Below, piece by piece: positions 1 to 64,000 of a stretch of 64,000 nucleotides of DNA. Source of the stretch: a virus; the UHGV virus genome UHGV-1366919; one strand, 5' to 3'. The notes beneath the pieces were generated by a model. That model saw only the letters and a list, made by a program, of their open reading frames with translations. It made no database searches and was not told the DNA's origin. Numbering within the stretch: position 1 is the stretch's first letter; every line of letters starts with the position of its first letter. A program made the translations under genes and the position numbers.

Positions 1-1287
1 ATTCCAAGATTGCCAAACATCTAAATTAATTGATGTAATAGTATTAAAATTAAAAGTATATTGACCGCTTACAAATTGAGCTGTGTTAGTAACTTCTTCC
101 GGACAATATAAAATATAATTAGCATAGCCTTCAGAAAGTTCTACATATGTCCTAGCATTAGAACTATATTTGGCATCTATAGTACATTCCATTTCAGGAA
201 CTGTTACATTTATTTTTGGTAATTGCTGAAATGTATTATTACCAGTAGCGGGAATCCATAAACAATAAATTCCATCCTCGGGAATAATATAAGATCTGTT
301 ATCAACAGTAGAAATTAAAGGGCTACCGTCAACTCCAAAAGTTGATAAATTTAATTTTTCTTTATTATAGATATAAGCTTCGGATGCCCCGGCATTTCCA
401 GCTAAAGTATATCGGGCTCCCTGAATTTGAACAACTGTGTTAGCGGGCAAATAGGCATATTCTGCGTGGGCAGCCTGATTTGGACTTTGCTCATAATTAA
501 TAGTTCTACCAGTTTGCCGCCAACTAATTTTTACAGATGGATTTTCAAATGTATCAGTAGTATTAAATTCAATATTACTAAATTGGAGTTCATTTTTAAC
601 TAGTTCAAAATCTAAATCTCCTTGAGCCTGTAAAGAATTTATTTCTAATTTGGTCAAAGTAGTAATATTATTTTCATGAAATAAAGATGCTGCAATAATA
701 GGAAGGCTTAGCCTTAATCTTTTATAAGATAATCTACTTGTACCGACTACCATTCGGTACAAATCAGGGAAATTATCAAAATTATATTCTTGCCCAGTTA
801 ATGAATGCCGATTTTGGCCATCGGCAAAATCATAATAATCCCTGAATCGCTGAGGAAGCAAATTAAGATCTTTTTGGGCAATTGCAACCGGAATAACAGT
901 GCCCACTGGAACAGTTTGCTCCATAATTTGATTATCGGTAACAAACTGTTTAATAATTTCAATTAAATCCTGATGCTCATAATTTCCGGCATTATCACCG
1001 ATGAGAATATTATTTTTAGCCGGAGCAACAGTAGGAACATTAGTTTGAGTACCAAATGTAATCTTATCTCTTAATTGAGTTTGGCTGACAATTTCTTTTT
1101 GAACTTCAATATGTTCAGTACCAATAGACAATGCAGAATTATTACCCATTGAATCAGCAACAGGAACGGGTGTTAATCCAATACCAGTATCTGAACCGTC
1201 ATCGGCCGGAGAAACACGTAAAATTCCTCGGAAAGATTTTGAAATTGGCTTTTTTGCTACGTCTCTATTGTTTTGTTCTGTTGCCAT
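1..1287 (-). CDS. Hypothetical virion/tail-fiber-like protein, 5' part only; the ORF runs off the window start. It is not in the supplied ORF track because it is truncated.
   Basis: Reverse-complement reading from ATG (complement of 1285..1287) is stop-free through position 1. Translation begins MATEQNNRDVAKKPISKSFRGILRVSPADDGSDTGIGLTPVPVADSMGN... and is Thr/Asn/Gly-rich with repetitive fibrous character. No competing ORFs on either strand in 1..1130. Confidence 0.5.
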   Translation of the reverse strand, partial: MATEQNNRDVAKKPISKSFRGILRVSPADDGSDTGIGLTPVPVADSMGNNSALSIGTEHIEVQKEIVSQTQLRDKITFGTQTNVPTVAPAKNNILIGDNAGNYEHQDLIEIIKQFVTDNQIMEQTVPVGTVIPVAIAQKDLNLLPQRFRDYYDFADGQNRHSLTGQEYNFDNFPDLYRMVVGTSRLSYKRLRLSLPIIAASLFHENNITTLTKLEINSLQAQGDLDFELVKNELQFSNIEFNTTDTFENPSVKISWRQTGRTINYEQSPNQAAHAEYAYLPANTVVQIQGARYTLAGNAGASEAYIYNKEKLNLSTFGVDGSPLISTVDNRSYIIPEDGIYCLWIPATGNNTFQQLPKINVTVPEMECTIDAKYSSNARTYVELSEGYANYILYCPEEVTNTAQFVSGQYTFNFNTITSINLDVWQSWN

Positions 1288-1390
1288 GTTATAAAGCTTT
1301 CTTGTTTGAATATTTATTGAGATCCTCTACTGATTTAAATTTAAAATTAAATTCTAAATTAATCTTTAAAAATTAATATTAGAATAAAAG

Positions 1391-1422
1391 AAAAGACTCT
1401 GGAAATTTATCCAGAGTCTTTT
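1391..1422. terminator. Bidirectional rho-independent terminator hairpin
   Basis: 13-bp perfect stem AAAAGACTCTGGA / TCCAGAGTCTTTT with a 6-nt loop. The flanking A-run and T-run are part of the stem. It sits just downstream of the minus-strand gene ending at 1433. Confidence 0.55.
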
Positions 1423-1432
1423 AAAAATCATT

Positions 1433-1711
1433 TTAGAAATTATTTTCAAGAATTAAATCTTGTAATCCTGCAAAATATCTCTCATCAATATATTTTTTAA
1501 TAGCTTTATGCGGTTTAGCTTTCTTAACGATATTATCAACTGTAAATTCCATATCTCGTTCATAATATTCGTCGCAAATTAAATTAATCGCTTCAATTAA
1601 TAAAGCCCATCTTGTCAATAAAGGAAGAGTCATCTGAGTTCCGTCGTTAAATGTTACAACTTGTTTCTCTCTGGCCTCTAATTCTGCACCGGTCAATTTC
1701 TTATTTTTCAT
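1433..1711 (-). CDS. Hypothetical protein. Start moved to the internal Met (track ORF 1433..1780) to avoid an 80-nt overlap with the upstream gene.
   Basis: ORF track 1433..1780. The Met at 1709..1711 gives only an 11-nt overlap with the 1701..2138 gene. Confidence 0.4.
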   Translation of the reverse strand: MKNKKLTGAELEAREKQVVTFNDGTQMTLPLLTRWALLIEAINLICDEYYERDMEFTVDNIVKKAKPHKAIKKYIDERYFAGLQDLILENNF

Positions 1712-2138
1712 CTGAGTTAAACTTTTTAGTTGTTTTATATTTCTCAGATAATAAATCATACATATTATGTTCATCAACAATTTTTCCCTTTAATACTGGG
1801 AACATGTTGATATTAACGCGATATTCATTTTTACATTCAGGGCAAACAAATGTATTTTCTTCCTTGGATAAATCAATAGGAACCGCGATTGTATTATGAT
1901 TACAAGGACAATCAAAAACTACAGTATTCAGAGCTTGAATTTCTTCAACTCGCTGAGCTAGCTCTTCATCAAGTTCTTTATATTTCTGTACAAACTCATT
2001 AATAGACTCCTCTTCTTCCTGCTCGAATTCTTCTCGTTCTTTATTGAGAAGGTTTACTTTCCGCTTGATAAAGAAATAATAAACGGCAATATCCGCAATG
2101 AAAAGAAAAACGATTAATGATATGAATAATTCAGTCAT
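1701..2138 (-). CDS. Membrane-anchored coiled-coil protein with a C-terminal Cys4 zinc-ribbon
   Basis: N-terminal hydrophobic helix LFISLIVFLFIADIAVYYFFI, an acidic coiled-coil segment, then CPCNHN...CPECKNEY. Confidence 0.45.
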   Translation of the reverse strand: MTELFISLIVFLFIADIAVYYFFIKRKVNLLNKEREEFEQEEEESINEFVQKYKELDEELAQRVEEIQALNTVVFDCPCNHNTIAVPIDLSKEENTFVCPECKNEYRVNINMFPVLKGKIVDEHNMYDLLSEKYKTTKKFNSDEK

Positions 2139-2152
2139 AATTTATTATCTGA

Positions 2153-2521
2153 TTATTTTCCTAACTCATCAATCATCGGAATAATTTTTCCAACAATTAC
2201 CGAGTTAAGTTTATCCACTATTTTTATCATTTTCCTTAATTCGTCCAGGTGCATTTTATCCAGCCCAGGTAAAGCTAAAGTTTCATTTAACTTATTGCGA
2301 ATATTGGACATATTAGTAAACAAACCAATAAAATCTCCAGATAAACTATCTAAATTGCCGATTAATTGCTTATGCTGATTGTTTAAAGCTTCCAATTCTC
2401 CCCTGATTCCTAAAAATTCTTGCATTCTTCTAGGGGAATTATCAAATTCAAACCCAGGATTAACAGATAATTTAAAAGGGGAAGGAGCTTTTCCTACGGA
2501 ATATTGATTTCCCTGTGACAT
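2153..2521 (-). CDS. Hypothetical protein
   Basis: 122-aa ORF with a clean, non-repetitive translation. Confidence 0.4.
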   Translation of the reverse strand: MSQGNQYSVGKAPSPFKLSVNPGFEFDNSPRRMQEFLGIRGELEALNNQHKQLIGNLDSLSGDFIGLFTNMSNIRNKLNETLALPGLDKMHLDELRKMIKIVDKLNSVIVGKIIPMIDELGK

Positions 2522-2560
2522 GCTGTGGAATATTTAAAGTACACTTAAATAAAGTTACGC

Positions 2561-3028
2561 ATGAAAAATCTTTATAAAGATACGTTTAGGACTTTATTGG
2601 AAGCTGAATTGAATATTGACTTAGCTAAGGATATAGAAAATAATCTTGATAAAACTCCGGGTGAAGATAGTGTAGAAAATTCTGAAACCGATGCTTTAGC
2701 TTCTACTCTTGATTCTGATGTAACCCCTGCTGATTATCTTTCTGATCCTGCTACGGACAAGGCTCTTCAACAGCAGATTGAACAGCGAAATAAGGAAATT
2801 GCTTCTGTGATTGAAGGATGGGCTCGTAAAATTGATGATTTTGTCGAATTCCTTAATGGAGCTGGACCTGATTCTCTCCAAACGATTCTGTCTAAAGCAC
2901 AACCTGGTACCCTTTTTGCTAAAGTTCAGAGCAATGTCACGCGCAAACTGGCGAACAATGCGGCCGAATTAGCTGCGACAGCTGAAACACTTCGTTCTTT
3001 TGTTGGTCAGAAAGCTATTACCCGTTAA
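2561..3028 (+). CDS. Hypothetical acidic protein. The gene is GC-richer than the genome average with GC3-biased codons, possibly highly expressed.
   Basis: 155-aa ORF. Local GC is about 40% versus ~30% genome-wide, with CGT/CTG/GGT codons. Confidence 0.45.
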   Translation: MKNLYKDTFRTLLEAELNIDLAKDIENNLDKTPGEDSVENSETDALASTLDSDVTPADYLSDPATDKALQQQIEQRNKEIASVIEGWARKIDDFVEFLNGAGPDSLQTILSKAQPGTLFAKVQSNVTRKLANNAAELAATAETLRSFVGQKAITR

Positions 3029-3034
3029 TTTATT

Positions 3035-3427
3035 ATGAAATTGCTTAATGAAGATTATTTGGACAATGTTCCAGATATGTCTGGTCCTTCTCCTTTCAAA
3101 TCTGATGGAACAAGAAAAGATGACTGGTTCTTGATTCGTATTCCCGCAGAAAAAGTAGGCCAAAAAGATCGCTGGTTGAGAAAGACTATTGATTTCTGGG
3201 AAACACCAAGGCAACATTATAAATCTTCCTATAATTACTATGCAATTCAGCTGGAAGATGGAGAAGTAACTTATGTCAAGGCTCCGGCTGCAATGGATAA
3301 GCATAAATTATTGGAAAAGATTGAAATGTTTCTCAAGGATGAATTCGGATATGATGGAATGTGGGAAATTAAAGGCTTTATTAATAAGAAAGTAGCACAA
3401 GATAAATCAGAATGGAGGCCAGCCTAA
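3035..3427 (+). CDS. Hypothetical protein
   Basis: 130-aa ORF following the previous gene after a 6-nt gap. Confidence 0.45.
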   Translation: MKLLNEDYLDNVPDMSGPSPFKSDGTRKDDWFLIRIPAEKVGQKDRWLRKTIDFWETPRQHYKSSYNYYAIQLEDGEVTYVKAPAAMDKHKLLEKIEMFLKDEFGYDGMWEIKGFINKKVAQDKSEWRPA

Positions 3428-3648
3428 TGCAAACACCGATTAAAGTTTCAAATATTAAATCAAGTGATCTTTTGACTGAATCTTTATATGATATTAAAGA
3501 TCAAGAATTTACTTTAGTAGAAAATAAAGATAATCCAATGTCTTTAGCCGTTAAAAAAGATTTAATCAAAATTGTTTTGGAAGATATTCTAAAAATGCCG
3601 ATTAAATCTTTCAGTGTAAAGAAAATGAAAAAAGCTGAGTCAAACTAA
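3412..3648 (+). CDS. Hypothetical small protein
   Basis: 78-aa ORF with a 16-nt overlap with the previous gene. Its stop codon lies in the terminator loop. Confidence 0.4.
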   Translation: MEASLMQTPIKVSNIKSSDLLTESLYDIKDQEFTLVENKDNPMSLAVKKDLIKIVLEDILKMPIKSFSVKKMKKAESN

Positions 3649-3663
3649 TGACTCAGCTTTTTA
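3633..3663 (+). terminator. Rho-independent terminator
   Basis: Stem AGCTGAGTCA / TGACTCAGCT (10 bp perfect), loop AACTAA containing the TAA stop, followed by TTTTT. Confidence 0.6.
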
Positions 3664-3931
3664 ATTTCAAATTTTAACTAGGTTTGACTTTAAATTATAT
3701 CTATGGTGAAACTACAAAAGCCAAGATAATAAAGTTAAAGTCAAACTTAGCCGATAATTCATCCTCAGAAAAAGATCTTAAGAAGGAATTAAAGAAACGA
3801 AAGTTAATTTAGTTCTATAAAGGATAACGGAAATCCAAATTAATAATTTAAATTACTTTCACTTTTTATTTACCAAATTTCCTGAAAATGAAGAGGTGAT
3901 CTATTGTATGATTAACCAAGTATATAGTTTA

Positions 3932-5011
3932 TCATTTTATCTGAGCCAGTTTTATTAAACCAGAGATACCAGATACAGTATTTTCCAATATAAAAGATTC
4001 TGAAATTTCATTTAACTTTTTTGCAATAGCAATATCATTAAAATCTTTATATTTTTCTCCATACTCTTTTGGCCAAAGGAAAACTTGTTCATTTTCTTCT
4101 AATAAAATTCGACTTTTTTCTCGAGCTGCCTCATCTTGATATTGAGAATCAAGTACCCAAATTCGATTTAATAATAAAATCTTATCTAATTGCTCTTCTT
4201 GAATACCTGAAAAAAGTGTGCGAGAAGTAGTAATACCTCCTATGGCTAAACCATTCTTAACAAAACAAGAATCAAATGGCCCCTCAAAAATATAATAATT
4301 TTCTTTATTATAATCAAGGTTTCCCAGATTAAAAACAGATTTAACTCCATTTAATTTGGACAAATATCTTATATTAGAAGCCCCTGTTACATCTCGAGAC
4401 TGATAATACACTATCTTTTGCTTTTCATCATAATATGGAATAATCAATCTCCCGTAATGAATCTTATCCTTTAATGAAGTAAACCAAGATTTTGGCCGAT
4501 TAATTGCTTTATAAAGATTCCGATTAATCAAATAATGTAAACAAGTCTTAACAACTAAATTATTTCGATAATAACCTATTTGTTGAGGATCACAAAGATC
4601 AATAGGATCTTTGGGCAATGAATCATCCTCCGGAACTATTTCTTCAATAATATCTTTAACTTTATTTTCAAAATATCCGCCGCCTAAATCAAGATAATCG
4701 TAATCATTACTTCTTATTTCATCAAAAATCTCATAAGAAGTCATTCCTGATACTTCTTTAATCCATTTTAATGGGCGAGATGACCAGCCGCATCGATGAC
4801 AATAAATTAAATTCTTATCTGGAAGATAAAAACAACGTTTTATTTTACCTATTCCAGTATCGCCTTCTCTACAAATTGGGCAGGAACAAGAATAATTATT
4901 ATTCCCTTGATTATATTGGGCAAAATATCCTAAATCAAAAAACTTCTTAATAACATACTCTTGCGGGAGTTCATTATTCTGTTTCGAAGTCGAAGAGGGA
5001 GGAAATAACAT
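3932..5011 (-). CDS. gp61: DNA primase (T4 gp61-like, DnaG-type)
   Basis: N-terminal zinc finger CSCPICREGD...CHRCGWS followed by a TOPRIM-like region. Positioned in the replication module next to rnh. Confidence 0.7.
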   Translation of the reverse strand: MLFPPSSTSKQNNELPQEYVIKKFFDLGYFAQYNQGNNNYSCSCPICREGDTGIGKIKRCFYLPDKNLIYCHRCGWSSRPLKWIKEVSGMTSYEIFDEIRSNDYDYLDLGGGYFENKVKDIIEEIVPEDDSLPKDPIDLCDPQQIGYYRNNLVVKTCLHYLINRNLYKAINRPKSWFTSLKDKIHYGRLIIPYYDEKQKIVYYQSRDVTGASNIRYLSKLNGVKSVFNLGNLDYNKENYYIFEGPFDSCFVKNGLAIGGITTSRTLFSGIQEEQLDKILLLNRIWVLDSQYQDEAAREKSRILLEENEQVFLWPKEYGEKYKDFNDIAIAKKLNEISESFILENTVSGISGLIKLAQIK

Positions 5012-5915
5012 CTGTAATGTCTAATCGATTAGCTAAAGTAGAGTACCAATAGTCAATTTTTCTGTAAATATTCCAGAATTCAAGTTCTTTTATAAGAAGA
5101 GTAAAATTTTCCTTATTTGCCTCAGGTGTTTCACTAATACATTTTTCATAATGCTCTTCCTCTTCAGTAGAAATAAGATTATAATCAAATTTCATCATCT
5201 TTAAATTATGTTTAAAAATTTCTAATTCTTCTTCCTTTAATAGGGAAGAATCCTTAAGAGAATCTATATCATAATCAATCTTAAGAAGAGAAATAATATC
5301 TTGAATCCTGGTTGACCTAATTCCCTTAACACCGCTGATATTATCTGCTCGGTCACCCCTAAGAGCCTTAAAAATTATGTATTCAAAACCATTATTAACA
5401 TTATAATAATCTTTAAGATATAGTTCAGTTATAGACTGTTTCTTTTTAGGATTATAAATGATATTTCCTGGAAAATCTGAGCCAATTAACTGATAAAAAT
5501 CAGTATCAGTTGAAACTACAATACTTTGGTTAGGATATTTTTTCATCGCTAACCAAAAAATAATATCATCCGCTTCTAAATTAATAGGATTGATTTGAAT
5601 AATGCCCAAAGAATTCAACAATTCCATAATTACTGGCATATATTCATATACTTCTTTATTCTTAATTTCATCCCGCTGAGCTTTGTACTCAGAATCTAGC
5701 ATTTTTCTAAAATTATAGCAGTCTTCTTTTCTATAATCCCATACACAAATAACTTTTTTAGGAGAAAATAATTCAACTAAAGATTTAAGAGAATTAAGAA
5801 ATAGATAAATGTGAGAAGTTGGTGTAGGTTTTTCTAATACTTTTGAAACATGGAAAACTCTATGCAACAAATTATTAGCATCAATTATTAAGTTCTTCTG
5901 TGTAGAATTTCTCAT
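4974..5915 (-). CDS. rnh: RNase H / 5'-3' flap exonuclease (T4 rnh-like, FEN family)
   Basis: N-terminal PIN-like motif LIIDANNLLHRVFHV plus acidic clusters typical of FEN nucleases. 38-nt overlap with the primase gene. Confidence 0.65.
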   Translation of the reverse strand: MRNSTQKNLIIDANNLLHRVFHVSKVLEKPTPTSHIYLFLNSLKSLVELFSPKKVICVWDYRKEDCYNFRKMLDSEYKAQRDEIKNKEVYEYMPVIMELLNSLGIIQINPINLEADDIIFWLAMKKYPNQSIVVSTDTDFYQLIGSDFPGNIIYNPKKKQSITELYLKDYYNVNNGFEYIIFKALRGDRADNISGVKGIRSTRIQDIISLLKIDYDIDSLKDSSLLKEEELEIFKHNLKMMKFDYNLISTEEEEHYEKCISETPEANKENFTLLIKELEFWNIYRKIDYWYSTLANRLDITDVISSLFDFETE

Positions 5916-5958
5916 AAAATTTATTATACATTATCCTCAATAATCGACGGTGAAATTA

Positions 5959-6282
5959 TTATTTTCTATTAGCAAATAAATCGTTTATAAAGTTCTTTTT
6001 ATTTTTTTCTGTTTCTAAAAATTGTAATTTAATAACCTCAAATACTTCGTCTGGCAATTTCTCGACAAAAGTAATATAAGGCTCTACTACAAAATCTGTA
6101 GCTTTATCAAGAATAGTCTCTTCCTTTGCTTTTTCTAAATCTTTCTTATCCAAAATAAGAATTTTAAAAGAACCGGGAATTACAAGAAATTCATTGTATC
6201 TGCCATTTTTTCTGACAAATACAATGAATTTCCCAGTATATTTTCCTCGATTTATTGCGTAACAATTACCTGGAAGTTCCAT
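5959..6282 (-). CDS. Hypothetical protein
   Basis: 107-aa ORF in the minus-strand replication operon. Confidence 0.4.
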   Translation of the reverse strand: MELPGNCYAINRGKYTGKFIVFVRKNGRYNEFLVIPGSFKILILDKKDLEKAKEETILDKATDFVVEPYITFVEKLPDEVFEVIKLQFLETEKNKKNFINDLFANRK

Positions 6283-6622
6283 AAAGCTTATCTAATTTTT
6301 CTTGAAAGAACGGATTGTCTTTATTATAAGAGGCAATTCCTTTTTCGATTAATTGATATAATATCACTTCAACAGATTTAGTCTTTAAAAAGAAATTCTT
6401 TGGCCAATTTTGCCCTCCATCATTAAATTCAAAAGAAACATCTCCTACATCTGGGTAATTCTCATAACAAGTAACAAAAATTGAGGCTCCAGCAGGATCA
6501 ATCATTATTGTCCATCGTCTGGGATCACTATCACTGAACTTATTAAAAAGCCTAATAGCAATAAAGCCGCTTTGCCTTAATCTTTTTAAGAGATAACCAG
6601 GAGTATCAATTTTATTTGCCAT
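6266..6622 (-). CDS. Hypothetical protein
   Basis: 118-aa ORF. The stop abuts the next gene start at 6623. Confidence 0.4.
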   Translation of the reverse strand: MANKIDTPGYLLKRLRQSGFIAIRLFNKFSDSDPRRWTIMIDPAGASIFVTCYENYPDVGDVSFEFNDGGQNWPKNFFLKTKSVEVILYQLIEKGIASYNKDNPFFQEKLDKLYGTSR

Positions 6623-7393
6623 TTAATTCTTTAAAGATTGAATAAGATAATTATGTTCCAGATTTTCAGACAATTGACGAATAAAAAGAATATTATAAGT
6701 TAATGACTTTCTCTTAACAACAGATACATCAAAAATTACTTCATCATTAAAATAATCAAGCAATGTCCATACATCAAATTTAATTGGAATTCTTCCAATA
6801 AGTTGCCCAGTATAATCTGTTCCTAAAGACACCCTGAAAGAATCTGTTGTATCAGATTGATAATCTGTTAATTCTCCATAAAGTACCCCGTCTTCAACAT
6901 AGAAATAAACCTTTGTATTCCCGGAATTATCTCGAACAAAGGAAAATCCTTTTTCCAATTGAATAAGCTTATCCCTGTTAAGCTTAATAGAAAAAGAAAT
7001 AGGAAATGCCCTAAATTTATCTGGTGTTACCTGAGGAGGAAGAGGAATAATACTCTTTTCAGCCAGATAAAACTTTAATCTAATATAATCATTTTTATAT
7101 TTGATTAAATTATCATTAATTTCAAGAATAATAGTTTCTTCGATTGCAAAATCGCAAATCTTAAGAAGCTTAGAAATATCATTAATAGGTAATTCTAGAT
7201 CAACATTATTATCTCCTTCATCAGGTAAAATAAAGGAGGATAACATAATAATGTTACCCCCCTCGGAAGTTGTTAAAACCTCCATTTTTTTATCTTTAAG
7301 CTTGATAATAATGGACTCAGTAATCTTTGAAATACTTTTAAGAAATAATTTAAATTCTTTTGTCGGAATATGAAGCTTAATCTTGTTTGCCAT
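6623..7393 (-). CDS. Possible sliding clamp (T4 gp45-like). The assignment is weak.
   Basis: 256 aa. The pattern of alternating hydrophobic beta-strand-like segments loosely aligns with the T4 gp45 N-terminal half (for example LKSISKITESIIIKL vs LKNFATINSGIMLK). Replication-module context. Confidence 0.35.
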   Translation of the reverse strand: MANKIKLHIPTKEFKLFLKSISKITESIIIKLKDKKMEVLTTSEGGNIIMLSSFILPDEGDNNVDLELPINDISKLLKICDFAIEETIILEINDNLIKYKNDYIRLKFYLAEKSIIPLPPQVTPDKFRAFPISFSIKLNRDKLIQLEKGFSFVRDNSGNTKVYFYVEDGVLYGELTDYQSDTTDSFRVSLGTDYTGQLIGRIPIKFDVWTLLDYFNDEVIFDVSVVKRKSLTYNILFIRQLSENLEHNYLIQSLKN

Positions 7394-8066
7394 CTGTTTC
7401 TATTTCGTCTAAAGGGTCAAGCTCTTTAAGCTCCTCCCCCGTTTCAAATGTTTCTTCTAATGAACTATCATAATTTGTCCGGGCTGTCCCTGAAGACAAA
7501 ATATCAATAAGTTTTAATAAATTATTATTGATTTCTGTAAAATGATAGGTGAAAAAGAATTTTGCATCCTCATCTAATGAAGTTAGATTGGAATTATTAA
7601 TATACTCATTAGAATCCCAATTTTGGCCTTGATAAAATTCAGGCTGAGGCTGAGGTTGTTGTACTGGGGGCTGCCAATTGTTTTGAACCGGGGGCGGCTG
7701 AGAAACAGGCTGCTGTTGCCATTGATTCTGCTGAAATTGATGCTGTTGAGCTCTTTGAGGATTAAATCCAGCCATTTGTTTAAATTGAGCCATTGCAGCA
7801 TCTTTTTCAGCCTGAACCTGCTGTTCAGCTAATTGGCGGTTAATTTCAATTGCTTGTTGAGCTAATTTCTGCCTTTCCTGAATCAAATATCTGTCCTCTT
7901 CAGTTAAACCTGCTCTTGGATCAAACTTAATTGCCCCAAGATTCTTAACAAGTCCTGCCGTAAATTGAGCAAGAAGAGGATTGGGTCGCCCGTCAGGAAG
8001 ACGGGCGAATTGATTAACGACATAAGAAGGAACAGACTGACTTTGTTGTTGCTGATTATAATTCAT
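7377..8066 (-). CDS. Gln/Pro-rich low-complexity protein immediately upstream of gp32
   Basis: The 229-aa translation has a long Q/P-rich tract (QQNQWQQQPVSQPPPVQNNWQPPVQQPQPQP). The underlying DNA at 7620-7790 is GC-rich. Confidence 0.45.
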   Translation of the reverse strand: MNYNQQQQSQSVPSYVVNQFARLPDGRPNPLLAQFTAGLVKNLGAIKFDPRAGLTEEDRYLIQERQKLAQQAIEINRQLAEQQVQAEKDAAMAQFKQMAGFNPQRAQQHQFQQNQWQQQPVSQPPPVQNNWQPPVQQPQPQPEFYQGQNWDSNEYINNSNLTSLDEDAKFFFTYHFTEINNNLLKLIDILSSGTARTNYDSSLEETFETGEELKELDPLDEIETDGKQD

Positions 8067-8068
8067 CT

Positions 8069-9019
8069 TTAGTTAAGATCAGCGGTTTGTCCATTCAAAT
8101 AAGCTTCAAGCTCATTCAAGTCAACTTCAGTTGGTTCAGTTGGTTCAGTCGATTCAGAAGAACTAATTGTCTCAGTCTTGACTGGTTCTTCTCGAGTAAA
8201 AGAAGGAATCGGATCCATGCCAACAACAGAAGTAGGAGCAGAAATAGGAGCTACTTTAGCCGTAGTATCTGGATTAGCCCCCAAGAAAGTTGTCATAAAC
8301 AACTTCTCAAGTTCAGAAACTTCCATATTTCGTTCAATAGCAGTCAAATCATGTGCTTGCTGAAGAATCGTATCAATATCAGCCTCACTCAAACCAAGAT
8401 CACGCTTACGACGAACAAAAGTGGAAGATTTATAAGAAGTAAAATCACCTTGAGGTTCAGCATTAATATTAAGATTAATACCATCGGCAGAAAGGTCAAA
8501 AATTGCCTTCCTCATATCCTCAACATCAAATTCTTCAACAAATTTTTCCTTCTTCTTAGGATCATCAGAACAAGCTTCTTCAATAATGTTCTGAAGTTGA
8601 CGTCCGGCTTGAAGAATCTTAACCTTACCATTATTTTCAGGATTTACTGGATCATTTACAACATAAACATTATAATACCAGGATTCCTTATAGTTAAGGC
8701 GCTTATCAACATCCTTAAACAAGGCTTCATTACCAGAATTCTTTACCTTAAAATAATATTCAGTAATAGGGCAAGCTTCGCCATAGGTGCGAGGAGAAAG
8801 AACATAAGTCCAGCGACCATCCTTAATAGACCTCCAAGAATACTGGAAAAAATGGAAAATAGACTTATGATAGCCAGCACGTCCTTCCTTTACATAAGGA
8901 AGAAGACGAACAAGATATTCATTACCAGCTTTAAAAGAAAGCTTTTCAGTATAAAGGCCTTTTTTAGTATTAGAAGCAAAAAGTTCAGCCGAGGATTGGA
9001 AAAAATCATTTAGATTCAT
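8069..9019 (-). CDS. gp32: Single-stranded DNA-binding protein (T4 gp32 family)
   Basis: YYNVYVVNDPVNPENNGKVKILQ matches the T4 gp32 core [23 protein letters not shown]. Acidic C-terminal tail. GC-richer codon usage. Confidence 0.8.
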   Translation of the reverse strand: MNLNDFFQSSAELFASNTKKGLYTEKLSFKAGNEYLVRLLPYVKEGRAGYHKSIFHFFQYSWRSIKDGRWTYVLSPRTYGEACPITEYYFKVKNSGNEALFKDVDKRLNYKESWYYNVYVVNDPVNPENNGKVKILQAGRQLQNIIEEACSDDPKKKEKFVEEFDVEDMRKAIFDLSADGINLNINAEPQGDFTSYKSSTFVRRKRDLGLSEADIDTILQQAHDLTAIERNMEVSELEKLFMTTFLGANPDTTAKVAPISAPTSVVGMDPIPSFTREEPVKTETISSSESTEPTEPTEVDLNELEAYLNGQTADLN

Positions 9020-9039
9020 AGATTTATTTTTTTTTTAAT

Positions 9040-9672
9040 TTAATTTTGTTTAATTTCGTTTAATTTATTGCCAATATTTTTTAATCTTTTCGAATAATTG
9101 TATTGTCTTTGTGTTTCGAAGAACTTCTTTTTGAAATCCTCCAAGTATATATTTAATATCTCATCTTCATATAAGTCACTTAATTTCAAGTGAAAAGCAT
9201 GTAAATGATATAATGAAATATATTGCTTCTTCAAATGAATCAGATATTGAAAAATACCTTTATCATTTGTTATTTTCGGATAATCATGTAACTTAATTTT
9301 ATTTTCTCGGACAAAATTAATAATAAACTTTAATCCTTCAATAAAATCATTTACCGATTCATCTGAATCTATAAAAGTATTATACCGTTCTTTTATGAAC
9401 TTTGAATAACTTTTAACCGCAATATAAGTATGAAAAAATCCTAAGTGAAGGTAGGTGTTCGTCAAATTTGCAAAACCTGATTTAAAGAACAAATCCTCAT
9501 TAATCTCTGGATTTCGTTGAAAGAAAAGATCTAACTTGACTAAATCAGTTTTTATATCATCAGAAATATTAGAAAAGTCCTTCCGCTTATTATATGGTCT
9601 ATTTTGACTTAGAGCTAAATGTTTAAGATATAAATTATAAATCTTTTGTTGATTTTCAGTTAATTCTTCCAT
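9040..9672 (-). CDS. Possible helicase-loading protein (T4 gp59-like)
   Basis: 210 aa versus 217 aa for T4 gp59. N-terminal QKIYNLYLKHL resembles KSVYKLYLMIKQH. Adjacent to gp32 as in T4. Confidence 0.4.
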   Translation of the reverse strand: MEELTENQQKIYNLYLKHLALSQNRPYNKRKDFSNISDDIKTDLVKLDLFFQRNPEINEDLFFKSGFANLTNTYLHLGFFHTYIAVKSYSKFIKERYNTFIDSDESVNDFIEGLKFIINFVRENKIKLHDYPKITNDKGIFQYLIHLKKQYISLYHLHAFHLKLSDLYEDEILNIYLEDFKKKFFETQRQYNYSKRLKNIGNKLNEIKQN

Positions 9673-9934
9673 TCAAATATTGAAGTATCAATTTAGATTT
9701 TACTAAACTTGGATCAATTTCTAAAAGATATTTGCAAATCTCTATATCAGAGTCAAGTCCGGTAATTTCCTTTGCTATATGATTAAATCGCTTGTCAGTT
9801 AAAACTAAAATAAAAACATTTTGAAAATTAATTTTCTTTCCGCTCATTAAAGTCAATAATGTAGCCAACTGATAAAGAGAATTAATTATTTCACTATCCT
9901 CTAAAGATAAAAGATCTGCATCATCTAAGCTCAT
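9656..9934 (-). CDS. Hypothetical protein
   Basis: 92-aa ORF between the gp41 and gp59-like genes. Confidence 0.35.
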   Translation of the reverse strand: MSLDDADLLSLEDSEIINSLYQLATLLTLMSGKKINFQNVFILVLTDKRFNHIAKEITGLDSDIEICKYLLEIDPSLVKSKLILQYLNGRIN

Positions 9935-9939
9935 TTGTT

Positions 9940-11277
9940 TTAGTTATTATCTGAAACTAAAAATGCCGATAAAGAATCTTCTACAGTTTCTTCTAAAGTA
10001 GATTTATATGTTCCTTCTTGCTCCAAATCTTCAATTTTTAAAGTATCGTATGCTATTTTCATTACTATACTAAAATCTACAGGACCATATCTATTCTTGG
10101 CAAAACCTAATCTGATAAAATTCATTACCGAATCTTCTTCATTCTTAAAAATTTCCCAAATAACATCTGCAGTCGCAGAAACACCTGTTGATTCAGAAAT
10201 AGAGTTCAATCCACTCATTTTTTTACCATCTGCGCTGCGATTTTGCTGGGTCAATGACACTACTGGCGCCGATAACCAATAACTTAACGCTCTTGTATGT
10301 TCAGCAATTCCTTTAAGTTTTTCATATAGATTATTGCCAGGTCCATCAAAAAGATTAATATAATCGATACAAAGTGCATCAATTTTTATTCCTTTTTCTA
10401 CTATATGCTTTTTAATCCATCCCTTTAATTCAGGAACAGTAATAGTTGACGGTGGAAATTCTTTAATAATAATCTTTCCTGGCTTATTCTTCATCTTTTC
10501 CTTCACTTCATCTGTTCTCAAATGCAGCTCAGCAAATGGAATTGCTGTTTGTTGAGAACAAAAGCGAGAAGCGTAAGCTAATTCTGACATTTCAAGAGTA
10601 ATGAGGAGAACTGTCTTTCCCTGATTGGCAATATTACATGCAATATTTCCTAAAAATAATGATTTACCCTTATTCGGAGGAGCCATAAACAAATATAAAG
10701 CTTTTCCATCTTCATAAAAGCCTCCATCAATATACTTGTCCAAAGATTTAAATCCGGTAGAAATAGTTCTCTTCTTTTCCTTTAATGCAGTAAGGATATT
10801 ACCAATATCTTCATATAAATCTAACCCTTTTTCATTATCAAGGGTAATATTGCAAACCTGTTCAAACTTTTCAAGAACTTTAGAAGAATTAATTTCTCCT
10901 TTTTCCAATTCTCCGGCAACAGAGATCATAGTTTGAATAATTCCGCGTTCCTTAATGAATCTTTCTGCAGATTTCAGGAATAAATCTTTATCCATTCCTT
11001 CATAGTCAATATGTTCAATCTCATTAAAGACAGAATCTATTGCATGTTTATATTCTTTCTTGTTCAAGAAGAGAATAAGCTCATCTTTCGTCGGTAATTT
11101 TTCTCTTTTTTCAAAGAAAAACTTATAAAAATTAACAACTAAAGCATAATTCTCATTTTTAAAAAATAATTTTGGATTTGTTAAGAACCTTCCCAAAGTT
11201 GATAAGACCATTACATCAGAAACAATACCCTTAACAAGAAAAGGTTCAAAATCGTCTAAATCAAACTTTTCAAACAT
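9940..11277 (-). CDS. gp41: Replicative DNA helicase (DnaB family, T4 gp41-like)
   Basis: GFKSLDKYIDGGF...LYLFMAPPNKGKSLFLGNIA Walker A region of DnaB-type helicases. 445 aa. Confidence 0.8.
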   Translation of the reverse strand: MFEKFDLDDFEPFLVKGIVSDVMVLSTLGRFLTNPKLFFKNENYALVVNFYKFFFEKREKLPTKDELILFLNKKEYKHAIDSVFNEIEHIDYEGMDKDLFLKSAERFIKERGIIQTMISVAGELEKGEINSSKVLEKFEQVCNITLDNEKGLDLYEDIGNILTALKEKKRTISTGFKSLDKYIDGGFYEDGKALYLFMAPPNKGKSLFLGNIACNIANQGKTVLLITLEMSELAYASRFCSQQTAIPFAELHLRTDEVKEKMKNKPGKIIIKEFPPSTITVPELKGWIKKHIVEKGIKIDALCIDYINLFDGPGNNLYEKLKGIAEHTRALSYWLSAPVVSLTQQNRSADGKKMSGLNSISESTGVSATADVIWEIFKNEEDSVMNFIRLGFAKNRYGPVDFSIVMKIAYDTLKIEDLEQEGTYKSTLEETVEDSLSAFLVSDNN

Positions 11278-11353
11278 TGTTATTCCATTTTATTTTAGTC
11301 CTGAAAAAAGATAAGTGCACCTATAGGTGCTCAATACTCAATAAATACCATAA

Positions 11354-13882
11354 ATGATTAAGATAGATACTTATCGAGATTTAATGACCCGTCCAATTTT
11401 GGAGGCATTAATTGAAAAAAGAAAAACAAAAAGCGATGAAACTGAGCAGCGTCCAGTAGTTAATACTCGAACTAAGCTGGAAAATCGCGGAAAAGGCGAA
11501 GAAAGCTCTTATGTATTTGATTTACCCGAAAAATCAACCTTTAGAAATACTGCCGGAAGAGGATTGCTTGAATTAGCTGCAGATGAGCAGGATGTTCAAT
11601 ATATGATTGCTCAAATTACTCTTTCTAACTTAGGCCTTATTCCTAAAGTTTATCGCTCCAGGAGAATTAACGTTAATCCATCTAATGTTTCCAAGATTAA
11701 TAAGATTAAAACTCTCCTTACTCAATTATTTTCTCATACCGTTTTAGATGATGATGCTCCTGCCGGGGTCCTTAAGACACTTTTGGCCAATCCTAAAATG
11801 GAAATTGACAATAAAGTTGGCTTTAATACTTTTGATTTGCTTAATCGAGTTAAAAGTTGGGACCAGGTTCTTGACAATTTAAAGAAAAATGTAGCCCGTA
11901 GCATTGCAGGTTTATCGGGAAGAGCAGAAAAAACCCATAAAATCTCTCAAGACTTCCATGATCGTATTGGTAAAGCTGATTGGAGTGATACTGTAGATGC
12001 CCCCAAAACTGTTGCTGATGTAGCTAAAAATATTTTTGGTGAATCTGTTGATGAAATTCCTGAAACATTGACTCAAGAGGAAAAAGAAAAGATGTTTGTT
12101 AATGCTTACTCTATTCTTAAACCTCTTTATGAAGCTGCTTCCAAATCCGGATTAAGTCCTGCCGGCTATCTTAAATTCCAGCAAAACCTCGACCGAGTTG
12201 CCGGGGCACTTAAAACTAATGAAATCAGCAAATATATCAATGAAATTGAGGCAAAGCGTCAACCAAGAACAGTTGAGGACTATAAAGATGTCTTAATTGA
12301 AGCATTAGCACGAGCCGTTAAGGGCGATGATTCCAAAATGCAGGTTAGTAATCTTATTTCCAAGCAAGCTACTACCGCTTTACGCTGGTTAACCCGGCAT
12401 TTAACCAAACTTGGCTATACTGGCGGTTTAAAGATTGCTAATGTTCTCGATTATATTAAAAACGGGGATGATGAATACGCCAATGATGCCCGTTATTATC
12501 TGGAAAACATCTATAATATTACTCCGGATCAATTAACTGTACAAAATTTCCCTTCTTTTAAAAAGTTTGTTAATACTTTATATCAAAACTTTGAAAAGGT
12601 AATGGGTTCTTATAAAGCTCTTAAAGATCGTCCGAAAGCATCTCAACGCCTTAATCTTAAAAATCCTGATAAGCCAATGGTTACTAACCGAAAAGGTGGT
12701 ATTGGCCAATCTATTCCGGCTATTAAAAAATCTATCGAAGCTTCAGAAAAACTTCTGGCTAATTTTGATGAAAAAAATGAGCGGTTACAGAAGGCTATTG
12801 AATTCGATAAAGAATGGAAAGCTGGTAAAGCTAAGATGTATGTAGCCGTTACTGCCGGTACCCTTGGCTTGGGCGGTCGAACTGATACTTCTCCTGTAAT
12901 TGAATTTGGCGAAGTAACTCGGCCAGAACTTAACAAGATGACCGCCGATAACCTTGCTAATGGTTATATTGATCTTGTTACTCCAAAATATAAAGAAGCA
13001 TATAAAAATCTTCTTGAATCTGATCCTGAATTACCTAAAAAGATTAGGAATCACATTATTAAGCAGAAGAATGTTGCTCCTAGCAAAGTTGCTAACCAAC
13101 TTCGATTTGACCTTGGCAAAACTTTGAATAAAGACGGCTCTTCTAACCGTCAATGGTATATTGATCGAATCAATAAGTTTAAAGAACAACTTGCCGCTGT
13201 TTCTGGAGAAAAAGTTGAAAAAGAAACTGTCGAACGTAAGAAGCTTTCCGATTTCTCCGATGAAGGAGTTGAGGGTGATATTGATATGCCTTATACAATC
13301 TTTAAAGTTGATGAAACAGCTCCTCGCCTTATTAGCCCAATTATTGTTGCCCTCAAGAAAACACTTGAAAAATATAATGCAACAGTTGACTGGTCTACTA
13401 ACTTTGAAGATGAAGAAGGATATATTACTATCTATTATCCGGAAAATGGCAAGTTCTTTAATGCTAAAGATCCTAAAAAGCTTGTCGAAGACCTTCGTAA
13501 ATCTATTCAAACCATGGCAGCTCGCCTTGGATATGATTATGTAGATATTACAACTTATTCTTATGAATTTGCTAAAGACCAATATGATTCTTCCGGATTT
13601 GTAATACCTCAAGATGATGAAGATTCCGAAGAAGATATTGAAATAAACAATGATAGTGAATCAGCTGAAATAGAATCTGAATTTGAAAGTGAAGATGAAG
13701 AAGAAACTGATGATCCTCTTGTATCGATGGCGCTTGATGCAATCGAACATAAAAAAGATGATTGCGAATCTGCCTCTAAAAAACCTGTTAAACGAGAAGT
13801 AAAATTCATTCCCAATAAGGACAGATACCCTAGGGAACGAATTCAAAATCAATGGCGAAAGAGCTATTTCTGGAACCAATAA
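11354..13882 (+). CDS. Large hypothetical protein (842 aa) with a strongly acidic Asp/Glu/Ser C-terminal tail
   Basis: Long ORF with moderately elevated GC. C-terminus DDEDSEEDIEINNDSESAEIESEFESEDEEETDD. No recognisable catalytic motif. Confidence 0.55.
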   Translation: MIKIDTYRDLMTRPILEALIEKRKTKSDETEQRPVVNTRTKLENRGKGEESSYVFDLPEKSTFRNTAGRGLLELAADEQDVQYMIAQITLSNLGLIPKVYRSRRINVNPSNVSKINKIKTLLTQLFSHTVLDDDAPAGVLKTLLANPKMEIDNKVGFNTFDLLNRVKSWDQVLDNLKKNVARSIAGLSGRAEKTHKISQDFHDRIGKADWSDTVDAPKTVADVAKNIFGESVDEIPETLTQEEKEKMFVNAYSILKPLYEAASKSGLSPAGYLKFQQNLDRVAGALKTNEISKYINEIEAKRQPRTVEDYKDVLIEALARAVKGDDSKMQVSNLISKQATTALRWLTRHLTKLGYTGGLKIANVLDYIKNGDDEYANDARYYLENIYNITPDQLTVQNFPSFKKFVNTLYQNFEKVMGSYKALKDRPKASQRLNLKNPDKPMVTNRKGGIGQSIPAIKKSIEASEKLLANFDEKNERLQKAIEFDKEWKAGKAKMYVAVTAGTLGLGGRTDTSPVIEFGEVTRPELNKMTADNLANGYIDLVTPKYKEAYKNLLESDPELPKKIRNHIIKQKNVAPSKVANQLRFDLGKTLNKDGSSNRQWYIDRINKFKEQLAAVSGEKVEKETVERKKLSDFSDEGVEGDIDMPYTIFKVDETAPRLISPIIVALKKTLEKYNATVDWSTNFEDEEGYITIYYPENGKFFNAKDPKKLVEDLRKSIQTMAARLGYDYVDITTYSYEFAKDQYDSSGFVIPQDDEDSEEDIEINNDSESAEIESEFESEDEEETDDPLVSMALDAIEHKKDDCESASKKPVKREVKFIPNKDRYPRERIQNQWRKSYFWNQ

Positions 13883-13899
13883 TTAATAAAGCTAAATTG

Positions 13900-13933
13900 A
13901 AAAACCCGAAGGATTAAATCCTTCGGGTTTTTC
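13900..13933. terminator. Bidirectional hairpin terminator. It is near-identical to the element at 32947..32981.
   Basis: AAAAACCCGAAGGATTAAATCCTTCGGGTTTTTC sits between convergent genes. Confidence 0.65.
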
Positions 13934-13960
13934 TTTTGTCAATATTTCATAAAAATATTC

Positions 13961-14743
13961 TTAACCTAAATATGGCCGGCAATAATCATAATTATTAGAG
14001 TCTGCTTGGTTAGGCATCTCAGGATCACCTGCACAACCAGGACATTGAAGGACTCCAGAACATCCAGAACACATTATTACTTCTGAGTTCTCATTTCCTC
14101 CCTCACAGTCACAATCTTGACATTCACTTTCTTCAGCACAAGTAGTAGAAATATCTTCTTCACAGTCACAATATTCACTGGCTAAGAAGAAAAGCTTAGA
14201 ATCATTATACTTCAGCCATTCGTTATATTCATTCATACTGAATAAGTCTTGGTCTACATTCTTAAAATATTCAGTAAACTTCTTATCAGTAATATCTTTG
14301 CCATAAGAAAGGCATGGAAATCTAAGGCTGAAATAGACATCCTGAAACTTAACACCATAATCATTTGCCTGCTTCTTAATTAAATCAATAATATCAGAAG
14401 AAATTCCTTCATACCAGGAATCAACAGCTACAGTGACTGTAAGCTTATTATAATTATACCGATGTCCTTTTCCGTTAGGTTCCAAAACAGTTTGTGTTCC
14501 TGTATTGAAATCCACATAAACTACATGAGGTTTCTTAATACTACAAAGTCGCTTCGATTCATATTCACGACGATTTTCTGTATAATCAAGCTTAAAACCC
14601 CGCTTTTTAAGTGCCTCATCTTCTACAAGAAATGTAATGCTGGATGGATGCTTTTCATAAATTTCTCCACCCAAAAATTCACACATTTCAATGGCCTTGT
14701 TCAGGTCATCACTACAATCAAGTTTTTTCGTTACAAAAATCAT
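13961..14743 (-). CDS. Hypothetical protein with a Cys-rich acidic C-terminal metal-binding-like tail
   Basis: C-terminus CDCEEDISTTCAEESECQDCDCEGG...MCSGCSGVLQCPGCAGD. Confidence 0.45.
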   Translation of the reverse strand: MIFVTKKLDCSDDLNKAIEMCEFLGGEIYEKHPSSITFLVEDEALKKRGFKLDYTENRREYESKRLCSIKKPHVVYVDFNTGTQTVLEPNGKGHRYNYNKLTVTVAVDSWYEGISSDIIDLIKKQANDYGVKFQDVYFSLRFPCLSYGKDITDKKFTEYFKNVDQDLFSMNEYNEWLKYNDSKLFFLASEYCDCEEDISTTCAEESECQDCDCEGGNENSEVIMCSGCSGVLQCPGCAGDPEMPNQADSNNYDYCRPYLG

Positions 14744-14748
14744 ATAAA

Positions 14749-15861
14749 TTATTCTTCAATTAATTCTTCTTCAGTTTCTTCCTCTGGAATATCATGGGCT
14801 GAATAACCCCATGCTTCAGGTAAGCGTCGTTCAATTTCAGGATAAATTTTTTCATCCCAAAGCTCTTTCTTCTTTCGGAAAGCTTTAGCATAACCAAGAG
14901 ATGTTCCGTCATAAAGATCATAAACACTTCCCCGACGTTCGATAACACCAAGGTTGATTGCTAATTCAAGTGTTCCATATTCTTCATCCAAACCAGTCTT
15001 CCAGCTAAGGTACATAGAACCCTCAATCATTGGACGAATGAAACGATTCTTAACACACATACAACGCATTTCAATACCAGCAATTCCCTTACCAACTTCA
15101 TCCTTTTCACCAGAATCTTTTTCTTTAAGATTCTTTTTAGCAAGCTGGACAACTACAGAAGGAAGATAACGGCAAGCTTTGCCGCCATTCATGCACTTAA
15201 CCAAATCTGGGTACATTTCATTTGGATTATCATAAATATGGTTAGTAACCACAAATGTAGTTTTGGTTAAGCCCCCGTATGTTGTACAAGTTTTCAATAA
15301 AGATTTAATTGCCTTTGCAATTGTACCCATATCTGCGGAAGTAGAATCTTTATCCATTCTCTTTGTTTCCATTTCAGAAAGCATATTTGCAAGAGAATCA
15401 ATAACTACAAGAAACTTTCCTTCCATGTGTGTTTCTTCAATCTTTTGAAGAAGAGCAAAAATTGCATTTCGAACTTGCTCAATGGATTTAGCTGGGAAAT
15501 ACTTAATCTTCTTTGGATCGGCTCCAAGAGATTCAACCATTCTAGCATCAATAGCATTTTCAGTATCGAATACTACAGTATACATTCCCATTTTCTGAGC
15601 ATTTCCCACAATTTTTTGAGCGATAAAGCTCTTACCAGATGCGCTTTCCCCGGCTAAAAGGGTTACGCGCCCTTTTGGAATTCCTCCATATAATGATCCA
15701 GAAATTACTGCGTTAAGCATCTTGCTTCCTGTATCAATCCACTCATCTACATTAGAAAGAGTGGATTGATCTAAGAAAGAAGAATAAGGACTATAATCAT
15801 CCAATACATCAAAAACTTTTGATGCAAGTTTATTAATATCAACTTTTTCTTCTTCTGCCAT
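14749..15861 (-). CDS. uvsX: RecA-like recombinase (T4 UvsX family)
   Basis: Walker A GESASGKS. VVIDSLANMLSEMETKR...VVTNHIYDN matches the UvsX segment VVFIDSLGNLASKKE...IAINHTYE. Confidence 0.8.
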   Translation of the reverse strand: MAEEEKVDINKLASKVFDVLDDYSPYSSFLDQSTLSNVDEWIDTGSKMLNAVISGSLYGGIPKGRVTLLAGESASGKSFIAQKIVGNAQKMGMYTVVFDTENAIDARMVESLGADPKKIKYFPAKSIEQVRNAIFALLQKIEETHMEGKFLVVIDSLANMLSEMETKRMDKDSTSADMGTIAKAIKSLLKTCTTYGGLTKTTFVVTNHIYDNPNEMYPDLVKCMNGGKACRYLPSVVVQLAKKNLKEKDSGEKDEVGKGIAGIEMRCMCVKNRFIRPMIEGSMYLSWKTGLDEEYGTLELAINLGVIERRGSVYDLYDGTSLGYAKAFRKKKELWDEKIYPEIERRLPEAWGYSAHDIPEEETEEELIEE

Positions 15862-15863
15862 AA

Positions 15864-16190
15864 TTAAAGACTTTGAGTAATTTCCTTATACTGCTTAACA
15901 AGCGGAGATTCTTGATTTTCAGTAATCATATGAGGAAACTTACTAAGTTTATCGATACTCAATTCAAAGTCATTCCCAAGATATTCTTTAAAGAGGTAAG
16001 GTACAAGATCTACCTTAAACTTAGTCTTAGCAGCCCGAGGGTCATTAGGATTACAAGGAGCCCCATCTTCTGTAACCGTATATTGCATATTAACAATCAT
16101 ATACGGATTTTCAATTATCTTTTCAGAAGAATTAAGAACCCCAACAGATGTTACTCCTCCATCTACCCAAATATAATATTGATTTTCCAT
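15864..16190 (-). CDS. Hypothetical protein
   Basis: 108-aa ORF between uvsX and the next gene. Confidence 0.4.
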   Translation of the reverse strand: MENQYYIWVDGGVTSVGVLNSSEKIIENPYMIVNMQYTVTEDGAPCNPNDPRAAKTKFKVDLVPYLFKEYLGNDFELSIDKLSKFPHMITENQESPLVKQYKEITQSL

Positions 16191-16202
16191 TTTTTATTAA
16201 AT

Positions 16203-17012
16203 TTAATTTTGTTCTGATTTTTTATTGGTGCCAGTTTTTGTTGATTTTCGAGCAGTGGCAGCTTTTCTAGTATTAGCCGAAGATGTACTTTTCTTTTTAG
16301 CAGAAGTTGTTTTTGCTTTAGCTTTGGCCTTTTCAGCCTCAGCTTGTTTCTTTGCTGTTTCAGCTAATTGTTTTTTAATTTCTGCTTCGATTGCTTCAAG
16401 ATCTTCTTCCTCTTCTATTTCATCTTCAGGCGCAGCTTCATTTTTTAAATTATCCATTGGATCTGGATCATTATATTCCGGAATGCCAAATGCAGACTTA
16501 GGAATTGGCTTGGGCTTTGCCATATGATGAATTCGAAGCGGCTTAGGTTCTTCTTCCTTGGGTTGCTCCTCTTCATTATCTTTTCCATAAGGAATTCTAC
16601 GATATAAGAATGTATCAATAATAGAACCTCTCTTTAATTCTAAATCTTGTTCAATACCGAGCCAAAATTTACAAAAGGTAGCTTCAATATTAATTCTAGA
16701 AGGAGCAATATTACAATAAGATTTCATAACAGCAAATGCCTTAGCTACATATTTCATTGCAATATTCAAGAATTTACAATAATCCGGAAGAGGGGGAAGA
16801 GCTTTAAATTCATCAATTCTGGCATATAATGCTAATTTTAATCTGTTCTCAAAATCATCAAGAACAAATTTAACTCCCGCCTGATAACCTTTTTGATAAG
16901 ACTCATCAATCTTTTGCTGAAGATGATAATAAAATGGAGTTCCCGGAATAGGATTTCCATTTGAGTCAAAGAAATTTTCTCCGGTTAATGACGATTTATG
17001 AAGTAAACTCAT
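16203..17012 (-). CDS. Hypothetical protein with a Lys/Ala-rich histone-H1-like basic C-terminal tail
   Basis: C-terminus AEAEKAKAKAKTTSAKKKSTSSANTRKAATARKSTKTGTNKK preceded by an acidic linker. Confidence 0.45.
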   Translation of the reverse strand: MSLLHKSSLTGENFFDSNGNPIPGTPFYYHLQQKIDESYQKGYQAGVKFVLDDFENRLKLALYARIDEFKALPPLPDYCKFLNIAMKYVAKAFAVMKSYCNIAPSRINIEATFCKFWLGIEQDLELKRGSIIDTFLYRRIPYGKDNEEEQPKEEEPKPLRIHHMAKPKPIPKSAFGIPEYNDPDPMDNLKNEAAPEDEIEEEEDLEAIEAEIKKQLAETAKKQAEAEKAKAKAKTTSAKKKSTSSANTRKAATARKSTKTGTNKKSEQN

Positions 17013-17093
17013 ATGATTTATTATACTCTAAACATTAACTTTTTCAATTATTTCTTTTATTAAAGTTTTCTTTTGTAAATCGTTTTGACATTA

Positions 17094-19691
17094 CTATTCT
17101 TCTCCGAATAAATCAAATAATTCAAATTCATATTCATCTGTTACATTAGGAGGAGTCCAGTTTGCCACTTTATAAAGGCTGGCAATGCAAGCATAAAATG
17201 GCTTTTCAAATATTCTTCGATAGTCAATCTCAAATAATTCAAGAAATTCAGGAGGCATATACCCGTCTCGAATAGCAATCGAGTCAATCCTATACTTATT
17301 ATTGGGCTTTAATGCAATAACCTGTATTGTATCTCCTTCTCTAATAGGCTGAACTCCATGGATTTTTTCCTTTTCTATAATAAGATTATAATAATATGCA
17401 GCTCTAATATGAGCTTGCATGCCTTTCATAGTCTGAAAACCAGAAGAACCGTCAGAATATTTGTTAAATGTTTTAACTCGGGCAATCTTGCAAATAGTTG
17501 TCAATGGAAGTTTTTTAAATTCTTCATATGCCTCTCTTAGCCTTTTATCGGTTTCATACTTATTCTGATGAAGAATCATAGGCTCAATAACTTTTTTACC
17601 AATTTCTTTAATCGGCTTACTCATAATACTTTTAGCCAGTTCAACACCAGTATATTTCCAAGAGATTTTGAGATTACCCTCGAGGTCTACTTCACCTTCA
17701 TTATCAACACAATGTAAAACGTAATTCTTCTTTTTGCGGTACAAACCATAGTCGCAAATCTTTTCACGTTTAAAATGAAGGATTGTTCTCTTAGTATTAA
17801 ACGTTTCAGTTACAAACTTATTGAGTTCTCTATCAATGTAATCATTAAGTTCATCAATAAGTTTATATCCTTCTGGAGTAACTTTAGAATCTTTACAAAT
17901 TATAATCCCGGCAACTCCATGAAGAGAAACGCCAACTGAGTCAGTATCATTAAAGATAATATGCTCCTCGGCAACTTCTTCAGTCATCCCGGGAGTTTTC
18001 ATCATAATAAAATCTTTGACAATTCTATTAACCTGTTTAATAGTGCATTGTCCAGTTAAAGTAATTGAATTTCCTATTGAATCATGGCCCAAAGGACTCG
18101 TCTTAGAAGTCAAAGCTCCATAACAGCTGTTAATACAAAGTTTCTTTGTATATTGCGCAATTTGAAGCTGCTTAATTTTTAATTCAATCTTTTCTTTCTC
18201 CTCTTTAGGAAGATCTTTCTTTAATTCTTCTTCAAGCCTAACAATTTCCTTTCTGTCTTTCTTTCGAGAATCAAAGACACTTTCCATAAATTCTGGATAA
18301 ATGCCCTGTTTCTTTTGTGAGAATAATACATTTGCAGGAGTCCTAATTAGCTCAGTATTCTTTACAAATTCATTAAACTTTTGTTCTGTTAAAGTATATT
18401 GTTTTCCAGAAGTTAATGTCAAATGAATATTTCCATCTCCCAATTCCACAAATTCACCAACCATTGTTTCAATGGAAATATTATTCGTAATGGCGCAAGA
18501 AGGGTATAGCGATGCAGCATCATACGTTATTAGATCTTTTACAAGACCTGGTTTTACGCTTACATATCCGCCTTCATTCTTACCTTCAAGGACTTCTCGT
18601 TTTGGAGTAAAAAGGATTTGTCCCCGAGATCTTGCTTTTAGAGCAATTGCTCCGGAAACATATGCAACTACGCCTAATCCATCTTCAAAATTCGTTAATC
18701 CAAGAGTAGCGAGATACCTTAAAAGAGCGAAATAATTAGTCTTCTTATCAATCTTTACAAGAAGTTCAACATCTCGAATATTATAAAGAACGAAATCATT
18801 CCAATTATTTTTTTGGAAATCTCCAATGGGTCCTTCATACTCAAGTTTTTGTTCTCCTACTTCTATTGAACCAATGTGGTCCAGCTTATAAGAATCTTGA
18901 AGTTTTACCTTTAGTTTCTTATAAACATCAATATAGTCAATAATAAGCATTCCAGGAGTAATATATTTTGTATATTCTCTTGGAGGATTATCCTTTGTTT
19001 TACCAATGCCCATATTGAATATTCCCAAAGGACTTAATCTTTTTAATTCATCCTGTCCTAAAACTTTAGTAATCCGATTGACCAAATAAGGCATATCGAA
19101 AAAATTTGAGTTCCAGGCAGAAAGAATATCAGGATGGTCTTTTTCAATATATCTTAAAAATGATTCAAGGAGTTCATATTCATCTTCGCAATGAATATAA
19201 AATACCTTCAGGTCATTAGGTAATTCTCCGGTAAATTCTTTTGTACCGAATGTAGTATATTCATTAGTCAAAGAATCATGAATAGTAATAAGACTAATCG
19301 GAGCTCTTGCCTCTTCCGGTGCTGGGAATTCATTATAAGGAAGTGGCTCAGTTTCAATATCGAAAAAACAAATCTTCAAAGGATTCTTAGAAAAATCTTC
19401 AGAATCCTGCATTCCTCCATATTCATCCATTAAGAATTGCTGAGCCGGTTTAAAATTCTCAAATAACCTTGTTATTTTTGAATCCTTAATGAATTCACTT
19501 CTTTCCCATGAATTCTTAAAAATCTTTTTGGACAAAGGAGTACCAAAAATAGAAGTATACTTCCCATTTGAATCCTCAATATACAAATATGGAGAATAAG
19601 GACGGTCAACCATAATTCGGTCGCCGTCCTTATTCCAAGTAAACAATTTGATATTTTTATCTCGTCCGTCCCAATAAGCGAATCGGTACAT
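17094..19691 (-). CDS. gp43: Family B DNA polymerase (T4 gp43-like)
   Basis: Exo I motif FFDIETEP. Polymerase motif A DAASLYPS, motif B KLCINSCYGAL, motif C IFNDTDSV. 865 aa. Confidence 0.85.
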   Translation of the reverse strand: MYRFAYWDGRDKNIKLFTWNKDGDRIMVDRPYSPYLYIEDSNGKYTSIFGTPLSKKIFKNSWERSEFIKDSKITRLFENFKPAQQFLMDEYGGMQDSEDFSKNPLKICFFDIETEPLPYNEFPAPEEARAPISLITIHDSLTNEYTTFGTKEFTGELPNDLKVFYIHCEDEYELLESFLRYIEKDHPDILSAWNSNFFDMPYLVNRITKVLGQDELKRLSPLGIFNMGIGKTKDNPPREYTKYITPGMLIIDYIDVYKKLKVKLQDSYKLDHIGSIEVGEQKLEYEGPIGDFQKNNWNDFVLYNIRDVELLVKIDKKTNYFALLRYLATLGLTNFEDGLGVVAYVSGAIALKARSRGQILFTPKREVLEGKNEGGYVSVKPGLVKDLITYDAASLYPSCAITNNISIETMVGEFVELGDGNIHLTLTSGKQYTLTEQKFNEFVKNTELIRTPANVLFSQKKQGIYPEFMESVFDSRKKDRKEIVRLEEELKKDLPKEEKEKIELKIKQLQIAQYTKKLCINSCYGALTSKTSPLGHDSIGNSITLTGQCTIKQVNRIVKDFIMMKTPGMTEEVAEEHIIFNDTDSVGVSLHGVAGIIICKDSKVTPEGYKLIDELNDYIDRELNKFVTETFNTKRTILHFKREKICDYGLYRKKKNYVLHCVDNEGEVDLEGNLKISWKYTGVELAKSIMSKPIKEIGKKVIEPMILHQNKYETDKRLREAYEEFKKLPLTTICKIARVKTFNKYSDGSSGFQTMKGMQAHIRAAYYYNLIIEKEKIHGVQPIREGDTIQVIALKPNNKYRIDSIAIRDGYMPPEFLELFEIDYRRIFEKPFYACIASLYKVANWTPPNVTDEYEFELFDLFGEE

Positions 19692-19695
19692 ATTT

Positions 19696-20247
19696 TTATT
19701 TTATGTCTAGTCTGGCTTTAATAATTGACAAGGCTAAATCATATCCTCCTTGATCTCCGGAAATCCTATGAGGCTTAATATTAAGATCTCCTAAAAACTT
19801 TTCAAGGTCTTTAGCTATTTTATCTGATTCTTCTTCGGTTTGATGCCTTCCAATTGGATTATAAGGCTTAACCCTGTTGATAAAAAAGTTTAAATTATCA
19901 TATTGATGATGAGTCTTAACAATCAGCTGAGTTCTTTCGTAAGCACAATTATCATTGCTATAATAAGCGCTTAGCAATAACGGACTATCGGTAATAATTG
20001 CATCAACTTTTCCGTTAACTCTGGATAATTTGAAAGATTGTTTGCCAAAAATATAATTTTGATCTTCAAAAACTGATTTATTCTCTTCCCATACTTTATC
20101 CTTGGCAAATTCGCTGACATATTCACAATTAACACCTAAGCATTTTAAGTTATAAAACAAATATGCCGCACCCGTTGACTTACCTGCACCAGGTTGTGCA
20201 AACAAATTAACCACTAAAGTTCTTTTCACGTTTTCTTTATTTTGCAT
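19696..20247 (-). CDS. P-loop NTPase, putative nucleotide kinase
   Basis: Walker A LFAQPGAGKSTGAAYL. 183 aa. Confidence 0.4.
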   Translation of the reverse strand: MQNKENVKRTLVVNLFAQPGAGKSTGAAYLFYNLKCLGVNCEYVSEFAKDKVWEENKSVFEDQNYIFGKQSFKLSRVNGKVDAIITDSPLLLSAYYSNDNCAYERTQLIVKTHHQYDNLNFFINRVKPYNPIGRHQTEEESDKIAKDLEKFLGDLNIKPHRISGDQGGYDLALSIIKARLDIK

Positions 20248-20258
20248 TTTTCTTAAAG

Positions 20259-22067
20259 TTAAATGGTGATTCTTTTTGTAATACCATTATGCTTGTCTAA
20301 TTGAATAATTTCACCGATTCCAGCTTTAAAGAAATCAGGCTTATGAGAAATGAGATAAATCGCCTGGTCTTCTTTCTGGGCAAATTCTTCTAAAATATTA
20401 CAAACAATTTCCGAGTTAGTTTTATCCAAAGAAGAATCAAGAATTTCATCATAAAAAGAAACGTTGTAACTTACGGAACCTTGCAATTTAAGAATATCTC
20501 TAAATGCCCATATACAAGCTAAGTCTAGCATTTTAGATTCAGCACCGGAAAGATTTCCATAACTTACCATAATTCCTCTTTTATTGAGAATTTCTTCTTC
20601 AAATACTTCATTAAATGATAATGAATATTGAGAATTCTGCTTAGTGAGATAATACTTGATTCTAAAATTCAGTAAATCAAGAAGCTTTTTAATAATATAA
20701 GCCCTGATACCTTCTTCAGAAAGAATAAATCTTGCAATTTCAAATTTAGCTAAAGAAGCATTAATGTCTTTAATAACTTCTTCTTTTTTGGCTTTTTCTT
20801 TTTCGGCTTTTTCAATTAAATCTTTGAATATATCTTTTTCTTCAGATTCCTTCTCATGAACCTGGTATTGTTTTAAAAGATCTTCTTTTAATTTTAAAGT
20901 ATCAGTCTCAGCTTTAATGGCTGACTTATTATTGCTAATTTCCCATTCTAAATCCCTTAACTGGTTTAACTCTTTTTGCTTCTTTTGCTGAATATCCTGA
21001 GCTAGGGCAATAAGTTTGTTTAATTTTTCTTTTTCTTCTTCTTTCTTTAGAAGTTTATCTTGAAGTTCTTTAATAGAATGTTTAATTTCAATTTGATCTT
21101 TATCAGTAAATGGGCGGTTACATTCGGCACAAACTGGACCAAACTTTAATAAGGTATCAATTTTTTCAGATATAGTCTTTTTTTCATTCTTAATAGCTCC
21201 TAAATCAGCAGCTATTCTTATTTGGGCTTCCCGAGTCTTTCCTATATCATTTTTAATAGCATTTAAAATACTCTCGGAAACCTTTATTTTAGAAAGTCTA
21301 GCTTCCTCTTCCTTTAATTTAGAAATCTTTAAGGAAATTTTATGAATATCTTTTTCAATAATTTGTTTCTCAAGTTCTTTCTTTTGTTTTTGATTGGCAA
21401 TTCTCTCCAACTCTTTCCTTTGTTTAGAAGTATAATCAAAAATATTAGAATTAATTTGTTCTACAAGTTTAGATTCTATGTCAAGTTCTCTTTTAGAGAT
21501 ATTAATATCATCCTTAACAAGCTTAAACATTTGAGTTACTACATCAAGATTAAAAAGACTTTCAATAAACTTCTTTTTATCAGTCTTGCCCTGGCTCATA
21601 AATGGAATTGTATTATTTGCCTGCATGGCAATACAATTCTTAAAAACCTCTTGAGATGTAGAAAGAACCTCTAAAATATAAGTTGTCGTATTAGGAATAC
21701 TATCTCTTGTTTTATCCCTCCCGTCCTTGAATACCTTTAAAGAAGACGGATTTAATTCTCGAATAATCTTAAAATTATTATTTCCCTTGGTCGAATTACA
21801 GTTAAATTCAAGAATAACTTGAGTTGTTCCTTTAACCAAATTATTAGGAATATTCCTAATTGCTAAATCTTTTAGAGTTTTTCCAAAAATAGCAAAAGAA
21901 AATGCCGCAACGATAGAACTTTTGCCAACACCATTTTTAGTGCCCGGTACATCAGAATTTGTACCAGTGATGAAATTAACACCTGGTTTAAATTCAATTA
22001 CAACAGACTCTTCACCAATCGATAAAAAGTTTTTAATTTGAATTTTTTTAAATGTTATAAACTTCAT
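20259..22067 (-). CDS. gp46: SbcC/Rad50-like recombination ATPase (T4 gp46-like)
   Basis: N-terminal Walker A GTKNGVGKSS, a long coiled coil, a CxxC zinc hook CAECNRPF, and C-terminal signature/Walker B motifs. Confidence 0.75.
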   Translation of the reverse strand: MKFITFKKIQIKNFLSIGEESVVIEFKPGVNFITGTNSDVPGTKNGVGKSSIVAAFSFAIFGKTLKDLAIRNIPNNLVKGTTQVILEFNCNSTKGNNNFKIIRELNPSSLKVFKDGRDKTRDSIPNTTTYILEVLSTSQEVFKNCIAMQANNTIPFMSQGKTDKKKFIESLFNLDVVTQMFKLVKDDINISKRELDIESKLVEQINSNIFDYTSKQRKELERIANQKQKKELEKQIIEKDIHKISLKISKLKEEEARLSKIKVSESILNAIKNDIGKTREAQIRIAADLGAIKNEKKTISEKIDTLLKFGPVCAECNRPFTDKDQIEIKHSIKELQDKLLKKEEEKEKLNKLIALAQDIQQKKQKELNQLRDLEWEISNNKSAIKAETDTLKLKEDLLKQYQVHEKESEEKDIFKDLIEKAEKEKAKKEEVIKDINASLAKFEIARFILSEEGIRAYIIKKLLDLLNFRIKYYLTKQNSQYSLSFNEVFEEEILNKRGIMVSYGNLSGAESKMLDLACIWAFRDILKLQGSVSYNVSFYDEILDSSLDKTNSEIVCNILEEFAQKEDQAIYLISHKPDFFKAGIGEIIQLDKHNGITKRITI

Positions 22068-22272
22068 TATCAGCCAACTTTTCTAAAATCTTTTTCTTAT
22101 TTTTAACCTTTTGCTTATGCTTCTTTACAAATGAAAAACATTTTGAATAAAACTTACATTCATTCTTTGAACAATTACAATGAGGCCACCAATCATTTCT
22201 GCAAAATGGTAATTCTTTCCAAGAATTTTTATGAGCACCTCCATGTACTCCATCTCTTTTATCCCGGGACAT
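22048..22272 (-). CDS. Small Cys/His-rich protein between gp47 and gp46. The start is uncertain; the track ORF extends to 22335.
   Basis: HGGAHKNSWKELPFCRNDWWPHCNCSKNECKFYSKC. Overlaps both flanking genes. Confidence 0.3.
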   Translation of the reverse strand: MSRDKRDGVHGGAHKNSWKELPFCRNDWWPHCNCSKNECKFYSKCFSFVKKHKQKVKNKKKILEKLADNEVYNI

Positions 22273-23296
22273 TAGAAATCTCTCTATATTTCTTTTGCAA
22301 ATATTGCAATACTTCTTTTGGATTAGGAACATCAAGCAAACCGATATATTCTTTAATTGCTTCCATTAATTCTAAAGCAACAAAATCAGTTTTTGTATCA
22401 ATAGCAGAAGAAAATCCTTTATTATCCCAGTCAATATCGCATTCCAGAGGCTGACAAGATGACAATAATTTAATAAGTTCATCCATGTCATCTACAGTAA
22501 TATTCTTATCAATCGCCAGTCGAAGATAATTATTAACAATTTCTTTACCAATCTTAGAAGGTTCTTTTCTAATTAGGGAAGAAAGAGTCATCTTAATAAA
22601 TTTAGGAGAAATCTCATTATAATGATAAGAATATTTTCCTGTATCTACATCAAGAATAATAAAACCTTTCTTATCTCCCGCCTCTCCATAGTTCATCTGA
22701 AAAGGATTACCTACATAAACAATAGATCCAGATGAATATTTTCTAAACTGGGCTTTATGAAAATGCCCAGAAAAAATACTATTAAATTTCTTCAATAGAT
22801 CAGATAATTTAAAACCTTCTTCACAAAGATGCTCAGATGAATTCATTTGAAACGTATTAATCTCAAAATGACCGAACAAATAATCAGAAGATTCAATTTC
22901 TGGATTTAACGGATTAAATCCCCATGGACAAAGAGTAATACTTTTATCCCCGATATTCAATCTGGCAGGCTTATCATAATATTTGATATTATTATATCCT
23001 TGAAAAATAGAAGTAGAAGATACTTCAGTGCTTCCGGAAAAATACAAATCGTGATTACCTGGAAATATATGAATAGAAAAATCCTCCAATAACCGGAGGA
23101 TTTTTGCTGTTGAATTCAAAGTATAAACATCTACCGAATTTCTGTTATGAAACCAGTCTCCAAGAAAAAATACATCTTTAATATTTTTCTCTTTGAGAGT
23201 TTTAACCATATCTTGGATAAATTCAACTGCAACACTATGCCAATGTTGATTATCTCCTTTAATTCCAAGATGTAAATCAGAAAAAATTGCTATCAT
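22259..23296 (-). CDS. gp47: Mre11/SbcD-like nuclease (T4 gp47-like metallophosphoesterase)
   Basis: Phosphoesterase motifs IAIFSDLHLG, GDWFHNRN, GNHD and GHFH. Confidence 0.75.
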   Translation of the reverse strand: MIAIFSDLHLGIKGDNQHWHSVAVEFIQDMVKTLKEKNIKDVFFLGDWFHNRNSVDVYTLNSTAKILRLLEDFSIHIFPGNHDLYFSGSTEVSSTSIFQGYNNIKYYDKPARLNIGDKSITLCPWGFNPLNPEIESSDYLFGHFEINTFQMNSSEHLCEEGFKLSDLLKKFNSIFSGHFHKAQFRKYSSGSIVYVGNPFQMNYGEAGDKKGFIILDVDTGKYSYHYNEISPKFIKMTLSSLIRKEPSKIGKEIVNNYLRLAIDKNITVDDMDELIKLLSSCQPLECDIDWDNKGFSSAIDTKTDFVALELMEAIKEYIGLLDVPNPKEVLQYLQKKYREISNVPG

Positions 23297-23361
23297 TACT
23301 TGCCTAAAACCATTCTTTTATCTGAACTTTATCCTTTGCCGCTAAGATTCTTGAATTTCAA

Positions 23362-24543
23362 TCATTCCGCAATAAAAACCTTATTTCCTACATCCCATAT
23401 CCGGTCCCAACCGTTTGCACTCATATTTTCATATTCAGATAATTTAAGATCAAAATAATTCAAAAGACGCGGTAATTTATGTTTTTGAAATTGAACTCGG
23501 CTTTTTCGTTGAAGAGAATTATCTTTAAAATAAAAGTAATTCGGGTCAGCATCATGAATCTCCTTAAATCCAATTTGTCGATAAAGCTGACCTTGGGACC
23601 ATCGACGATCGGCATATGTAATTACACTGCCTGCATTATTTCTACGAAAATATTCAAACAACTTGGAAGCTCCTCCAATTACTGTAAAATTAGCAACTGT
23701 ACAATAGCGAATCAGTTCATAATCATATTTCTTGTTAAACCTGGATTTATTAAAAGTCATTACAGCCACCATGCGATTCTTATAAAATAATCCCAGATTA
23801 ATGGAAGAAGCGTAAGTTCCTTGAATATGATATTTTAAAATAAATGGCTTAACTTGCTGATAAGTCAATTCGCGAACTTTACATTTACGAGCATAGATCT
23901 TTCCGGAAGTAATTCCAAGAAGATGACGAATACGGGCCTTAACAATCTGCGGCTTCAATTCCCATTCATCTTCGAATACATGAATTAACCGTACTCCTTT
24001 TTCTTCACACTTATTTGTTTCAGTCAAATGGTACCGTTTAGTAAATCCATTTCGTTCACAATGTCCTGAAAGGGAATCAAACTCAAAAGCAATCTTCTTA
24101 TCTGGAATATGAATAGCAATAGTATAAGGAGCTGCTAACTCTTTATCATTCTCAATAATCCGGCCATTATAAACACTTTTAATATAATTTATAAAATTAT
24201 TATAAGACTCAGGGTTAGATACCGGCTCAACAATAGGAGCTGGTTCTTTTTTAGAAGACGTGGAAACTTTTTTAATTTTTTCCTTCTTTTGCTTTGGTTC
24301 TTTTGGAGCTTTGGACACTTTAGGCTCTGTATTTTTCCTTAATGCTTCAATAGCACATTGCCTGCATCCATACTTGGAACGTATAAAATGCTGGGTTAAA
24401 CAAAAGAAAGATCCATGATCCTTGCAAATAATTTCAACCGGTTTCCTGTTACTTTGATAATCAACTTTAGAGTAATCAAATTGATCTCCAAATTTTTCAA
24501 GGCAGAATTTAATAAAAGCTTCCTTACGTTGTTCTTTTTTCAT
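23362..24543 (-). CDS. Putative homing-endonuclease-like protein: Zn-ribbon repeat + Vsr/DUF559-type PD-(D/E)XK domain + extra C-terminal domain
   Basis: N-terminal FGDQFDYSKVDYQ...IICKDHGSF...GCRQC repeat unit. Central IAFEFDSLSGH nuclease-like motif. C-terminal ~200 aa with a GNAT-like V-x-G-G-A-S-K-L motif. Paralogous to 24565..25875 and 48934..49863. Confidence 0.5.
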   Translation of the reverse strand: MKKEQRKEAFIKFCLEKFGDQFDYSKVDYQSNRKPVEIICKDHGSFFCLTQHFIRSKYGCRQCAIEALRKNTEPKVSKAPKEPKQKKEKIKKVSTSSKKEPAPIVEPVSNPESYNNFINYIKSVYNGRIIENDKELAAPYTIAIHIPDKKIAFEFDSLSGHCERNGFTKRYHLTETNKCEEKGVRLIHVFEDEWELKPQIVKARIRHLLGITSGKIYARKCKVRELTYQQVKPFILKYHIQGTYASSINLGLFYKNRMVAVMTFNKSRFNKKYDYELIRYCTVANFTVIGGASKLFEYFRRNNAGSVITYADRRWSQGQLYRQIGFKEIHDADPNYFYFKDNSLQRKSRVQFQKHKLPRLLNYFDLKLSEYENMSANGWDRIWDVGNKVFIAE

Positions 24544-24564
24544 AGAATGAATATAACTAATTTC

Positions 24565-25875
24565 TCAATTTTTAAAGGTGCGCAGATTACACACTTTATT
24601 TTTAGTATGTATCTTGGTAAACAACAAATTTTCTATAGATTTTCTATTATTTTTCCAGTCTCTTTCTTCGACATTTATTAGTAGAATATTTGCTTCTTTA
24701 CAACGCCTTTCCTTTTCGGCATGACAGCCAGGCTGTCTTTCTTCTTTAAGTTTATGCCAGTGAGATCCATTATATTCAATGCCAATTCTTAATTCGGGAA
24801 GAAATATGTCAAGCTCCATTCTTCCTATTTGAGTCTTATCATTTTCAAGAACTTCTCCCGAATAAATTGACTTAATATATGCACAAACTTCTTTTTCTCC
24901 TCTAGATGTCTGTTTAGATAAGGCACATATTGGACAACCTTGTTGAAGATACCAATGACTAGACGGTATTTGTTGAAATACTCCGTGTACAGGACATATG
25001 ATATTAACCTTAGAATGTGCGTTTACATAATTTACTAAAGAATAATCATATTTTTCTCCATGAACTTTTCTAGACCTCTTAATAAATTCATCAATTGTTA
25101 ACTTTTCAAAACCAAAACATTTAGGACACCCTGAGCCATTTAAATGACTATTTGGTTTTTGCCAAAAAATACCATGTTTAGGACAAATAATTGATATTTT
25201 TTTCTGAGAATGCTCATAACTTACTTGAGAATAATCATAAAGAGTACCATGAACTTTTCTTGCTTTCTGAATAAAATCTTCAGTCGTTACTAACTCTTTA
25301 TTTCCACATTTTGGACAACCACACCCATTAAGATGGGAATTAGGTGTTTGCTGAAATATATGTCCACACTTTTTACATTTAATTTTTACCTTAACTTTAT
25401 TACCCTGGTAATCCACTTCAGAATAATCAAATTTATCACCGTGTACTTTACTAGCTTTTTCAATAAATTCTTTAGTTGTAGATTTATTGTTATTAGAGCA
25501 AAAAGGACATCCAAAACCTTTCATGTGGCTTTGTGCCTGCTGTTCAAATATATGCCCGCATTTTTTACATTTAATTTTTACTTTAAGCTTATTGCCTTGA
25601 TAATCTACTTCAGAATAATCAAATTTATCGCCATGAACTTTTTGGGACTTTTCAATAAATTCTTTAGTTGTTAGCTTCTTAACACCAGCACATTCTAAAC
25701 ATCCGCATCCCTGGACATGGCTATAAGCTTTTTGCTGAAAAGAACCGTGAATAGGACATATTATTGTTATGACATTATGAGCTCCTGTATAAAAAGTCTC
25801 AGAATAATCATATTTGTTTCCATGAACCTCTGTACATTCTTTAATAAATTGCTCATTTGATTTTAATTTTGCCAT
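24565..25875 (-). CDS. Putative homing-endonuclease-like protein: six tandem Cys/His zinc-ribbon repeats + Vsr/DUF559-type PD-(D/E)XK nuclease domain
   Basis: Six copies of about 45 aa, VHG(D/N)KYDYS.V.Y......KV.I.C..HG.F.Q....H..G.GCP.C. C-terminal ELDIFLPELRIGIEYNGSHWH (D..E.DG..H motif of the Vsr/DUF559 endonuclease fold). Confidence 0.55.
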   Translation of the reverse strand: MAKLKSNEQFIKECTEVHGNKYDYSETFYTGAHNVITIICPIHGSFQQKAYSHVQGCGCLECAGVKKLTTKEFIEKSQKVHGDKFDYSEVDYQGNKLKVKIKCKKCGHIFEQQAQSHMKGFGCPFCSNNNKSTTKEFIEKASKVHGDKFDYSEVDYQGNKVKVKIKCKKCGHIFQQTPNSHLNGCGCPKCGNKELVTTEDFIQKARKVHGTLYDYSQVSYEHSQKKISIICPKHGIFWQKPNSHLNGSGCPKCFGFEKLTIDEFIKRSRKVHGEKYDYSLVNYVNAHSKVNIICPVHGVFQQIPSSHWYLQQGCPICALSKQTSRGEKEVCAYIKSIYSGEVLENDKTQIGRMELDIFLPELRIGIEYNGSHWHKLKEERQPGCHAEKERRCKEANILLINVEERDWKNNRKSIENLLFTKIHTKNKVCNLRTFKN

Positions 25876-25916
25876 TTATTTTCATTTCGGAAACTCCTGA
25901 AAAAATTAAGGTGAAA

Positions 25917-26477
25917 TTAATCTTCTGAATCTTCTTCCGGTCTTACATAAATTGGAGCGTCTGCGCATTGAATAAGTTCCGGATATTTTACTTCCCTATA
26001 TTTTTTAACTTTTTCAGCGTGCTTCTTTTCATTTTTTATGATTGCACAGAAGGACCAGTAACAGATTTGCGTCCAAAAACTGAAAGCCTTAGACCCATAA
26101 TTCACACTCCATTTCTTCCCACGCAGTGCGGTCATACATTTAATGAGAGCACTTGAAATCATTTCATCTTTATAAGAATAACGGCTAAAGCTCGAAGACC
26201 TTGCTAAACCTTGCGCAATCTTAAGGAAACATTCCGCGATGTAATTCATATTCGGTTTATCGCTGTCCTCAACTTCATAAAACCTTTTAATTGCCGCGTC
26301 AAATTTAGCCGAATCTACATAATAGTCCTCTTTTTTAGTCTTTCCTCGATTCTGAACAGTAATAAACGCCCTTTTCTTATTCGGATCATTCAGCATTTCA
26401 CGCTTTTTATCCAAATCTTCAGGCGGACGTGTTTTAGTAGAAGGCTGTACAAATTGTTCTTTATTAGCTTCAGTCAT
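25917..26477 (-). CDS. gp55: Late-transcription sigma factor (T4 gp55 family)
   Basis: IAQGLARSSSFSRYSYKDEMISSALIKC aligns with T4 gp55 [30 protein letters not shown]. 186 aa versus 185 aa for T4 gp55. Confidence 0.75.
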   Translation of the reverse strand: MTEANKEQFVQPSTKTRPPEDLDKKREMLNDPNKKRAFITVQNRGKTKKEDYYVDSAKFDAAIKRFYEVEDSDKPNMNYIAECFLKIAQGLARSSSFSRYSYKDEMISSALIKCMTALRGKKWSVNYGSKAFSFWTQICYWSFCAIIKNEKKHAEKVKKYREVKYPELIQCADAPIYVRPEEDSED

Positions 26478-26500
26478 GTTAATTCAATTATAATACAACT

Positions 26501-28003
26501 TTAGGCCTTTAGGCCAATTATTTTAAAAGGAATCTTTTCTTGCTCATATAATTTGATACGTTCATCTCTATGCCTTAACGCATATTTTGTATTGGGAATT
26601 ATATCGATAACCCGGGCAAGAGTTTTATTTTCCTTTAAACGCAGTATTCGTCCGATGGATTGAATTATTCTTACATTGCTTTTTCCAATCAAACCAGGAA
26701 ATACAATATTATGCAAATTTTTGATATTGATACCTGTTGAGAATATTGAAGCTTGAGCAATTAACAAAATATTGTTTTCTTTTTCCAATTGCTCCTTAAT
26801 ATCGGTTCGTTCTTCAATCGGCACCTCTCCTTGAATAAAGTAAACTTTTCTATTCGGATCGGCTTCTTTAAATTTTTGCAGAAGATTTTCCCCATGAATA
26901 ATCCTATTGACCAAAATTAAAGTATTATTGCTTAATTTTGAAACAATAGAAGTAATAGTTGAGTTAAACTGGTCATTATTGCTCAACCATTCGGTTTCTT
27001 CCATGAATCCAAAAGGCCTTTTAACACCTTCATCATCCAGGACATAAGTCGGAATATCATTTAATTGAATATTAATTCCAAAAGTTGAAACCTGCGTCAG
27101 GAATTTATCTTTTCTTAATTCTGCAGAAGGCAGTTCAAATCTTACAGGTCCAATTTTGCCTAAGATTGACCATTTGTCATGTTTATCATGTGGTAATGTA
27201 CCTGTGAAGCCATATCTTAACTTAGCCGGAAGATCTGCGATAATCTTAGAAATTTTATTATTGGCCTTAATTGAATGAACTTCATCGATGATAATACAGT
27301 CAAATTTTTGTATCTCTTTTTTAAGGTCATCATACTGGGCTCTGAGAATACTTGCTCCGCAAATAACGACTTGTGATTTCTTATCGAAAGGAATATTTGA
27401 AAACCATTTGGAAATAGAATATTTGAAATTCTTTAAATGCGAAGAAATATCATTAAAAGTCTGATTGGCCAAATCAGGAAAAGGACAAACCAATAAAACT
27501 TTTCTGGCTAATTTATTCTTAAGAATATTCCGGATTAATAATGCGCAGCATACTGTCTTGCCCGCTCCTGTTCCTAAAATATAAATACCGTTTTGCTTAT
27601 TAAGGGCAATTTGCATCGATTCTTTTTGATAAGGCCTGACTTCTGATCCTTTATCATCAATATAAATGTTCTTCGTATCAAGAACTAAATCATTGCTCTG
27701 AATATATTTTTTAATGCCGTCATCTAATTTAAATTTAACAGAACGATCATAAAATGTATTCTTAACAAATGCAAGTATGTCTCGTAATAATCCGATTTCA
27801 AATTCACCGGACATTTTAATGCAAGATTTCTTAATATATTCTTTACTCGGTTGAATTTTGATGCCTTTTTGACGACATCTCTTGACATACATATGATTTC
27901 GTTCAACTGTAGAAAAATGATCTCTCAATTGTTCATAAGCATCAAAGTACTCAAATATAATCCTACCAAGATTATTTGATGTTCTGTTGATTTCGATAAT
28001 CAT
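26501..28003 (-). CDS. uvsW: SF2 DEAD/DEAH-box helicase (T4 UvsW-like)
   Basis: Walker A LGTGAGKT and DEVH box IIDEVHS. 500 aa, comparable to T4 UvsW. Confidence 0.65.
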   Translation of the reverse strand: MIIEINRTSNNLGRIIFEYFDAYEQLRDHFSTVERNHMYVKRCRQKGIKIQPSKEYIKKSCIKMSGEFEIGLLRDILAFVKNTFYDRSVKFKLDDGIKKYIQSNDLVLDTKNIYIDDKGSEVRPYQKESMQIALNKQNGIYILGTGAGKTVCCALLIRNILKNKLARKVLLVCPFPDLANQTFNDISSHLKNFKYSISKWFSNIPFDKKSQVVICGASILRAQYDDLKKEIQKFDCIIIDEVHSIKANNKISKIIADLPAKLRYGFTGTLPHDKHDKWSILGKIGPVRFELPSAELRKDKFLTQVSTFGINIQLNDIPTYVLDDEGVKRPFGFMEETEWLSNNDQFNSTITSIVSKLSNNTLILVNRIIHGENLLQKFKEADPNRKVYFIQGEVPIEERTDIKEQLEKENNILLIAQASIFSTGINIKNLHNIVFPGLIGKSNVRIIQSIGRILRLKENKTLARVIDIIPNTKYALRHRDERIKLYEQEKIPFKIIGLKA

Positions 28004-28140
28004 TATAATTCAATTATAACGTAAAATATTCAAAATTGATCAAAAATTATTCAAATAATTTAATATTAATAACTTAAATTACACAATATTTATTTGATTT
28101 TAATATAATTTATTTAAATTTAATTAATTATATCAAATAT

Positions 28141-28182
28141 AATTGGTATACTGGTCTCGCGCGCGGGAGGAGAATACCAATT
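28141..28182. repeat. Hairpin with an AT stem AATTGGTAT/ATACCAATT enclosing a GC-only loop containing CGCGCGCG
   Basis: Read directly from the sequence. It lies in an ORF-free, extremely AT-rich region. Confidence 0.6.
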
Positions 28183-28301
28183 ATATTTTAATTATATTCA
28201 ATTATATTTTAATTATAATAAAATTATTTTGAAATTTATTTTCAAAATTTTAATTTTATTTTCAAATTTATTTTGAAATTTGAAACATACGAACTTATTA
28301 A

Positions 28302-28321
28302 GGGGTACGCGCGCGTACCCC
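28302..28321. repeat. Perfect 20-bp palindrome GGGGTACGCGCGCGTACCCC
   Basis: Self-complementary. Central alternating (CG)4. A second GC hairpin, GCGTGC-AGC-GCACGC, follows at 28350..28364. Confidence 0.7.
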
Positions 28322-28384
28322 ACATAGCCCATTAGGGCAATATTCATAAGCGTGCAGCGCACGCTTTCTACTTTATATTTAATT

Positions 28385-28470
28385 AATTAAATATAAATAA
28401 ATATTTATTTATATTTAAATTATAATATAAAATATTAAAAATAATTTAAAATAATTTAAAATAATTTAAA
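28385..28470. repeat. AT-only palindrome ATAAATAAATATTTATTTAT, containing TATAAATA on both strands, followed by three tandem 10-bp iterons AAAATAATTT
   Basis: Direct reading. Iterons at ~28438..28470. Confidence 0.6.
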
Positions 28471-28489
28471 ATATTAAAAATTTTTTCTA

Positions 28490-28521
28490 TGCGCGCCCGC
28501 GCCCGCACACACGCGCACACG
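28490..28521. repeat. GC-only alternating purine-pyrimidine tract GCGCGCCCGCGCCCGCACACACGCGCACACG, potentially Z-DNA-forming
   Basis: Direct reading. A 32-nt stretch with no A/T run, in a ~30% GC genome. Confidence 0.6.
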
Positions 28522-28636
28522 AAATCACCGAGCGCTGTTTTGGAGGTTTAACCAAATAGATAATTGTCTAATCCGAATAAGATTTGAATAAGTACATTTA
28601 TTATCAGGATCTCTTCGGTACTCTATGGATAATAAA

Positions 28637-28670
28637 AAACCAATCTGACTTATAGAAATCAGATTGGTTT
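28637..28670 (-). terminator. Putative terminator for the minus-strand gene 28786..29184
   Basis: 12-bp perfect inverted repeat AAACCAATCTGA / TCAGATTGGTTT with a 10-nt loop. An A-run lies on the plus-strand left side, which is a U-run in the minus-strand RNA. Confidence 0.45.
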
Positions 28671-28785
28671 CGACAATTTATTTTTAAAATCTCCTGGAGA
28701 ATTATTTTAAATTCTTTTACCCTCCAGGTAGTAAAGTACAAGCCTAAAAGTTTTTAAAATTTTCTAGATATTTTTTAGAATTAAA

Positions 28786-29184
28786 TTACAGAACTTGAAG
28801 CTGCATGATCTCGACGATGTTCTTAACGTCATTCGTAATATAGGCGAAGATCTTTTCGACTTTATTCAAATATTCAACCAGCATCTTTTGATCTTCGATC
28901 TCTTGAGTAATTTCCTGCATAGGCTTGGTATTGGCAATAACATTTTTCATAGAAGCAGTAGACATTTGAACCAATGGCTCCTGCTTTTCAAGGGCAGTTT
29001 TTTCAAGAGCTTTCTTCTTTCGTTCCAATCTATTGAGTTCCTGTGTTTCTAAAATCAGCTTTGTTACCCAATAATGTTTTCTTTGAGGAATTTCAAAAGA
29101 TTTTTGCTGAATAACCATTTCATTTAATTTCAAATCTTCAGCAATTTCTTTTGAGTATTGTTCGAGTTTTTCTTGAGGTGTCAT
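28786..29184 (-). CDS. Hypothetical coiled-coil protein
   Basis: 132-aa ORF. The opposite-strand ORF 28795..29052 looks like F/L-rich antisense noise. Confidence 0.4.
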   Translation of the reverse strand: MTPQEKLEQYSKEIAEDLKLNEMVIQQKSFEIPQRKHYWVTKLILETQELNRLERKKKALEKTALEKQEPLVQMSTASMKNVIANTKPMQEITQEIEDQKMLVEYLNKVEKIFAYITNDVKNIVEIMQLQVL

Positions 29185-29211
29185 GTCTTTAACTAATGTT
29201 ATTATAACATC

Positions 29212-29649
29212 ATGAAGCTAAAAAGACATAAGGATATTGCCTCATTATTCATTAACAAGAAAAAAGTTGAAGAAGACTGCGAAGGAATGACAGCAGGTTC
29301 TGTTTTAGCTCCTTCAGCCCAGGCGACTGGAGGAAATATTACAAATACCGATTCGTATGCCCCAGGAGACAATAGAATTCCTAAGTCTTTATTCAAAACG
29401 AGGGTTATTAAACGAAAATATAAAGAAGAAGATGCTGAAGAATATCCTGAAATTCCGGCTGATTTCTTTACTGATAAGGAATGGGAAAAAATTGAAGAAG
29501 AGGCTGAAAGCCGTGGATGCAGTCCTTATGAAGTAGCTTATCGAGAATATAAAGCCAGAGGAGGAATGGACCAGGACCGCAAAATGACGGATATTGAAGT
29601 TCAAAAAGCATTTGATGAATTAAAATCGCATTTGGCGGATTATAATTGA
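29212..29649 (+). CDS. Hypothetical protein
   Basis: 145-aa ORF. First gene of a plus-strand cluster. Confidence 0.4.
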   Translation: MKLKRHKDIASLFINKKKVEEDCEGMTAGSVLAPSAQATGGNITNTDSYAPGDNRIPKSLFKTRVIKRKYKEEDAEEYPEIPADFFTDKEWEKIEEEAESRGCSPYEVAYREYKARGGMDQDRKMTDIEVQKAFDELKSHLADYN

Positions 29650-30110
29650 TTCCAATGAATCAAGATTTAGGTCATTGGGTTACTTCGATAGACATCCCTG
29701 AAGAAATATTCGGGTTTGTCTATCGAATTACCAATTTGGAAAATAATAAAATGTACATCGGTAAAAAACTTTGTACATCGGTTAAAAAGCTTCCTCCATT
29801 AAAAGGTAAAACAAGAAAAAGACATAAAAAAGTAGAAACAGATTGGAAAACTTATACCGGGTCTTCTCCGGAATTAAATGAAGATATTAAAAAATTAGGC
29901 AAAGATAAATTTAAATTCGAGATTATAAAATTTTGTACCTGTAAATGGGAATTGAGTTATTTTGAAGCAAAGGCCCAATTTGAAGAAGATGTTTTATTCA
30001 AGCAAGATGAATATTACAATGGTATAATCAATTTAAGAATTGGCCGTTCGCCAAAAGAAAGTCTTGAAAAATTTAATTTATGCCAATCGAATTTAAAATC
30101 CGGAATTTAA
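29646..30110 (+). CDS. GIY-YIG family nuclease (small, Seg-like or freestanding)
   Basis: GFVYRITNLENNKMYIGKK is the GIY...YIG motif. 154 aa, apparently without a large DNA-binding extension. Confidence 0.55.
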   Translation: MIPMNQDLGHWVTSIDIPEEIFGFVYRITNLENNKMYIGKKLCTSVKKLPPLKGKTRKRHKKVETDWKTYTGSSPELNEDIKKLGKDKFKFEIIKFCTCKWELSYFEAKAQFEEDVLFKQDEYYNGIINLRIGRSPKESLEKFNLCQSNLKSGI

Positions 30111-30574
30111 CTGTTATTGATTTGAATTGCTTATTTGATTCAGCTTTATTTGAAGCCAACAAGTATGCTTTAGACAATGACATTAAAAGTTCAAAAGATA
30201 TTTCTACGCTTTTTAAACATTTTACCTTTACAAAATTTTTAGATGTTTGCCAAAATTTTACTACTAAAAATATTCTTCTCTATTTTGAAGATCAATCCGA
30301 TTTGCCAAAGGATTATTTTCTTATTTTAAAACTCCTGAAAAATAAAATTAAATTTCCAACCATCATTTCCAATATCTCTATTAATGAATATCTGGCAATC
30401 ATTTCTGATGATTCTCCAGAATTTGATGAAGTAATGGCTGAAAATTATAATTTTAGTTTTATAGATCATTTTACTGATTTTAAAAATTATCTTAAGAAGT
30501 CAGGTCTTCTTTTCCTTAACAAGAAGTACCAGAATTTGACTGAAGTTATCGGTCTTCTAATAGCATGTAAATAA
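30080..30574 (+). CDS. Hypothetical protein
   Basis: 164-aa ORF. Confidence 0.4.
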   Translation: MPIEFKIRNLTVIDLNCLFDSALFEANKYALDNDIKSSKDISTLFKHFTFTKFLDVCQNFTTKNILLYFEDQSDLPKDYFLILKLLKNKIKFPTIISNISINEYLAIISDDSPEFDEVMAENYNFSFIDHFTDFKNYLKKSGLLFLNKKYQNLTEVIGLLIACK

Positions 30575-30582
30575 AAATTATC

Positions 30583-30999
30583 ATGAATTCTAATTTATTC
30601 AAGACATTAGATACTTTAACAAAACAATATTTGATTAAAGAAGCTAATGATGAAGACCTTCCTTTTCCTACTGGAGAAGAGGGAGATCAAGGCGATAAAG
30701 AAGTAGATGCTGAGGTTGAAATGGATATTAATGAGCCTCAAGCCGATGATCCTACTGAAACTCCGGAAACTGGAGATATTCCTCAAAATGAAGAAGGAGC
30801 TTTTATTTCCGATACAAAGCTTGCAATGTTCGCTAATCTTCTTTTAAAAGCTTTCATGGCTCCTCCTTCTACTGATATTCCGGAGAATCTTCAAAATGTA
30901 ACGGCAAACAATGCTAGCCAGGTTATCGCCTTTATTGAGTCTAGGATGAATCTTCAAAAGCCGACTAATAATATTGTTGATGACTTATCAAAAGTTTAA
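30583..30999 (+). CDS. Hypothetical acidic protein
   Basis: 138-aa ORF, Asp/Glu-rich. Confidence 0.4.
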   Translation: MNSNLFKTLDTLTKQYLIKEANDEDLPFPTGEEGDQGDKEVDAEVEMDINEPQADDPTETPETGDIPQNEEGAFISDTKLAMFANLLLKAFMAPPSTDIPENLQNVTANNASQVIAFIESRMNLQKPTNNIVDDLSKV

Positions 31000-31004
31000 A
31001 GGTT

Positions 31005-32945
31005 ATGCAAGAATTTACAAAAATTTTACAAAATATTGAGCTAATTCAGGAAGCTCAAAAAAGAAAAGATCCTGTTCTTAATGTAGTAACATTATTCAGT
31101 GGAATGGGAGCTCCGGAAATTGCCCTTGATAAATTGGGAGTCAAATACAGGATTGTTCTGGCATCTGATATTGATCCAGAGGCTGAAGCAGTTTATAAGC
31201 AACTTCATGGTAAAAAACTTGCTAAAGGAAATGATTCATTTATTCCGAATGTTTATGATGTTTTAGACCAGGTTGAACCTTCAAAGCTTAGCGCAGATGT
31301 TTTAATTGCAGGATTTTCTTGCCAGGCTTTTTCTTTATCTGGTAAACAATATGGCATTTATTCTCGTCAAGTAAAACCTGAAGGATCCAATAAAAAATTT
31401 GTCGTCAATATTAAAAGGCATTTAACTGATATTAATGGAGATACTGCAATCACTGTTAATAATGATGAATCTGATCCTTTACCTGAAGGACTTCCCGAAG
31501 GAACTAAAGTAACTATTTCTCCAGATTCTGACGGTAAGCTGGCATTTCAAACATTAAAGATTGCCCAAACATTAAAGCCAAAAGTTATTATTCTTGAAAA
31601 TGTTTCTACTTTTGGCCAGGCTGATATTGAAGATGAAGATGAAGTTCCTTCTGAATTTATTACAGAAGAAAAAGAAATTAAAGTAATTCAATCCAGACTG
31701 GGACAATCTGGAAAAGTAGACATATCTGAAGGAGGTTATTTGAGACTCCTTGGAAAGATTTTCAATACTATTGGATATAGTTTTTATCCAATGTACCTTG
31801 ATCCGACTTCTTATACTAATTCCGTAATTCGTCGTCCACGAATTTATATCGTTGGTATTCGAAATGATATTGAAGCAGGAATTAATCCAAATAAATTAGA
31901 AGCTTTTGATGATAAGATGGCAACTAATTTTGGATTGAACACCACTAAATCCGAAAAGGATTATCAAAAGCTTTTGGACAAAACTTTGAACTACATTATG
32001 AGTTCAAAGTATTCTCATGGCTATATGTCCAAAAATCCTCGAGAACTTGTTAAAGGTTTAGTCTCTAAATTTGGCATTAATAGATTTGCAGAAGCTACTG
32101 ACTATATCTTTAATAAGCTTGTTAAAAATGGAAGTGTTGATCCCAGAAACCTTCAATTAAATCAATTTCAGTATGATTCTAATGTTATTGATAAAGAATT
32201 TAATGATCCTCAGGTTATTAAATTCTTCAAGAAAATCAGAAGCGAACAGCAACCTGTAATTTTGGATGTATCTGAAAAAAGCGATACTGTTGATTATCTT
32301 TCTACTGTTTTAGCGGAAGGTATTTCTGGTTATTTTGAAGAATATAGCGGTAAATTTACTATTGATAATCCGCAAGGTAAATTAAATTTAGACTTTGGAA
32401 CTAAACCCGCAAAACCAAAGGTTAAGAAAGAAAAACCATTGGTTCAGGGTGAATTGGATCTTGACTATGGGGAAGATCCTTTGGGACAAGTAGTTCAAGA
32501 AGCTTTAGGAAAATATAATAATCAAAAAGTTGATGAAATTGCTATTAAGAAATTTAAAGAAATCATTGCTAAGAAGTTATTGACCCAATTTCTTTTAAAT
32601 TCTTATAATAAACGTAATTTAAGTTATATTCCTACAATTCTCAAGAATTCATCTATTCCTATGAAAGTCGGAGGAGTTGGCAATGCAAACTACTTTATTC
32701 TTCGTAATAAATCCGGACAGTTTAGCTGGGGATATATTCATCCGGCAATTTTGATGAAGTTGATGGGAATGTATTATAATTCAAGTTCCGGAGATGATTC
32801 AATTTATCAAAGTATAGCAAAAACAAAACTTGCAAATGGCCGTCCGATTTCAGTTAATGGAATTATTCGACGAATTGGTAATTCAATGAGTGTAACAGTT
32901 CTTGAAAAATTATTCAAATCGCTAATTTCAATGAAAGCCCTATGA
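31005..32945 (+). CDS. C5-cytosine DNA methyltransferase (orphan; no cognate restriction endonuclease seen)
   Basis: Motif I LFSGMGAPE, motif IV GFSCQAFS (PCQ-type), motif VI ILENVSTF (ENV), motif VIII RRPRIYIVG, motif X RRIGNSMSVTV. A long variable region lies between motifs VIII and IX. Confidence 0.75.
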   Translation: MQEFTKILQNIELIQEAQKRKDPVLNVVTLFSGMGAPEIALDKLGVKYRIVLASDIDPEAEAVYKQLHGKKLAKGNDSFIPNVYDVLDQVEPSKLSADVLIAGFSCQAFSLSGKQYGIYSRQVKPEGSNKKFVVNIKRHLTDINGDTAITVNNDESDPLPEGLPEGTKVTISPDSDGKLAFQTLKIAQTLKPKVIILENVSTFGQADIEDEDEVPSEFITEEKEIKVIQSRLGQSGKVDISEGGYLRLLGKIFNTIGYSFYPMYLDPTSYTNSVIRRPRIYIVGIRNDIEAGINPNKLEAFDDKMATNFGLNTTKSEKDYQKLLDKTLNYIMSSKYSHGYMSKNPRELVKGLVSKFGINRFAEATDYIFNKLVKNGSVDPRNLQLNQFQYDSNVIDKEFNDPQVIKFFKKIRSEQQPVILDVSEKSDTVDYLSTVLAEGISGYFEEYSGKFTIDNPQGKLNLDFGTKPAKPKVKKEKPLVQGELDLDYGEDPLGQVVQEALGKYNNQKVDEIAIKKFKEIIAKKLLTQFLLNSYNKRNLSYIPTILKNSSIPMKVGGVGNANYFILRNKSGQFSWGYIHPAILMKLMGMYYNSSSGDDSIYQSIAKTKLANGRPISVNGIIRRIGNSMSVTVLEKLFKSLISMKAL

Positions 32946-32946
32946 T

Positions 32947-32981
32947 TAAAAACCCGAAGGATTTAATCCTTCGGGTTTTTC
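32947..32981. terminator. Bidirectional hairpin terminator. It is a near-identical copy of the element at 13900..13933.
   Basis: AAAAACCCGAAGGATTTAATCCTTCGGGTTTTTC sits between convergent genes. Confidence 0.65.
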
Positions 32982-32982
32982 T

Positions 32983-35061
32983 TTATCCAAATAAAATATT
33001 CAAAATAAATTCTGAACAAGTTGTTTCAAGAAGGTTTTCTTCATTCTCTTCCTGTCCCCTTTGCCTTCGCCATTCAAGGGCATCATAAATCATGCCTGTT
33101 TCCGGATCATATTCCAAAAATCTTCCTGAAGTTGAATCTTTCCAAAGATAATGCCCATTATTCAGGCGTTTACTCTTTTTGGGAGGAATAAATCCATCGG
33201 GAGCCTTCTTGGGATATTTTTCTTTTTTAGTTGTTTTTTGTTTAGCTTTTCTTTGTTTTTTAGAAGAATCGCTTAAACGCTTTGTATCTTGAGATGCTTG
33301 AGATTGTTTTTCTGAAGAATAATCTTCTCCGTCAGTAGCTCTGGCATCTTCTCCCTCAAATTCAGTTCCTTGATTTGGACTTTCAGGTTGAGGCGGAGGA
33401 GTTCCTCCTTCAGTTTTACCAAAAGAATCCCCCTCACCTTTATTTTCAGAAGATGTATTATTCTTTTCAGAAGTTTTATCATTTTGAGTTCCATAATTAT
33501 TAAACTTCCGGAAAGCAGCAAAAATATTAGGATTTTCTCCACCTTTATTGCTATCTATCCATCTTTTAATTTGACTGTCTACAGGTCCTTCAGTGGCGAT
33601 TGTACTTCCATTAACTGCTCGGTATTTCTTAAATCCAAATTGAGGATTACTGGAAAAATTACCTTGTTCATCCACCGAAGAAAGTTCAGAATTGGTTAAT
33701 AATTCTTCAATATAATTGATAACTTTTTCACCAAGGAATTCAGTGAAAATAGATTTTTCAAAAGCTTCTGCGATAGGAGTAACTTTTCTGGAACCTTTAA
33801 CACCACTGACTAAAACAAATTCAGTTAAAATACCTTTAGACTTAAGTCCATCAACTAACATTCTTCCCAGACGTTTAGTAGTATCAGAATAAAAATCAGA
33901 TTTAATATCTGACATTATTTTGTTAAAATCAGTTTCAGCCTGAGGATAATTATCTTTAAGAAAATCTTTAAAAGCCTCTTTCTGATTATTGTCAAAAAGA
34001 ACAAGGTAAAGAATAGGCTTATTAACAGAAGCCTGTTCTCTTTGAGTCTTTTCAAATGTTGTTTCTTCTTTAATCAAATTAAAAGAATTTTCTTGATATG
34101 AAGAATTAACAATTTCTGTACTGTCGGATTGTTGCTGTTCTGGATTTTGTTCTTGATTTTGATCCTTCGACTGACCTTGTGAATTATTCTGTTTATTGCC
34201 TATTTGCTTATTTTCATAGGTATAACCAATATAATCAAGAATTTTATAAACTTGAGGATCTTTAACAAATGGGCTAATCGGTTGTCCAGATGCCATGAAT
34301 TTATCATTCAAATATTTGAAGATAAGATATTTGTCATCTTTTTGGTAATCTTGAATTTCTTTTTTAGCATCAGCCAAATTCTTTTTAAGAGTATCAATAC
34401 CTTGCCCTATACTCAAATCAGTATTTCCAAGAGTTTTATAAATGTTATAAGCTCCCCGAATCCCGCCTTTAGCAGCTTGGTAAGCTTTGCCGGCAGTGGA
34501 TGTTGCTCCAGACGGATTAGTTTTTAATGATTTAGGAAGAAAATTATTTCCGCCATGCATTGCAGTTGATGTATCTTCTTCCTTCAGAGTATAATCAACT
34601 TCAATCTTCTTATCAGAAATATTATCTTTTGAAATATCGATTAAAGCATCAAGTTCATTTTTAAGAAACTCTTGTCCTAATAAAACTTTATTTTTATTAT
34701 TGGACCTGTTACCAACCGTAAAAGGAACATTTAAAAATTCATCAGTGGCAAACTTAACATCAAATAATACTACAGGACGATCTTCAGTTTGGCCGGCTCC
34801 AATATTAATTGTAATAGTGTCCTGAACTTTTTTAGAAACCCTGTGATCTTTACCATTCTCATCATAGGTAGTAAAAACTACAACATCGCCTTGATAATAA
34901 AAATCTTCGCCATGAATTACATTAAAGGCTCCATTACCGCTATCGACTTTGGCTAAAATATCTCCAACTCCCTTAATAAAAATAGGTTCTTCAACTCCAA
35001 CTACTAATTTTTCCAGCCAAAGTTGATAATTTCTTTTTCTCAAATAGTTTAAAGCTTTCAT
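32983..35061 (-). CDS. Large hypothetical protein (692 aa) with a Gln/Asn/Ser-rich low-complexity middle region and a basic C-terminus
   Basis: Long ORF. Internal QNNSQGQSKDQNQEQNPEQQQSD. C-terminal KKQRKAKQKTTKKEKYPKK. Confidence 0.5.
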   Translation of the reverse strand: MKALNYLRKRNYQLWLEKLVVGVEEPIFIKGVGDILAKVDSGNGAFNVIHGEDFYYQGDVVVFTTYDENGKDHRVSKKVQDTITINIGAGQTEDRPVVLFDVKFATDEFLNVPFTVGNRSNNKNKVLLGQEFLKNELDALIDISKDNISDKKIEVDYTLKEEDTSTAMHGGNNFLPKSLKTNPSGATSTAGKAYQAAKGGIRGAYNIYKTLGNTDLSIGQGIDTLKKNLADAKKEIQDYQKDDKYLIFKYLNDKFMASGQPISPFVKDPQVYKILDYIGYTYENKQIGNKQNNSQGQSKDQNQEQNPEQQQSDSTEIVNSSYQENSFNLIKEETTFEKTQREQASVNKPILYLVLFDNNQKEAFKDFLKDNYPQAETDFNKIMSDIKSDFYSDTTKRLGRMLVDGLKSKGILTEFVLVSGVKGSRKVTPIAEAFEKSIFTEFLGEKVINYIEELLTNSELSSVDEQGNFSSNPQFGFKKYRAVNGSTIATEGPVDSQIKRWIDSNKGGENPNIFAAFRKFNNYGTQNDKTSEKNNTSSENKGEGDSFGKTEGGTPPPQPESPNQGTEFEGEDARATDGEDYSSEKQSQASQDTKRLSDSSKKQRKAKQKTTKKEKYPKKAPDGFIPPKKSKRLNNGHYLWKDSTSGRFLEYDPETGMIYDALEWRRQRGQEENEENLLETTCSEFILNILFG

Positions 35062-35062
35062 A

Positions 35063-35461
35063 TTAATTTAAAGGAATGGAAATAATTTGCGGGATAGTCA
35101 CTCGTTTATTTCCAACATTTATAGTTTGCTGAAGATTAATCCCAGAGTTTAACTGGGTAATATAATCTTCCAGAGATAAAGAGATAGCAGTTAAATCAGC
35201 AGTCAATAAAGATCGAAGATAGGATAATTGAGGAGAATCAATTTCATTAGAGCAATTTTGAGAAATAATATCCAACTTACCTTTAATAGAACAAATCAAA
35301 TCCTGCAAGCTTTGCTGAGATTCCAATGCTCCTGTCGGCGGTTGCCCTATAGTTGGTTTTTCAACCTCCCAATTAAACGTATTCGACTGATTATAGCTTT
35401 CTTCAAAGATCCCTTCAGAAATATCTTTTAAAATCTCTAAATTTTCTTCGTCAAGAAACAT
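35063..35461 (-). CDS. Hypothetical protein
   Basis: 132-aa ORF directly upstream of the 692-aa gene. Confidence 0.4.
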   Translation of the reverse strand: MFLDEENLEILKDISEGIFEESYNQSNTFNWEVEKPTIGQPPTGALESQQSLQDLICSIKGKLDIISQNCSNEIDSPQLSYLRSLLTADLTAISLSLEDYITQLNSGINLQQTINVGNKRVTIPQIISIPLN

Positions 35462-35510
35462 ATTTTGTATTTAAAGACAATTCTCGTGATATAATGACTT
35501 TATAAAAGTT

Positions 35511-36248
35511 ATGAAAATTGCCGTTTCAGGAACAAGTTGCTCAGGTAAATCTACATTAATTCGTGAATTTATTAATACCTTTAAGATGTATAAAACCCCG
35601 GCCAAAACTTACAGAGATAGGTTAAAAGCCGAAAAGATAAATCATTCAAGTAAAACCTGCGAAGAAACGCAAAAGTTTATCTTGGATTATATGATTGATC
35701 AATTGACAGAACTTAAGGATGAAAAGTATATCATTTATGATCGTTGTCCTCTCGACGTTCTTGTTTATACTGTTTTAGCAGCTGAAGCAAATCAGGTTAG
35801 TGAAGAATTTTTGGTCGAGACTATTCAAAGGGTTCGAGATTCTCTTAGTTTATTAGATGTAATCTTTATTTGTCCCTTTGATGATAAGATCAAAATCATA
35901 GATAATGGCACCCGAGATACTGACATCAATTATATTAAGAAAGTTGATTCTGTCTTTCAAAATTTAATGCAGCAGTATTATACTGATTTTGAAGCTGACG
36001 TTTTCTTCCCTGTTAAAGATTGCCCTGGTATTATTAATCTTGAAAATCTTAATAACCGTTTAGGAGACATTAAAATTATTATTAATCCAAATGGAGACCT
36101 TTATTCTGCTGAAGATGATAAGAATCTTCAGGCTTACTATCTCGGTGGGAATCAGGTTTCTAAAGCTGACAAGACTCGAGGAATGATGGAATCCTTGATT
36201 GAACGTCAGGAATTTTTGCTTCCTCGTACTGAAATTGAAGGATTATGA
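35511..36248 (+). CDS. P-loop kinase, possibly a deoxynucleotide monophosphate kinase (T4 gp1-like)
   Basis: MKIAVSGTSCSGKST N-terminal Walker A resembles T4 gp1 MKLIFLSGVKRSGKDT. 245 aa versus 241 aa. Confidence 0.35.
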   Translation: MKIAVSGTSCSGKSTLIREFINTFKMYKTPAKTYRDRLKAEKINHSSKTCEETQKFILDYMIDQLTELKDEKYIIYDRCPLDVLVYTVLAAEANQVSEEFLVETIQRVRDSLSLLDVIFICPFDDKIKIIDNGTRDTDINYIKKVDSVFQNLMQQYYTDFEADVFFPVKDCPGIINLENLNNRLGDIKIIINPNGDLYSAEDDKNLQAYYLGGNQVSKADKTRGMMESLIERQEFLLPRTEIEGL

Positions 36249-36686
36249 TTTAAGAGGAAGCGGATCTAACGGAATAGTAACTCCTGTTGGAAGATTGGGG
36301 AAAGATGCAGGGTTAAGATTGATAATTTCAATTAACGTATTAATACCAGTTACAACCTCATTATAATTTGAAATATCATTCAAGTTTAACTGGTTAACTG
36401 CATCTGACAAGTTATTCTGGTCTGAAGAAAGATTATTAACAACAATGGTAGAAGTTCCGATTTTATCGATTTGGTCAGAAGAAGCAGAATAAGAATTCCA
36501 CATTTCATTAAACTGAGAGCCGAAAGAAACATTGTCAAGTGTAATGATAAAAGATGCAAAATCAAGTAAAGTAGTTGTACCTTCAGCTGTTTGGACTAAA
36601 AATTTATCTCCATCTCGAATATCTTGAATTAAAGACAAATCATTTATGCTTGCCCAAACTTTATTTCCATCTTTCTGAATAGCCAT
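36243..36686 (-). CDS. Hypothetical protein
   Basis: 147-aa ORF. Confidence 0.35.
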   Translation of the reverse strand: MAIQKDGNKVWASINDLSLIQDIRDGDKFLVQTAEGTTTLLDFASFIITLDNVSFGSQFNEMWNSYSASSDQIDKIGTSTIVVNNLSSDQNNLSDAVNQLNLNDISNYNEVVTGINTLIEIINLNPASFPNLPTGVTIPLDPLPLKS

Positions 36687-36743
36687 GATTATTAATATTT
36701 AATGGCACCTTCTAATTTTAAGAAATAGATTAAATTAATAAAA

Positions 36744-37142
36744 ATGGATTTTCGCACTGAATTTTTTCCTTTGTTAAACAAAGCATTATATAAAACTGAA
36801 ACAGATGTCTCGGAACATATTGTTTCTAATTCGGATATGTTTTTGTTTAATCGTTATACTTCATTTTATAATCCCGGATTAGTAGGAATTATAAATGAAA
36901 CAATGAATAAATTTGGTAAAAGCCTTTATTTCGATAATTCAGGACCTTATCTTTACCAAGTTCTTAAATCAATCTTTCCAACCTTGAATAAAGGAAGAAT
37001 TAATTATATTTCTAAAAAGAAGTCAGAATTAGTAAAAGGAGCAGATAATTTTGTTAAGAAATATTCTCGAAAATATAATATATCTGAAAGAGAAGTTTGG
37101 GGAATGTTATTCCTAGTAGAAAAAATAAACGAAAAATATTAA
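36744..37142 (+). CDS. Hypothetical protein
   Basis: 132-aa ORF. Confidence 0.4.
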   Translation: MDFRTEFFPLLNKALYKTETDVSEHIVSNSDMFLFNRYTSFYNPGLVGIINETMNKFGKSLYFDNSGPYLYQVLKSIFPTLNKGRINYISKKKSELVKGADNFVKKYSRKYNISEREVWGMLFLVEKINEKY

Positions 37143-37146
37143 AACC

Positions 37147-37557
37147 ATGGTTAAAGACGTAGATGATTATTATAAGATTCCTGAATTTGTTATTGACCTT
37201 AACAAGCAGGAATATAAGGGAGATATGGGTCTTCAAGATTATTGTTTAGACTGGGTATCTTATGATACCATTCTGCTTGATATGATTGACCTTGAAGAAG
37301 GATTTAAGAAAGTAGGTCAGTTTTTAACTGCAACTAATTCCGATATTAAAGCCTGGCGAAAAGGACAAGTTAAAATGATTGGTCCTCGAGTAAAAGATTA
37401 TAAGGTTGGTGATATTGTAATTTTCCCGGGAATTCATGGTCTTGAATCTGGAGGTCTTTATATTACCAATGAATCGGGTGAACGAGAATATGTTAAGCAT
37501 GGACATTTCCTTAGCGAAGGACGTATTTTCGGTAAAGTACATAATATTGAAGAATAA
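37147..37557 (+). CDS. Possible GroES-like co-chaperonin (T4 gp31-like). The assignment is weak.
   Basis: 136 aa. KVGDIVIFPGIHG resembles the GroES mobile-loop-distal beta-hairpin. Context near other morphogenesis-accessory genes. Confidence 0.25.
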   Translation: MVKDVDDYYKIPEFVIDLNKQEYKGDMGLQDYCLDWVSYDTILLDMIDLEEGFKKVGQFLTATNSDIKAWRKGQVKMIGPRVKDYKVGDIVIFPGIHGLESGGLYITNESGEREYVKHGHFLSEGRIFGKVHNIEE

Positions 37558-37916
37558 TGGATAGAAACAGATTAGAAAATCTCTTATTTGACAATATTTT
37601 GATTATTAGTTTTTTTCGACGGACTTACCCTGTTGGGAGAGTCCGTCGAATGATTTGTACCAAGTCGGATATTTTAACTTCTTTTCAAGGACGAGTAAAT
37701 TTAAATTATCGACCGCCGAAGCATTCACCAACAATAAACCAGAAAGAACATAATATTGTTATAGTTTGGGATATTCTTTGTCAAGATTATCGTTGGATAC
37801 CTTGTGAAAGTGTTAACATTATTGAAGTAATTCCTAAAAATGAATTTTGGAATTATTATAATAATGCTTTACTTCCGATGAGTAAGAGAGATAAGATTGC
37901 ATTTATGAATGGTTAA
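37557..37916 (+). CDS. Hypothetical protein
   Basis: 119-aa ORF. Confidence 0.35.
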   Translation: MDRNRLENLLFDNILIISFFRRTYPVGRVRRMICTKSDILTSFQGRVNLNYRPPKHSPTINQKEHNIVIVWDILCQDYRWIPCESVNIIEVIPKNEFWNYYNNALLPMSKRDKIAFMNG

Positions 37917-37918
37917 TC

Positions 37919-38257
37919 ATGGAATTTGTAGAAATAGAAAAATTATTTGATAACTTTTTGCTTTATGATATTAACATTTATCATGATGATAAGCTTTTTA
38001 AAACAGGAAAGCTAAAAATGGTAACAGTTAAAAATCATTATATTAAATTTTTTATTGAAAGTGCTGGAAGTATTAAAGTATTAGAGTTATTTTATCCATT
38101 TAGTTTTAAACAAACTGATAATAAGATTATCTTTGATTATAAAGTTGATACAGTCACCAGGGGGAATAAGCTTCTTAATCTAAAAATAGCAAATTATAAA
38201 GAAGAGATTTCTTCTAAGTTTTTGAATAGTACAGTAACTTTTGAAATTAAAGGATAA
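37919..38257 (+). CDS. Hypothetical protein
   Basis: 112-aa ORF. Confidence 0.35.
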   Translation: MEFVEIEKLFDNFLLYDINIYHDDKLFKTGKLKMVTVKNHYIKFFIESAGSIKVLELFYPFSFKQTDNKIIFDYKVDTVTRGNKLLNLKIANYKEEISSKFLNSTVTFEIKG

Positions 38258-39876
38258 TGGATTTTAAAAAATACTTTCCTTCTCAATATAAGCCTAATAA
38301 AAATCAGGAATATATTCTTGAAGAATTGAATAAAGCCTGGAATCTAGGAAAGAAATATATTATTATCAATGCTCCGACAGGTTCAGGTAAAAGTATAATT
38401 TCTAAAACAATTGCACAGTCTGCTCCCGATATTTCTGCAACTTATCGAGATTTTGTAGATTCGGGGGCAATTTATGATATAGAAGAGGATGATGTTCCAG
38501 ATTCCCTTAAAGAAGGAACAGCTATTTTAACTGTTACCAAATCTCTTCAGGATCAATATAAAAAATTGTTTCCTGAAGATACTATGCTAAAAGGGAAATC
38601 AAACTATCCTTGTTCCATGGTTCCAACTCTTTCATCTGATTTGGGACCTTGTGTTTTTGAACCTGAGCAAAAGGAACTCTGCATTTCTTGTGGACAATGT
38701 GAATATTTCTTAAAAAGAGATGAGGCATTAAAGCATAAATGTTCTTTTTATTCTTATTCAATGTTTATGAGTCTTCCTCCGGCTTGCAGGGCTAAAAGGA
38801 ATATTATTGCTGATGAATGTGCAGAATTAGAAGATTTATTGGTTCAATCTTATACAGTTCCTTTTAATTTTAAGATTTTGAAAAAGCTTAATATTGAGAT
38901 TCCTCCTACGCCAACTCAAGGTTCTAATTATGAAAAATATATTCTTTGGCTGAGGAGTGCGAAAGCTTCAATTTATTCTACTCTCGTAGAAAAAAGAAAA
39001 GAAATGAGAGGCAAGGACCTTAAGAAAATGAGTAAAGAAAAGAAACTTGTTTTCCGAGCCATTAATATTTTTAATGATTCTTGCGACAAGGTACTTGACA
39101 TTATCGATAATAATGAATTTATTATTGAACATAATAAAGAAGAGTTAATTTTTAAACCTTTTAAGGTTGATAAAATTGCCCAACGATTGTTTAAGCATTG
39201 TGATCTAGTGGTTCTTATGTCAGCTACTATTATTGATTATAAGAACTTTGCCAAGCAATTGGGAATTAAGGAGGACGAGTATTATTATATTGAATCGGCA
39301 TCTACATTTGATCCTAAGAAAGCCCCAATTCATTTATCTAATTTTCTTTCTGTTTCTTATTCAAACAAAGCTTTAGTAATTCCCCAACTTTGCAAGATTG
39401 CTAAACAGATTTGTGAAAATTATAAAGGAAAGAAAGGTATTATTCATACTCATACCTTTGAAATTACCGAAGCATTTAAAAAGGCAGTAGGCAATAATCC
39501 CCGTTTTCTTTTTAGAGAACCAGGAAAAACTAATGAATTTCTAATTAATGAACATATTGAACGAAATGATGATACAATTCTTGTGTCTCCGTCAATGACT
39601 CATGGTGTTGACCTTTGTGGTGCCTTGGGAGAGTTTGCCGTTATTTTAAAAGCTCCATTTCTGCCATTGGGCGATGAACGAGTTAAACGATTAGCGCAAG
39701 ATGATAAAGAATGGTACACTAATAAAATGCTAGGCGCTTGTATTCAAATGTGCGGGCGCACTATTAGAAATGCTTCTGACGAGGCAGTAACTTATATTTT
39801 AGATGGAACATTAACTAAAAGCCTAATTCAAAATAAAGATAAACTTCCAAAATATTTCCTAGAAAGATTTGTATAA
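38257..39876 (+). CDS. SF2 helicase of the Rad3/XPD/DinG type with a putative Fe-S cluster insertion
   Basis: Walker A IINAPTGSGKS. Cys cluster NYPCSMV...C...CISCGQC between the helicase motifs. DLVVLMSATI (motif III-like). Confidence 0.5.
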   Translation: MDFKKYFPSQYKPNKNQEYILEELNKAWNLGKKYIIINAPTGSGKSIISKTIAQSAPDISATYRDFVDSGAIYDIEEDDVPDSLKEGTAILTVTKSLQDQYKKLFPEDTMLKGKSNYPCSMVPTLSSDLGPCVFEPEQKELCISCGQCEYFLKRDEALKHKCSFYSYSMFMSLPPACRAKRNIIADECAELEDLLVQSYTVPFNFKILKKLNIEIPPTPTQGSNYEKYILWLRSAKASIYSTLVEKRKEMRGKDLKKMSKEKKLVFRAINIFNDSCDKVLDIIDNNEFIIEHNKEELIFKPFKVDKIAQRLFKHCDLVVLMSATIIDYKNFAKQLGIKEDEYYYIESASTFDPKKAPIHLSNFLSVSYSNKALVIPQLCKIAKQICENYKGKKGIIHTHTFEITEAFKKAVGNNPRFLFREPGKTNEFLINEHIERNDDTILVSPSMTHGVDLCGALGEFAVILKAPFLPLGDERVKRLAQDDKEWYTNKMLGACIQMCGRTIRNASDEAVTYILDGTLTKSLIQNKDKLPKYFLERFV

Positions 39877-39878
39877 AA

Positions 39879-40130
39879 ATGAAAAGAGATTATAACGAAA
39901 AATGTTTAGAAGCGTTGGAATTGGTCTATACAAAGTATGGAATTGATATGAATAACGCACCGGCTGAAAAGATGATTGATGCAATTACTTCTGAATTGGG
40001 TTGTTCAATAGGTTATCATATCATGTCTACTAAAGATGCGAAGCCAATTGATGAAAAAGAATTAGTACTTAATGCTCTAGAAGATGATTATCTCAATGAA
40101 ATTGGATTGAAGAATATTCTTTTAGCCTAA
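39879..40130 (+). CDS. Hypothetical small protein
   Basis: 83-aa ORF. Confidence 0.35.
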   Translation: MKRDYNEKCLEALELVYTKYGIDMNNAPAEKMIDAITSELGCSIGYHIMSTKDAKPIDEKELVLNALEDDYLNEIGLKNILLA

Positions 40131-40657
40131 TGAAGATCTTTTACACTGGAGTTGGGAATAGAGATACTCCTCATGAGTATCTTGAAAAGATGACAGCCCT
40201 GGCTTCTTTATTAGAAAAAGAAGGCTGTATTCTCAGAAGCGGAGGAGCGGAAGGAGCTGATACCGCTTTTGAAAATGGTGTAAGATCTCTTTACAATAAA
40301 GAGATTTATCTTCCATGGACTTTTTTCAATAATAAAGTCCATGGATATGTTACACCTTTAGATTTAATAAATTGTATTGATGAAATTCTTAGTAGAGTTC
40401 ATCCCAATTTCAGTAATCTTCGAGAAAGCACATTAAAGCTTCATCGAAGAAATGTTCTTCAGATTTTAGGGCAGGATTTAGCGACTCCTTCTCATTTTGT
40501 TTTATGTTATACCCGGGACGGAGCTGAAACTTTTACTTCTTTTGAAACTGGAGGAACTGGAACTGTTATAAGATTGGCAAATCATTATAATATACCTGTT
40601 TTTAATTTAAGAAATAAAAACTGGGCTGATCGATTTAAAGAATTTATGAAAGGCTAG
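40130..40657 (+). CDS. Hypothetical Rossmann-like protein (SLOG/DprA-like SGGAEGAD motif)
   Basis: RSGGAEGADTAFENG. Confidence 0.3.
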   Translation: MKIFYTGVGNRDTPHEYLEKMTALASLLEKEGCILRSGGAEGADTAFENGVRSLYNKEIYLPWTFFNNKVHGYVTPLDLINCIDEILSRVHPNFSNLRESTLKLHRRNVLQILGQDLATPSHFVLCYTRDGAETFTSFETGGTGTVIRLANHYNIPVFNLRNKNWADRFKEFMKG

Positions 40658-40699
40658 TCATTAAAGTTGACTAGTCTTTTTCATTTTAAATACTTGACA

Positions 40700-41776
40700 A
40701 TGTTGGACCAGCAATATAATTCTGAAATTGAAATTCTTTTAGCCCAATTCCTTAGTGCTTTTGATGATTGTGTAATTAGAAGAGGCAAGGATGAAAATGG
40801 AAAAGAAAAATATATTGTTCCACGTTATCTTATCGGAAATAAAACACGGGTTTTTACCGACATTGTAAATGCCGCTGGTAATATTACCTTACCGGTTGTA
40901 GTTGGAGAGGTCCAGTCAATTGCTTTCGACAGTACAAGATCTTTTAATAAGCAGCTACAGCCAAGAACATATATGTCTCCTAAGGAGATAAGATATAAAC
41001 AGCCTACTCCTATTAAAATCAATCTTAGCGTAAATTTTTATACAAAATTCTTCGGAGATATTTGGCAAATGTTTACTAATTTTGCTGCATTTACTAATCC
41101 CTATTTTTTTATATCCTGGCAGACTCCTCAGGAATTACAGACTGGCTCTCAAGAAATAAGATGTCAAGCTTTATGGGGCGGTAATTTTGTAATTGATTAC
41201 CCTCGAACAGCCGAAGAAAATCAAAATTGGCTTATTCATGGAACATCCGAATTTACTATTGAAGGATGGATTTTCAACAGGCCTTCTCAAAAATTCGGAG
41301 TTATTACTTCGGTAGAGAACGAAATGGCTTATAATACAAATGTAGCTAAAATTGGAGAAAAAGGAATAGAATATTTTAATAAAGATGGATGGCCTTCCAT
41401 TACTAATGTAATTGTCGATAATATTCGGTTGAGAAAAGGAATTGAAAATTATATTTCGATTGAATCTGAAAAAACTTTAATAATTGAAGGGCGGTCTTTT
41501 TTCGCCAATCAATGCACAGGACTCTTAGTTAAACCAGTTGATCCTATTGATTTAGAGCCAGAAGGACTGACCCCTGTTACCATTGATACAATTAAGATGG
41601 GAGAAGTTTCTGGATTTGCAATTACTGAAGAAATAATCTCAATGAGTGAAAATCTTATTAAATTTAAACTGCCTAAAAGTTTAGTTACAGGAACTATATT
41701 TGACATTTATGTTTTTAATAATGCCGGATTTACTTCTATCTCAAAAGAAAAAGGATTCTTTATTAAGATTGTTTAA
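40700..41776 (+). CDS. Hypothetical structural-module protein. Start moved to the internal Met; the track ORF starts at 40667.
   Basis: The annotated start at 40667 lies inside a hairpin terminator (CTAGTCA..TGACTAG + TTTTT at ~40650..40680). The Met at 40700 avoids it. Confidence 0.45.
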   Translation: MLDQQYNSEIEILLAQFLSAFDDCVIRRGKDENGKEKYIVPRYLIGNKTRVFTDIVNAAGNITLPVVVGEVQSIAFDSTRSFNKQLQPRTYMSPKEIRYKQPTPIKINLSVNFYTKFFGDIWQMFTNFAAFTNPYFFISWQTPQELQTGSQEIRCQALWGGNFVIDYPRTAEENQNWLIHGTSEFTIEGWIFNRPSQKFGVITSVENEMAYNTNVAKIGEKGIEYFNKDGWPSITNVIVDNIRLRKGIENYISIESEKTLIIEGRSFFANQCTGLLVKPVDPIDLEPEGLTPVTIDTIKMGEVSGFAITEEIISMSENLIKFKLPKSLVTGTIFDIYVFNNAGFTSISKEKGFFIKIV

Positions 41777-41891
41777 ATTCCACACTTAAACATTTTAAGA
41801 ATATTTTAAAATAAAATGAAAGTATTTTAAATGGCAGCAAACTAAAGATTTAATAAAGACTTATTTTAAAGGACTTTAAATATAGAAAATT

Positions 41892-43700
41892 ATGGCAGAG
41901 ACCAAAAAGAGATTTAAAACTAATCTTGGTAAAGCATTGTCCAAGCTTAGCCAGAATTCAAGAGTTCTTGGTAACTTTATTGAACTCGATACGGCGGGAG
42001 CGAATCCAAAATATGAATTATTTTACAATACAGGAATCCGCCGCAGGGAAGGGTTAGCTAATAATGCAGTCTCTGTCACTTATGATAAGCCTGATGAAAA
42101 ATTTGCCCAGGGAGTTTTCGGGCGTTATCCATACGGTTCAATTTATTATTCGACGCTTAACGACAACAAAAGCGCAAGACTCTATGAGTACAGAATGATG
42201 GCGCAGTACTCAGAAATTTTAAATGCTTTGGAGCATATTACTAATGAGTTTATTACGGTTGATGACCGGGGACGTGTCGCTACAATGAGGTATTCCAAGC
42301 CTAATGCTGACGTAGTAGAGGAATCAACTCTTTTGGATGAATTTGATTATTTTCAAAAACTTTTCAATTTTGAAGAAAAAGGGTCTTCTTATTGTTGGCG
42401 TTATCTTGTCGAGGGAGAAGTTTTTCTGGAACTTATTGTAAATGATGCAAAACCTGAAAATTTAAAGGAAGGAATTTTAGGAGTAATTGATATTTCGGCA
42501 GATCTTGTAGATACGATTTGGAAGTCAAAGGCTGCCCGAGTTATTGATTCCTTCATAGGAAGAAAGCCGATTTATGACCCGAATGACGGCAATAAGATTC
42601 AAAAGATTGAATTAGTGCCTTATCAAGCTAATCAGCTTTTTTATGTTTATTCCGGACAATGGGATGCTGACGGAGAATATATGGTTCCTTTTATTGAACG
42701 TGCAAGAAGGAGATATATCCAGCTTTCTTACATTGAAGATGCTATTGTAATTTATCGTTTGGTACGTGCTCCTGAACGATTAGTCTTTACAATTCCAACA
42801 GGAAACATGACTCCATCTGCTGCTGAGCGTTATCTTAAAACGCTCATGGATAATTATTGGAAATCCAAAGTTATGGATATTAATACTGGGGATATTAGCC
42901 AACGCTATAATCCTCAAGCCATGACTGATGCTTACTATTTTGCTAAGCCTATGAATGGTGAAGCAATTAGTGTTACATCGTTAAAGGGCGGGGATAATCT
43001 TGGGGAAATTAAAGACTTGGATTTCTTCTTAAAAGCTCTTTATCGAGATTTAAAAGTTCCTTCTTCTTATCTTAATTTTTCCGAAAAAGCAGTTAATTCT
43101 GATCCTAGCCAGATCTTGGTAGAAGAATTGCGGTTTGCTGATTTTATTACTGATATTCAACGTTCATTTGCTTATGCTTTAAAACAAGCCTTTATTACTC
43201 ATCTTAAGTTTAAAGGTTTATGGCAACGTTATCATCTTCATGAAAATCATATAGATATTAAGTTTAACCAGCCTGGTTCTTATTATCTCATGAGAGAGCT
43301 TCAAATTGCTCAAATGAGAAATGACATCTTTAATGCCGTTTCTTCTAATGAAATTATTTCTAAGATTTATGCCCTTAAGAAATATTTTGACTGGTCGGAT
43401 AAGGAAATTCTTGCTAATATTGCATTCCTTAAGACTGAGGCGGCTTTGCTTTGGGAAATTGAACAGCGTCGTCAATATGGCCCTACTTGGAAAAATATGA
43501 TTACAGGTGAAGGTGGAGAACAACCCGGCGGAGGAATGGGTGGAGAAGGGTTACCTGGTGAAGGTATGAATCTTGGGGGAGGTTCTCCAGAAGGTGAAAT
43601 GGGAGGTTCTGAAAATCCGCCCGAATTTGGAGGCGGACCAGCAGCGACTAGTGAAATAGGAGCTCCAGAGGAAGGAGCCGGAGATATTCAACCCGTTTAA
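41892..43700 (+). CDS. gp20: Portal vertex protein (T4 gp20 family)
   Basis: DAIVIYRLVRAPERLVFTIPTGNMTPSAAERYLKTLM aligns with T4 gp20 [36 protein letters not shown]. Gly-rich C-terminus. Confidence 0.8.
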   Translation: MAETKKRFKTNLGKALSKLSQNSRVLGNFIELDTAGANPKYELFYNTGIRRREGLANNAVSVTYDKPDEKFAQGVFGRYPYGSIYYSTLNDNKSARLYEYRMMAQYSEILNALEHITNEFITVDDRGRVATMRYSKPNADVVEESTLLDEFDYFQKLFNFEEKGSSYCWRYLVEGEVFLELIVNDAKPENLKEGILGVIDISADLVDTIWKSKAARVIDSFIGRKPIYDPNDGNKIQKIELVPYQANQLFYVYSGQWDADGEYMVPFIERARRRYIQLSYIEDAIVIYRLVRAPERLVFTIPTGNMTPSAAERYLKTLMDNYWKSKVMDINTGDISQRYNPQAMTDAYYFAKPMNGEAISVTSLKGGDNLGEIKDLDFFLKALYRDLKVPSSYLNFSEKAVNSDPSQILVEELRFADFITDIQRSFAYALKQAFITHLKFKGLWQRYHLHENHIDIKFNQPGSYYLMRELQIAQMRNDIFNAVSSNEIISKIYALKKYFDWSDKEILANIAFLKTEAALLWEIEQRRQYGPTWKNMITGEGGEQPGGGMGGEGLPGEGMNLGGGSPEGEMGGSENPPEFGGGPAATSEIGAPEEGAGDIQPV

Positions 43701-43710
43701 TGTAATTTAT

Positions 43711-43923
43711 ATGAAAACAAACTCACTTCCCCAACAATATAAATCCGAACCATTAAAACACATAAAGGAAGACGATGATTCGATTTATAAATTTTATCAA
43801 CAATCATATCTTTTGAAAGATCCACAGTTTGTAGAAGCTATAAAAAAGAGTCCAGAATATTTAGATCTTGTTGAGTCAGTAGAAAATTTTTTGACTGAAT
43901 TAAGAAATCATAATCACAAATAA
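43711..43923 (+). CDS. Hypothetical small protein
   Basis: 70-aa ORF after the portal gene. Confidence 0.35.
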   Translation: MKTNSLPQQYKSEPLKHIKEDDDSIYKFYQQSYLLKDPQFVEAIKKSPEYLDLVESVENFLTELRNHNHK

Positions 43924-43929
43924 GTATTT

Positions 43930-44232
43930 TTAATAGCTTTCCCCCAAATCACTATTTTCCTCAATTCTTAACATTTGTATATCTTTTACTGACTCACTAA
44001 ACCAAGTCAATTGTTTTGCTAATTTTTGAACTGCCAAAACACATGATACTGCATTTATCTTATCTTTATCTCCAAAATATACTGATTCCTGTTGCCTTTT
44101 AAAACCTTCTTTTACTAATACTTTTTCAATATCTTTATAAGCATTATTCCATGAAGTATTATGATACAAAGCTTTCAATTTATCTGTATCTAAATCAAAC
44201 ACAATCGCATACATACGTTCATTATTAGACAT
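43930..44232 (-). CDS. vapD: VapD-like endoribonuclease (Cas2 fold)
   Basis: MYAIVFDLDTDKLKALYHN...NAYKDIEKVLVKEGFKRQQESVYFG...WFSESVKDIQMLRIEENSD closely parallels the VapD N-terminal MYAIAFDL block and the central GF..Q.SVY and WF..SV.DIR motifs. 100 aa. Confidence 0.7.
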   Translation of the reverse strand: MSNNERMYAIVFDLDTDKLKALYHNTSWNNAYKDIEKVLVKEGFKRQQESVYFGDKDKINAVSCVLAVQKLAKQLTWFSESVKDIQMLRIEENSDLGESY

Positions 44233-44301
44233 GTAATTATTTATAATATATTGTCTATTAATTTGTTATTGTAAATGAAACGTCAAGCTTGCGTAAAAGT
44301 T

Positions 44302-45117
44302 TTACTCAATATCATACTGAATTCCACCGTTGTTCAGGGCGTCTTGAAGGTCATCTTCTACACTACAGTTATTAAATTTAACATAACTTAAACGGTTGGC
44401 TTTCTGAGTAAGAAAATCTGTATTAGAAGTATTCAATATGGTATGATCTCCATTAATAATCAAAGTCTGGATAACATTATTGGAAAGATTAATATTTTGA
44501 ATTTGCGAATTTAAATTTATTTCAAAGGTTCCCGTGATTAATGAGTCTCTTATATCAAGATAAGTAAATCTCATTTCTGGGGCTAAATTCAAATAACAAA
44601 GATTTGTTTCATAGACAGTTAATTCTGAACAAGAAGGAAGATTCAATTCTAAAGAAGTAATATTTTGATTTCTGGAAGTAAAACTCTTGATTAAATCTTT
44701 ATTCTGAATAATCATGCCACTTGAATCAAGGACAACAGGAGAAAATATTAAAGAATTAATTGCCTGATTTCCTTCATAAATTGTAAATTGTGCATTAATA
44801 TCTTCTTCAGCTGAATTAATATCAAGGTATCTAAAAACTTTATTATTTGTTTCTACATAAAGTTTTCTTGTTTCTGTTTCGGCAACTTGGCTAATATGAT
44901 AGCCAAAAGATACCGTATTAATATCTGGTAATAAAGTTAAAGCAATACAGTCGGGAGATAATGTATTTTTATATTGAACAAACCTGGCCGTCTGGTTAAG
45001 ATCTGATAATTCTCCATTATCAGATAATCCAGGTAAAGAAACTTGATTATCATTAGGAAGTAAATTTTCTAATGATGATGAAGTAATTTGGGAAAGTTTA
45101 ATATAGCTATCGGACAT
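44302..45117 (-). CDS. Leucine-rich-repeat-like protein (paralog 1 of 3)
   Basis: Repeated L..L.L...N.I units (LNLPSCSELTV..., NINLSNNVIQTLIINGDH...). Shares the MS(N/D) start with its two neighbours. Confidence 0.45.
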   Translation of the reverse strand: MSDSYIKLSQITSSSLENLLPNDNQVSLPGLSDNGELSDLNQTARFVQYKNTLSPDCIALTLLPDINTVSFGYHISQVAETETRKLYVETNNKVFRYLDINSAEEDINAQFTIYEGNQAINSLIFSPVVLDSSGMIIQNKDLIKSFTSRNQNITSLELNLPSCSELTVYETNLCYLNLAPEMRFTYLDIRDSLITGTFEINLNSQIQNINLSNNVIQTLIINGDHTILNTSNTDFLTQKANRLSYVKFNNCSVEDDLQDALNNGGIQYDIE

Positions 45118-45871
45118 TGATCGGAATAATATTTTTATCTGTTGCTATTTGAAGTTCGTTTTCTGTGAACTGTTCATTAAGGTAATTCACCATATAAAAT
45201 GGAGTAGGGACATTATAAGGACTTAATGAAGAAATAAACGGAGTAATATTACTCATATTATTACTCATAATTCTTCCATGGGTAAAATTACTTAAAATAT
45301 AATATTTTTTATGAAATTTAGAATATCCTAGAATAATTTTAATAGAATTGCCTTCATCTACATTTAAAATATTAAAATTATGAAGACTTCTAATATCTAA
45401 AATATCAGTATCAATCGTATTTGGTCCATTAAAATAAATTGTTCTTATTGTCGGGCAAGCTGAAAGGTCTAATTTACTAACCGTTCCGGTATAAATGAAT
45501 AATGAAACGGGAGAGTCTTCTTTACATGTAATATAGCAGCTTTTATCAAAAGCTAAATCAAAATTTACCGGAATAGTCCCGGTAATGGGACTATATGATG
45601 TACTTACTTCAGAATAAGGATATTGTATTATTGTTGTCTTAGTACCTCCAGCCGAATCATCATAGCAACTTATTGTTCCGTTAGATGTCCATTTACTCCA
45701 AATAAAACGTCCTTTGGGAAAGACCATAGTAGTTGGCTTAAGCATATCACCTAATTCTTCTATTAAGAGAGAAGCTTTAATAGAAGATTCATCTTGTAAA
45801 ATCAATATTGGACTTTTCAATCCAAGAGATTTACATTTCTCTAAATCACTAAATTGTACAATATTAGACAT
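45107..45871 (-). CDS. Leucine-rich-repeat-like protein (paralog 2 of 3)
   Basis: LDLSACPTIRTIYFNGPNTIDTDILDIRSLHNFNILNV. Confidence 0.4.
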   Translation of the reverse strand: MSNIVQFSDLEKCKSLGLKSPILILQDESSIKASLLIEELGDMLKPTTMVFPKGRFIWSKWTSNGTISCYDDSAGGTKTTIIQYPYSEVSTSYSPITGTIPVNFDLAFDKSCYITCKEDSPVSLFIYTGTVSKLDLSACPTIRTIYFNGPNTIDTDILDIRSLHNFNILNVDEGNSIKIILGYSKFHKKYYILSNFTHGRIMSNNMSNITPFISSLSPYNVPTPFYMVNYLNEQFTENELQIATDKNIIPINVR

Positions 45872-47667
45872 TATAGATAGAAAAGCCAGTTATAAGTTTT
45901 AAGAGTATCTAAAGTTTTGGCAATGGCTTTAGAAGAACCCTGAATACCGCCTGAAGTATATTTTTTACCGTACATGTATATAATTCCAACTTCTTTCCCG
46001 AATCTATTCGGAAGAAGATTAAGAAATTTTTCCAAATTTGCCTTATTTGTTAAAAGATTGGTTTCTGAAATATTAATATACTGCAAGTCATTTTGAACAT
46101 TAATAACTCCTTCTCCAAATGTATCGGGATTTTTTAACTTAATTCCAGTAATATCAAGGCTTGTTAATGTCAGCTGGTCAAAAACTAATTCCAGATCAAC
46201 TTTAGAAGTATTAAGGTCAGATAAATCAATTCTACTAATTTTGGTATTTGAGATATTAAGATATTCTAATTTAGAATCAGTGCCTTTGGGAAGAATTAAT
46301 CTAGTGAGCTGGGAACAATTAGAAACATTAATACTAGTAAGATTGGAATTTGCTGATAAATCCAATTCTTGAATAGGATTGTCACTTAAATCTAATATTT
46401 GAAGATTGGAACAACTTTTTAAGTTAATTCGAGCTATTTTTTTACCTGGATTTTCAAAAGAAGTGATACTGCCTTTATCTCCGGAAATTTTTAATGTTTT
46501 ATTTTTCTTTTGGAAATAGTCAAAATTAAAAGTTTCATCTGCCGGAAACCATTCTTTGTCAAAAGTAATTTTTCCAGAACTTAAATCAATTTGATTTTGT
46601 CGATTATTAAAGAACCAATCAATATTAACATTTCCTGTTCCTCCAATATTATAAGAATAATTATCAAAACAATAATTAACTAAATCAACAGAAGACTGGA
46701 AAATAACTCCGTTCAGAGTATACCTATACTCTGAACGGATGAATGCTTTAAAATTAAAATCCCTAACAACAATAGTCCCTACACCTGGCGTTGAGTAACA
46801 TCCCCATTCCGGAGCATTTTTATATGTAGCAGCATCGGTAGAAGCTATAAAATTTTCACGAATAATATTCCAATCTCCGGTTGTTTCATCTAAGATATAT
46901 AATCTGCCGATGATGCCATCATCGGCAGAAGGAGCATATTCAAATTTGAATTTTTTAAAAGATAATCCATCCCAGCCTTCTACAGGAGCACAATTAGCTA
47001 AAGGCTCGCTAACTGAATTACCTATATAAACCATCCAGGTATCTGTAGCTGAATCATAGATATTTCTAAAATTCACAACAAATCTAAATTGAAGATTTGG
47101 TTTATTATTATCATAAGCTCCAAATGAAATGAAAGAGTGCTGGTTAGGTCTATTTTTAAAGAAGTTCCTATCAATGTCATTGATAGGAGTAAAATTATAT
47201 GGCGAAGGCCTATGAATCTTCATTGGAGGAAGAGCTACAGTAAATGTAGATTCTCCAATGCCTGTACTTTTAATTTGTTCTTGTTGCTCATTGGTTAATT
47301 GTTTGTAATAATAAGCAATTGTGCCTGTTGACGTATCATTAATCCAAACACCTTCTTCATTTAAAAGAGGGGCAGTTTGTTCATCTGGCGTACCAATATT
47401 ACAATTTGTATAAAGTGAACCATACCTTGACCATTTTCCATTTTCTTCTAGCATGGGGTCAGGATTTTCCGGATTCCATGTATAATTCCCAAATGTATAA
47501 AATCCGCCTGGAATTAATTCCAGTCTTTGAATATCATCCAATTCAAAGGAAAGAAAATCTTGCTGATTATCTAGAGTATGAGTAAAACCTTTACATGCGT
47601 CAACTAATGTATTAAAATCAGCCCTTTTGCTAATAAAATTATCATTAATTAAAACATTGTTGCTCAT
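45871..47667 (-). CDS. Leucine-rich-repeat protein (paralog 3 of 3). Start moved to MSNNVLIND; the track ORF extends to 47727.
   Basis: C-terminal canonical LRRs: LQILDLSDNPIQELDLSANSNLTSINVSNCSQLTRLILP...LEYLNISNTKISRIDLSDLN. The 47727 start would leave only 2 bp to the divergent gene at 47730. The Met at 47665..47667 matches the paralog starts. Confidence 0.55.
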   Translation of the reverse strand: MSNNVLINDNFISKRADFNTLVDACKGFTHTLDNQQDFLSFELDDIQRLELIPGGFYTFGNYTWNPENPDPMLEENGKWSRYGSLYTNCNIGTPDEQTAPLLNEEGVWINDTSTGTIAYYYKQLTNEQQEQIKSTGIGESTFTVALPPMKIHRPSPYNFTPINDIDRNFFKNRPNQHSFISFGAYDNNKPNLQFRFVVNFRNIYDSATDTWMVYIGNSVSEPLANCAPVEGWDGLSFKKFKFEYAPSADDGIIGRLYILDETTGDWNIIRENFIASTDAATYKNAPEWGCYSTPGVGTIVVRDFNFKAFIRSEYRYTLNGVIFQSSVDLVNYCFDNYSYNIGGTGNVNIDWFFNNRQNQIDLSSGKITFDKEWFPADETFNFDYFQKKNKTLKISGDKGSITSFENPGKKIARINLKSCSNLQILDLSDNPIQELDLSANSNLTSINVSNCSQLTRLILPKGTDSKLEYLNISNTKISRIDLSDLNTSKVDLELVFDQLTLTSLDITGIKLKNPDTFGEGVINVQNDLQYINISETNLLTNKANLEKFLNLLPNRFGKEVGIIYMYGKKYTSGGIQGSSKAIAKTLDTLKTYNWLFYL

Positions 47668-47729
47668 AAAAGGTCGATAGTATTTAAATGGAAAAAGAGA
47701 ACTGAGAATTAAGATTTTAAATATCAAAA

Positions 47730-48872
47730 ATGAGTAATCAAGATGTCTGTGAAATTAAGCCCGTAAAGGCATTTTTATCTACAAATCTGAATAATAAAAC
47801 CAAAACATTTAAAGATTTGGCTGATCGAATTATGCGGAGTCTTGGTTATCCTATTGTCAGCGTAGAGCTGCACCGCGATATGGTTTTTGAATTTATTTCA
47901 ATTGCTATTGAATTCTTTTCCAAATATGTCCAGGACCGGGAAATTCTTTTATTTGATTCTAGAATTTACGAAAAAGGAAAAGGAATTAATATCGGCAAAC
48001 TTTGTACAATCGCTTCCAAGGCAGCAGCTCAAGAAGGACATGTAAGGCCTGAAAATCTTTTTAATAAGACATATGATAAAACTATTGAACGGTTAGAACG
48101 TGTTTATATTGCCCTGCGGGATATACCGGCTGAAGAGCTTCCTTCGACATGGGACAGGCCTGTTAAGAATTGCGAAGTGATTACTGCTGAGCAATATGAT
48201 GAAATTACTACATATAATTCTTCGTTATGTGGATTCTTCAAGATTAGTAAAAAACAAGATTTTACCATTGAAGGAGAAAAAGTAGATAATGTTCCGACTG
48301 AATTTGCCAATGCCTTTGATTATGACTTGATGGATTACAGGCGGTGCGCTCAAGTAATCAGCTATGATGAAAGTTCTAATAGAAGTCCCTATTCATTGTT
48401 TTCTATTCAAAGTGTTCTTTCAGCGCAAGCTTTTTATAGTTACCAGTTTTCAAACCGTGGATTCGACCTTCTTAGTTTTCACTGTCTTCAAGAATTTCTT
48501 AAAACTCGCCGAAGAGTTCTCGCTTTAGATCGTTCTTTTTATTTTAATCCTGAAACACAGTATTTTACAATTCTTCCTGAACCTCGATATACTGATTCAT
48601 TTTATGCAGTTCTTCAAGTTTATCTGGAAAAACCGCTTAGAGAGATCTTGCGTGAAATGTGGGTATACAAATATTCTCTTGCTCAAGCTAAAGTAGCATT
48701 GGGATCAATTAGAGGAAAATTTGGTTCTGTTGCTCTTACTGGAGGAGGTCAATTAACGGATGGTCTTGGATTACGAGCAGAAGGTCAAAGAGAAATTGAA
48801 GAACTTGAAAAAGAACTTATTGACCGAAATGCTTTTGGAGTAAAAGAAAATCCGTTGTTCTTCGTTGGATAA
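47730..48872 (+). CDS. Hypothetical protein, possibly baseplate-associated. A weak gp25/GPW-like RSLG motif sits near the N-terminus.
   Basis: DRIMRSLGYPIVSVEL resembles gp25-type KDVSRSLGLRSIKNSL. 380 aa is much longer than gp25. Confidence 0.3.
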   Translation: MSNQDVCEIKPVKAFLSTNLNNKTKTFKDLADRIMRSLGYPIVSVELHRDMVFEFISIAIEFFSKYVQDREILLFDSRIYEKGKGINIGKLCTIASKAAAQEGHVRPENLFNKTYDKTIERLERVYIALRDIPAEELPSTWDRPVKNCEVITAEQYDEITTYNSSLCGFFKISKKQDFTIEGEKVDNVPTEFANAFDYDLMDYRRCAQVISYDESSNRSPYSLFSIQSVLSAQAFYSYQFSNRGFDLLSFHCLQEFLKTRRRVLALDRSFYFNPETQYFTILPEPRYTDSFYAVLQVYLEKPLREILREMWVYKYSLAQAKVALGSIRGKFGSVALTGGGQLTDGLGLRAEGQREIEELEKELIDRNAFGVKENPLFFVG

Positions 48873-48933
48873 AGACATTTATTTTCATTAAATTTGATTA
48901 ATACCTTAAAGAATTCAGATATATTTTATTCTC

Positions 48934-49863
48934 TTGTCTATGATAAAAAGACAAAGAAGATTTTTAAACACTGAAATTTTTATAAAATTAGCAAAACAAA
49001 TTCATGGAAGCAAATATGATTATTCAAAAGTCAACTATAAAAATGCTAATACAAATGTTTCAATAATTTGTCCAGTTCACAGTTTATTTAGTCAAAATCC
49101 AAGGTCTCATTTGAAAGGGTTTGGATGTGCAAAATGTTCAAATCGAACAGCTAAGACTACAGAAGATTTTATCAAAGAATCAAAGCAGGTTCATGGAGAC
49201 AAATATGATTATTCAGAAACAGTTTACGTCAATAATCACACAAATGTAAAAATCTTTTGCAAAAAAGATAAAATATTCTTTATACAAAATCCTAGAGTTC
49301 ATCTTCAAGGAACGGGATGTCCCAAGTGTGCAAGAAATCAAAAGTTGACAACTAAGGGATTTATAGAAAGAGCTATAGCTATTCATGGTAACAAATATGA
49401 TTATTCTTCAGTAGTTTATCAATCACATGCCAAAAAGATTATTATAATTTGTCCTATCCATGGGCCTTTCGAGCAAAGAGCAAATGGTCATTTGAACGGC
49501 AAAGGCTGTTATAAATGTGCAAAGAGTTATAAGCGTTCAAGGGGAGAGATTGAACTTTGTAAATTTATTAAATCAATTTATTCCGGTCAAGTTTTGGAGA
49601 ATGACAGAACAGTTATTAAGCCAAAAGAACTAGACATTTATCTTCCTGAATTAAAGTTGGCTCTTGAATATAATGGCGAATATTGGCATGATGAAACTAA
49701 GAAACGAAAACCGGGTTATCATAAAGAAAAGCAAAAAGCTTGTGAAAAGAAAGGCATTAAATTAATTGAGGTTTGGGATTCAGAATGGCATGCAGATAAA
49801 GATAGATTTAAAAATCTTATTCAAGAAGTAATAAATTCTATTCAATCACCTTTAAAAATTTAG
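48934..49863 (+). CDS. Putative homing-endonuclease-like protein, third family member: four Zn-ribbon repeats + Vsr/DUF559-type nuclease domain
   Basis: Repeats IHGSKYDYSKVNYKNANTNVSIICPVH.LF.Q....H..G.GC.KC. C-terminal ELDIYLPELKLALEYNGEYWH. Confidence 0.55.
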   Translation: MSMIKRQRRFLNTEIFIKLAKQIHGSKYDYSKVNYKNANTNVSIICPVHSLFSQNPRSHLKGFGCAKCSNRTAKTTEDFIKESKQVHGDKYDYSETVYVNNHTNVKIFCKKDKIFFIQNPRVHLQGTGCPKCARNQKLTTKGFIERAIAIHGNKYDYSSVVYQSHAKKIIIICPIHGPFEQRANGHLNGKGCYKCAKSYKRSRGEIELCKFIKSIYSGQVLENDRTVIKPKELDIYLPELKLALEYNGEYWHDETKKRKPGYHKEKQKACEKKGIKLIEVWDSEWHADKDRFKNLIQEVINSIQSPLKI

Positions 49864-49923
49864 ATTTTTTATAAAATATAAGATGTAATTACGTTGCCGT
49901 AATTCATTTTATTATTTGTGGTT

Positions 49924-49962
49924 AAAAATCCGAAGAGCTTTAATTAGTTCTTCGGATTTTTT
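49924..49962 (+). terminator. Rho-independent terminator
   Basis: AAAAATCCGAAGA ... TCTTCGGATTTTT with a ~12-nt loop and a T-run. Confidence 0.55.
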
Positions 49963-50015
49963 GTTTTTTACATTAATCACCTTCAATTTTAAAGAAAAGA
50001 GTATAATAGTAATAA

Positions 50016-50552
50016 ATGGGATTGTTTAAATCAAATATTCAAAAAACAATAAAGAAATTAAAAGAGGATCAATTAAACAAAATTGAACCCCTGAAATTAT
50101 CTTTTAATGTTCTTATTCAGCGGTTGAATAACGAACGAAGAAAATTAAAAGATTTAGAAGAGCTTATTAAACTTCAAGAATCTTCTAAAAATATTGCTCA
50201 AAAGAGAGGAAAAGATATTTTAGTAGAAGAGTATGAAAAGCAAATTGAAAATACTCTTGAAAAATGTAATAAACAAGAAGCATTAATTGTTCAACTTCAA
50301 CCTGTAATTAATAATTGTAAAAAAATTATTGAGGCCTTGGAAGAGAACTTTCAAGCTAAGTTATTTGATTTAGAAGTCCTGGCTAATATGCAGTATGCTT
50401 CAGATTTAACAGATGGAATCTCCTCAATTGGAGGAAGTAAGCATTCATCTAAAAATAATAAGATTTTAGTAAACAAAATTAAAAGAAAACTTGAGGCTGA
50501 ATCTGAACGATTGATTGCCAAGTTTGATGTGGAACAAGATATAAACCTTTGA
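50016..50552 (+). CDS. Hypothetical coiled-coil protein
   Basis: 178 aa with heptad-like K/E/L periodicity. Confidence 0.4.
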   Translation: MGLFKSNIQKTIKKLKEDQLNKIEPLKLSFNVLIQRLNNERRKLKDLEELIKLQESSKNIAQKRGKDILVEEYEKQIENTLEKCNKQEALIVQLQPVINNCKKIIEALEENFQAKLFDLEVLANMQYASDLTDGISSIGGSKHSSKNNKILVNKIKRKLEAESERLIAKFDVEQDINL

Positions 50553-50553
50553 T

Positions 50554-51342
50554 ATGAGAATTGCTTTTTTAGCCAGTTTAGCTATTTTTATAGTTTTGTA
50601 TATCTATATTGTTTATATTCATGAAAACCTTAAAGATAAAAAAGAAAATAAAGAATTCCTTAAGAAAAGAAATAAACTTTCTTACTGGATTAGAAATTGC
50701 CCAACATTTCTAAATCCTGAAAACTTTTTAGGAATGTTTAATAATATTGATACTAATAACCTTAATCTTCAATATTTTCCTGAAGCAATTGGCCGATATA
50801 ATTTTATTGACGAATATAAATTTACATTCAAGGAAATGAAAAATCTTATCGATGATTTTATTCCTTGTTTAATTTATGAAAATATTAAAGGAGATGAAAT
50901 TATAGTCATTCCTAACAGTGACCCTAATGCTAATCCGGTTATTTTATTTGATATTGTTCCACGGACAAAATTTGAAGAACTAAATGATATTGGTTTTCTT
51001 CCTGAAACTTTTAGTAACTCTAAAACTTATACTATTAAAACTAACCATGAAATAGACGAGATGGATTTTGGGGTTTTTGCCGAAAAGAGTTTTCAAACTT
51101 ATAAAATAGGAACTGCTTCTATCTTGGTTGATAGAGATAAACTTCAAGAAAAAGGTTTTAGTGGTTATGGTGTAATTATTCTTTATCTTTCTGATAAAAT
51201 GGCAAAAGAATGTATTGATAATGCTGAAAGGAATTGTTTAGGTTCTTGTATAGATAGACTTTACCGGGAAGGACGATTTAAGGGAATTGTAGCAACTTAT
51301 GCAACATTTAATCCTAAAGAATATCACATAAATGAATATTGA
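50554..51342 (+). CDS. Hypothetical membrane-anchored protein
   Basis: N-terminal hydrophobic helix IAFLASLAIFIVLYIYIVYI. 262 aa. Confidence 0.4.
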   Translation: MRIAFLASLAIFIVLYIYIVYIHENLKDKKENKEFLKKRNKLSYWIRNCPTFLNPENFLGMFNNIDTNNLNLQYFPEAIGRYNFIDEYKFTFKEMKNLIDDFIPCLIYENIKGDEIIVIPNSDPNANPVILFDIVPRTKFEELNDIGFLPETFSNSKTYTIKTNHEIDEMDFGVFAEKSFQTYKIGTASILVDRDKLQEKGFSGYGVIILYLSDKMAKECIDNAERNCLGSCIDRLYREGRFKGIVATYATFNPKEYHINEY

Positions 51343-52054
51343 ACACACAATAAATGGTAATGTTTATCTTTGTGGAGATCTTCATAAAGATATAAATGGC
51401 ATTTTTCAAAAAATTAAAGAACTTAATATTAGAGATTCCTATATTATTATTCTAGGTGATTGCGAAATAGGATTTTATAAAGAAAAGCCGGCTAAATTTT
51501 ATAATTATTTCTCTAAACAGCTTAAATTAAGAAATAATACCGTTTATCTTATCCGAGGAAATCACGATAATCCGGAATATTGGCTAAATCCTATAAGATC
51601 TGAGGTAGAGGAAAAATGGCCAAATATTATTCATCTTAGAGATAATAGCCTTGTTTCTATTAACGATAAAATTTATTTTATTTGGGGCGGCGCCGTATCA
51701 ATTGACCGGGCTATTTTGAAAGAAGGTAGTACTTGGTTTAGATCAGAAAGAACAACGCTTAATATTGCAAAACTTTTATTGTTTAAGGATATTAAAATTT
51801 TTGGAGTATTGGCACATACTGGTCCACGTCCAGATACTTTAGATGATAAACAATTTAAAAGACGTTGTAAATTTGACAAAAGGTTAATTGATGATATTAT
51901 GGAAGAACAATCAAATATTTGTCAAATTATTAATATGTTAAATCCCGAAGTCTGGTTTAACGGACATTATCATACTTCTTTTGAGAAGACCACAACCAAT
52001 GGGACTAAAGTAACATGTCTTGATATTTTGGAAATAAGAAAACTTATTGCTTAA
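51332..52054 (+). CDS. Calcineurin-like metallophosphoesterase
   Basis: Motifs VYLCGDLHKD, IIILGDCEIGF and IRGNHDNPEYW. Confidence 0.6.
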   Translation: MNIEHTINGNVYLCGDLHKDINGIFQKIKELNIRDSYIIILGDCEIGFYKEKPAKFYNYFSKQLKLRNNTVYLIRGNHDNPEYWLNPIRSEVEEKWPNIIHLRDNSLVSINDKIYFIWGGAVSIDRAILKEGSTWFRSERTTLNIAKLLLFKDIKIFGVLAHTGPRPDTLDDKQFKRRCKFDKRLIDDIMEEQSNICQIINMLNPEVWFNGHYHTSFEKTTTNGTKVTCLDILEIRKLIA

Positions 52055-52074
52055 TTGTCATTAACTAATGACAT

Positions 52075-52854
52075 ATGACGGATTCAGCTGAACCAATTTA
52101 TCCTGACATTAGACTTTTATATTATTTGTTTGATCCTGAGACAAAAGAATATCTTTGCTTATATTCTCCTGTCCCTAATCCTTATTATAGTCCTAAGAAA
52201 AACCCGGAATCTAAACCTTATATGCCGTTGCCTTCCAATGTAACGGATAAAGAACCATTGGAAACTGCTGAAAATCAAGTTACAGTCTTTGACAAGAAGA
52301 CTCAAAAATGGAGTATTAAGGTTGATTTCAGGAATAAAAAATATTGGGATAAGCAAAGTAAAAAGCTTAATATCATTACCGAAATCGGTAAAAATCCAGC
52401 CAAAACTTGGACGGATATTGAACCCGATGATGACCGAAAAGTTTGGGATGAAGAATCTAATTCTTGGATTTTTCCGATTGAAGTTCTTTATGAGCTAAAA
52501 ATTAAAGAAGTTCGAGAGGCTGCTGATAATGCTGCAAATCTCCTTAAATTAAATTATTCTCAAGCAGAATTTGATACTTGGGAGAAACAAGAAAAAGGAG
52601 CCCGGGCTCTTCAAGCAGATCCAGATTCAACAATCCCAGAAGCTGATTTTGTTCGAACATTAGCGGCAACTCGAGGTTTAACTCTTGATGAAATGATTAC
52701 TAAAATTTTAAATGCTGCTGCTCGAGCATTACTTCCAGGGGCTCAAATCATTGGTATTCAGCAACGATTAGAGGATGAAGTGAAAGTTGCTTTAGAGAAT
52801 AATGATCGAAAGACATTAGAAAATATTAAATTTCCAGATATTAATAGTCTTTGA
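52075..52854 (+). CDS. Hypothetical protein
   Basis: 259-aa ORF. Hairpin terminator immediately downstream. Confidence 0.4.
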   Translation: MTDSAEPIYPDIRLLYYLFDPETKEYLCLYSPVPNPYYSPKKNPESKPYMPLPSNVTDKEPLETAENQVTVFDKKTQKWSIKVDFRNKKYWDKQSKKLNIITEIGKNPAKTWTDIEPDDDRKVWDEESNSWIFPIEVLYELKIKEVREAADNAANLLKLNYSQAEFDTWEKQEKGARALQADPDSTIPEADFVRTLAATRGLTLDEMITKILNAAARALLPGAQIIGIQQRLEDEVKVALENNDRKTLENIKFPDINSL

Positions 52855-52857
52855 ATG

Positions 52858-52895
52858 AAATCCCATGGAGATCAATTCTCCATGGGATTTTTTAT
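52858..52895 (+). terminator. Rho-independent terminator
   Basis: AAATCCCATGGAGA-TCAAT-TCTCCATGGGATTT followed by TTTTATTTT. Confidence 0.65.
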
Positions 52896-52912
52896 TTTAA
52901 ATAAAAGTCATA

Positions 52913-53758
52913 ATGACTGTCTTAGAATTTGACAAATTTAAAAAGCTGATTACTCCCTGGCCTATTGCCTATTATGGAGAAACTCAAGATCTTTCTTTAG
53001 AGTTTGATCTTCCTACTTGTGCTTGTTTTGAATCAGTTAATAATATTACTTTGAATTTTTATAAGAAAGGCCAAGTTGGAGTTGAAGATAGTCTTTTAGT
53101 TACTTCTGTCGATTTTACATTATTTGACCAAACTACTTGGACTGGACAAGTCTCCTTTACTGGTGAAGCCTTACTTGAATATATTCAATCGGTGGCTGAA
53201 GGAACTGCAGTCATGGATGGAGAATTTATTTTTCAGGTTGCCGGTAATAAGACAATTAAATCTCAAGTTTTTTATGTAAAGATTTATAACTGTAAGCCTC
53301 CACTTCCTCCAGAGCCGGAATATCCTAACAAGGATGAAATGGATAAAGCTATTGCAGATGCTATTGAAAAGCATAATACTGATTTAAATGCTCATAAAGA
53401 TTTATTAATTTCTCGAGTAAATGAAATTGATGTTCTTAATACAACTTCTTTAGAAAATCATTATGTTTATGATGAGATTAATAAAAAATGGATTTTTGAT
53501 ACTACTTTAAACGGTAATGTAATTTATATTAATTCTGTAGATTCAACTATCGAATCTTTAATTTTAGATTTCACTAATAATCGAATTGGCGATTTAATTA
53601 GAATAGTAATCTATAAACCGCTTAATTGTTCTATTTCTTTTATTGCTAAAGACGGTTCTACAGTTTCTTTGGTTGAAGCAGAAAAACCATTAGATTGGTA
53701 TATTTTAGAATTCGTACCAATTCGAGATATGGATCAAATTAAAGTTATTAATAAATGA
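52913..53758 (+). CDS. Hypothetical protein
   Basis: 281-aa ORF. Hairpin terminator downstream. Confidence 0.4.
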   Translation: MTVLEFDKFKKLITPWPIAYYGETQDLSLEFDLPTCACFESVNNITLNFYKKGQVGVEDSLLVTSVDFTLFDQTTWTGQVSFTGEALLEYIQSVAEGTAVMDGEFIFQVAGNKTIKSQVFYVKIYNCKPPLPPEPEYPNKDEMDKAIADAIEKHNTDLNAHKDLLISRVNEIDVLNTTSLENHYVYDEINKKWIFDTTLNGNVIYINSVDSTIESLILDFTNNRIGDLIRIVIYKPLNCSISFIAKDGSTVSLVEAEKPLDWYILEFVPIRDMDQIKVINK

Positions 53759-53781
53759 TTTTTTTCATAATATAAACTTGA

Positions 53782-53814
53782 AACCCGGATAAGAAAAACT
53801 TATCCGGGTTTTTA
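53782..53814 (+). terminator. Rho-independent terminator
   Basis: AACCCGGATAAG-AAAAA-CTTATCCGGGTT followed by TTTTT. Confidence 0.65.
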
Positions 53815-53823
53815 TGTTATAAT

Positions 53824-55059
53824 ATGTTTATAATGTGTTTGTCAAAGCAAGTCAGAATTGCAGTTGTAGGACCACCAGATTCTGGTAAATCAACTTTCAT
53901 TTCCAAAGCAGTAAAAATATTAACAGGGAGAACAGTTAATCCTGATGCCTTAATGAAAGAAGTTCATTATTCCGATGGTAAAGACATTTATGGAAATGAC
54001 GATACTAGAACTATTAAATGTGCAAAAATCTTTTGCAATTATTTCGGGCTTGAAATTTGTTTTTATGATTGTCCCGGACATAAGGAATATATTGACCAAA
54101 TTAAGCAGGGGATAAATGCTGCTTCACTTGTAATTTTCATTAGTGATTATAATAGAAAAGAGGAAAGTGAAAGATATTTTGAATTTATTAAGGAACTTCT
54201 CCCGAAAAATAAAATATTTTATAAAATAAATTCTCATTATCCAGTCGATAATAAAAATACAAGTCCTAATTGTTATAATTTCGATACTGAATTAGGTGAA
54301 GATAATTTTCGATCTATAATTTTTGATTTAATAAAAGAAATAAGAGATAATGAATCTATAGAGCTTATTGATGTAGAGGCAGAAGCTATTTCTTTATTAA
54401 AGGAAAATATTGATTCAACAAAGCATAATGCTATTTTCTTTTCTGGAGGTAAAGATTCTTTAGTCGGACTTCATCTTATTAAACAAGCAGGATTAATTGA
54501 TAATTTTTCTGTTTATGTTCCCTGCTCAGGATTTGATTTTCCGGAAGTAAATCATATAATCAATATCTATGAGCTTCTCTTTAAGAAAAAGTTTTTTAAA
54601 TTTGATAATTCTTTAGGTCTAGACTATCAAAGAAATACTTCTTATGAATTAATGGAAGCCAAAGCTTTGGCTAATGAAAAACTTATTAAAGAAAAGAATA
54701 TTGATTTAGTTTCTATTCAATTCAGAGCTTCTGACGAAGGAGTAAGAAGTAAAGACCATTATATTGTTCAAAAGGAAAATCATACCAGATTTTCTCCTGT
54801 CTTTAATTTTACCGAAGAAAATATTTGGCGATATATTCAAAAATATACTCTTCCTGTTTGCGAACTCTATTTTAAAGGTTACCGTAGTTTAGGAGATTCT
54901 TTTGTTACCGAACCATGTATGCCTCATTTTAAAACAGTAGAGGAAATAATCAAATATATATATGAACACCCCCATACTTCTGAGCGAGACGGGAGAAAAG
55001 CACAAGATAATTCGGTTCCTTTTGCTATGGAACATTTAAGGGATAAAGGATTTTTTTAA
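53824..55059 (+). CDS. Fusion protein: N-terminal translational-GTPase-like (CysN-like) G domain + C-terminal CysD-like ATP sulfurylase / PAPS-reductase-family (PP-loop) domain
   Basis: G1 VVGPPDSGKST and G3 DCPGH (as in EF-Tu/CysN). C-terminal PP-loop AIFFSGGKDSLVGLHLIK. NFTEENIWRYIQKYTLPVCELYF and GYRSLGDSF align with the CysD blocks [22 protein letters not shown] and RFRTLGCWP. Confidence 0.6.
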   Translation: MFIMCLSKQVRIAVVGPPDSGKSTFISKAVKILTGRTVNPDALMKEVHYSDGKDIYGNDDTRTIKCAKIFCNYFGLEICFYDCPGHKEYIDQIKQGINAASLVIFISDYNRKEESERYFEFIKELLPKNKIFYKINSHYPVDNKNTSPNCYNFDTELGEDNFRSIIFDLIKEIRDNESIELIDVEAEAISLLKENIDSTKHNAIFFSGGKDSLVGLHLIKQAGLIDNFSVYVPCSGFDFPEVNHIINIYELLFKKKFFKFDNSLGLDYQRNTSYELMEAKALANEKLIKEKNIDLVSIQFRASDEGVRSKDHYIVQKENHTRFSPVFNFTEENIWRYIQKYTLPVCELYFKGYRSLGDSFVTEPCMPHFKTVEEIIKYIYEHPHTSERDGRKAQDNSVPFAMEHLRDKGFF

Positions 55060-55499
55060 TGAATGAGGAAAAATTTAGAAAAGTAAATCAATTTAATAAA
55101 TGTTTTAGAGCTGAAGATTCCCCTTCTATCCTTTGTATTTGCGGAGAAAGCGGATCTGGAAAATCGACATTGGCTAAAAAGATTCTTGAATATCGGGAAT
55201 CTAATGAAAATATTCATCCGACAGTTGTTCTTGACGGAGATGGAGTACGACATTTTGTTACCCCTGATTTAGGATATTCTGATGAAGATCGAATAAAAAA
55301 TAATGAAATAATTGCAGGAATTGCTTTTTTATTAGTTGTCCAGGGTTTTAATGTAATTATTTCTACTGTTCGGGCCAATGTCGCCTATAACATTCTAAGT
55401 CAATATTGGAATCATAATATTCATTGTTTTGTTTGTGACAAATACACCAGAGATACAGAAGAATATAAAGAAGCATATAATAATTTTATTAAAAAATGA
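55059..55499 (+). CDS. cysC: Adenylylsulfate (APS) kinase, CysC-like
   Basis: ICGESGSGKST plus VVLDGDGVRHFVTPDLGYSDEDRIKNNEIIAGIAFLLVVQGFNVIISTVRAN. This aligns with the E. coli CysC LSGSGKST...[52 protein letters not shown]. Confidence 0.75.
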   Translation: MNEEKFRKVNQFNKCFRAEDSPSILCICGESGSGKSTLAKKILEYRESNENIHPTVVLDGDGVRHFVTPDLGYSDEDRIKNNEIIAGIAFLLVVQGFNVIISTVRANVAYNILSQYWNHNIHCFVCDKYTRDTEEYKEAYNNFIKK

Positions 55500-56329
55500 A
55501 ATCTGAATTAGTTCAAGGACCAATTAAATTTCCTATTGACATTGACCTGGAGAAAATGATTATAACTTCTCCAAATATGAATTTAGAAATAAAAATTTAT
55601 CATGAAGATGAACAAGGATTTTATGTAGATTATCAAAATCAAGTTTACCGTTTAGAATATAATCCAATTTCCAAAAATTATTGGTTTATGTATTTGAACA
55701 AAACACCATTTATTAGAGGATGCTGGTTTGTTCGAGCTAATATTTGTCATAAATTAAAATTTATTTCTTTTATTATCAGCAAAAATGGTTGTTCTTCTAT
55801 TTTAAAAACTTCAATGGTTCATGACGGAACATATGATACTATTCAGGATCATTCTTTTATCTGGAATAATCCGCAATATTGTTTCGAAAAGAATGTTATT
55901 CAAAATATAGCAAAATGCCATGCTTATCCTGACTATATTAAGTTTGTAGTTTTAGAAGATCCATTTAAAAGATTTCTAAGATGGCTGAATTGGTCCTGGA
56001 AAAACAAATATAACAAATACTATAATTTTAATTTATCAAAAGAGGATTTTATTAAAGAACATCTTTGGTCTCTTCCTTATATTACAAGAGAATTAGTTTG
56101 CTGCGATGAACATGTAATTCAACAGGAAAAATATTTTGAACATATCAGAAAAGAAGGATTTGAACCATTAGTTGTTCAATTATCTGATTTACCGATTTTC
56201 TTTAAAAATCAATTTGGAGTTGAGTTAATTAAAAATAATGTTTCTTCTCCTTCTGAACGTATTTTTACAAAGGAAGATTTTACTGAAGATCAACTAAAGG
56301 AAATTTATAAGTTTTTGAATATCAAATGA
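55496..56329 (+). CDS. Putative PAPS-dependent sulfotransferase (Sulfotransfer_2-like 5'PSB and 3'PB motifs)
   Basis: FIISKNGCSSILK resembles the 5'-phosphosulfate-binding P-K-x-G-[ST]-[ST] loop. VVLEDPFKRFLRW resembles the 3'-phosphate-binding RDP..R..S helix. Located directly downstream of the PAPS-synthesis genes. Confidence 0.4.
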   Translation: MKSELVQGPIKFPIDIDLEKMIITSPNMNLEIKIYHEDEQGFYVDYQNQVYRLEYNPISKNYWFMYLNKTPFIRGCWFVRANICHKLKFISFIISKNGCSSILKTSMVHDGTYDTIQDHSFIWNNPQYCFEKNVIQNIAKCHAYPDYIKFVVLEDPFKRFLRWLNWSWKNKYNKYYNFNLSKEDFIKEHLWSLPYITRELVCCDEHVIQQEKYFEHIRKEGFEPLVVQLSDLPIFFKNQFGVELIKNNVSSPSERIFTKEDFTEDQLKEIYKFLNIK

Positions 56330-57072
56330 AAAAGTTTTTTGTAAACATTTTTACATATAAAGAAGATGAAGAGATTGTAAAATACAGTGCTCTTTCAGCC
56401 AAATATGTATTAGGCGATGATGTTGAAATAAATGTTATTGATGATAATAAACATCCCATTTCAGAAGAAAAGATTAAAGAATTAAATGAACTTGGCATTT
56501 TGTATCGTCAATCCACCTTTGACAGAAAACATAATTTAAACGGTAAAGAATGTGTCGTTGGTATTTTAGAAGAAATAAAAAAATCTACCAAAGGGAGGGA
56601 CGGAGTATCAATTAAACTTGATTCAGATACAATGATTGCACATCGAGAAATATTTGATAAGTTTTATGATACTGAAAGCTGTATGTTTGCAGCTTCTCAT
56701 CGGCCAGGCAGTATTTTTTCCGGAATATGCTATCTTATTAAAAATGATATTTTAGATAAGATGATTAAAATGGCCAATGACTGCGATATTCATGAAACGT
56801 CAGCTCCCGAAGATATGACGATCGGATGCTTGGCAACTATTTGTTCTATGCCTAACAGCATTTATATTATGCCTGAATGGAATCCCAATAAAAAAGAGGA
56901 TGATGGACTTTGTACTGCCTGGAATTATGATTGTGATTTAAAATATATTGAAGAATATTATAAACTTTTCTTTATTGTTACATTTGGAAACTGGTTTACG
57001 GTCAAAGGCAATACTAAAGCTTGCCGAAATAAACCTATGGAGCTCTTCCTTGATCAAATCTTAAATATTTGA
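56326..57072 (+). CDS. Putative glycosyltransferase-like protein (GT-A-like DXD motif)
   Basis: INVIDDNKHPIS and KLDSDTMIA (DxD-like). 248 aa. Overlaps both neighbours by 4 nt, consistent with operonic coupling. Confidence 0.3.
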   Translation: MKKFFVNIFTYKEDEEIVKYSALSAKYVLGDDVEINVIDDNKHPISEEKIKELNELGILYRQSTFDRKHNLNGKECVVGILEEIKKSTKGRDGVSIKLDSDTMIAHREIFDKFYDTESCMFAASHRPGSIFSGICYLIKNDILDKMIKMANDCDIHETSAPEDMTIGCLATICSMPNSIYIMPEWNPNKKEDDGLCTAWNYDCDLKYIEEYYKLFFIVTFGNWFTVKGNTKACRNKPMELFLDQILNI

Positions 57073-59456
57073 ACATCATGCAAAAGTCCGGTATTAGTGA
57101 CAAGACAGGGAAATCTTATATCAATGGAATTTCAGTAACAAACAGTACCATAACTGTTACTGAAGCTACCTCTTTAAATTTCACCATTGGAGGACCAATT
57201 ACTACTACTGTACAAGGAAGTGAAGAAGCATTAATTTCCTTCAATCTTGATGCAGTAAAAAGCAGGGAAGCTTTAGGATTAGGTACTGCTGCTCTTATTA
57301 ATACCGGTACAGCATCTGGACAAATTCCTGTTTTAGACGCCCGGGGTAAATTACCTGAGTCTGTCATTGGAGATATTGCCCTATATGATAAGTTTGATAT
57401 AGCTTCTGCTGATAATATAAATGATATTGTAATATTTATTAATGGCATTACTACTGGAATTACTCCTAAACAAGGAGATATGATTTTTGTTCTAGGAGGA
57501 AATGTCCAAGGAACCTATTGGATTACAGTCACTAAAACTCCAGGAACTTATACTGCGGATGATATTTCTGGAATTACTACACCGTCTGGAACCATTAGTT
57601 CTATTACCTTTTTAGGAACAAATTATACTCCTGTCAATGGTATTATTACTCTCCCGGCAAATATTGGCTGGAGTTCTTTAACTGGAATTCCTACAGCTTC
57701 TGTATCGGCTTCAGGTATTGTTAAATTAAATGATAATACAAATTCTACTTCTACTACTGAAGCAGCAACTGCAAATGCTGTTAAGAAAGTTCAAGATTTT
57801 GCTAGTACCAAAATTTCTGGTATTTGGTTCGAAACTAACCAAGGATTAACTTCAGAACGAAATAGTTTTACTATATTTGGAACTGGCCCAATTTATATTG
57901 TAGGGAGTGATGCTGGAGATAAATCTCTTATATCAGTAAATTTAGATACTGCAAGAGTTAAAGACTCTTTAAATATTCAATCTATCGCCCCAGCAGGACC
58001 TTATCCTCCGACTATTCCTGAAACCTACGGAACAGGAGCTGCGCCTGAACTTTTAGGTAAACTTGATAGAAGCTTCATGCCAAGAAATATTATTGGTTTT
58101 ACATCTTCTTCTAGTTTGCCGCCAGTAAATCCTCCGTCTGATTTTATTCAAGGTTTTGCTTTTACAGCACAGGATAATAATGGTGAGGAAACTCCTGGTT
58201 TTAGTGTTTCTGTTTTTGAAAAGTATTATTCAACTGGAGAAATATGGAAAGGTATTAATTATTTCCTCAATTCTTCTTTAACAGCAACATCCGGACCTGA
58301 CCCAGTTATTCCAGCAACTGGGGCTGATGGTAAATTAGATGCTTCATTTATTCCAGATAGTGTGAGCGGAGGAATTGGCATTGTTAATCCTAGTAATCCG
58401 GGTACAACACTAACTGCTAAAACTTTAAGAATCGGAGCACTAGACGGGTTAGGCATATCTATTGCACCTCTTGGCCCGAATGGTTCAGAAATTAATGTTT
58501 TTTATGGATTAGAAGAAACTTCATTTAAATCTTATCTGACTAATACTATTGGCATTAAAACTGCTGCTTATCAAAATACAGGAACTACAAATGGAACAAT
58601 CCCTTTAATCGGTGCTAATGATAAATTACCAGCAAGTATTATTCCAGATGAAATTGGCGGAAATTTTAGTTCCTTTACTATTAATAATGGATATGAAGCT
58701 ACTCAAAGTATAAGCTCTAATCCTAATCAAATTAAAATTTGGAACTCTCCATTTTTTATTGGACCTCATGAAGCCACTGATTTAGTTAATGAATTATATC
58801 TTAATAATGAGGGTGAAGTTACTTTATCTCAGCGTTTTACTGATAGGGCCGCCCTTCGTTATATTACTTGTGTTGAAGATTCAGGTAATTATCGCTTTAC
58901 TACATATTATTGTGGCCCCTTATTGATATTTGAATCATTTTCAGCTTATACTAAAGGACCATTTTTAAAGAATTCTACTAATTTTAATTATACTGGTACT
59001 CATCCCGGTGAACTAAGTAATAACGCTTATACTAAAATACAAATAGATCCTTATTTTGCTTTAGCAAGAAGTAATTATATTATAAGTAATACAACTAGTG
59101 GAAGTTTAATTGATATTTATACAGATCTTTTAACTGGAAAATATTATTTTCGGCCAAGCTCATTATCTTCAACAAATACTCTTATCGTTAATCTTTATAT
59201 TGATAAAATAACATTACAAAATTACCATATTGATAATACTCTTATTTTAGACCCCAGGAACCTTTCAGTTGCTCCTCAAAATATTCAAATATTATTGCCG
59301 AATGAAACTACAGGAAACTATAAGCTGTTTATAGACCAGGGCGATGTTGGGACATTAACGAATACTCATCTGTATAATATTAGTATTGGTATTATTCGAC
59401 CAACGGAAAGTCCAGCTCTAATAATGGTAAAATATTCTCAGTTTGTACCAGTTTAA
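57069..59456 (+). CDS. Tail-fiber protein with phage-tail-fiber repeat motifs
   Basis: Recurrent G..G.IP.L...GKL..S.IP units (GQIPVLDARGKLPESVI, GADGKLDASFIP, GTIPLIGANDKLPASIIP). Thr/Gly/Asn-rich, 795 aa. Confidence 0.6.
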   Translation: MNIMQKSGISDKTGKSYINGISVTNSTITVTEATSLNFTIGGPITTTVQGSEEALISFNLDAVKSREALGLGTAALINTGTASGQIPVLDARGKLPESVIGDIALYDKFDIASADNINDIVIFINGITTGITPKQGDMIFVLGGNVQGTYWITVTKTPGTYTADDISGITTPSGTISSITFLGTNYTPVNGIITLPANIGWSSLTGIPTASVSASGIVKLNDNTNSTSTTEAATANAVKKVQDFASTKISGIWFETNQGLTSERNSFTIFGTGPIYIVGSDAGDKSLISVNLDTARVKDSLNIQSIAPAGPYPPTIPETYGTGAAPELLGKLDRSFMPRNIIGFTSSSSLPPVNPPSDFIQGFAFTAQDNNGEETPGFSVSVFEKYYSTGEIWKGINYFLNSSLTATSGPDPVIPATGADGKLDASFIPDSVSGGIGIVNPSNPGTTLTAKTLRIGALDGLGISIAPLGPNGSEINVFYGLEETSFKSYLTNTIGIKTAAYQNTGTTNGTIPLIGANDKLPASIIPDEIGGNFSSFTINNGYEATQSISSNPNQIKIWNSPFFIGPHEATDLVNELYLNNEGEVTLSQRFTDRAALRYITCVEDSGNYRFTTYYCGPLLIFESFSAYTKGPFLKNSTNFNYTGTHPGELSNNAYTKIQIDPYFALARSNYIISNTTSGSLIDIYTDLLTGKYYFRPSSLSSTNTLIVNLYIDKITLQNYHIDNTLILDPRNLSVAPQNIQILLPNETTGNYKLFIDQGDVGTLTNTHLYNISIGIIRPTESPALIMVKYSQFVPV

Positions 59457-59458
59457 AA

Positions 59459-59914
59459 ATGGGAGAATTAGGATTAGCTAGAAATAAACGATATAATCAA
59501 GGTTATTTTTATCCAAAAAATAAACATAAGTTTATCGGAGAATATGCAATTTACCGTTCAGGTTTAGAGTTAAAGTATTTTCAATTTTTGGATAATAATC
59601 CCAAGTGTATCAAATGGAATTCAGAAGGAGTAAAAATTCCTTATTTCTGGGAAGGAGATAATAAGTGGCATACTTATTATATCGATTTGGCTGCTTCTTT
59701 TAAAAAAGAAAATAAGATAGAAACTTTTTTAATTGAAATTAAGCCTTACCGGCAAACTATAGAGCCTGAAGCAACAAAGCGAAAAAGGAAAAAAACTTTA
59801 TTAACTGAACAAATAACATTCAGTCAAAATCAAAGTAAATGGAAAGCCGCTTCTGAATTTGCATCCAAAAACGGCTTAAAATTTATTATTCTTACTGAAA
59901 AAGATATTGGTTAA
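59459..59914 (+). CDS. PD-(D/E)XK nuclease, TnsA-N / Hjc-like
   Basis: RSGLELKYFQFLDNNPKCIKW...YYIDLAAS...FLIEIKPYRQT has the D...E.K arrangement of the restriction-endonuclease fold. Confidence 0.45.
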   Translation: MGELGLARNKRYNQGYFYPKNKHKFIGEYAIYRSGLELKYFQFLDNNPKCIKWNSEGVKIPYFWEGDNKWHTYYIDLAASFKKENKIETFLIEIKPYRQTIEPEATKRKRKKTLLTEQITFSQNQSKWKAASEFASKNGLKFIILTEKDIG

Positions 59915-60534
59915 ATTTCTTCTTCAGTTTCTTTATATTGTTCTTTACCGGTGGGATTAAAGGCAATCAATGTTTCTTCAGAAGGCATTTTCGGAGTTAC
60001 CAATACTCGATAAGAATGCCTGTTTGCTCCGGAAGGGCTCATTTCATCAAAATTAAAAGTAATAATATCAGGATATTTCTTTAACGCAGAAACATTAGAA
60101 ATATCTTTAAATTTGATATTTTGAGCTGAACCTTTTCGTCCATATCCTAAGGCTTTTTCTCCACGGTTAAATGTTTTAATTTGACGAGGAATAAAACTAT
60201 TATTAATAGGTTCAGTAATTTTAATCGGAGGAACTCGAGTACCGGATCCAATTTGATCGGTATCAACAACAGTAATATAAAAGCCGGGGTTTAACTTCAT
60301 CCATTTTCTTAATTGATCTACGGAAGCCCTTCTCCATTCAGTTCCTTTATTAAAGATTTTAGCTAAACTGCCATACTTGTTATCATCATATTTTAATAAA
60401 TCCTTAGCCTCTTCTCTGGCTGAAGCTCTTCGTTCTTTATCTGCAAGCTTCCTTTCCCATTCGTCCCACTTTGCGGGATCATCAAAAACTCCTTCATTAA
60501 AAATTTCTAAAGCGATTTGAGATAAATCAGTCAT
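59911..60534 (-). CDS. Hypothetical protein
   Basis: 207-aa ORF, the only minus-strand gene in this stretch. Confidence 0.4.
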   Translation of the reverse strand: MTDLSQIALEIFNEGVFDDPAKWDEWERKLADKERRASAREEAKDLLKYDDNKYGSLAKIFNKGTEWRRASVDQLRKWMKLNPGFYITVVDTDQIGSGTRVPPIKITEPINNSFIPRQIKTFNRGEKALGYGRKGSAQNIKFKDISNVSALKKYPDIITFNFDEMSPSGANRHSYRVLVTPKMPSEETLIAFNPTGKEQYKETEEEI

Positions 60535-60639
60535 GAAAGATATTTAAGGAATGAAATTTAATTAAAAATCTTTGCAAAAAGCGCTAATCTTTTAAAAATT
60601 AGTTGTTCATACGTAAATAAGTTTAATTATTAATAAAGT

Positions 60640-61353
60640 ATGGTTTCAACAACCCCTTATAAATTAATTTGTGAAATGCCTGATCCTTCCCGAATGGATC
60701 CTTTACAAATATTATATGAAGAAGAAAGTCTTCACAAAGAACGGGCTTTATATTTGACTGGTCCTTATCTTGGTTCTGAAATTATTAATAGAAATAATCG
60801 TTTATATCCAGCTGAAGAACTTCGCCGCGAAGTTAATCGCTATACCGAAGAAAAGATTAAATTTGGGCGTGCACTTGGAGAATTAAATCACCCCGAATCT
60901 GCTTCAGTTGATCTTGGAGCCGCTTGCCATTTGGTTGTTGAATTAAAGGAAGATAATAATGTTTGGTACGGCAAGTCTAAAGTTTTAGTTGGTACGCCCA
61001 AAGGTGATCTTTTAAAATCTCTTCTTAATAATGGCGTTCAAGTTGGCATGTCTTCCCGCTGCCTTGGCCAGCTGACGGAAACATCTGAAGGATATTCAAG
61101 AGTTTCAAATTTGCGCATGGTCGCCATAGATGCGGTTTCGGATCCAAGTTTTTCGAGCGCCTATGTAGACGGTATTTTAGAGTCTGCCCAGTTTGTTTGT
61201 GAATCTGACGGTTCTATTCGAATGGAAAAACTTTACGATGATACTAGTAAGAAATTTGCGAATCTTCCAGTTGGAGACCGAAACGACTATATTAAACGAT
61301 CAGTGATTGACTTCCTTAAGAGCTTTAACGAAATTACTACAAATTGTAAATAA
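60640..61353 (+). CDS. gp21: Prohead core protease (T4 gp21 family)
   Basis: IINRNNRLYPAEELRREV, ALGELNHPESASVD and GMSSRCLGQLTETSEGY match T4 gp21 VVNRNKRLYPKRILEKAV, ALGELNHPPRANVD and GVSSRGLGSLTDTNEGY. Confidence 0.8.
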   Translation: MVSTTPYKLICEMPDPSRMDPLQILYEEESLHKERALYLTGPYLGSEIINRNNRLYPAEELRREVNRYTEEKIKFGRALGELNHPESASVDLGAACHLVVELKEDNNVWYGKSKVLVGTPKGDLLKSLLNNGVQVGMSSRCLGQLTETSEGYSRVSNLRMVAIDAVSDPSFSSAYVDGILESAQFVCESDGSIRMEKLYDDTSKKFANLPVGDRNDYIKRSVIDFLKSFNEITTNCK

Positions 61354-61357
61354 CCTT

Positions 61358-61528
61358 ATGTCTAAGAAAACAAAGAAAGTAAAACAATTAGATAAAGATT
61401 GCTTATCTTTTGTACAGGCAATTTTAGAAGAAGACGCCAAATCTGCCGCTTCTGTACTAAAAACCATCGTTAAGAAAAATATCGCCAAGAAGCTTAAAAA
61501 GGCTGAACGCGAAACCGACTTATTTTAA
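61358..61528 (+). CDS. Small basic prohead-module protein (gp67/68 position). Start trimmed to the Met after the gp21 stop.
   Basis: The track ORF 61307..61528 overlaps gp21. The Met at 61358 follows the gp21 TAA stop directly. Confidence 0.35.
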   Translation: MSKKTKKVKQLDKDCLSFVQAILEEDAKSAASVLKTIVKKNIAKKLKKAERETDLF

Positions 61529-61537
61529 TAATAGAAT

Positions 61538-62407
61538 ATGAAAATTCCCGAAAGTTTAAAGAATGTTTTATCGGAAGCCGATCTTGCCGATATTAAAAAA
61601 GAATTTGACAAGCAGGTTCAAATTCAAGTAGAATCTGCACTTCATCAATATGACGATGAAGCTGAAAAGCGAATTTTAGAACTCGTCAAGCAGATTGATG
61701 AAAACCATAAGGTAAAGTTGGTTAATCTTCTTAAGAAGAAAGACGCTAAAGATAAGGCTTTGCTTGAATCAATTAAAGCCAAATATACTGAAGCTCTTCG
61801 AACAGATGCTGAAAAGTTCAAAGCTTCCCTTGCCAAAAATATCGAACGATTCATTGAATCTAAAATTGGCAATATTGTAGATTATTCTATTATCAAAGAG
61901 GCTGCCCTTAATAATACGGCCCGCATTGTTCTTGAAGGCCTTCGCACTCAGCTTGGCGTTGATTCCGCTTTAATGAAGGAATCTATTTCTGGCCCAATTC
62001 TTGAAGCTCGTGAAAAAATGACCAAAGCTCTTTCTTATATTAAAAAGCTTAAAGAAGAAAACCAGCGCCTTGAAGAATCTCTTTATAATTCCGAGGCTAA
62101 TCTTTTGATTGAATCCAGGACTGCCAAGCTGCCGGAAGCTGAAGTCTCTCATATGAAACGCATGCTTCATGGCAAGGATATTAAGTTCATTAATGAAAAT
62201 TTCAATTATATTTTAGATCTTTATAGGCAAGGTCGGGAAAAGAAACGTACTGTTCTTAAGGAAGAAGCCCTGAAGGTACGAGATAAGAAAAAGCTTCCGA
62301 CCGAACCCCGCCGTACAAAAGATCTGATGACAGAAAACTCTTCTAATAACTCCGGTTTCTCTCTTATTGATGAAATTGCTGCCGAAATGGCGTCTTCTGA
62401 TTATTAA
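61538..62407 (+). CDS. gp22: Prohead scaffolding core protein (T4 gp22-like)
   Basis: 289-aa highly charged coiled-coil protein between the protease and the major capsid gene, as in T4. Confidence 0.55.
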   Translation: MKIPESLKNVLSEADLADIKKEFDKQVQIQVESALHQYDDEAEKRILELVKQIDENHKVKLVNLLKKKDAKDKALLESIKAKYTEALRTDAEKFKASLAKNIERFIESKIGNIVDYSIIKEAALNNTARIVLEGLRTQLGVDSALMKESISGPILEAREKMTKALSYIKKLKEENQRLEESLYNSEANLLIESRTAKLPEAEVSHMKRMLHGKDIKFINENFNYILDLYRQGREKKRTVLKEEALKVRDKKKLPTEPRRTKDLMTENSSNNSGFSLIDEIAAEMASSDY

Positions 62408-62573
62408 GAGTTGCTTTAAAAACCTAAATATCAATTGTTATTAGAGTATAACCAAAGAAATTAACTATACAATTTTCAAGCATCAGTTAATTTAATCTTA
62501 CGGACAAGAATTCCGTCTCCTCAAAAATCGCTTGATATTCAAGCAAAAACAAAGATAAATTAATATAATTTTT

Positions 62574-64000
62574 ATGAAAAAGACTCAACAAGTACAAACT
62601 CAGTCTGTTGGCGCTGCTGTTCAGCAGAACAAGCAGTTCTATCAGAACTGTGTGAATAAGTGGAAGAAGCTGCTCGTTTCTGAACACGTTGCTCCTATTG
62701 AAAATAAGCATACGCGTGCCGTTACAGCTGTTCTTCTTGAAAACCAGGCTAACGCCCTGATGGAAGATATGAACCCGAACAGCTCCAGCATTTGGGGTGC
62801 CAACGCCTCTTTTGGTGGTGCGATTACTCAAGGCGATACCTATGCGAAGGGCGACAATCGTTTACCGAAGATTCTTCTTCCGATGATTCGTCGTACGTTC
62901 CCGGAACTTATTTCCAATGAAGTTGTCGGTGTCCAGCCGATGTCCGGACCTGTTTCCCTTGCGTTTGCTATTCGTTATCGCTATGACCAAGGGCCTCTTC
63001 ATGAAGCTCGTTCTTCCGGTACGCTGACTAATCCGCCTACGACTGGACCTCAATACGGTGTGAATACTTTCCGTGCCGAAGATACTGCCAATCCTCCGGC
63101 TCCTGCGGATATGAGGCAGCTTGAAGCTACGGTTAAGTCCCCTGGAACTGAAATGGGTTATAACTACCTCGACACTTCCTTTACTGGTCGTCGTAACAAC
63201 CTCTTTAACCGTACGATCAATAAAGAAACGGGTGCTCCTTATACCGATGCTGATATTGTAACCACTTGGAATGCTTCTGATGCTGGTGCTACCTATCAGA
63301 TTAAGGCTGTTGCCGACCTTGTGATTATCTCCGGAGCTACTCCTGGTGTTGAATTCACATTGTCCGACGGTACAACCAAGTATACAATTTCTGACACTGA
63401 TAAAGATAAGAAAGCGATTGCTGCTGCGAATGCTCTCTTTAAGGCTACCCACATTGCCGGTGGTAAGTTTACGTTCTCTGATCAGGACCTCGGTACTGCC
63501 GCTCTCTTGGGTGACTATGAAGCTACTGGCCGTATTCCTCGTACGAAGTTTACCTTCGAGAAGAAAGCTGTTGAAGCTGGTACCCGCCGTATCGGTACCT
63601 CCTGGACGCTTGAACTCGAACAGGATATTCGTAACATGAACGGTATCGACATCGAACAGGAAGTTACTTCCATGATGTCCTACGAACTTCAGGCCGAAAT
63701 TGACCGTGAAATGATTGTTCGTATGCTCTATGCCGCTCTTTCCGCTAATGAATATTCCTATTGGGATGGTTCTAAGGCTGACGCTCGTTGGATGGGTGAA
63801 CGTGACCGTGCGTTTTATCAGTTCATCATTCAGATGGCTAACCGTATGGCTGTTCGTAACCGTCGTGGCCCAGCTAACTTCATTATCGCTACTCCGGATG
63901 TCTGCTCCTTATTGGAAACGCTTCCTCAGTATGCCATTATGGAAGTTAACGGTACGATCTCTACGGATAGTTCCGGTATTGCTAAGGTTGGTACAATCGG
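62574..64000 (+). CDS. gp23: Major capsid protein (T4 gp23 family), 5' part; the ORF runs off the window end. It is not in the ORF track.
   Basis: ATG at 62574. The translation contains WKKLLVSEHVAPIE, LPKILLPMIRRTFPELISNEVVGVQPMSGP (T4: VMGMVRRAIPNLIAFDICGVQPMNSP) and ANFIIATPDVCSLLETLP (T4: GNFIIASRNVVNVLASVD). No stop codon before position 64000. Confidence 0.85.
   Translation, partial: MKKTQQVQTQSVGAAVQQNKQFYQNCVNKWKKLLVSEHVAPIENKHTRAVTAVLLENQANALMEDMNPNSSSIWGANASFGGAITQGDTYAKGDNRLPKILLPMIRRTFPELISNEVVGVQPMSGPVSLAFAIRYRYDQGPLHEARSSGTLTNPPTTGPQYGVNTFRAEDTANPPAPADMRQLEATVKSPGTEMGYNYLDTSFTGRRNNLFNRTINKETGAPYTDADIVTTWNASDAGATYQIKAVADLVIISGATPGVEFTLSDGTTKYTISDTDKDKKAIAAANALFKATHIAGGKFTFSDQDLGTAALLGDYEATGRIPRTKFTFEKKAVEAGTRRIGTSWTLELEQDIRNMNGIDIEQEVTSMMSYELQAEIDREMIVRMLYAALSANEYSYWDGSKADARWMGERDRAFYQFIIQMANRMAVRNRRGPANFIIATPDVCSLLETLPQYAIMEVNGTISTDSSGIAKVGTI

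Follow-up and report, generated by a model that had tools for sequence, protein, structure and literature searches.

The 782-nt gap (28004–28785) between the minus-strand genes uvsY and uvsW is a composite, fast-evolving non-coding module restricted to an uncultured family of ~200-kb T4-like phages from gut metagenomes. At a probability of about 0.3, the module is best read as a T4 oriF/oriG-type origin primed by transcription, or as an unwinding site of that type, composed of a promoter and an unwinding element. A role at the RNA level is nearly as likely. To our knowledge, origins of T4-like phages are known for T4 alone and have no recognisable signature. The conserved and conspicuous module beside uvsW in a very abundant gut phage lineage would provide a concrete, testable origin candidate. 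The window, the whole stretch of 64 kb analysed here, is part of a ~201-kb genome, and candidate origins might also lie elsewhere in that genome.

Composition of the gap between uvsY and uvsW

The upstream neighbour (28786..29184, minus strand), left unnamed in the original prediction, encodes a UvsY homologue of 132 aa (PHROG 231, UvsY-like, E = 5e-8), and its distant homologues with 35% identity carry the Pfam domain PF11056 (UvsY). The downstream neighbour (26501..28003, minus strand) encodes a UvsW-type helicase of 500 aa (PHROG 16, E = 5e-65) with ResIII, DEAD and Helicase_C domains, ~32% identical to cyanophage UvsW. The PHROG matches thus show that the two neighbours are indeed uvsY and uvsW. 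uvsY is the first gene of a minus-strand replication and recombination cluster. The cluster headed by the locus includes a primase, a gp32-like SSB, a gp41-like helicase, a DNA polymerase and a gp46/47-like nuclease besides uvsW and uvsY. A 145-aa protein without assigned function, a SegE-like nuclease and a methyltransferase are also encoded nearby.

The gap is the largest non-coding stretch in the window, as had been claimed for an ORF-free locus of ~780 bp; the runners-up are 283, 191 and 184 nt (nucleotides 1–1287 belong to an ORF running off the end and were excluded as a gap). No ORF of at least 60 aa is seen in 28004–28785, and no frame stays open for more than 57 codons under the standard code, or 88 with TAA as the sole stop. 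A real gene across the region, raised earlier as an objection, is ruled out, since no ORF appears under any of four genetic codes (standard, TGA-recoded, TAG-recoded and TAA-only).

On the minus (sense) strand, the module is arranged from 5' to 3' as follows: the uvsY stop codon, a conserved 3' segment, a strong terminator, island 3, a 115-bp A/T block, island 2 with three GC hairpins, AT repeats with an extra -10-like motif, island 1, another AT stretch that melts easily, the proximal promoter-like motif of uvsW and the uvsW ATG. The conserved segment directly 3' of the uvsY stop (28672..28785, minus strand) contains the hairpin CCTGGAG...CTCCAGG at 28693–28728. Its identity is 97–100% in strains whose uvsY coding sequences are 92–97.5% identical. 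A terminator scan places a strong intrinsic terminator at 28630..28671 (minus strand; DNA fold z = -7.8), which ends the uvsY transcript. Its stem of 15–16 bp is followed by TTTTTT (16 pairs and then TTTTTTATT for 28671..28636, minus strand) and is invariant in all strains; the assignment as a terminator concerns this part of the locus alone. Because the hairpin is symmetric, the plus strand gives a stem as well. The next segment (28540..28629, minus strand) is of ordinary composition, and in strain alignments the haplotypes begin to diverge here. It contains a weak, non-conserved -10-like sequence, TGATAATAAAT, at 28587–28597 (minus strand), read directly from the sequence.

Three islands are present, as proposed, but islands 1 and 3 are not GC-only. 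Island 1 (28135..28190; fold z = -5.1 to -5.7) consists of a GC-rich top (CTCGCGCGCGGGAGGAGA on the plus strand) closed by an AT stem of 15 bp. The stem recognised earlier, in which AATTGGTAT (28141) and ATACCAATT (28174) enclose CGCGCGCG, is real and extends to these 15 bp. The strain L029 has two substitutions in island 1, one of which changes a U-A pair to U·G on the minus (sense) strand. Island 2 (28300..28368; fold z = -3.9 to -5.3) consists of three adjacent hairpins. The first and the last had been described before: the perfect 20-bp palindrome GGGGTACGCGCGCGTACCCC at 28302–28321, whose centre is TACGCGCGCGTA, and AAGCGTGC-AGC-GCACGCTT at 28348–28366. Between them lies an additional small hairpin, GCCC-ATTA-GGGC, at 28327–28338. 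On the plus strand the last hairpin is followed by a T-rich tail, TTTCTACTTTAT. Only one substitution, outside the stems, is seen in island 2 of the window-type strains. Islands 1 and 2 fold at z = -3.9 to -5.7 on both strands.

Island 3 (28487..28539, minus strand) is G+T-rich on the sense strand by composition and partly alternating in purines and pyrimidines. The 32-nt GC-only alternating tract claimed here does not exist as such: the positions 28490–28521 are composed of A5 C17 G9 T1 with two CCC interruptions, and 18 nt (28504–28521) alternate strictly. Island 3 does not fold as a hairpin (z = -1.1, -0.1 and -0.13). Its GGCGCG unit occurs twice in this island and once in other strains, a length polymorphism. 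All three perfect palindromes of at least 20 bp in the window (28302–28321, 28372–28397 and 28388–28417) sit in the gap, as do two of the three GC-rich alternating purine/pyrimidine runs of at least 12 nt.

One or more small non-coding RNA genes could be considered here, either on the minus strand (28672–28785 plus the terminator) or on the plus strand, as ~80 nt covering the hairpins of island 2 and ending at the T-rich tail after 28366. The region 28636–28785 is more conserved than the uvsY coding sequence (7 differences per 750 nt versus about 88 per 2010), the island 2 hairpins are stable, and TTGAAA-17-TATTAA can be read from the sequence just upstream on the plus strand. Such a promoter, however, would start transcription within the first hairpin. 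Perfect palindromes give no strand information, island 2 is absent from another allele (L008/L030), and the conserved 3' segment may be just the 3' UTR of uvsY. The best match to Rfam is STnc300, with 27 bits against a gathering score of 80. Small RNA genes are thus unlikely.

The A/T-only block of 115 bp (28372..28486) is the least stable duplex in the window and contains the AT palindromes at 28372–28397 and 28388–28417 and a 10-nt tandem array at 28422–28481. Over the 64 kb, duplex stability is lowest in three 100-bp windows beginning at 28374, 28043 and 28201, and the weakest reaches -86 kcal/mol versus a mean of -121.3 +/- 7.0. The second least stable one falls in the AT-rich stretch upstream of uvsW (28019..28134), where the window is nearly invariant relative to L029. 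Repeat analysis also finds AT-rich repeats with a period of 11–12 at 28183..28299 and a 21-nt duplication at 28178–28217.

The AT dyads and three exact copies of AAAATAATTT (28438, 28448 and 28458) are present as described, but their reading as iterons does not hold. The copies belong to a degenerate array of about six units with 86% matches, whose copy number differs among the strains L005, L012 and L029. The array is not conserved in relatives, and no recognisable initiator gene lies beside it in the 64-kb window. Short direct repeats at ~10–12 bp spacing in an AT-rich region are shared with iteron origins of the T4 oriE type or of plasmids, from which the locus differs in its A/T-only, degenerate and strain-variable repeats. 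A link between iterons and origin activity is unproven even in T4 (PMC3016281).

The exact sequence TATAATTGAAT is seen three times in a motif scan of the 64 kb, always on the minus strand. One copy (28008..28018) is 15 nt upstream of the uvsW ATG and another (26482–26492) is 15 nt upstream of the gp55 start codon; this equal distance is consistent with a promoter role. The proximal copy, as a putative promoter, implies a nearly leaderless uvsW mRNA. The third copy (28196..28206), inside the gap, is -10-like and points to island 1 and uvsW. It shows no defined -35 or MotA-type element, and the terminator lies upstream of island 3.

Variation among strains and relatives

The same sequence, including the GC islands, recurs in the independent assemblies L003–L007, L009 and L029, and the locus is found in at least eight independent assemblies. 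The islands are therefore not an assembly artefact, as had been feared. An index of the assembly collection places the identical UvsY protein in 2146 blocks, which marks a very abundant gut phage lineage. In the allele of L008 and L030, ~370 bp including islands 1 and 2 are replaced by unrelated AT-rich sequence. This allele has a different hairpin, GCACGC-GA-GCGTGC, and no island 2. Islands 1 and 2 are thus dispensable, since they are absent from an allele of the same species. Island 3 is the sole island found in every allele. The gap of the L030 allele holds three copies of TATAATTGAAT, two of them on the opposite strand. Comparison of the two alleles of the window species rejected the idea that they are mutual inversions.

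The locus is a recurrent assembly breakpoint, and contigs often end here. The broken contigs end at scattered points in ~28100–28522, one of them in Nextera adapter sequence, and not at one defined position as expected for a genome terminus. Contig L011 has an odd tail without any other match. Seven contigs of 201–205 kb carry the locus at arbitrary internal positions, and hence it is not a fixed genome end. A telomere, a cos end and a pac end were all rejected, with contigs running through the site and scattered break points. N15-type protelomerases act at telRL palindromes with a central TACGCGCGTA. The GC-rich hairpins and palindromes of the locus, with the TACGCGCGCGTA centre, resemble such telRL sites and the ends of IS200/IS605 elements, and IS605-family elements are inserted at this site in relatives. 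Contigs from at least eight samples run through the 20-bp palindrome, which indicates that it is not a genome end, and no similarity to the ends of the co-resident elements is seen.

In marine relatives, uvsY abuts uvsW without any gap. In all of the gut relatives examined (UvsY identity 55–68%), uvsW adjoins a gap in which GC islands are set in A/T-only DNA. The style of the gap, a GC or alternating tract followed by A/T-only repeats and then GC hairpins, is kept in L013, L015/16, L014/19/20, L036 and L160/161 despite UvsY divergence of 32–45%. The persistence of the gap in gene-dense phages argues for a function. The unit stays with uvsW in spite of upstream insertions (a 65-aa ORF, a 200-aa ORF, TnpB, and TnpA plus TnpB), and also in a lineage with an inverted uvsW-gp55 block.

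The opposite view is that the gap is largely a functionless hyperplastic spacer, in which only the uvsY terminator and the uvsW promoter function. It would be composed of simple sequence made by slippage (A/T-only VNTRs, CG/TG or hexamer micro-repeats) and of scars left where mobile DNA was inserted and deleted time and again, which headful packaging would allow to remain. The copy number of the 10-nt and 6-nt units varies between strains, and one allele is replaced wholesale. Divergence peaks in the AT blocks, with 12–26 differences per 100 nt versus about 3–4 in the flanking genes. The locus of L020 contains a (TATTA)n microsatellite with a scaffold gap, and the site is a hotspot for IS605/TnpB (IS200/605) insertion and allele replacement and has taken up extra ORFs several times. 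All of this, together with the frequent contig ends, would be expected of a spacer. However, GC-rich islands should decay fast in a background of 0–10% GC, yet they are kept in every lineage, as is the non-coding gap itself in all gut lineages despite their gene-dense genomes. The near-identity of a central island in three genomes of a sister clade, and compensatory, strand-specific changes in the arms around it, are also difficult to reconcile with a spacer. A spacer is accordingly a possible but rather doubtful explanation. If it is correct, the locus nevertheless identifies one hyperplastic site within a replication module whose synteny is otherwise kept.

In this sister clade, the outer islands form an inverted repeat of 33–43 bp with A-runs on both sides. 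The arm duplex is calculated at -50 to -65 kcal/mol on the sense strand versus -34 to -55 kcal/mol on the antisense strand, being 5–22 kcal/mol more stable on the former. The helix contains 27 G·U cells versus 3 A·C cells, and five pairs show compensatory changes in four lineages, although alternating tracts pair promiscuously and 67–71% of the cells still pair with the partner slid by two columns. The compensatory changes and the 27:3 excess of G·U over A·C indicate that the helix folds on the mRNA-sense strand. Helices of at least 30 bp with compensatory or G·U changes are found in L014, L019, L036 and L160. At ~40 bp with its G·U pairs, the helix closes a loop of 180–450 nt on the sense strand upstream of uvsW. 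Its right arm comes to within 20–45 nt of the uvsW ATG, a -10-like motif is absent from the interval, and therefore the right arm must be included in the uvsW transcript of these phages.

The central island is near-identical in L014, L019 and L160 though the arms differ, and it has one orientation in all six sister-clade genomes. Homology between the central islands of the window species and the sister clade is marginal (p about 0.02–0.05 before multiple-test correction) and was not accepted. Island 3 is the probable counterpart of the left arm, based on sequence resemblance; it shares TCGTG[TG]CGCGTGTGTGCG with L162 and L014. No long-range helix is present in the minimum-energy fold of the window, where island 1 resembles the right arm weakly.

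An origin or an RNA element upstream of uvsW

In T4, oriF and oriG are composed of a promoter and an A+T-rich DNA unwinding element (DUE), and R-loop formation is not sequence-specific (PMC3016281). The active origins lie near strand-switch regions, and UvsW unwinds R-loops (PMC3016281). The locus resembles these origins in several points: it belongs to a T4-like phage, lies in the uvsY/uvsW neighbourhood, has very A+T-rich and easily unwound DNA by promoter-like motifs and a strand switch close by, has no need for a conserved sequence, and UvsW is encoded alongside (PMC3016281). The three least stable 100-bp windows and the 115-bp A/T-only block represent the A+T-rich DUE. The main divergence of transcribed strands is at 29184/29212, ~400 bp from the locus; a strand switch is a tendency of origins, not a requirement. 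The original prediction of an origin retains its AT unwinding element, supported by the -10-like motifs and by the position at the head of the cluster near the strand switch, and loses its iterons. The cumulative GC skew has its minimum at 29148. This was rejected as independent evidence for an origin, because the skew tracks gene orientation and not position.

If the locus is an origin of this type, RNA polymerase would start at a -10-like motif in the gap, or read through from upstream, and transcription into the gap would result in an untranslated RNA. The G-rich RNA of an island could anchor an RNA-DNA hybrid, and the neighbouring A/T-only block might melt like a DNA unwinding element. Hairpins on the displaced sense strand could hold the bubble open for primosome loading, and UvsW, encoded immediately downstream, might later remove the R-loops. 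An R-loop from a sense transcript displaces the sense strand, on which the sister-clade helix forms. An origin of the T4 type needs only a promoter and an unwinding element, and so the origin reading would tolerate the sequence turnover seen here.

Several facts count against the origin reading. A strong terminator lies just upstream of island 3, with no convincing conserved promoter between them. The -10-like motifs in the AT-rich repeats may be mere duplicated sequence. Islands 1 and 2 are replaced in the L008/L030 allele, and the sense-specific helix of the sister clade is explained at least as well by RNA folding. The locus also differs from T4 oriF, which is ~100 bp at the uvsY promoter and 5' coding region with a MotA-dependent middle promoter. 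Here, 782 bp of non-coding DNA are located 3' of uvsY, not at its promoter; no MotA box is recognised, and the locus has GC hairpins and purine/pyrimidine tracts, which T4 origins lack.

The main competitor is an RNA-level cis element for uvsW, in which the GC islands work as RNA hairpins or long-range helices in transcripts toward uvsW. It could insulate uvsW from upstream early transcription by termination. Alternatively, it could be a double-stranded "processing stalk", an RNase III-type substrate, that keeps the uvsW message separate, unstable or masked until its proper time. The sense-stabilised helix of the sister clade, with its right arm inside the uvsW transcript, agrees with this explanation, and so do the attachment of the unit to uvsW through insertions and the uvsW-gp55 inversion, and the strong terminator after uvsY in the window. 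In T4, moreover, uvsW is kept late-only (PMC3016281).

On the other hand, uvsW in the window has its proximal promoter-like motif 15 nt from the ATG, so that the islands would lie outside the uvsW mRNA. The window fold contains no long-range helix, and islands 1 and 2 are missing from another allele. RNA folding accounts neither for the variable repeats within a pure A/T stretch of 115 nt nor for the purine/pyrimidine alternation, and C-to-T mutation pressure with a strand bias could imitate the excess of G·U. In rRNA operons and at intercistronic sites of T7 and lambda, long-range processing stalks and RNase III sites are known. The ~40-bp G·U helix of the sister phages, closing a 180–450 nt loop just upstream of a gene, resembles them; a difference is that the window species has at most a degenerate form of the helix, and that A/U-only repeats instead of a functional RNA make up most of the loop. 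For a structured non-coding RNA, as suggested in the original prediction, the sense-strand helix of the sister phages is the one direct comparative support, and no Rfam family corresponds to it. An RNA-level element is on balance a tentative reading close in strength to the origin. The strand-specific helix of the sister phages is a clean case for distinguishing RNA-level structure from structure of displaced-strand DNA.

As a more specific and rather improbable version of the origin reading, it can be speculated that the module is a self-limiting R-loop origin placed directly before the gene for the helicase that dismantles R-loops, with firing and shut-off coupled in one module. An untranslated sense transcript would hybridise at the G/T-rich island, while the A/T-only block melts. 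Hairpins would lock the displaced sense DNA open, a role that in the sister phages could be played by the ~40-bp G·T-tolerant helix, and UvsW from the adjoining gene would erase the R-loop. A G·T-tolerant helix on the displaced strand would explain the strand-specific pairing in the sister phages. If true, this origin architecture would be new among T4-like phages and convergent with the yeast mitochondrial ori. In the latter, which is transcription-dependent, a promoter is followed by a G-rich block, ~200 bp of A/T and small inverted GC blocks (PMC5726470); as at the locus, A/T-only stretches part the GC blocks, within a very AT-rich genome. The order of a G-rich block, ~100–200 bp of A/T and inverted GC blocks in the ori/rep sequences of Saccharomyces mitochondria corresponds to island 3, the 115-bp AT block and island 2. 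The likeness is architectural only, since the mitochondrial sequences are multi-copy, about 270 bp long, served by other replication machinery and without sequence similarity to the locus.

Known elements and recognition sites

The locus has no match among known RNA families, repeat families or mobile-element ends. Covariance-model searches with Rfam 15, as proposed originally, were run with gathering and with E-value thresholds on the window and the loci of 10 relatives and gave no match at threshold; STnc300 was the best sub-threshold match. ARAGORN found no tRNA or tmRNA in the window. GenBank phages contain no DNA match to the locus in near or distant mode, and IMG/VR contains no relatives of the sister-clade UvsY. 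The palindrome has no hit in IMG/VR, and its three hits among 185,579 species genomes of GTDB are all in high-GC Streptomyces, at chance level. A 14-mer scan of IMG/VR returned random hits only. The further copies of the islands for which a search had been suggested are not found elsewhere in the 64-kb window. A dispersed repeat, PeSL or MITE was rejected, as blastn of the locus against the window gives low-complexity AT matches only. A CRISPR-repeat mimic or mini-array was also rejected; there is no regularly repeated GC unit, and island 3, which bears only a loose resemblance to a type I-C CRISPR repeat, has no repeat hairpin.

PeSL (promoter-early stem-loop) cassettes of T4-like hyperplastic regions are short and present in many near-identical copies that mediate recombination. 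The locus is similar to them in that it combines promoter-like and stem-loop sequences between genes of a T4-like phage, where DNA has been inserted, deleted and replaced (PMC4122927, PMC2839356). It is dissimilar in that no second copy of any island or hairpin is seen in the 64-kb window.

A mobile or invertible element is very unlikely, whether a foldback (MITE-like) element, an IS200/605-derived palindromic element or an inverton. The sister-clade units are bounded by the 33–43 bp inverted repeats with flanking A-runs, the CTTTCTTTCTTTATATATTTCTTTCTTT block of L013 and L015 is reversed in L036, and copies of TATAATTGAA have the opposite direction in the L030 allele. The site shows activity of IS605-family elements, and assemblies break here. 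However, neither the 64-kb window nor the retrieved loci contain a second copy of any island, and the window has no long inverted repeat. The invariable orientation of the central island in the six sister-clade genomes, the alleles of the window species, which are not inversions of each other, and the chance-level hits of the palindrome also argue against such an element. Orientation differs between distant lineages only. Inverted repeats are confined to the sister clade, and no recombinase was identified. Remnants of IS605/TnpB ends (PATE) and an omega-RNA were rejected by the lack of similarity to the TnpB elements of L005, L008 and L018; the ends of the TnpA+TnpB element of L162 were compared by eye only.

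A cluster of protein recognition sites is similarly improbable, be it for a C5-cytosine methyltransferase, homing nucleases, the terminase (pac) or a type II topoisomerase preferring alternating purine/pyrimidine DNA. No positive evidence was obtained for the packaging site or the methylase or nuclease sites proposed earlier. Contigs run through the locus, and no motif is common to the islands of different lineages. Islands 1 and 2 are dispensable within the species. Some observations are nevertheless compatible with recognition sites. A large C5-methyltransferase gene lies 2 kb away and is directly beside uvsY in the sister phages, and the gap-less marine relatives are also without a methyltransferase gene at that position, a co-occurrence based on two clades only. 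CGCG, otherwise rare, and GCGC are concentrated in the gap; 9 of the 23 CGCG sites of the window are found here and 14 in the other 63 kb. C[CT]CGC[AG] hexamer repeats are shared by island 3 and the sister-clade central island.

Structure of the uvsY–uvsW gap

The gap between uvsY and uvsW (28004–28785) is a lineage-conserved, structure-dense non-coding module that evolves rapidly. Its limits are the uvsY terminator on one side and a promoter-like motif close to uvsW on the other, and it contains the most easily unwound DNA of the window. At 782 nt, it is the largest non-coding stretch inside the window, whose GC content is 32.3%. A minus-strand cluster of T4-like replication and recombination genes spans ~3.9 to 29.2 kb and encodes a primase, an RNase H-like exonuclease, a gp32-like SSB, a gp41-like helicase, DNA polymerase and gp46/47-like nucleases, along with two HNH/DUF723 homing endonucleases. 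The cluster end holds the minus-strand genes for a gp55-like late sigma factor (25917–26477), a UvsW-type helicase (26501–28003) and a UvsY homologue (28786–29184). Rightwards of 29212, the genes are mostly on the plus strand, including those for a SegE-like nuclease, a C5-methyltransferase, a second helicase, the portal and tail proteins.

As originally predicted, the locus is ORF-free: no long open frame is seen in the gap under any stop-codon reassignment. The three predicted elements, island 1 (28135–28190), island 2 (28300–28368) and island 3 (28487–28539), are also located as described. Islands 1 and 2 are true dyads, which fold on either strand as RNA or DNA (z = −3.9 to −5.7), and island 2 consists of three adjacent hairpins. 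Island 3 is not a hairpin (fold z about −1 to 0). Its description as a GC-only, alternating Pu/Py tract of 32 nt has to be corrected, as the composition of 28490–28521 is A5 C17 G9 T1 and strict alternation is seen in 18 nt only.

All three perfect palindromes of at least 20 bp in the 64 kb, nine of the 23 CGCG sites and two of the three GC-rich alternating runs of at least 12 nt in the window fall in the gap. The three least stable 100-bp duplex windows are also here, at −86, −93 and −99 kcal/mol vs −121.3 ± 7.0. This clustering is far from chance. The independent assemblies of the strains L003–L007, L009 and L029 carry the same sequence, and thus the GC islands are not assembly artefacts, as had been considered. 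Assemblies break repeatedly in the gap: three of ten ENA/JGI contigs, four of six metagenome-collection records and both IMG/VR contigs stop within it, at points scattered from about 28100 to 28522. The end of contig L010 (about 28150 of the window) is Nextera adapter sequence (CTGTCTCTTATACA). In the relative L020 the repeat is a (TATTA)n microsatellite not crossed by the scaffolder, with a run of N inside it at 4778–4877. The gap is unreliably assembled in public records of these phages.

On the sense (minus) strand, a 114-nt segment directly 3′ of the uvsY stop is followed by a hairpin of 16 pairs and a T-run (28671–28636), read as the uvsY terminator. The 150 nt after the stop (28636–28785) show 7 differences in 750 nt among strains vs about 88 in 2010 nt of uvsY coding sequence, and this non-coding DNA is therefore better conserved than the gene. 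It comprises a hairpin at 28693–28728 in addition to the terminator, and could function as a 3′ UTR or as a small RNA. Divergence of the strain haplotypes begins at about 28575. Island 3, G+T-rich on the sense strand, precedes a pure A/T block of 115 bp that includes two perfect AT palindromes and a tandem array of 10-nt units. Then come the three hairpins of island 2, AT repeats with a period of 11–12, island 1 (a 15-bp AT stem with a GC top) and about 115 bp of AT-rich DNA. The last element is the motif TATAATTGAAT, 15 nt upstream of the uvsW start codon.

The exact 11-mer TATAATTGAAT has three copies in the window, each on the minus strand, with one ahead of gp55, one ahead of uvsW and one inside the gap at 28196–28206, just upstream of island 1 (~0.4 copies are expected by chance, as estimated from base composition). 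TATAAT[AT] is seen 13–15 nt before several replication-type genes (e.g., 5928, 17025, 26492 and 28018, minus strand). TTTAAATA[TC] is seen 14–17 nt before the portal and other structural-side genes (e.g., 41875 and 47716, plus strand; 2538 and 35475, minus strand), where four of its eight occurrences are placed. No Shine–Dalgarno sequence is visible at the genes with these fixed-distance upstream motifs. We infer that both motifs may be −10-type elements of nearly leaderless mRNAs, and the two classes are candidates for early/middle and late −10 elements, respectively. If uvsW has its own proximal promoter in this way, the islands would not be an obligatory part of the uvsW mRNA in the window species.

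Variation among strains and relatives

Window-type strains differ in the copy number of the AAAATAATTT unit, in further AT indels, and in the GGCGCG unit of island 3, present in one or two copies. Between the window and strain L029, there are 12–26 differences per 100 nt in the AT blocks and about 3–4 in the flanking genes. Island 2 has identical stems in the two, and island 1 has two substitutions, one of which turns U-A into U·G on the sense strand.

A second allele is found in the strains L008, L030 and, partly, L027. On the uvsY side it matches the window across island 3 and into the first AT repeats, as far as about 28397, and the two agree again from about 28023 on the side of the uvsW promoter. 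Between these points, roughly 370 bp are replaced by unrelated AT-rich sequence, which has another hairpin, GCACGC-GA-GCGTGC, and carries TATAATTGAA three times, twice on the opposite strand. Because this allele replaces islands 1 and 2, these are dispensable, and island 3, kept by both alleles, is the constant element. The short repeats of the gap are variable and unconserved and no initiator was found in the 64-kb window, contrary to the iteron origin suggested in the original prediction.

The window has no DNA-level match to GenBank phages, and the closest cultured UvsW proteins are those of T4-like cyanophages (~32% identity). An index of a public assembly collection lists the exact UvsY protein in 2146 blocks, and many contigs carrying it are 201–206 kb long, from ENA metagenome assemblies and one JGI metagenome. 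These facts indicate an abundant, uncultured phage of ~201 kb. Study-style sample names suggest the human gut as its habitat.

UvsY homologues show 55–68% identity in gut-metagenome lineages and about 35% in marine T4-like phages, whose homologues carry Pfam UvsY. The order SegE-like ... uvsY, uvsW, gp55-like, gp47, gp46 is kept throughout the relatives. In the marine phages there is no gap and uvsY abuts uvsW. Every gut lineage examined (L013, L015/16, L014/19/20, L036 and L160/161) has a non-coding gap of like style, with A/T-only repeats enclosing GC-rich hairpins or alternating Pu/Py tracts (477 nt in L013, 519 nt in L015/16). The gap is directly upstream of uvsW in L014, L019, L036 and L160/161. 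GC-rich alternating tracts of at least 10 nt in the relatives' loci occur almost only in the gap (e.g., L014 with 33 nt, L019 with 25 nt and L013 with 19 nt). Sequence conservation of the gap between lineages is absent apart from two blocks: CTTTCTTTCTTTATATATTTCTTTCTTT, common to L013 and L015 and inverted in L036, and TCGTG[TG]CGCGTGTGTGCG, common to island 3 of the window and, in L162 and L014, the GC tract on the left. Island 3 has tandem C[CT]CGC[AG] hexamers (28495–28506, plus strand; CCCGCG CCCGCA, one or two units by strain), and so does the sister clade of gut relatives in its central GC island (L019, about 4835–4865; CTCGCA four times, in the opposite orientation); the homology of the two is only marginal.

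Insertions between uvsY and the GC/AT unit differ by genome: a 65-aa ORF, a further 200-aa ORF (L160), a TnpB gene inside the 65-aa ORF (L018), and a complete TnpA+TnpB IS200/605 element (L162). In L037–L039 the uvsW–gp55 block is inverted, and the 717-nt gap stays on the uvsW side. In all these cases the GC/AT unit is next to uvsW. The uvsY–uvsW site is hyperplastic, and a mostly functionless spacer of this kind would fit the VNTRs as well as the replaced stretch of the second allele and the mobile elements inserted here. It would not fit GC islands that persist in near-pure A/T surroundings and show compensatory evolution, and is somewhat less likely than an origin or an RNA-level element.

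Several known systems were compared and rejected. PeSL cassettes (the promoter-early stem-loop cassettes of T4-like hyperplastic regions) would have further copies, and no other copies of the gap elements were found in the window. The gap does not test as any Rfam family, as IS605-derived ends or as a genome terminus.

Sense-strand helix and candidate origin

In the sister clade (L014, L019, L036 and L160/161), an imperfect inverted repeat of 33–43 bp has the first and last GC islands as its arms. It closes a loop of about 180–260 nt, longer in L020, where the repeats are interrupted by a scaffold gap, and its right arm ends 20–45 nt before the uvsW ATG. The arm-to-arm duplex energy is −50 to −65 kcal/mol in the sense and −34 to −55 in the antisense, and folds of the whole gap give −103 vs −82 kcal/mol in L036 and −113 vs −106 in L019. 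In the alignment of four lineages, with one sequence each, 36 pairs are 97% paired, five pairs have changes on both sides, and the pair tables contain 27 G·U cells vs 3 A·C cells. Based on these values, the helix is specific to the mRNA-sense strand. Pairing of alternating tracts is promiscuous, with 67–71% of cells still pairing after a 2-column slide of the partners, and the excess of G·U could also arise from C-to-T mutation pressure biased to one strand.

This helix and its attachment to uvsW would be fitted best by an element that serves uvsW at the RNA level, as a leader, an insulator or a processing element. The fit is poorer in the window species, with its putative proximal promoter. 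There, the long-range helix was not recovered, the minimum-energy fold consists of local hairpins throughout, and island 1 resembles the sister-clade right arm weakly. A role of the gap at the RNA level is slightly less likely than an origin, and the two are not mutually exclusive.

In the favoured reading, with a probability of about 0.3, the gap would be an origin of the T4 oriF/oriG type, and it agrees with such origins in the features that can be tested in silico. These origins are about 100 bp, form R-loops independently of specific sequence, and are active near switches of the transcribed strand, UvsW later unwinding the R-loops (PMC3016281). With no need for a specific sequence, the module could persist and yet turn over rapidly. 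The strand displaced in a sense R-loop would be the sense strand. The ori elements of yeast mitochondria, which are transcription-primed (PMC5726470), have a layout parallel to the gap: a G/T-rich block, an A/T block and small palindromes. Judged by sequence features, T4 oriF/oriG and the yeast mitochondrial ori are the systems the gap would work most like, and membership of neither is claimed. If functional, the gap would vary a known type of element. Since the GC skew tracks gene orientation, its minimum at 29148 carries no weight as evidence for an origin.

Rearrangements and neighbouring genes

IS200/IS605-family elements, either TnpB alone or TnpA+TnpB, lie at varying points around uvsY across strains and lineages (L008, 4463–5701; L018, 4587–5849; L162, 2954–4686; L005, 10064–11176), and seem to move actively in this family of phages. 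In strain L005 (9290–11838), a TnpB gene interrupts one DUF723/HNH homing-endonuclease gene. Two such genes are between gp55 and gp47 in the window (23362–25875, minus strand) and are missing in the relative L013 (7417–9119).

In the L037–L039 lineage (e.g., L038, 1707–4707), UvsY is 67% identical and the uvsW–gp55 block is inverted with respect to uvsY. Near both inversion junctions are inverted copies of about 35 nt (TTTAAAGGCnCCnAAnTCG...AATATGG), and the 717-nt gap upstream of uvsW holds three ~40-nt repeats (AAGATCTGATGAAAATTGAATGA-like).

Of a protein of 646–752 aa (window 31005–32945, plus strand; L014, 2731–4989), only the N-terminal ~120 residues match the C5-cytosine methyltransferase domain. 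All gut-clade loci examined encode this protein, which is missing at that position in the marine relatives. Its gene adjoins uvsY directly in several sister-clade loci (L014, L019, L036 and L160).

Follow-up and report, generated by a model that had tools for sequence, protein, structure and literature searches.

Dedicated sulfation gene sets and viral sulfur genes

Several bacteria carry clustered genes dedicated to sulfation. NodP/NodQ and NodH of Sinorhizobium serve Nod-factor sulfation, and CysD/CysNC with Stf0 of Mycobacterium (sulfolipid-1) and RaxP/RaxQ with RaxST of Xanthomonas are analogous. Each set combines an ATP sulfurylase (CysD type with a GTPase partner), an APS kinase and a sulfotransferase, and its PAPS goes to one specific sulfated glycoconjugate or peptide, not to cysteine synthesis. 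Among phages, Freeman et al. are said to have shown experimentally in 2023 that mycobacteriophage-encoded glycosyltransferases glycosylate virions.

Viral cysD, cysN and cysC have been classed as 'organosulfur' AMGs of assimilatory sulfate reduction, in a text from which the word sulfotransferase is absent (Kieft et al., bioRxiv 10.1101/2021.01.05.425418). Uncharacterised sulfotransferase ORFs are annotated in T4-like cyanophages (ACG-2014f, P-SSM7, S-T4), in Ralstonia phage phiRSL1 and in giant viruses (Megavirinae, pithoviruses). For a viral sulfotransferase, the 'biological function ... remains unclear' (PMC10580990), and virion glycans are the suspected substrates of those in giant viruses (PMC11625862). 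The initial annotation of the locus studied here had presented a phage module that both makes and consumes PAPS as apparently new. Its parts are known from the genes just listed, but we found no published description of the combined phage module.

A four-gene cassette in a distant T4-like phage

We analyzed a 64,000-nucleotide stretch of virus genome UHGV-1366919 (the window). Its assignment to a T4-like phage was borne out: the window encodes a portal, gp13, a gp4-like protein, an S77 protease, gp32, UvsX, a DnaB-like helicase and PolB, and the near-identical contig L002 continues just downstream with gp23. The phage is very distant from cultured ones, with a portal at most 27% identical to any of theirs and no DNA-level match to them. 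It is known from metagenomes, and the related carriers of the module are likewise uncultured. The locus comprises the following features.

52075-52854, plus strand: tail-fiber-assembly-like gene (phrog_105, E 5e-16)
52913-53758, plus strand: conserved 281-aa gene, upstream context of the cassette
53780..53812, plus strand: intrinsic-terminator-like hairpin closing the upstream gene (14-bp stem, 6 GC pairs, T-run)
53824-57072, plus strand: cassette of four tightly overlapping genes, followed by the fiber-like gene
53824..55059, plus strand: FUS, 411 aa, single-chain G-domain and CysD-like PP-loop protein, predicted ATP sulfurylase (sulfate + ATP to APS)
53851..54195, plus strand: G domain of FUS, aa 10-124 (G1 GPPDSGKST, G2 DTRTIK, G3 DCPGH)
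54358..55056, plus strand: CysD-like PP-loop domain of FUS, aa 179-411 (SGGKDS at aa 207-212)
55059..55499, plus strand: mini-APSK, 146 aa, truncated APS-kinase homolog (predicted APS + ATP to PAPS)
55496..56329, plus strand: ST, 277 aa, sulfotransferase of divergent Sulfotransfer_2 (PF03567) type
55538-55690, plus strand: N-terminal beta domain of ST, aa ~15-65
56326..57072, plus strand: P4, 248 aa, GT-A-fold glycosyltransferase (DD, DxD and PED motifs)
57069..59456, plus strand: fiber-like protein, 795 aa, candidate receptor-binding protein and possible acceptor
59459..59914, plus strand: T4 gp4-like head-completion gene (phrog_218, E 2e-43; PF08722)

The five open reading frames from FUS to the fiber lie exactly where they had been placed. 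The proposed translational coupling also holds, with consecutive overlaps of 1, 4, 4 and 4 nt (TAATG, ATGA, ATGA and TTGA) through the fiber start, although the fiber may instead start at an in-frame ATG at 57078, 6 nt past the preceding stop. The cassette had further been described as bracketed by terminators. A hairpin does lie upstream, at 53780-53812 instead of 53782-53814 (RNA fold -24.2 kcal/mol, z = -6.6; none of 200 shuffles equally stable), but no terminator-like site was found between cassette and fiber or 3' of the fiber. A strong terminator follows each of the two upstream genes, and the cassette's transcription unit starts just 3' of the hairpin. The gp4-like gene begins 2 nt past the fiber stop and probably belongs to the fiber's transcription unit, since no terminator separates them; cassette, fiber and gp4-like gene thus look like one unit.

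Homology and predicted folds of the four proteins

FUS matches PAPS_reduct (PF01507, E 2e-17) and GTP_EFTU (PF00009, E 7e-8), with the G domain N-terminal and the CysD-like part C-terminal. Its best PDB match is CysD (1ZUN_A, E 2e-15), which includes the C-terminal tail: SERDGRK...AMEHLRDKGFF aligns with the CysD-specific ERxGR...ME...G(Y/F)F. More than 100 full-length homologs were found, the SGGKDS PP-loop is invariant among those compared, and no CysH-type cysteine for reductase chemistry is conserved. FUS therefore resembles the CysD-CysN pair (1ZUN) in its PP-loop motif, CysD homology, tail and translation-factor-type G domain, but it is a single chain and not a heterodimer. Moreover, its best NCBIfam model, CysD PRK05253 (82.5 bits), is matched far under the curated CysD cut-offs (82.5 vs 195; 58 vs 397). 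The insertion that CysD has before its 'RTLG' segment is missing, and because of this the segment resembles CysH ('GYRSLGD'). The G domain (G1 at aa 16-24, G2 at aa 60-65, G3 at aa 82-86) most resembles those of EF-G, EF-Tu and eRF3; CysN is absent from its matches, and unlike CysN it has neither domains II/III nor the NKxD (G4) motif. In contrast to the separate three-domain CysN/NodQ of the bacterial sets, it is a minimal module of ~170 aa placed N-terminal to the CysD-like domain. The earlier reading of gene 1 as a CysD-like ATP sulfurylase with a fused GTPase thus stands as homology, qualified by the CysD cut-offs and the missing G4.

For mini-APSK, the predicted kinship to CysC is clear but covers about half of the domain. 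It scores 56.6 bits against APS_kinase (PF01583; gathering score 21.1), with a match that spans only profile positions 3-82 of 152, and its matches to APS kinases in the PDB reach E 1e-10. The P-loop (aa 29-37), the DGD of LDGDGVR (aa 58-64) and the APS-binding Arg do not vary among nine lineages. The lid and the entire C-terminal half are missing, as is the FISP motif, in whose place stands ISTVRAN. Whereas the APS kinases of the bacterial sets are fused to the GTPase, this half-domain is free-standing.

The assignment of gene 3 as a sulfotransferase is upheld by family-level profile, motifs and predicted fold together. The single window sequence reaches Sulfotransfer_2 at E 0.0018, under the gathering score, while the family as a whole gives profile matches to PF03567. 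The catalytic domain covers aa ~80-277, with conserved Lys96 (PSB) and Arg159 (PB), and fold matches of the model (pLDDT 91) are dominated by sulfotransferases. The phage cassette differs from the bacterial sets in this PF03567 type and in its carrier, a lytic-type T4-like phage. ST shares the fold class of the annotated viral sulfotransferases (Foldseek E 3e-5 to 1e-3) at an identity of only 11-17%, and tblastn of ST against GenBank phages gave no match.

P4 was correctly described as a DXD glycosyltransferase-like protein: it has a GT-A fold (mean pLDDT 66) with conserved DD (aa 39-40), DxD (D99-S-D101) and PED (aa 161-163) motifs. A domain-family profile search with P4 gave no match. The GT-A fold is common to glycosyltransferases and nucleotidyltransferases, a caveat on this assignment. 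Purifying selection acts on all four genes (dN/dS 0.06-0.17; FUS 0.11, mini-APSK 0.15).

The module recurs in shuffled gene orders

In more than 10 divergent phage lineages, FUS lies beside a sulfotransferase gene and usually also mini-APSK, in shuffled order. The window has FUS-APSK-ST-P4; relatives have ST-FUS (L001, L036, L037, L045), ST-FUS-P4 (L005/6, which have no APS kinase), FUS-ST-APSK (L035, L041), FUS-ST-ST-APSK (L034), ST-FUS-ST-ST-APSK (L033) or ST-FUS-APSK (L042). Three lineages (L003/4, L010/29 and L030) encode GT-ST fusion proteins directly 5' of FUS-APSK, and in L038 and L039 FUS-APSK is flanked by GT10, GT11 and GT2 genes. A pattern scan of ~186,000 species genomes found no relative. 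Comparative genomics, through adjacency conserved in shuffled orders and the ST-GT fusion proteins, strongly supports a sulfate-activation and sulfotransfer module tied to glycan synthesis.

Our model is that the cassette, like the bacterial sets, is a dedicated cluster predicted to supply PAPS for sulfation. We infer the catalytic activities, the nucleotide of the G domain and the acceptor as follows. The CysD-like domain of FUS would adenylylate sulfate to APS, with the fused G domain driving or gating the step through NTP hydrolysis, as CysN does for CysD. Mini-APSK would phosphorylate APS to PAPS, from which ST would transfer sulfate to a carbohydrate hydroxyl. P4 would make or extend the accepting carbohydrate, a task that in other lineages may fall to GT2, GT10, GT11, GT32 or GT92-type enzymes, some of them ST-fused. 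Judged from these genes, an autonomous route from sulfate through PAPS to a sulfated glycoconjugate is probable.

Virion or host glycan as possible acceptor

The initial annotation had the module wired to the adsorption apparatus. This is weakly supported: only P4 repeatedly neighbours tail or fiber genes, its homologs being located within tail modules in three phage groups, and the three sulfation genes in other lineages adjoin terminase, SbcC-like, NAMPT or DNA polymerase genes. In a sulfation-free relative (L007-9), a homolog of the 281-aa gene lies directly 5' of P4. The sulfation trio thus has the look of an insertion, and elsewhere it occurs in unrelated contexts. The 795-aa protein carries a Phage_fiber_2 repeat (PF03406, E 2.5e-11; aa 211-249, nt 57699-57815), over which alone tail-fiber PHROGs match, and internal repeats of the form 'G-x-x-(G/D)-K-L-x-x-S-x-I-P'. 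It is rich in Thr (11.4%) and Ser (9.7%). In L018 the fiber is 86% identical, while neighbouring genes are 95-100% identical. The link between cassette and fiber is weak, and the cassette stays constant between strains while the fiber diverges (dN/dS 0.65).

We tentatively place the acceptor on a virion surface protein, as a glycan, the neighbouring fiber being the leading candidate. The mycobacteriophage enzymes offer a model for this reading of P4, being likewise encoded among structural genes, although they act without sulfation, belong to unrelated GT families and have an activity shown by experiment, whereas that of P4 is predicted. Almost as likely, and still only possible, is the same chemistry on a host envelope glycan, such as that of the capsule, LPS/O-antigen, teichoic acid or S-layer; the cell surface would be altered during infection, so that superinfection would be blocked or progeny spared loss on debris. 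The GT2, GT10, GT11, Caps_synth/GT32 and GT92 genes beside the module in relatives are typical of surface-polysaccharide synthesis, and both the inconstant distance of the sulfation genes from fiber genes and the constancy of the cassette beside a diverging fiber fit this account. It is opposed by the P4 homologs inside tail modules; in addition, inspection by eye revealed neither an obvious N-terminal signal nor a membrane anchor on the enzymes, and the surroundings of the cassette showed no flippase or polymerase genes. Moreover, it is mostly temperate phages that carry out surface conversion, and this T4-like genome is presumably lytic.

Direct sulfation of Tyr, Ser, Thr or hydroxylated residues in the fiber or another protein, with P4 independent, would parallel RaxST acting on RaxX. 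ST adjoins the S/T-rich fiber, its extra N-terminal beta domain could bind protein, and bacterial operons of sulfotransferase and PAPS synthetase were predicted to act on phage tail-collar-type and collagen-like proteins (Iyer et al. 2010, PMC2938197). We regard it as unlikely, as PF03567 is a carbohydrate-sulfotransferase family and three lineages have ST fused to GT domains.

More doubtful still are ordinary AMGs, with FUS and APSK boosting the host's assimilatory sulfate reduction (cysteine supply) beside unrelated neighbours. The catalogued viral cysD, cysN and cysC were read in this way, with cysD mostly from human-associated samples (10.1101/2021.01.05.425418). The phage cassette resembles them as virus-encoded sulfate activation, and the FUS family may be among the genes counted there. 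However, nearly all of the lineages examined place a sulfotransferase domain alongside, in several orders; FUS lacks the reductase cysteine; translational coupling joins FUS and APSK to ST and GT; and the parts examined showed no PAPS reductase. Locked to sulfotransferases and glycosyltransferases, FUS and APSK point to sulfation, not assimilation. Since many related uncultured phages carry the module, viral "cysD" genes that have been taken for aids to sulfur assimilation may in fact function in sulfation.

Hypermodification of phage DNA is very improbable. It would have parallels in T4 hmC glucosylation, in the 5-hmdU kinase pathways or in DndC-type chemistry. In its favour, DNA glycosylation is frequent among T4-like phages, Dnd and BREX systems include PP-loop/PAPS_reduct domains, there is a weak BrxP match (17 bits), and a radical-SAM gene comes next after P4 in L005. 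Against it, the window proteins scanned include neither a hydroxymethylase nor any other base-modification enzyme, the top matches point specifically to CysD, APS kinase and carbohydrate sulfotransferases, and the GTs associated with the module are members of glycan-building families.

Four cassette genes encode a putative sulfation pathway

Five plus-strand ORFs, comprising a four-gene cassette and the tail-fiber gene that follows it, lie at exactly the positions proposed in the initial annotation:

53824-55059 (+), FUS, 411 aa, a G domain fused to a CysD-like PP-loop domain
55059-55499 (+), mini-APSK, 146 aa, a short APS kinase homolog
55496-56329 (+), ST, 277 aa, a putative sulfotransferase
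56326-57072 (+), P4, 248 aa, a predicted GT-A glycosyltransferase
57069-59456 (+), the fiber gene, 795 aa

The enzymology first proposed for this cassette was largely borne out. In FUS, the G domain lies at the N-terminus (PF00009, E 7e-8) and the PP-loop domain forms the C-terminal part (PF01507, E 2e-17). Its best curated model was CysD, yet the scores fell far below the cut-offs of NCBIfam PRK05253 and TIGR02039 (82.5 vs 195 bits; 58.1 vs 396.6). The top match among solved structures was CysD from its complex with CysN (1ZUN_A, E 2e-15), and the CysD-specific C-terminal tail (ERxGR...ME...GYF) aligned as a separate segment with 1ZUN_A residues 269-325. Across 37 homologs, the SGGKDS PP-loop (aa 207-212) is invariant at S207, G209, K210, D211 and S212 and at least 90% conserved at G208. 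The sole conserved cysteine in these homologs belongs to the G3 motif DCPGH, which makes CysH-type reductase chemistry unlikely. Besides G3, the G domain keeps G1 (GxPDxGKST) and G2 (DTRT); NKxD (G4) and domains II/III are absent. It weakly resembles EF-G, EF-Tu and eRF3, and CysN was not among its PDB matches. More than 100 full-length FUS homologs were found (39-55% identity), and all contexts examined were large T4-like phage contigs of up to 362 kb. A pattern scan of ~186,000 bacterial and archaeal species genomes, which does not prove absence, found no relatives.

The mini-APSK protein scored 56.6 against Pfam APS_kinase PF01583, above the gathering score of 21.1, and 61.8 against TIGR00455, under the cut-off of 138.7. 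It also aligned with solved APS kinases (E 1e-10), and covered only positions 3-82 of the 152 in the APS_kinase profile. The P-loop residues G29, S31, G34 and K35, the D59-G60-D61 of LDGD and the APS-binding R64 are invariant across nine lineages, while 'ISTVRAN' stands in place of the FISP motif and there is no mobile lid (RDxKGLY). The majority of relatives are shorter still, at 112-124 aa. With lengths of 112-146 aa, the FUS-linked homologs form a conserved 'half-domain' family that keeps the P-loop, DGD and Arg but has neither FISP nor the lid. A distant homolog in locus L011 has a full APS-kinase domain with the lid RDVKGLYKK, and loci L005/6 are without APS kinase. Small ORFs that follow mini-APSK in relatives were considered as the missing half of a split kinase, and none of them matched APS_kinase.

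Table. Homologs of mini-APSK and P4 in the window and in related phage loci
mini-APSK: window 55059-55499; L003 11179-11523; L034 12524-12868; L039 11818-12162; L041 12052-12426; L042 2088-2426
Full-length APS kinase relative: L011 11526-11990
P4: L043 4983-5720 and L044 4983-5756 (Akkermansia phages Chantilly and Chambord); also Moulinsart and DTMo-2021a

For ST, a word-indexed protein search returned only near-identical sequences and 1-3 distant ones, and an exhaustive HMMER search was needed to reach 53 relatives. The window protein scored 18.9 against Sulfotransfer_2 (PF03567; gathering score 22; E 0.0018), and 23 of the 46 aligned family members matched this profile (best E 9.9e-12). Using the PSB/PB motif definition of PMC11625862, we located the 5'-PSB as 'ISKNGCSS' (aa 94-101), with Lys at position 96 in 37/46 sequences and Arg in 8/46. 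P156 and R159 of the 3'-PB (PxxRxxS) are present, R159 being Arg in 42/46; at the serine position, 162, the window protein has Arg, as do 20/46 sequences, and 19/46 have Ser. D204, H206 and Q210 are also conserved. Searched against PDB sequences, the ST profile gave nothing meaningful, so that a fold comparison was needed. The AlphaFold model of 55496-56329 is confident (pLDDT 90.7) and predicts a sulfotransferase P-loop-like alpha/beta fold with an additional N-terminal beta domain (aa ~15-65). A related-locus search with a 12-sequence ST alignment found only the same phage, and a pattern-based scan of bacterial and archaeal genome contigs, in which absence is not proven, found no ST relatives.

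P4 matched no family in Pfam, NCBIfam or PHROG. Its predicted fold is GT-A Rossmann-like, and seven sequences with identities down to 25% share D39-D40, D99-x-D101 and E162-D163 (the DD, DxD and PED motifs) without exception. A word-indexed search again returned only near-identical sequences plus 1-3 distant ones. The only homologs in GenBank phages (25-28% identical) are unannotated tail-module proteins of Akkermansia muciniphila siphoviruses, encoded between proteins of ~730 and ~835 aa. Since these homologs keep all three motifs, the Akkermansia phages may carry a tail-associated glycosyltransferase.

Putative sulfation genes are linked across divergent phages

We ran HMMs built from our own alignments over all fetched loci. 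An ST-family domain directly adjoins FUS in the window lineage and in L001, L005/6, L033, L034, L035, L036, L037, L040 (fragmented), L041, L042 and L045, in at least 6 gene orders, and most of these loci also have a mini-APSK. The sulfurylase, APS kinase and sulfotransferase genes are adjacent, in several orders, in >10 divergent lineages, clustered and co-inherited. The ST domain of L003/4, L010/29 and L030 forms the C-terminus of a larger protein encoded immediately upstream of FUS-APSK; the N-terminal parts in L003/4 and L010/29 match GT2_4/GT92 or GT2_4 plus Gly_transf_sug (Pfam). Moreover, the FUS-APSK module of L038 and L039 is flanked by GT11, GT2 and GT10 genes. Together, conserved adjacency in shuffled order and domain fusion are strong evidence, of a comparative kind, that FUS, APSK and ST act in one pathway serving glycan synthesis and not general sulfur assimilation.

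All four cassette genes are under purifying selection, with dN/dS among strain variants of 0.11 for FUS, 0.15 for mini-APSK, 0.17 for ST and 0.06 for P4. In L040, the ST gene beside FUS (11423-12124) is split into three short ORFs, an apparent pseudogene, indicating that the module can decay.

Relation of the cassette to the fiber gene

Consecutive ORFs along the cassette and into the fiber gene overlap by 1, 4, 4 and 4 nt (TAATG, ATGA, ATGA and TTGA); an in-frame ATG at 57078 is a possible alternative start of the fiber. The cassette had been described as bracketed by terminators. The upstream hairpin is real, with a 14-bp stem and a T-run just 5' of the cassette (53780-53812; -24.2 kcal/mol, z = -6.6), but no terminator was found after the cassette or after the fiber gene. 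Consequently, the four genes, the fiber gene and a gp4-like gene (59459-59914) look like one transcription unit. A closely similar strong terminator hairpin lies at 52857-52891 (15-bp stem), both having the pattern GAAA(T/C)CC...GG(A/G)TTTT, and the two end successive single-gene units just 5' of the cassette.

It had also been suggested that the cassette is wired to the fiber. It does adjoin the fiber gene, and one of its members tracks tail genes. In the closest sulfation-free lineage (L007-9; gp4 69% and protease 59% identical), the order is gp13, a homolog of p281 (the conserved 281-aa gene at 52913-53758), P4, a 557-aa protein, a tail-fiber-assembly-like gene and gp4. By this comparison, the window lineage seems to have had a P4-plus-fiber unit already, with FUS-APSK-ST as a three-gene insertion between that unit and p281, and this order, together with the Akkermansia phage tail modules, indicates that P4, and not the sulfation trio, tracks tail/fiber genes. 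No homology was detected among the proteins downstream of the P4 homologs, bar a non-significant N-terminal likeness between the window fiber and the 557-aa protein of L007. In other lineages, the trio neighbours terminase, SbcC-like, NAMPT and DNA polymerase genes. Large proteins beside the module there were examined as candidate fibers and proved to be terminase, SbcC-like or without recognised identity, which weakens the proposed wiring.

No co-variation of cassette and fiber was seen at strain scale: the cassette keeps 95-100% identity, and the fiber diverges (86% identity in L018, from 10242 onward; dN/dS 0.65). The fiber connection is circumstantial. The fiber is the only gene of the region that diverges between strains, as is typical of a diversifying receptor-binding protein, and it contains repeats of the motif 'G-x-x-(G/D)-K-L-x-x-S-x-I-P', with copies at 58320-58358 and 58611-58649.

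A model for sulfate activation and transfer

Our model, which we consider probable as a whole, proposes that FUS would convert sulfate to APS, its fused G domain taking the part of CysN through NTP hydrolysis, that mini-APSK would phosphorylate APS to PAPS, and that ST would move the sulfate from PAPS to a sugar that P4 or other glycosyltransferases add. As to the acceptor, we tentatively favour a virion surface protein, the adjacent fiber being the first candidate, because P4 occurs in tail modules, because the operon appears to be co-transcribed with structural genes, and because the virion glycosylation of giant viruses and mycobacteriophages is analogous. A host envelope glycan is nearly as likely in our estimate. 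Direct protein sulfation, to which a prediction of Iyer et al. 2010 is comparable (PMC2938197), seems unlikely. Plain assimilatory auxiliary metabolic genes (AMGs) are more improbable still, as FUS, APSK and ST stay adjacent in shuffled order and glycosyltransferases are fused to ST, and we give very little credence to DNA modification. PADLOC models, screened for an anti-phage defence system, gave weak partial matches only (e.g., BrxP, 17 bits over the PP-loop), and membership of such a system was rejected.

NodPQ with NodH, CysDNC with Stf0 and RaxPQ with RaxST are dedicated sulfation clusters, and by analogy they would be the closest functional counterparts of the cassette. Unlike these, the phage system joins the G domain and CysD in a single chain, its kinase is half-size and without the lid, and its carrier is a phage. 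The claim of novelty holds in part. Viral cysD, cysN and cysC are on record, read as assimilatory sulfate reduction (10.1101/2021.01.05.425418), in a text from which the word 'sulfotransferase' is absent; T4-like cyanophages, phiRSL1 and giant viruses have annotated sulfotransferase ORFs, and a 2023 paper states that phage sulfotransferase function 'remains unclear' (PMC10580990). No description of the combined module of sulfate activation, sulfotransferase and glycosyltransferase was found in the full-text literature, whose coverage was incomplete, so that this is absence of evidence only.

If the model is correct, sulfation would join the small list of modifications made by phages' own enzymes, and a self-contained PAPS supply would free the virus of host sulfate assimilation. 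Virus cysD/cysC, reported as abundant in human-associated viromes, would shift from 'sulfur assimilation' to 'glycan sulfation', altering how virome metabolic potential is read. The single-chain sulfurylase and the lid-less kinase would be of interest for the mechanism of GTP-coupled sulfate activation, and their architectures could become compact PAPS-regeneration parts for biocatalysis. Should the acceptor be the virion, sulfated glycans on the fiber would bear on adsorption, mucus adherence and immune visibility. More speculatively, autonomous sulfation combined with variable glycosyltransferases, which in relatives are of the fucosyltransferase types GT10/GT11 and of GT6, might let these phages dress their own fibers or virions in sulfated glycans, possibly resembling mucin or Lewis types. 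This would be the first sulfated phage particle; such mimicry of host glycans would affect adsorption, mucus retention or immune recognition, and many 'cysD' AMGs of gut viromes would have been functionally misread.

The phage and the surroundings of the module

The window is a T4-like genome, with genes for the portal, gp13, a gp4-like protein, S77 prohead protease, gp32, UvsX/RecA, a DnaB-like helicase, PolB and gp46/47-like proteins; gp23 lies just downstream on the near-identical contig L002. A DNA search of 53000-60000 against GenBank phages gave no match, and hence no cultured relative and no host. The portal has only 27% identity to any cultured phage, and the phage is very distant from those in culture. 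The same phage occurs on many metagenomic contigs at 96-100% identity, the longest being 195 and 201 kb. Transcription signals in this distant T4-like lineage are not the same as in T4. Over the whole window, the late-promoter motif of T4, TATAAATA, falls short of expectation (5 found vs 13 expected), a depletion that is uninformative on expression timing. No tRNA genes were found in the whole window. Between the gp13-like neck gene and the fiber region lies a 309-aa HNH/homing-endonuclease-like ORF (48934-49863; phrog_559, E 3e-60) with three internal direct repeats of ~60 nt, ~190 nt apart (48970, 49159 and 49351).

In relatives, genes of the GT11/GT10 fucosyltransferase types and GT6, families best known from blood-group/Lewis-type glycan synthesis, lie beside or near the module (L038 7687-9777, L039 12159-13016, L040 19534-20274). 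Choloylglycine-hydrolase (bile-salt-hydrolase-like, CBAH) genes occur 2-7 kb from it (L038 13570-14898, L040 17665-18531); CBAH genes are unusual in phages, and their presence hints at a gut habitat. Relatives also carry anaerobic NrdD genes, and the two gene types together hint at gut-type anaerobic communities. Genes for PA14 and BspA-type LRR_5 adhesin-like proteins are located just 5' of the module (L005 6335-8421, L010 7360-8601), and in L005 the gene directly after P4 is of the radical-SAM type (12010-12717). Finally, IS605/TnpB-type genes (OrfB_IS605, Cas12f1-like_TNB and Y1_Tnp) lie a few kb from the module in L042 (3067-3225, 4405-4671 and 11574-12101), where they are a possible vehicle for its mobility.
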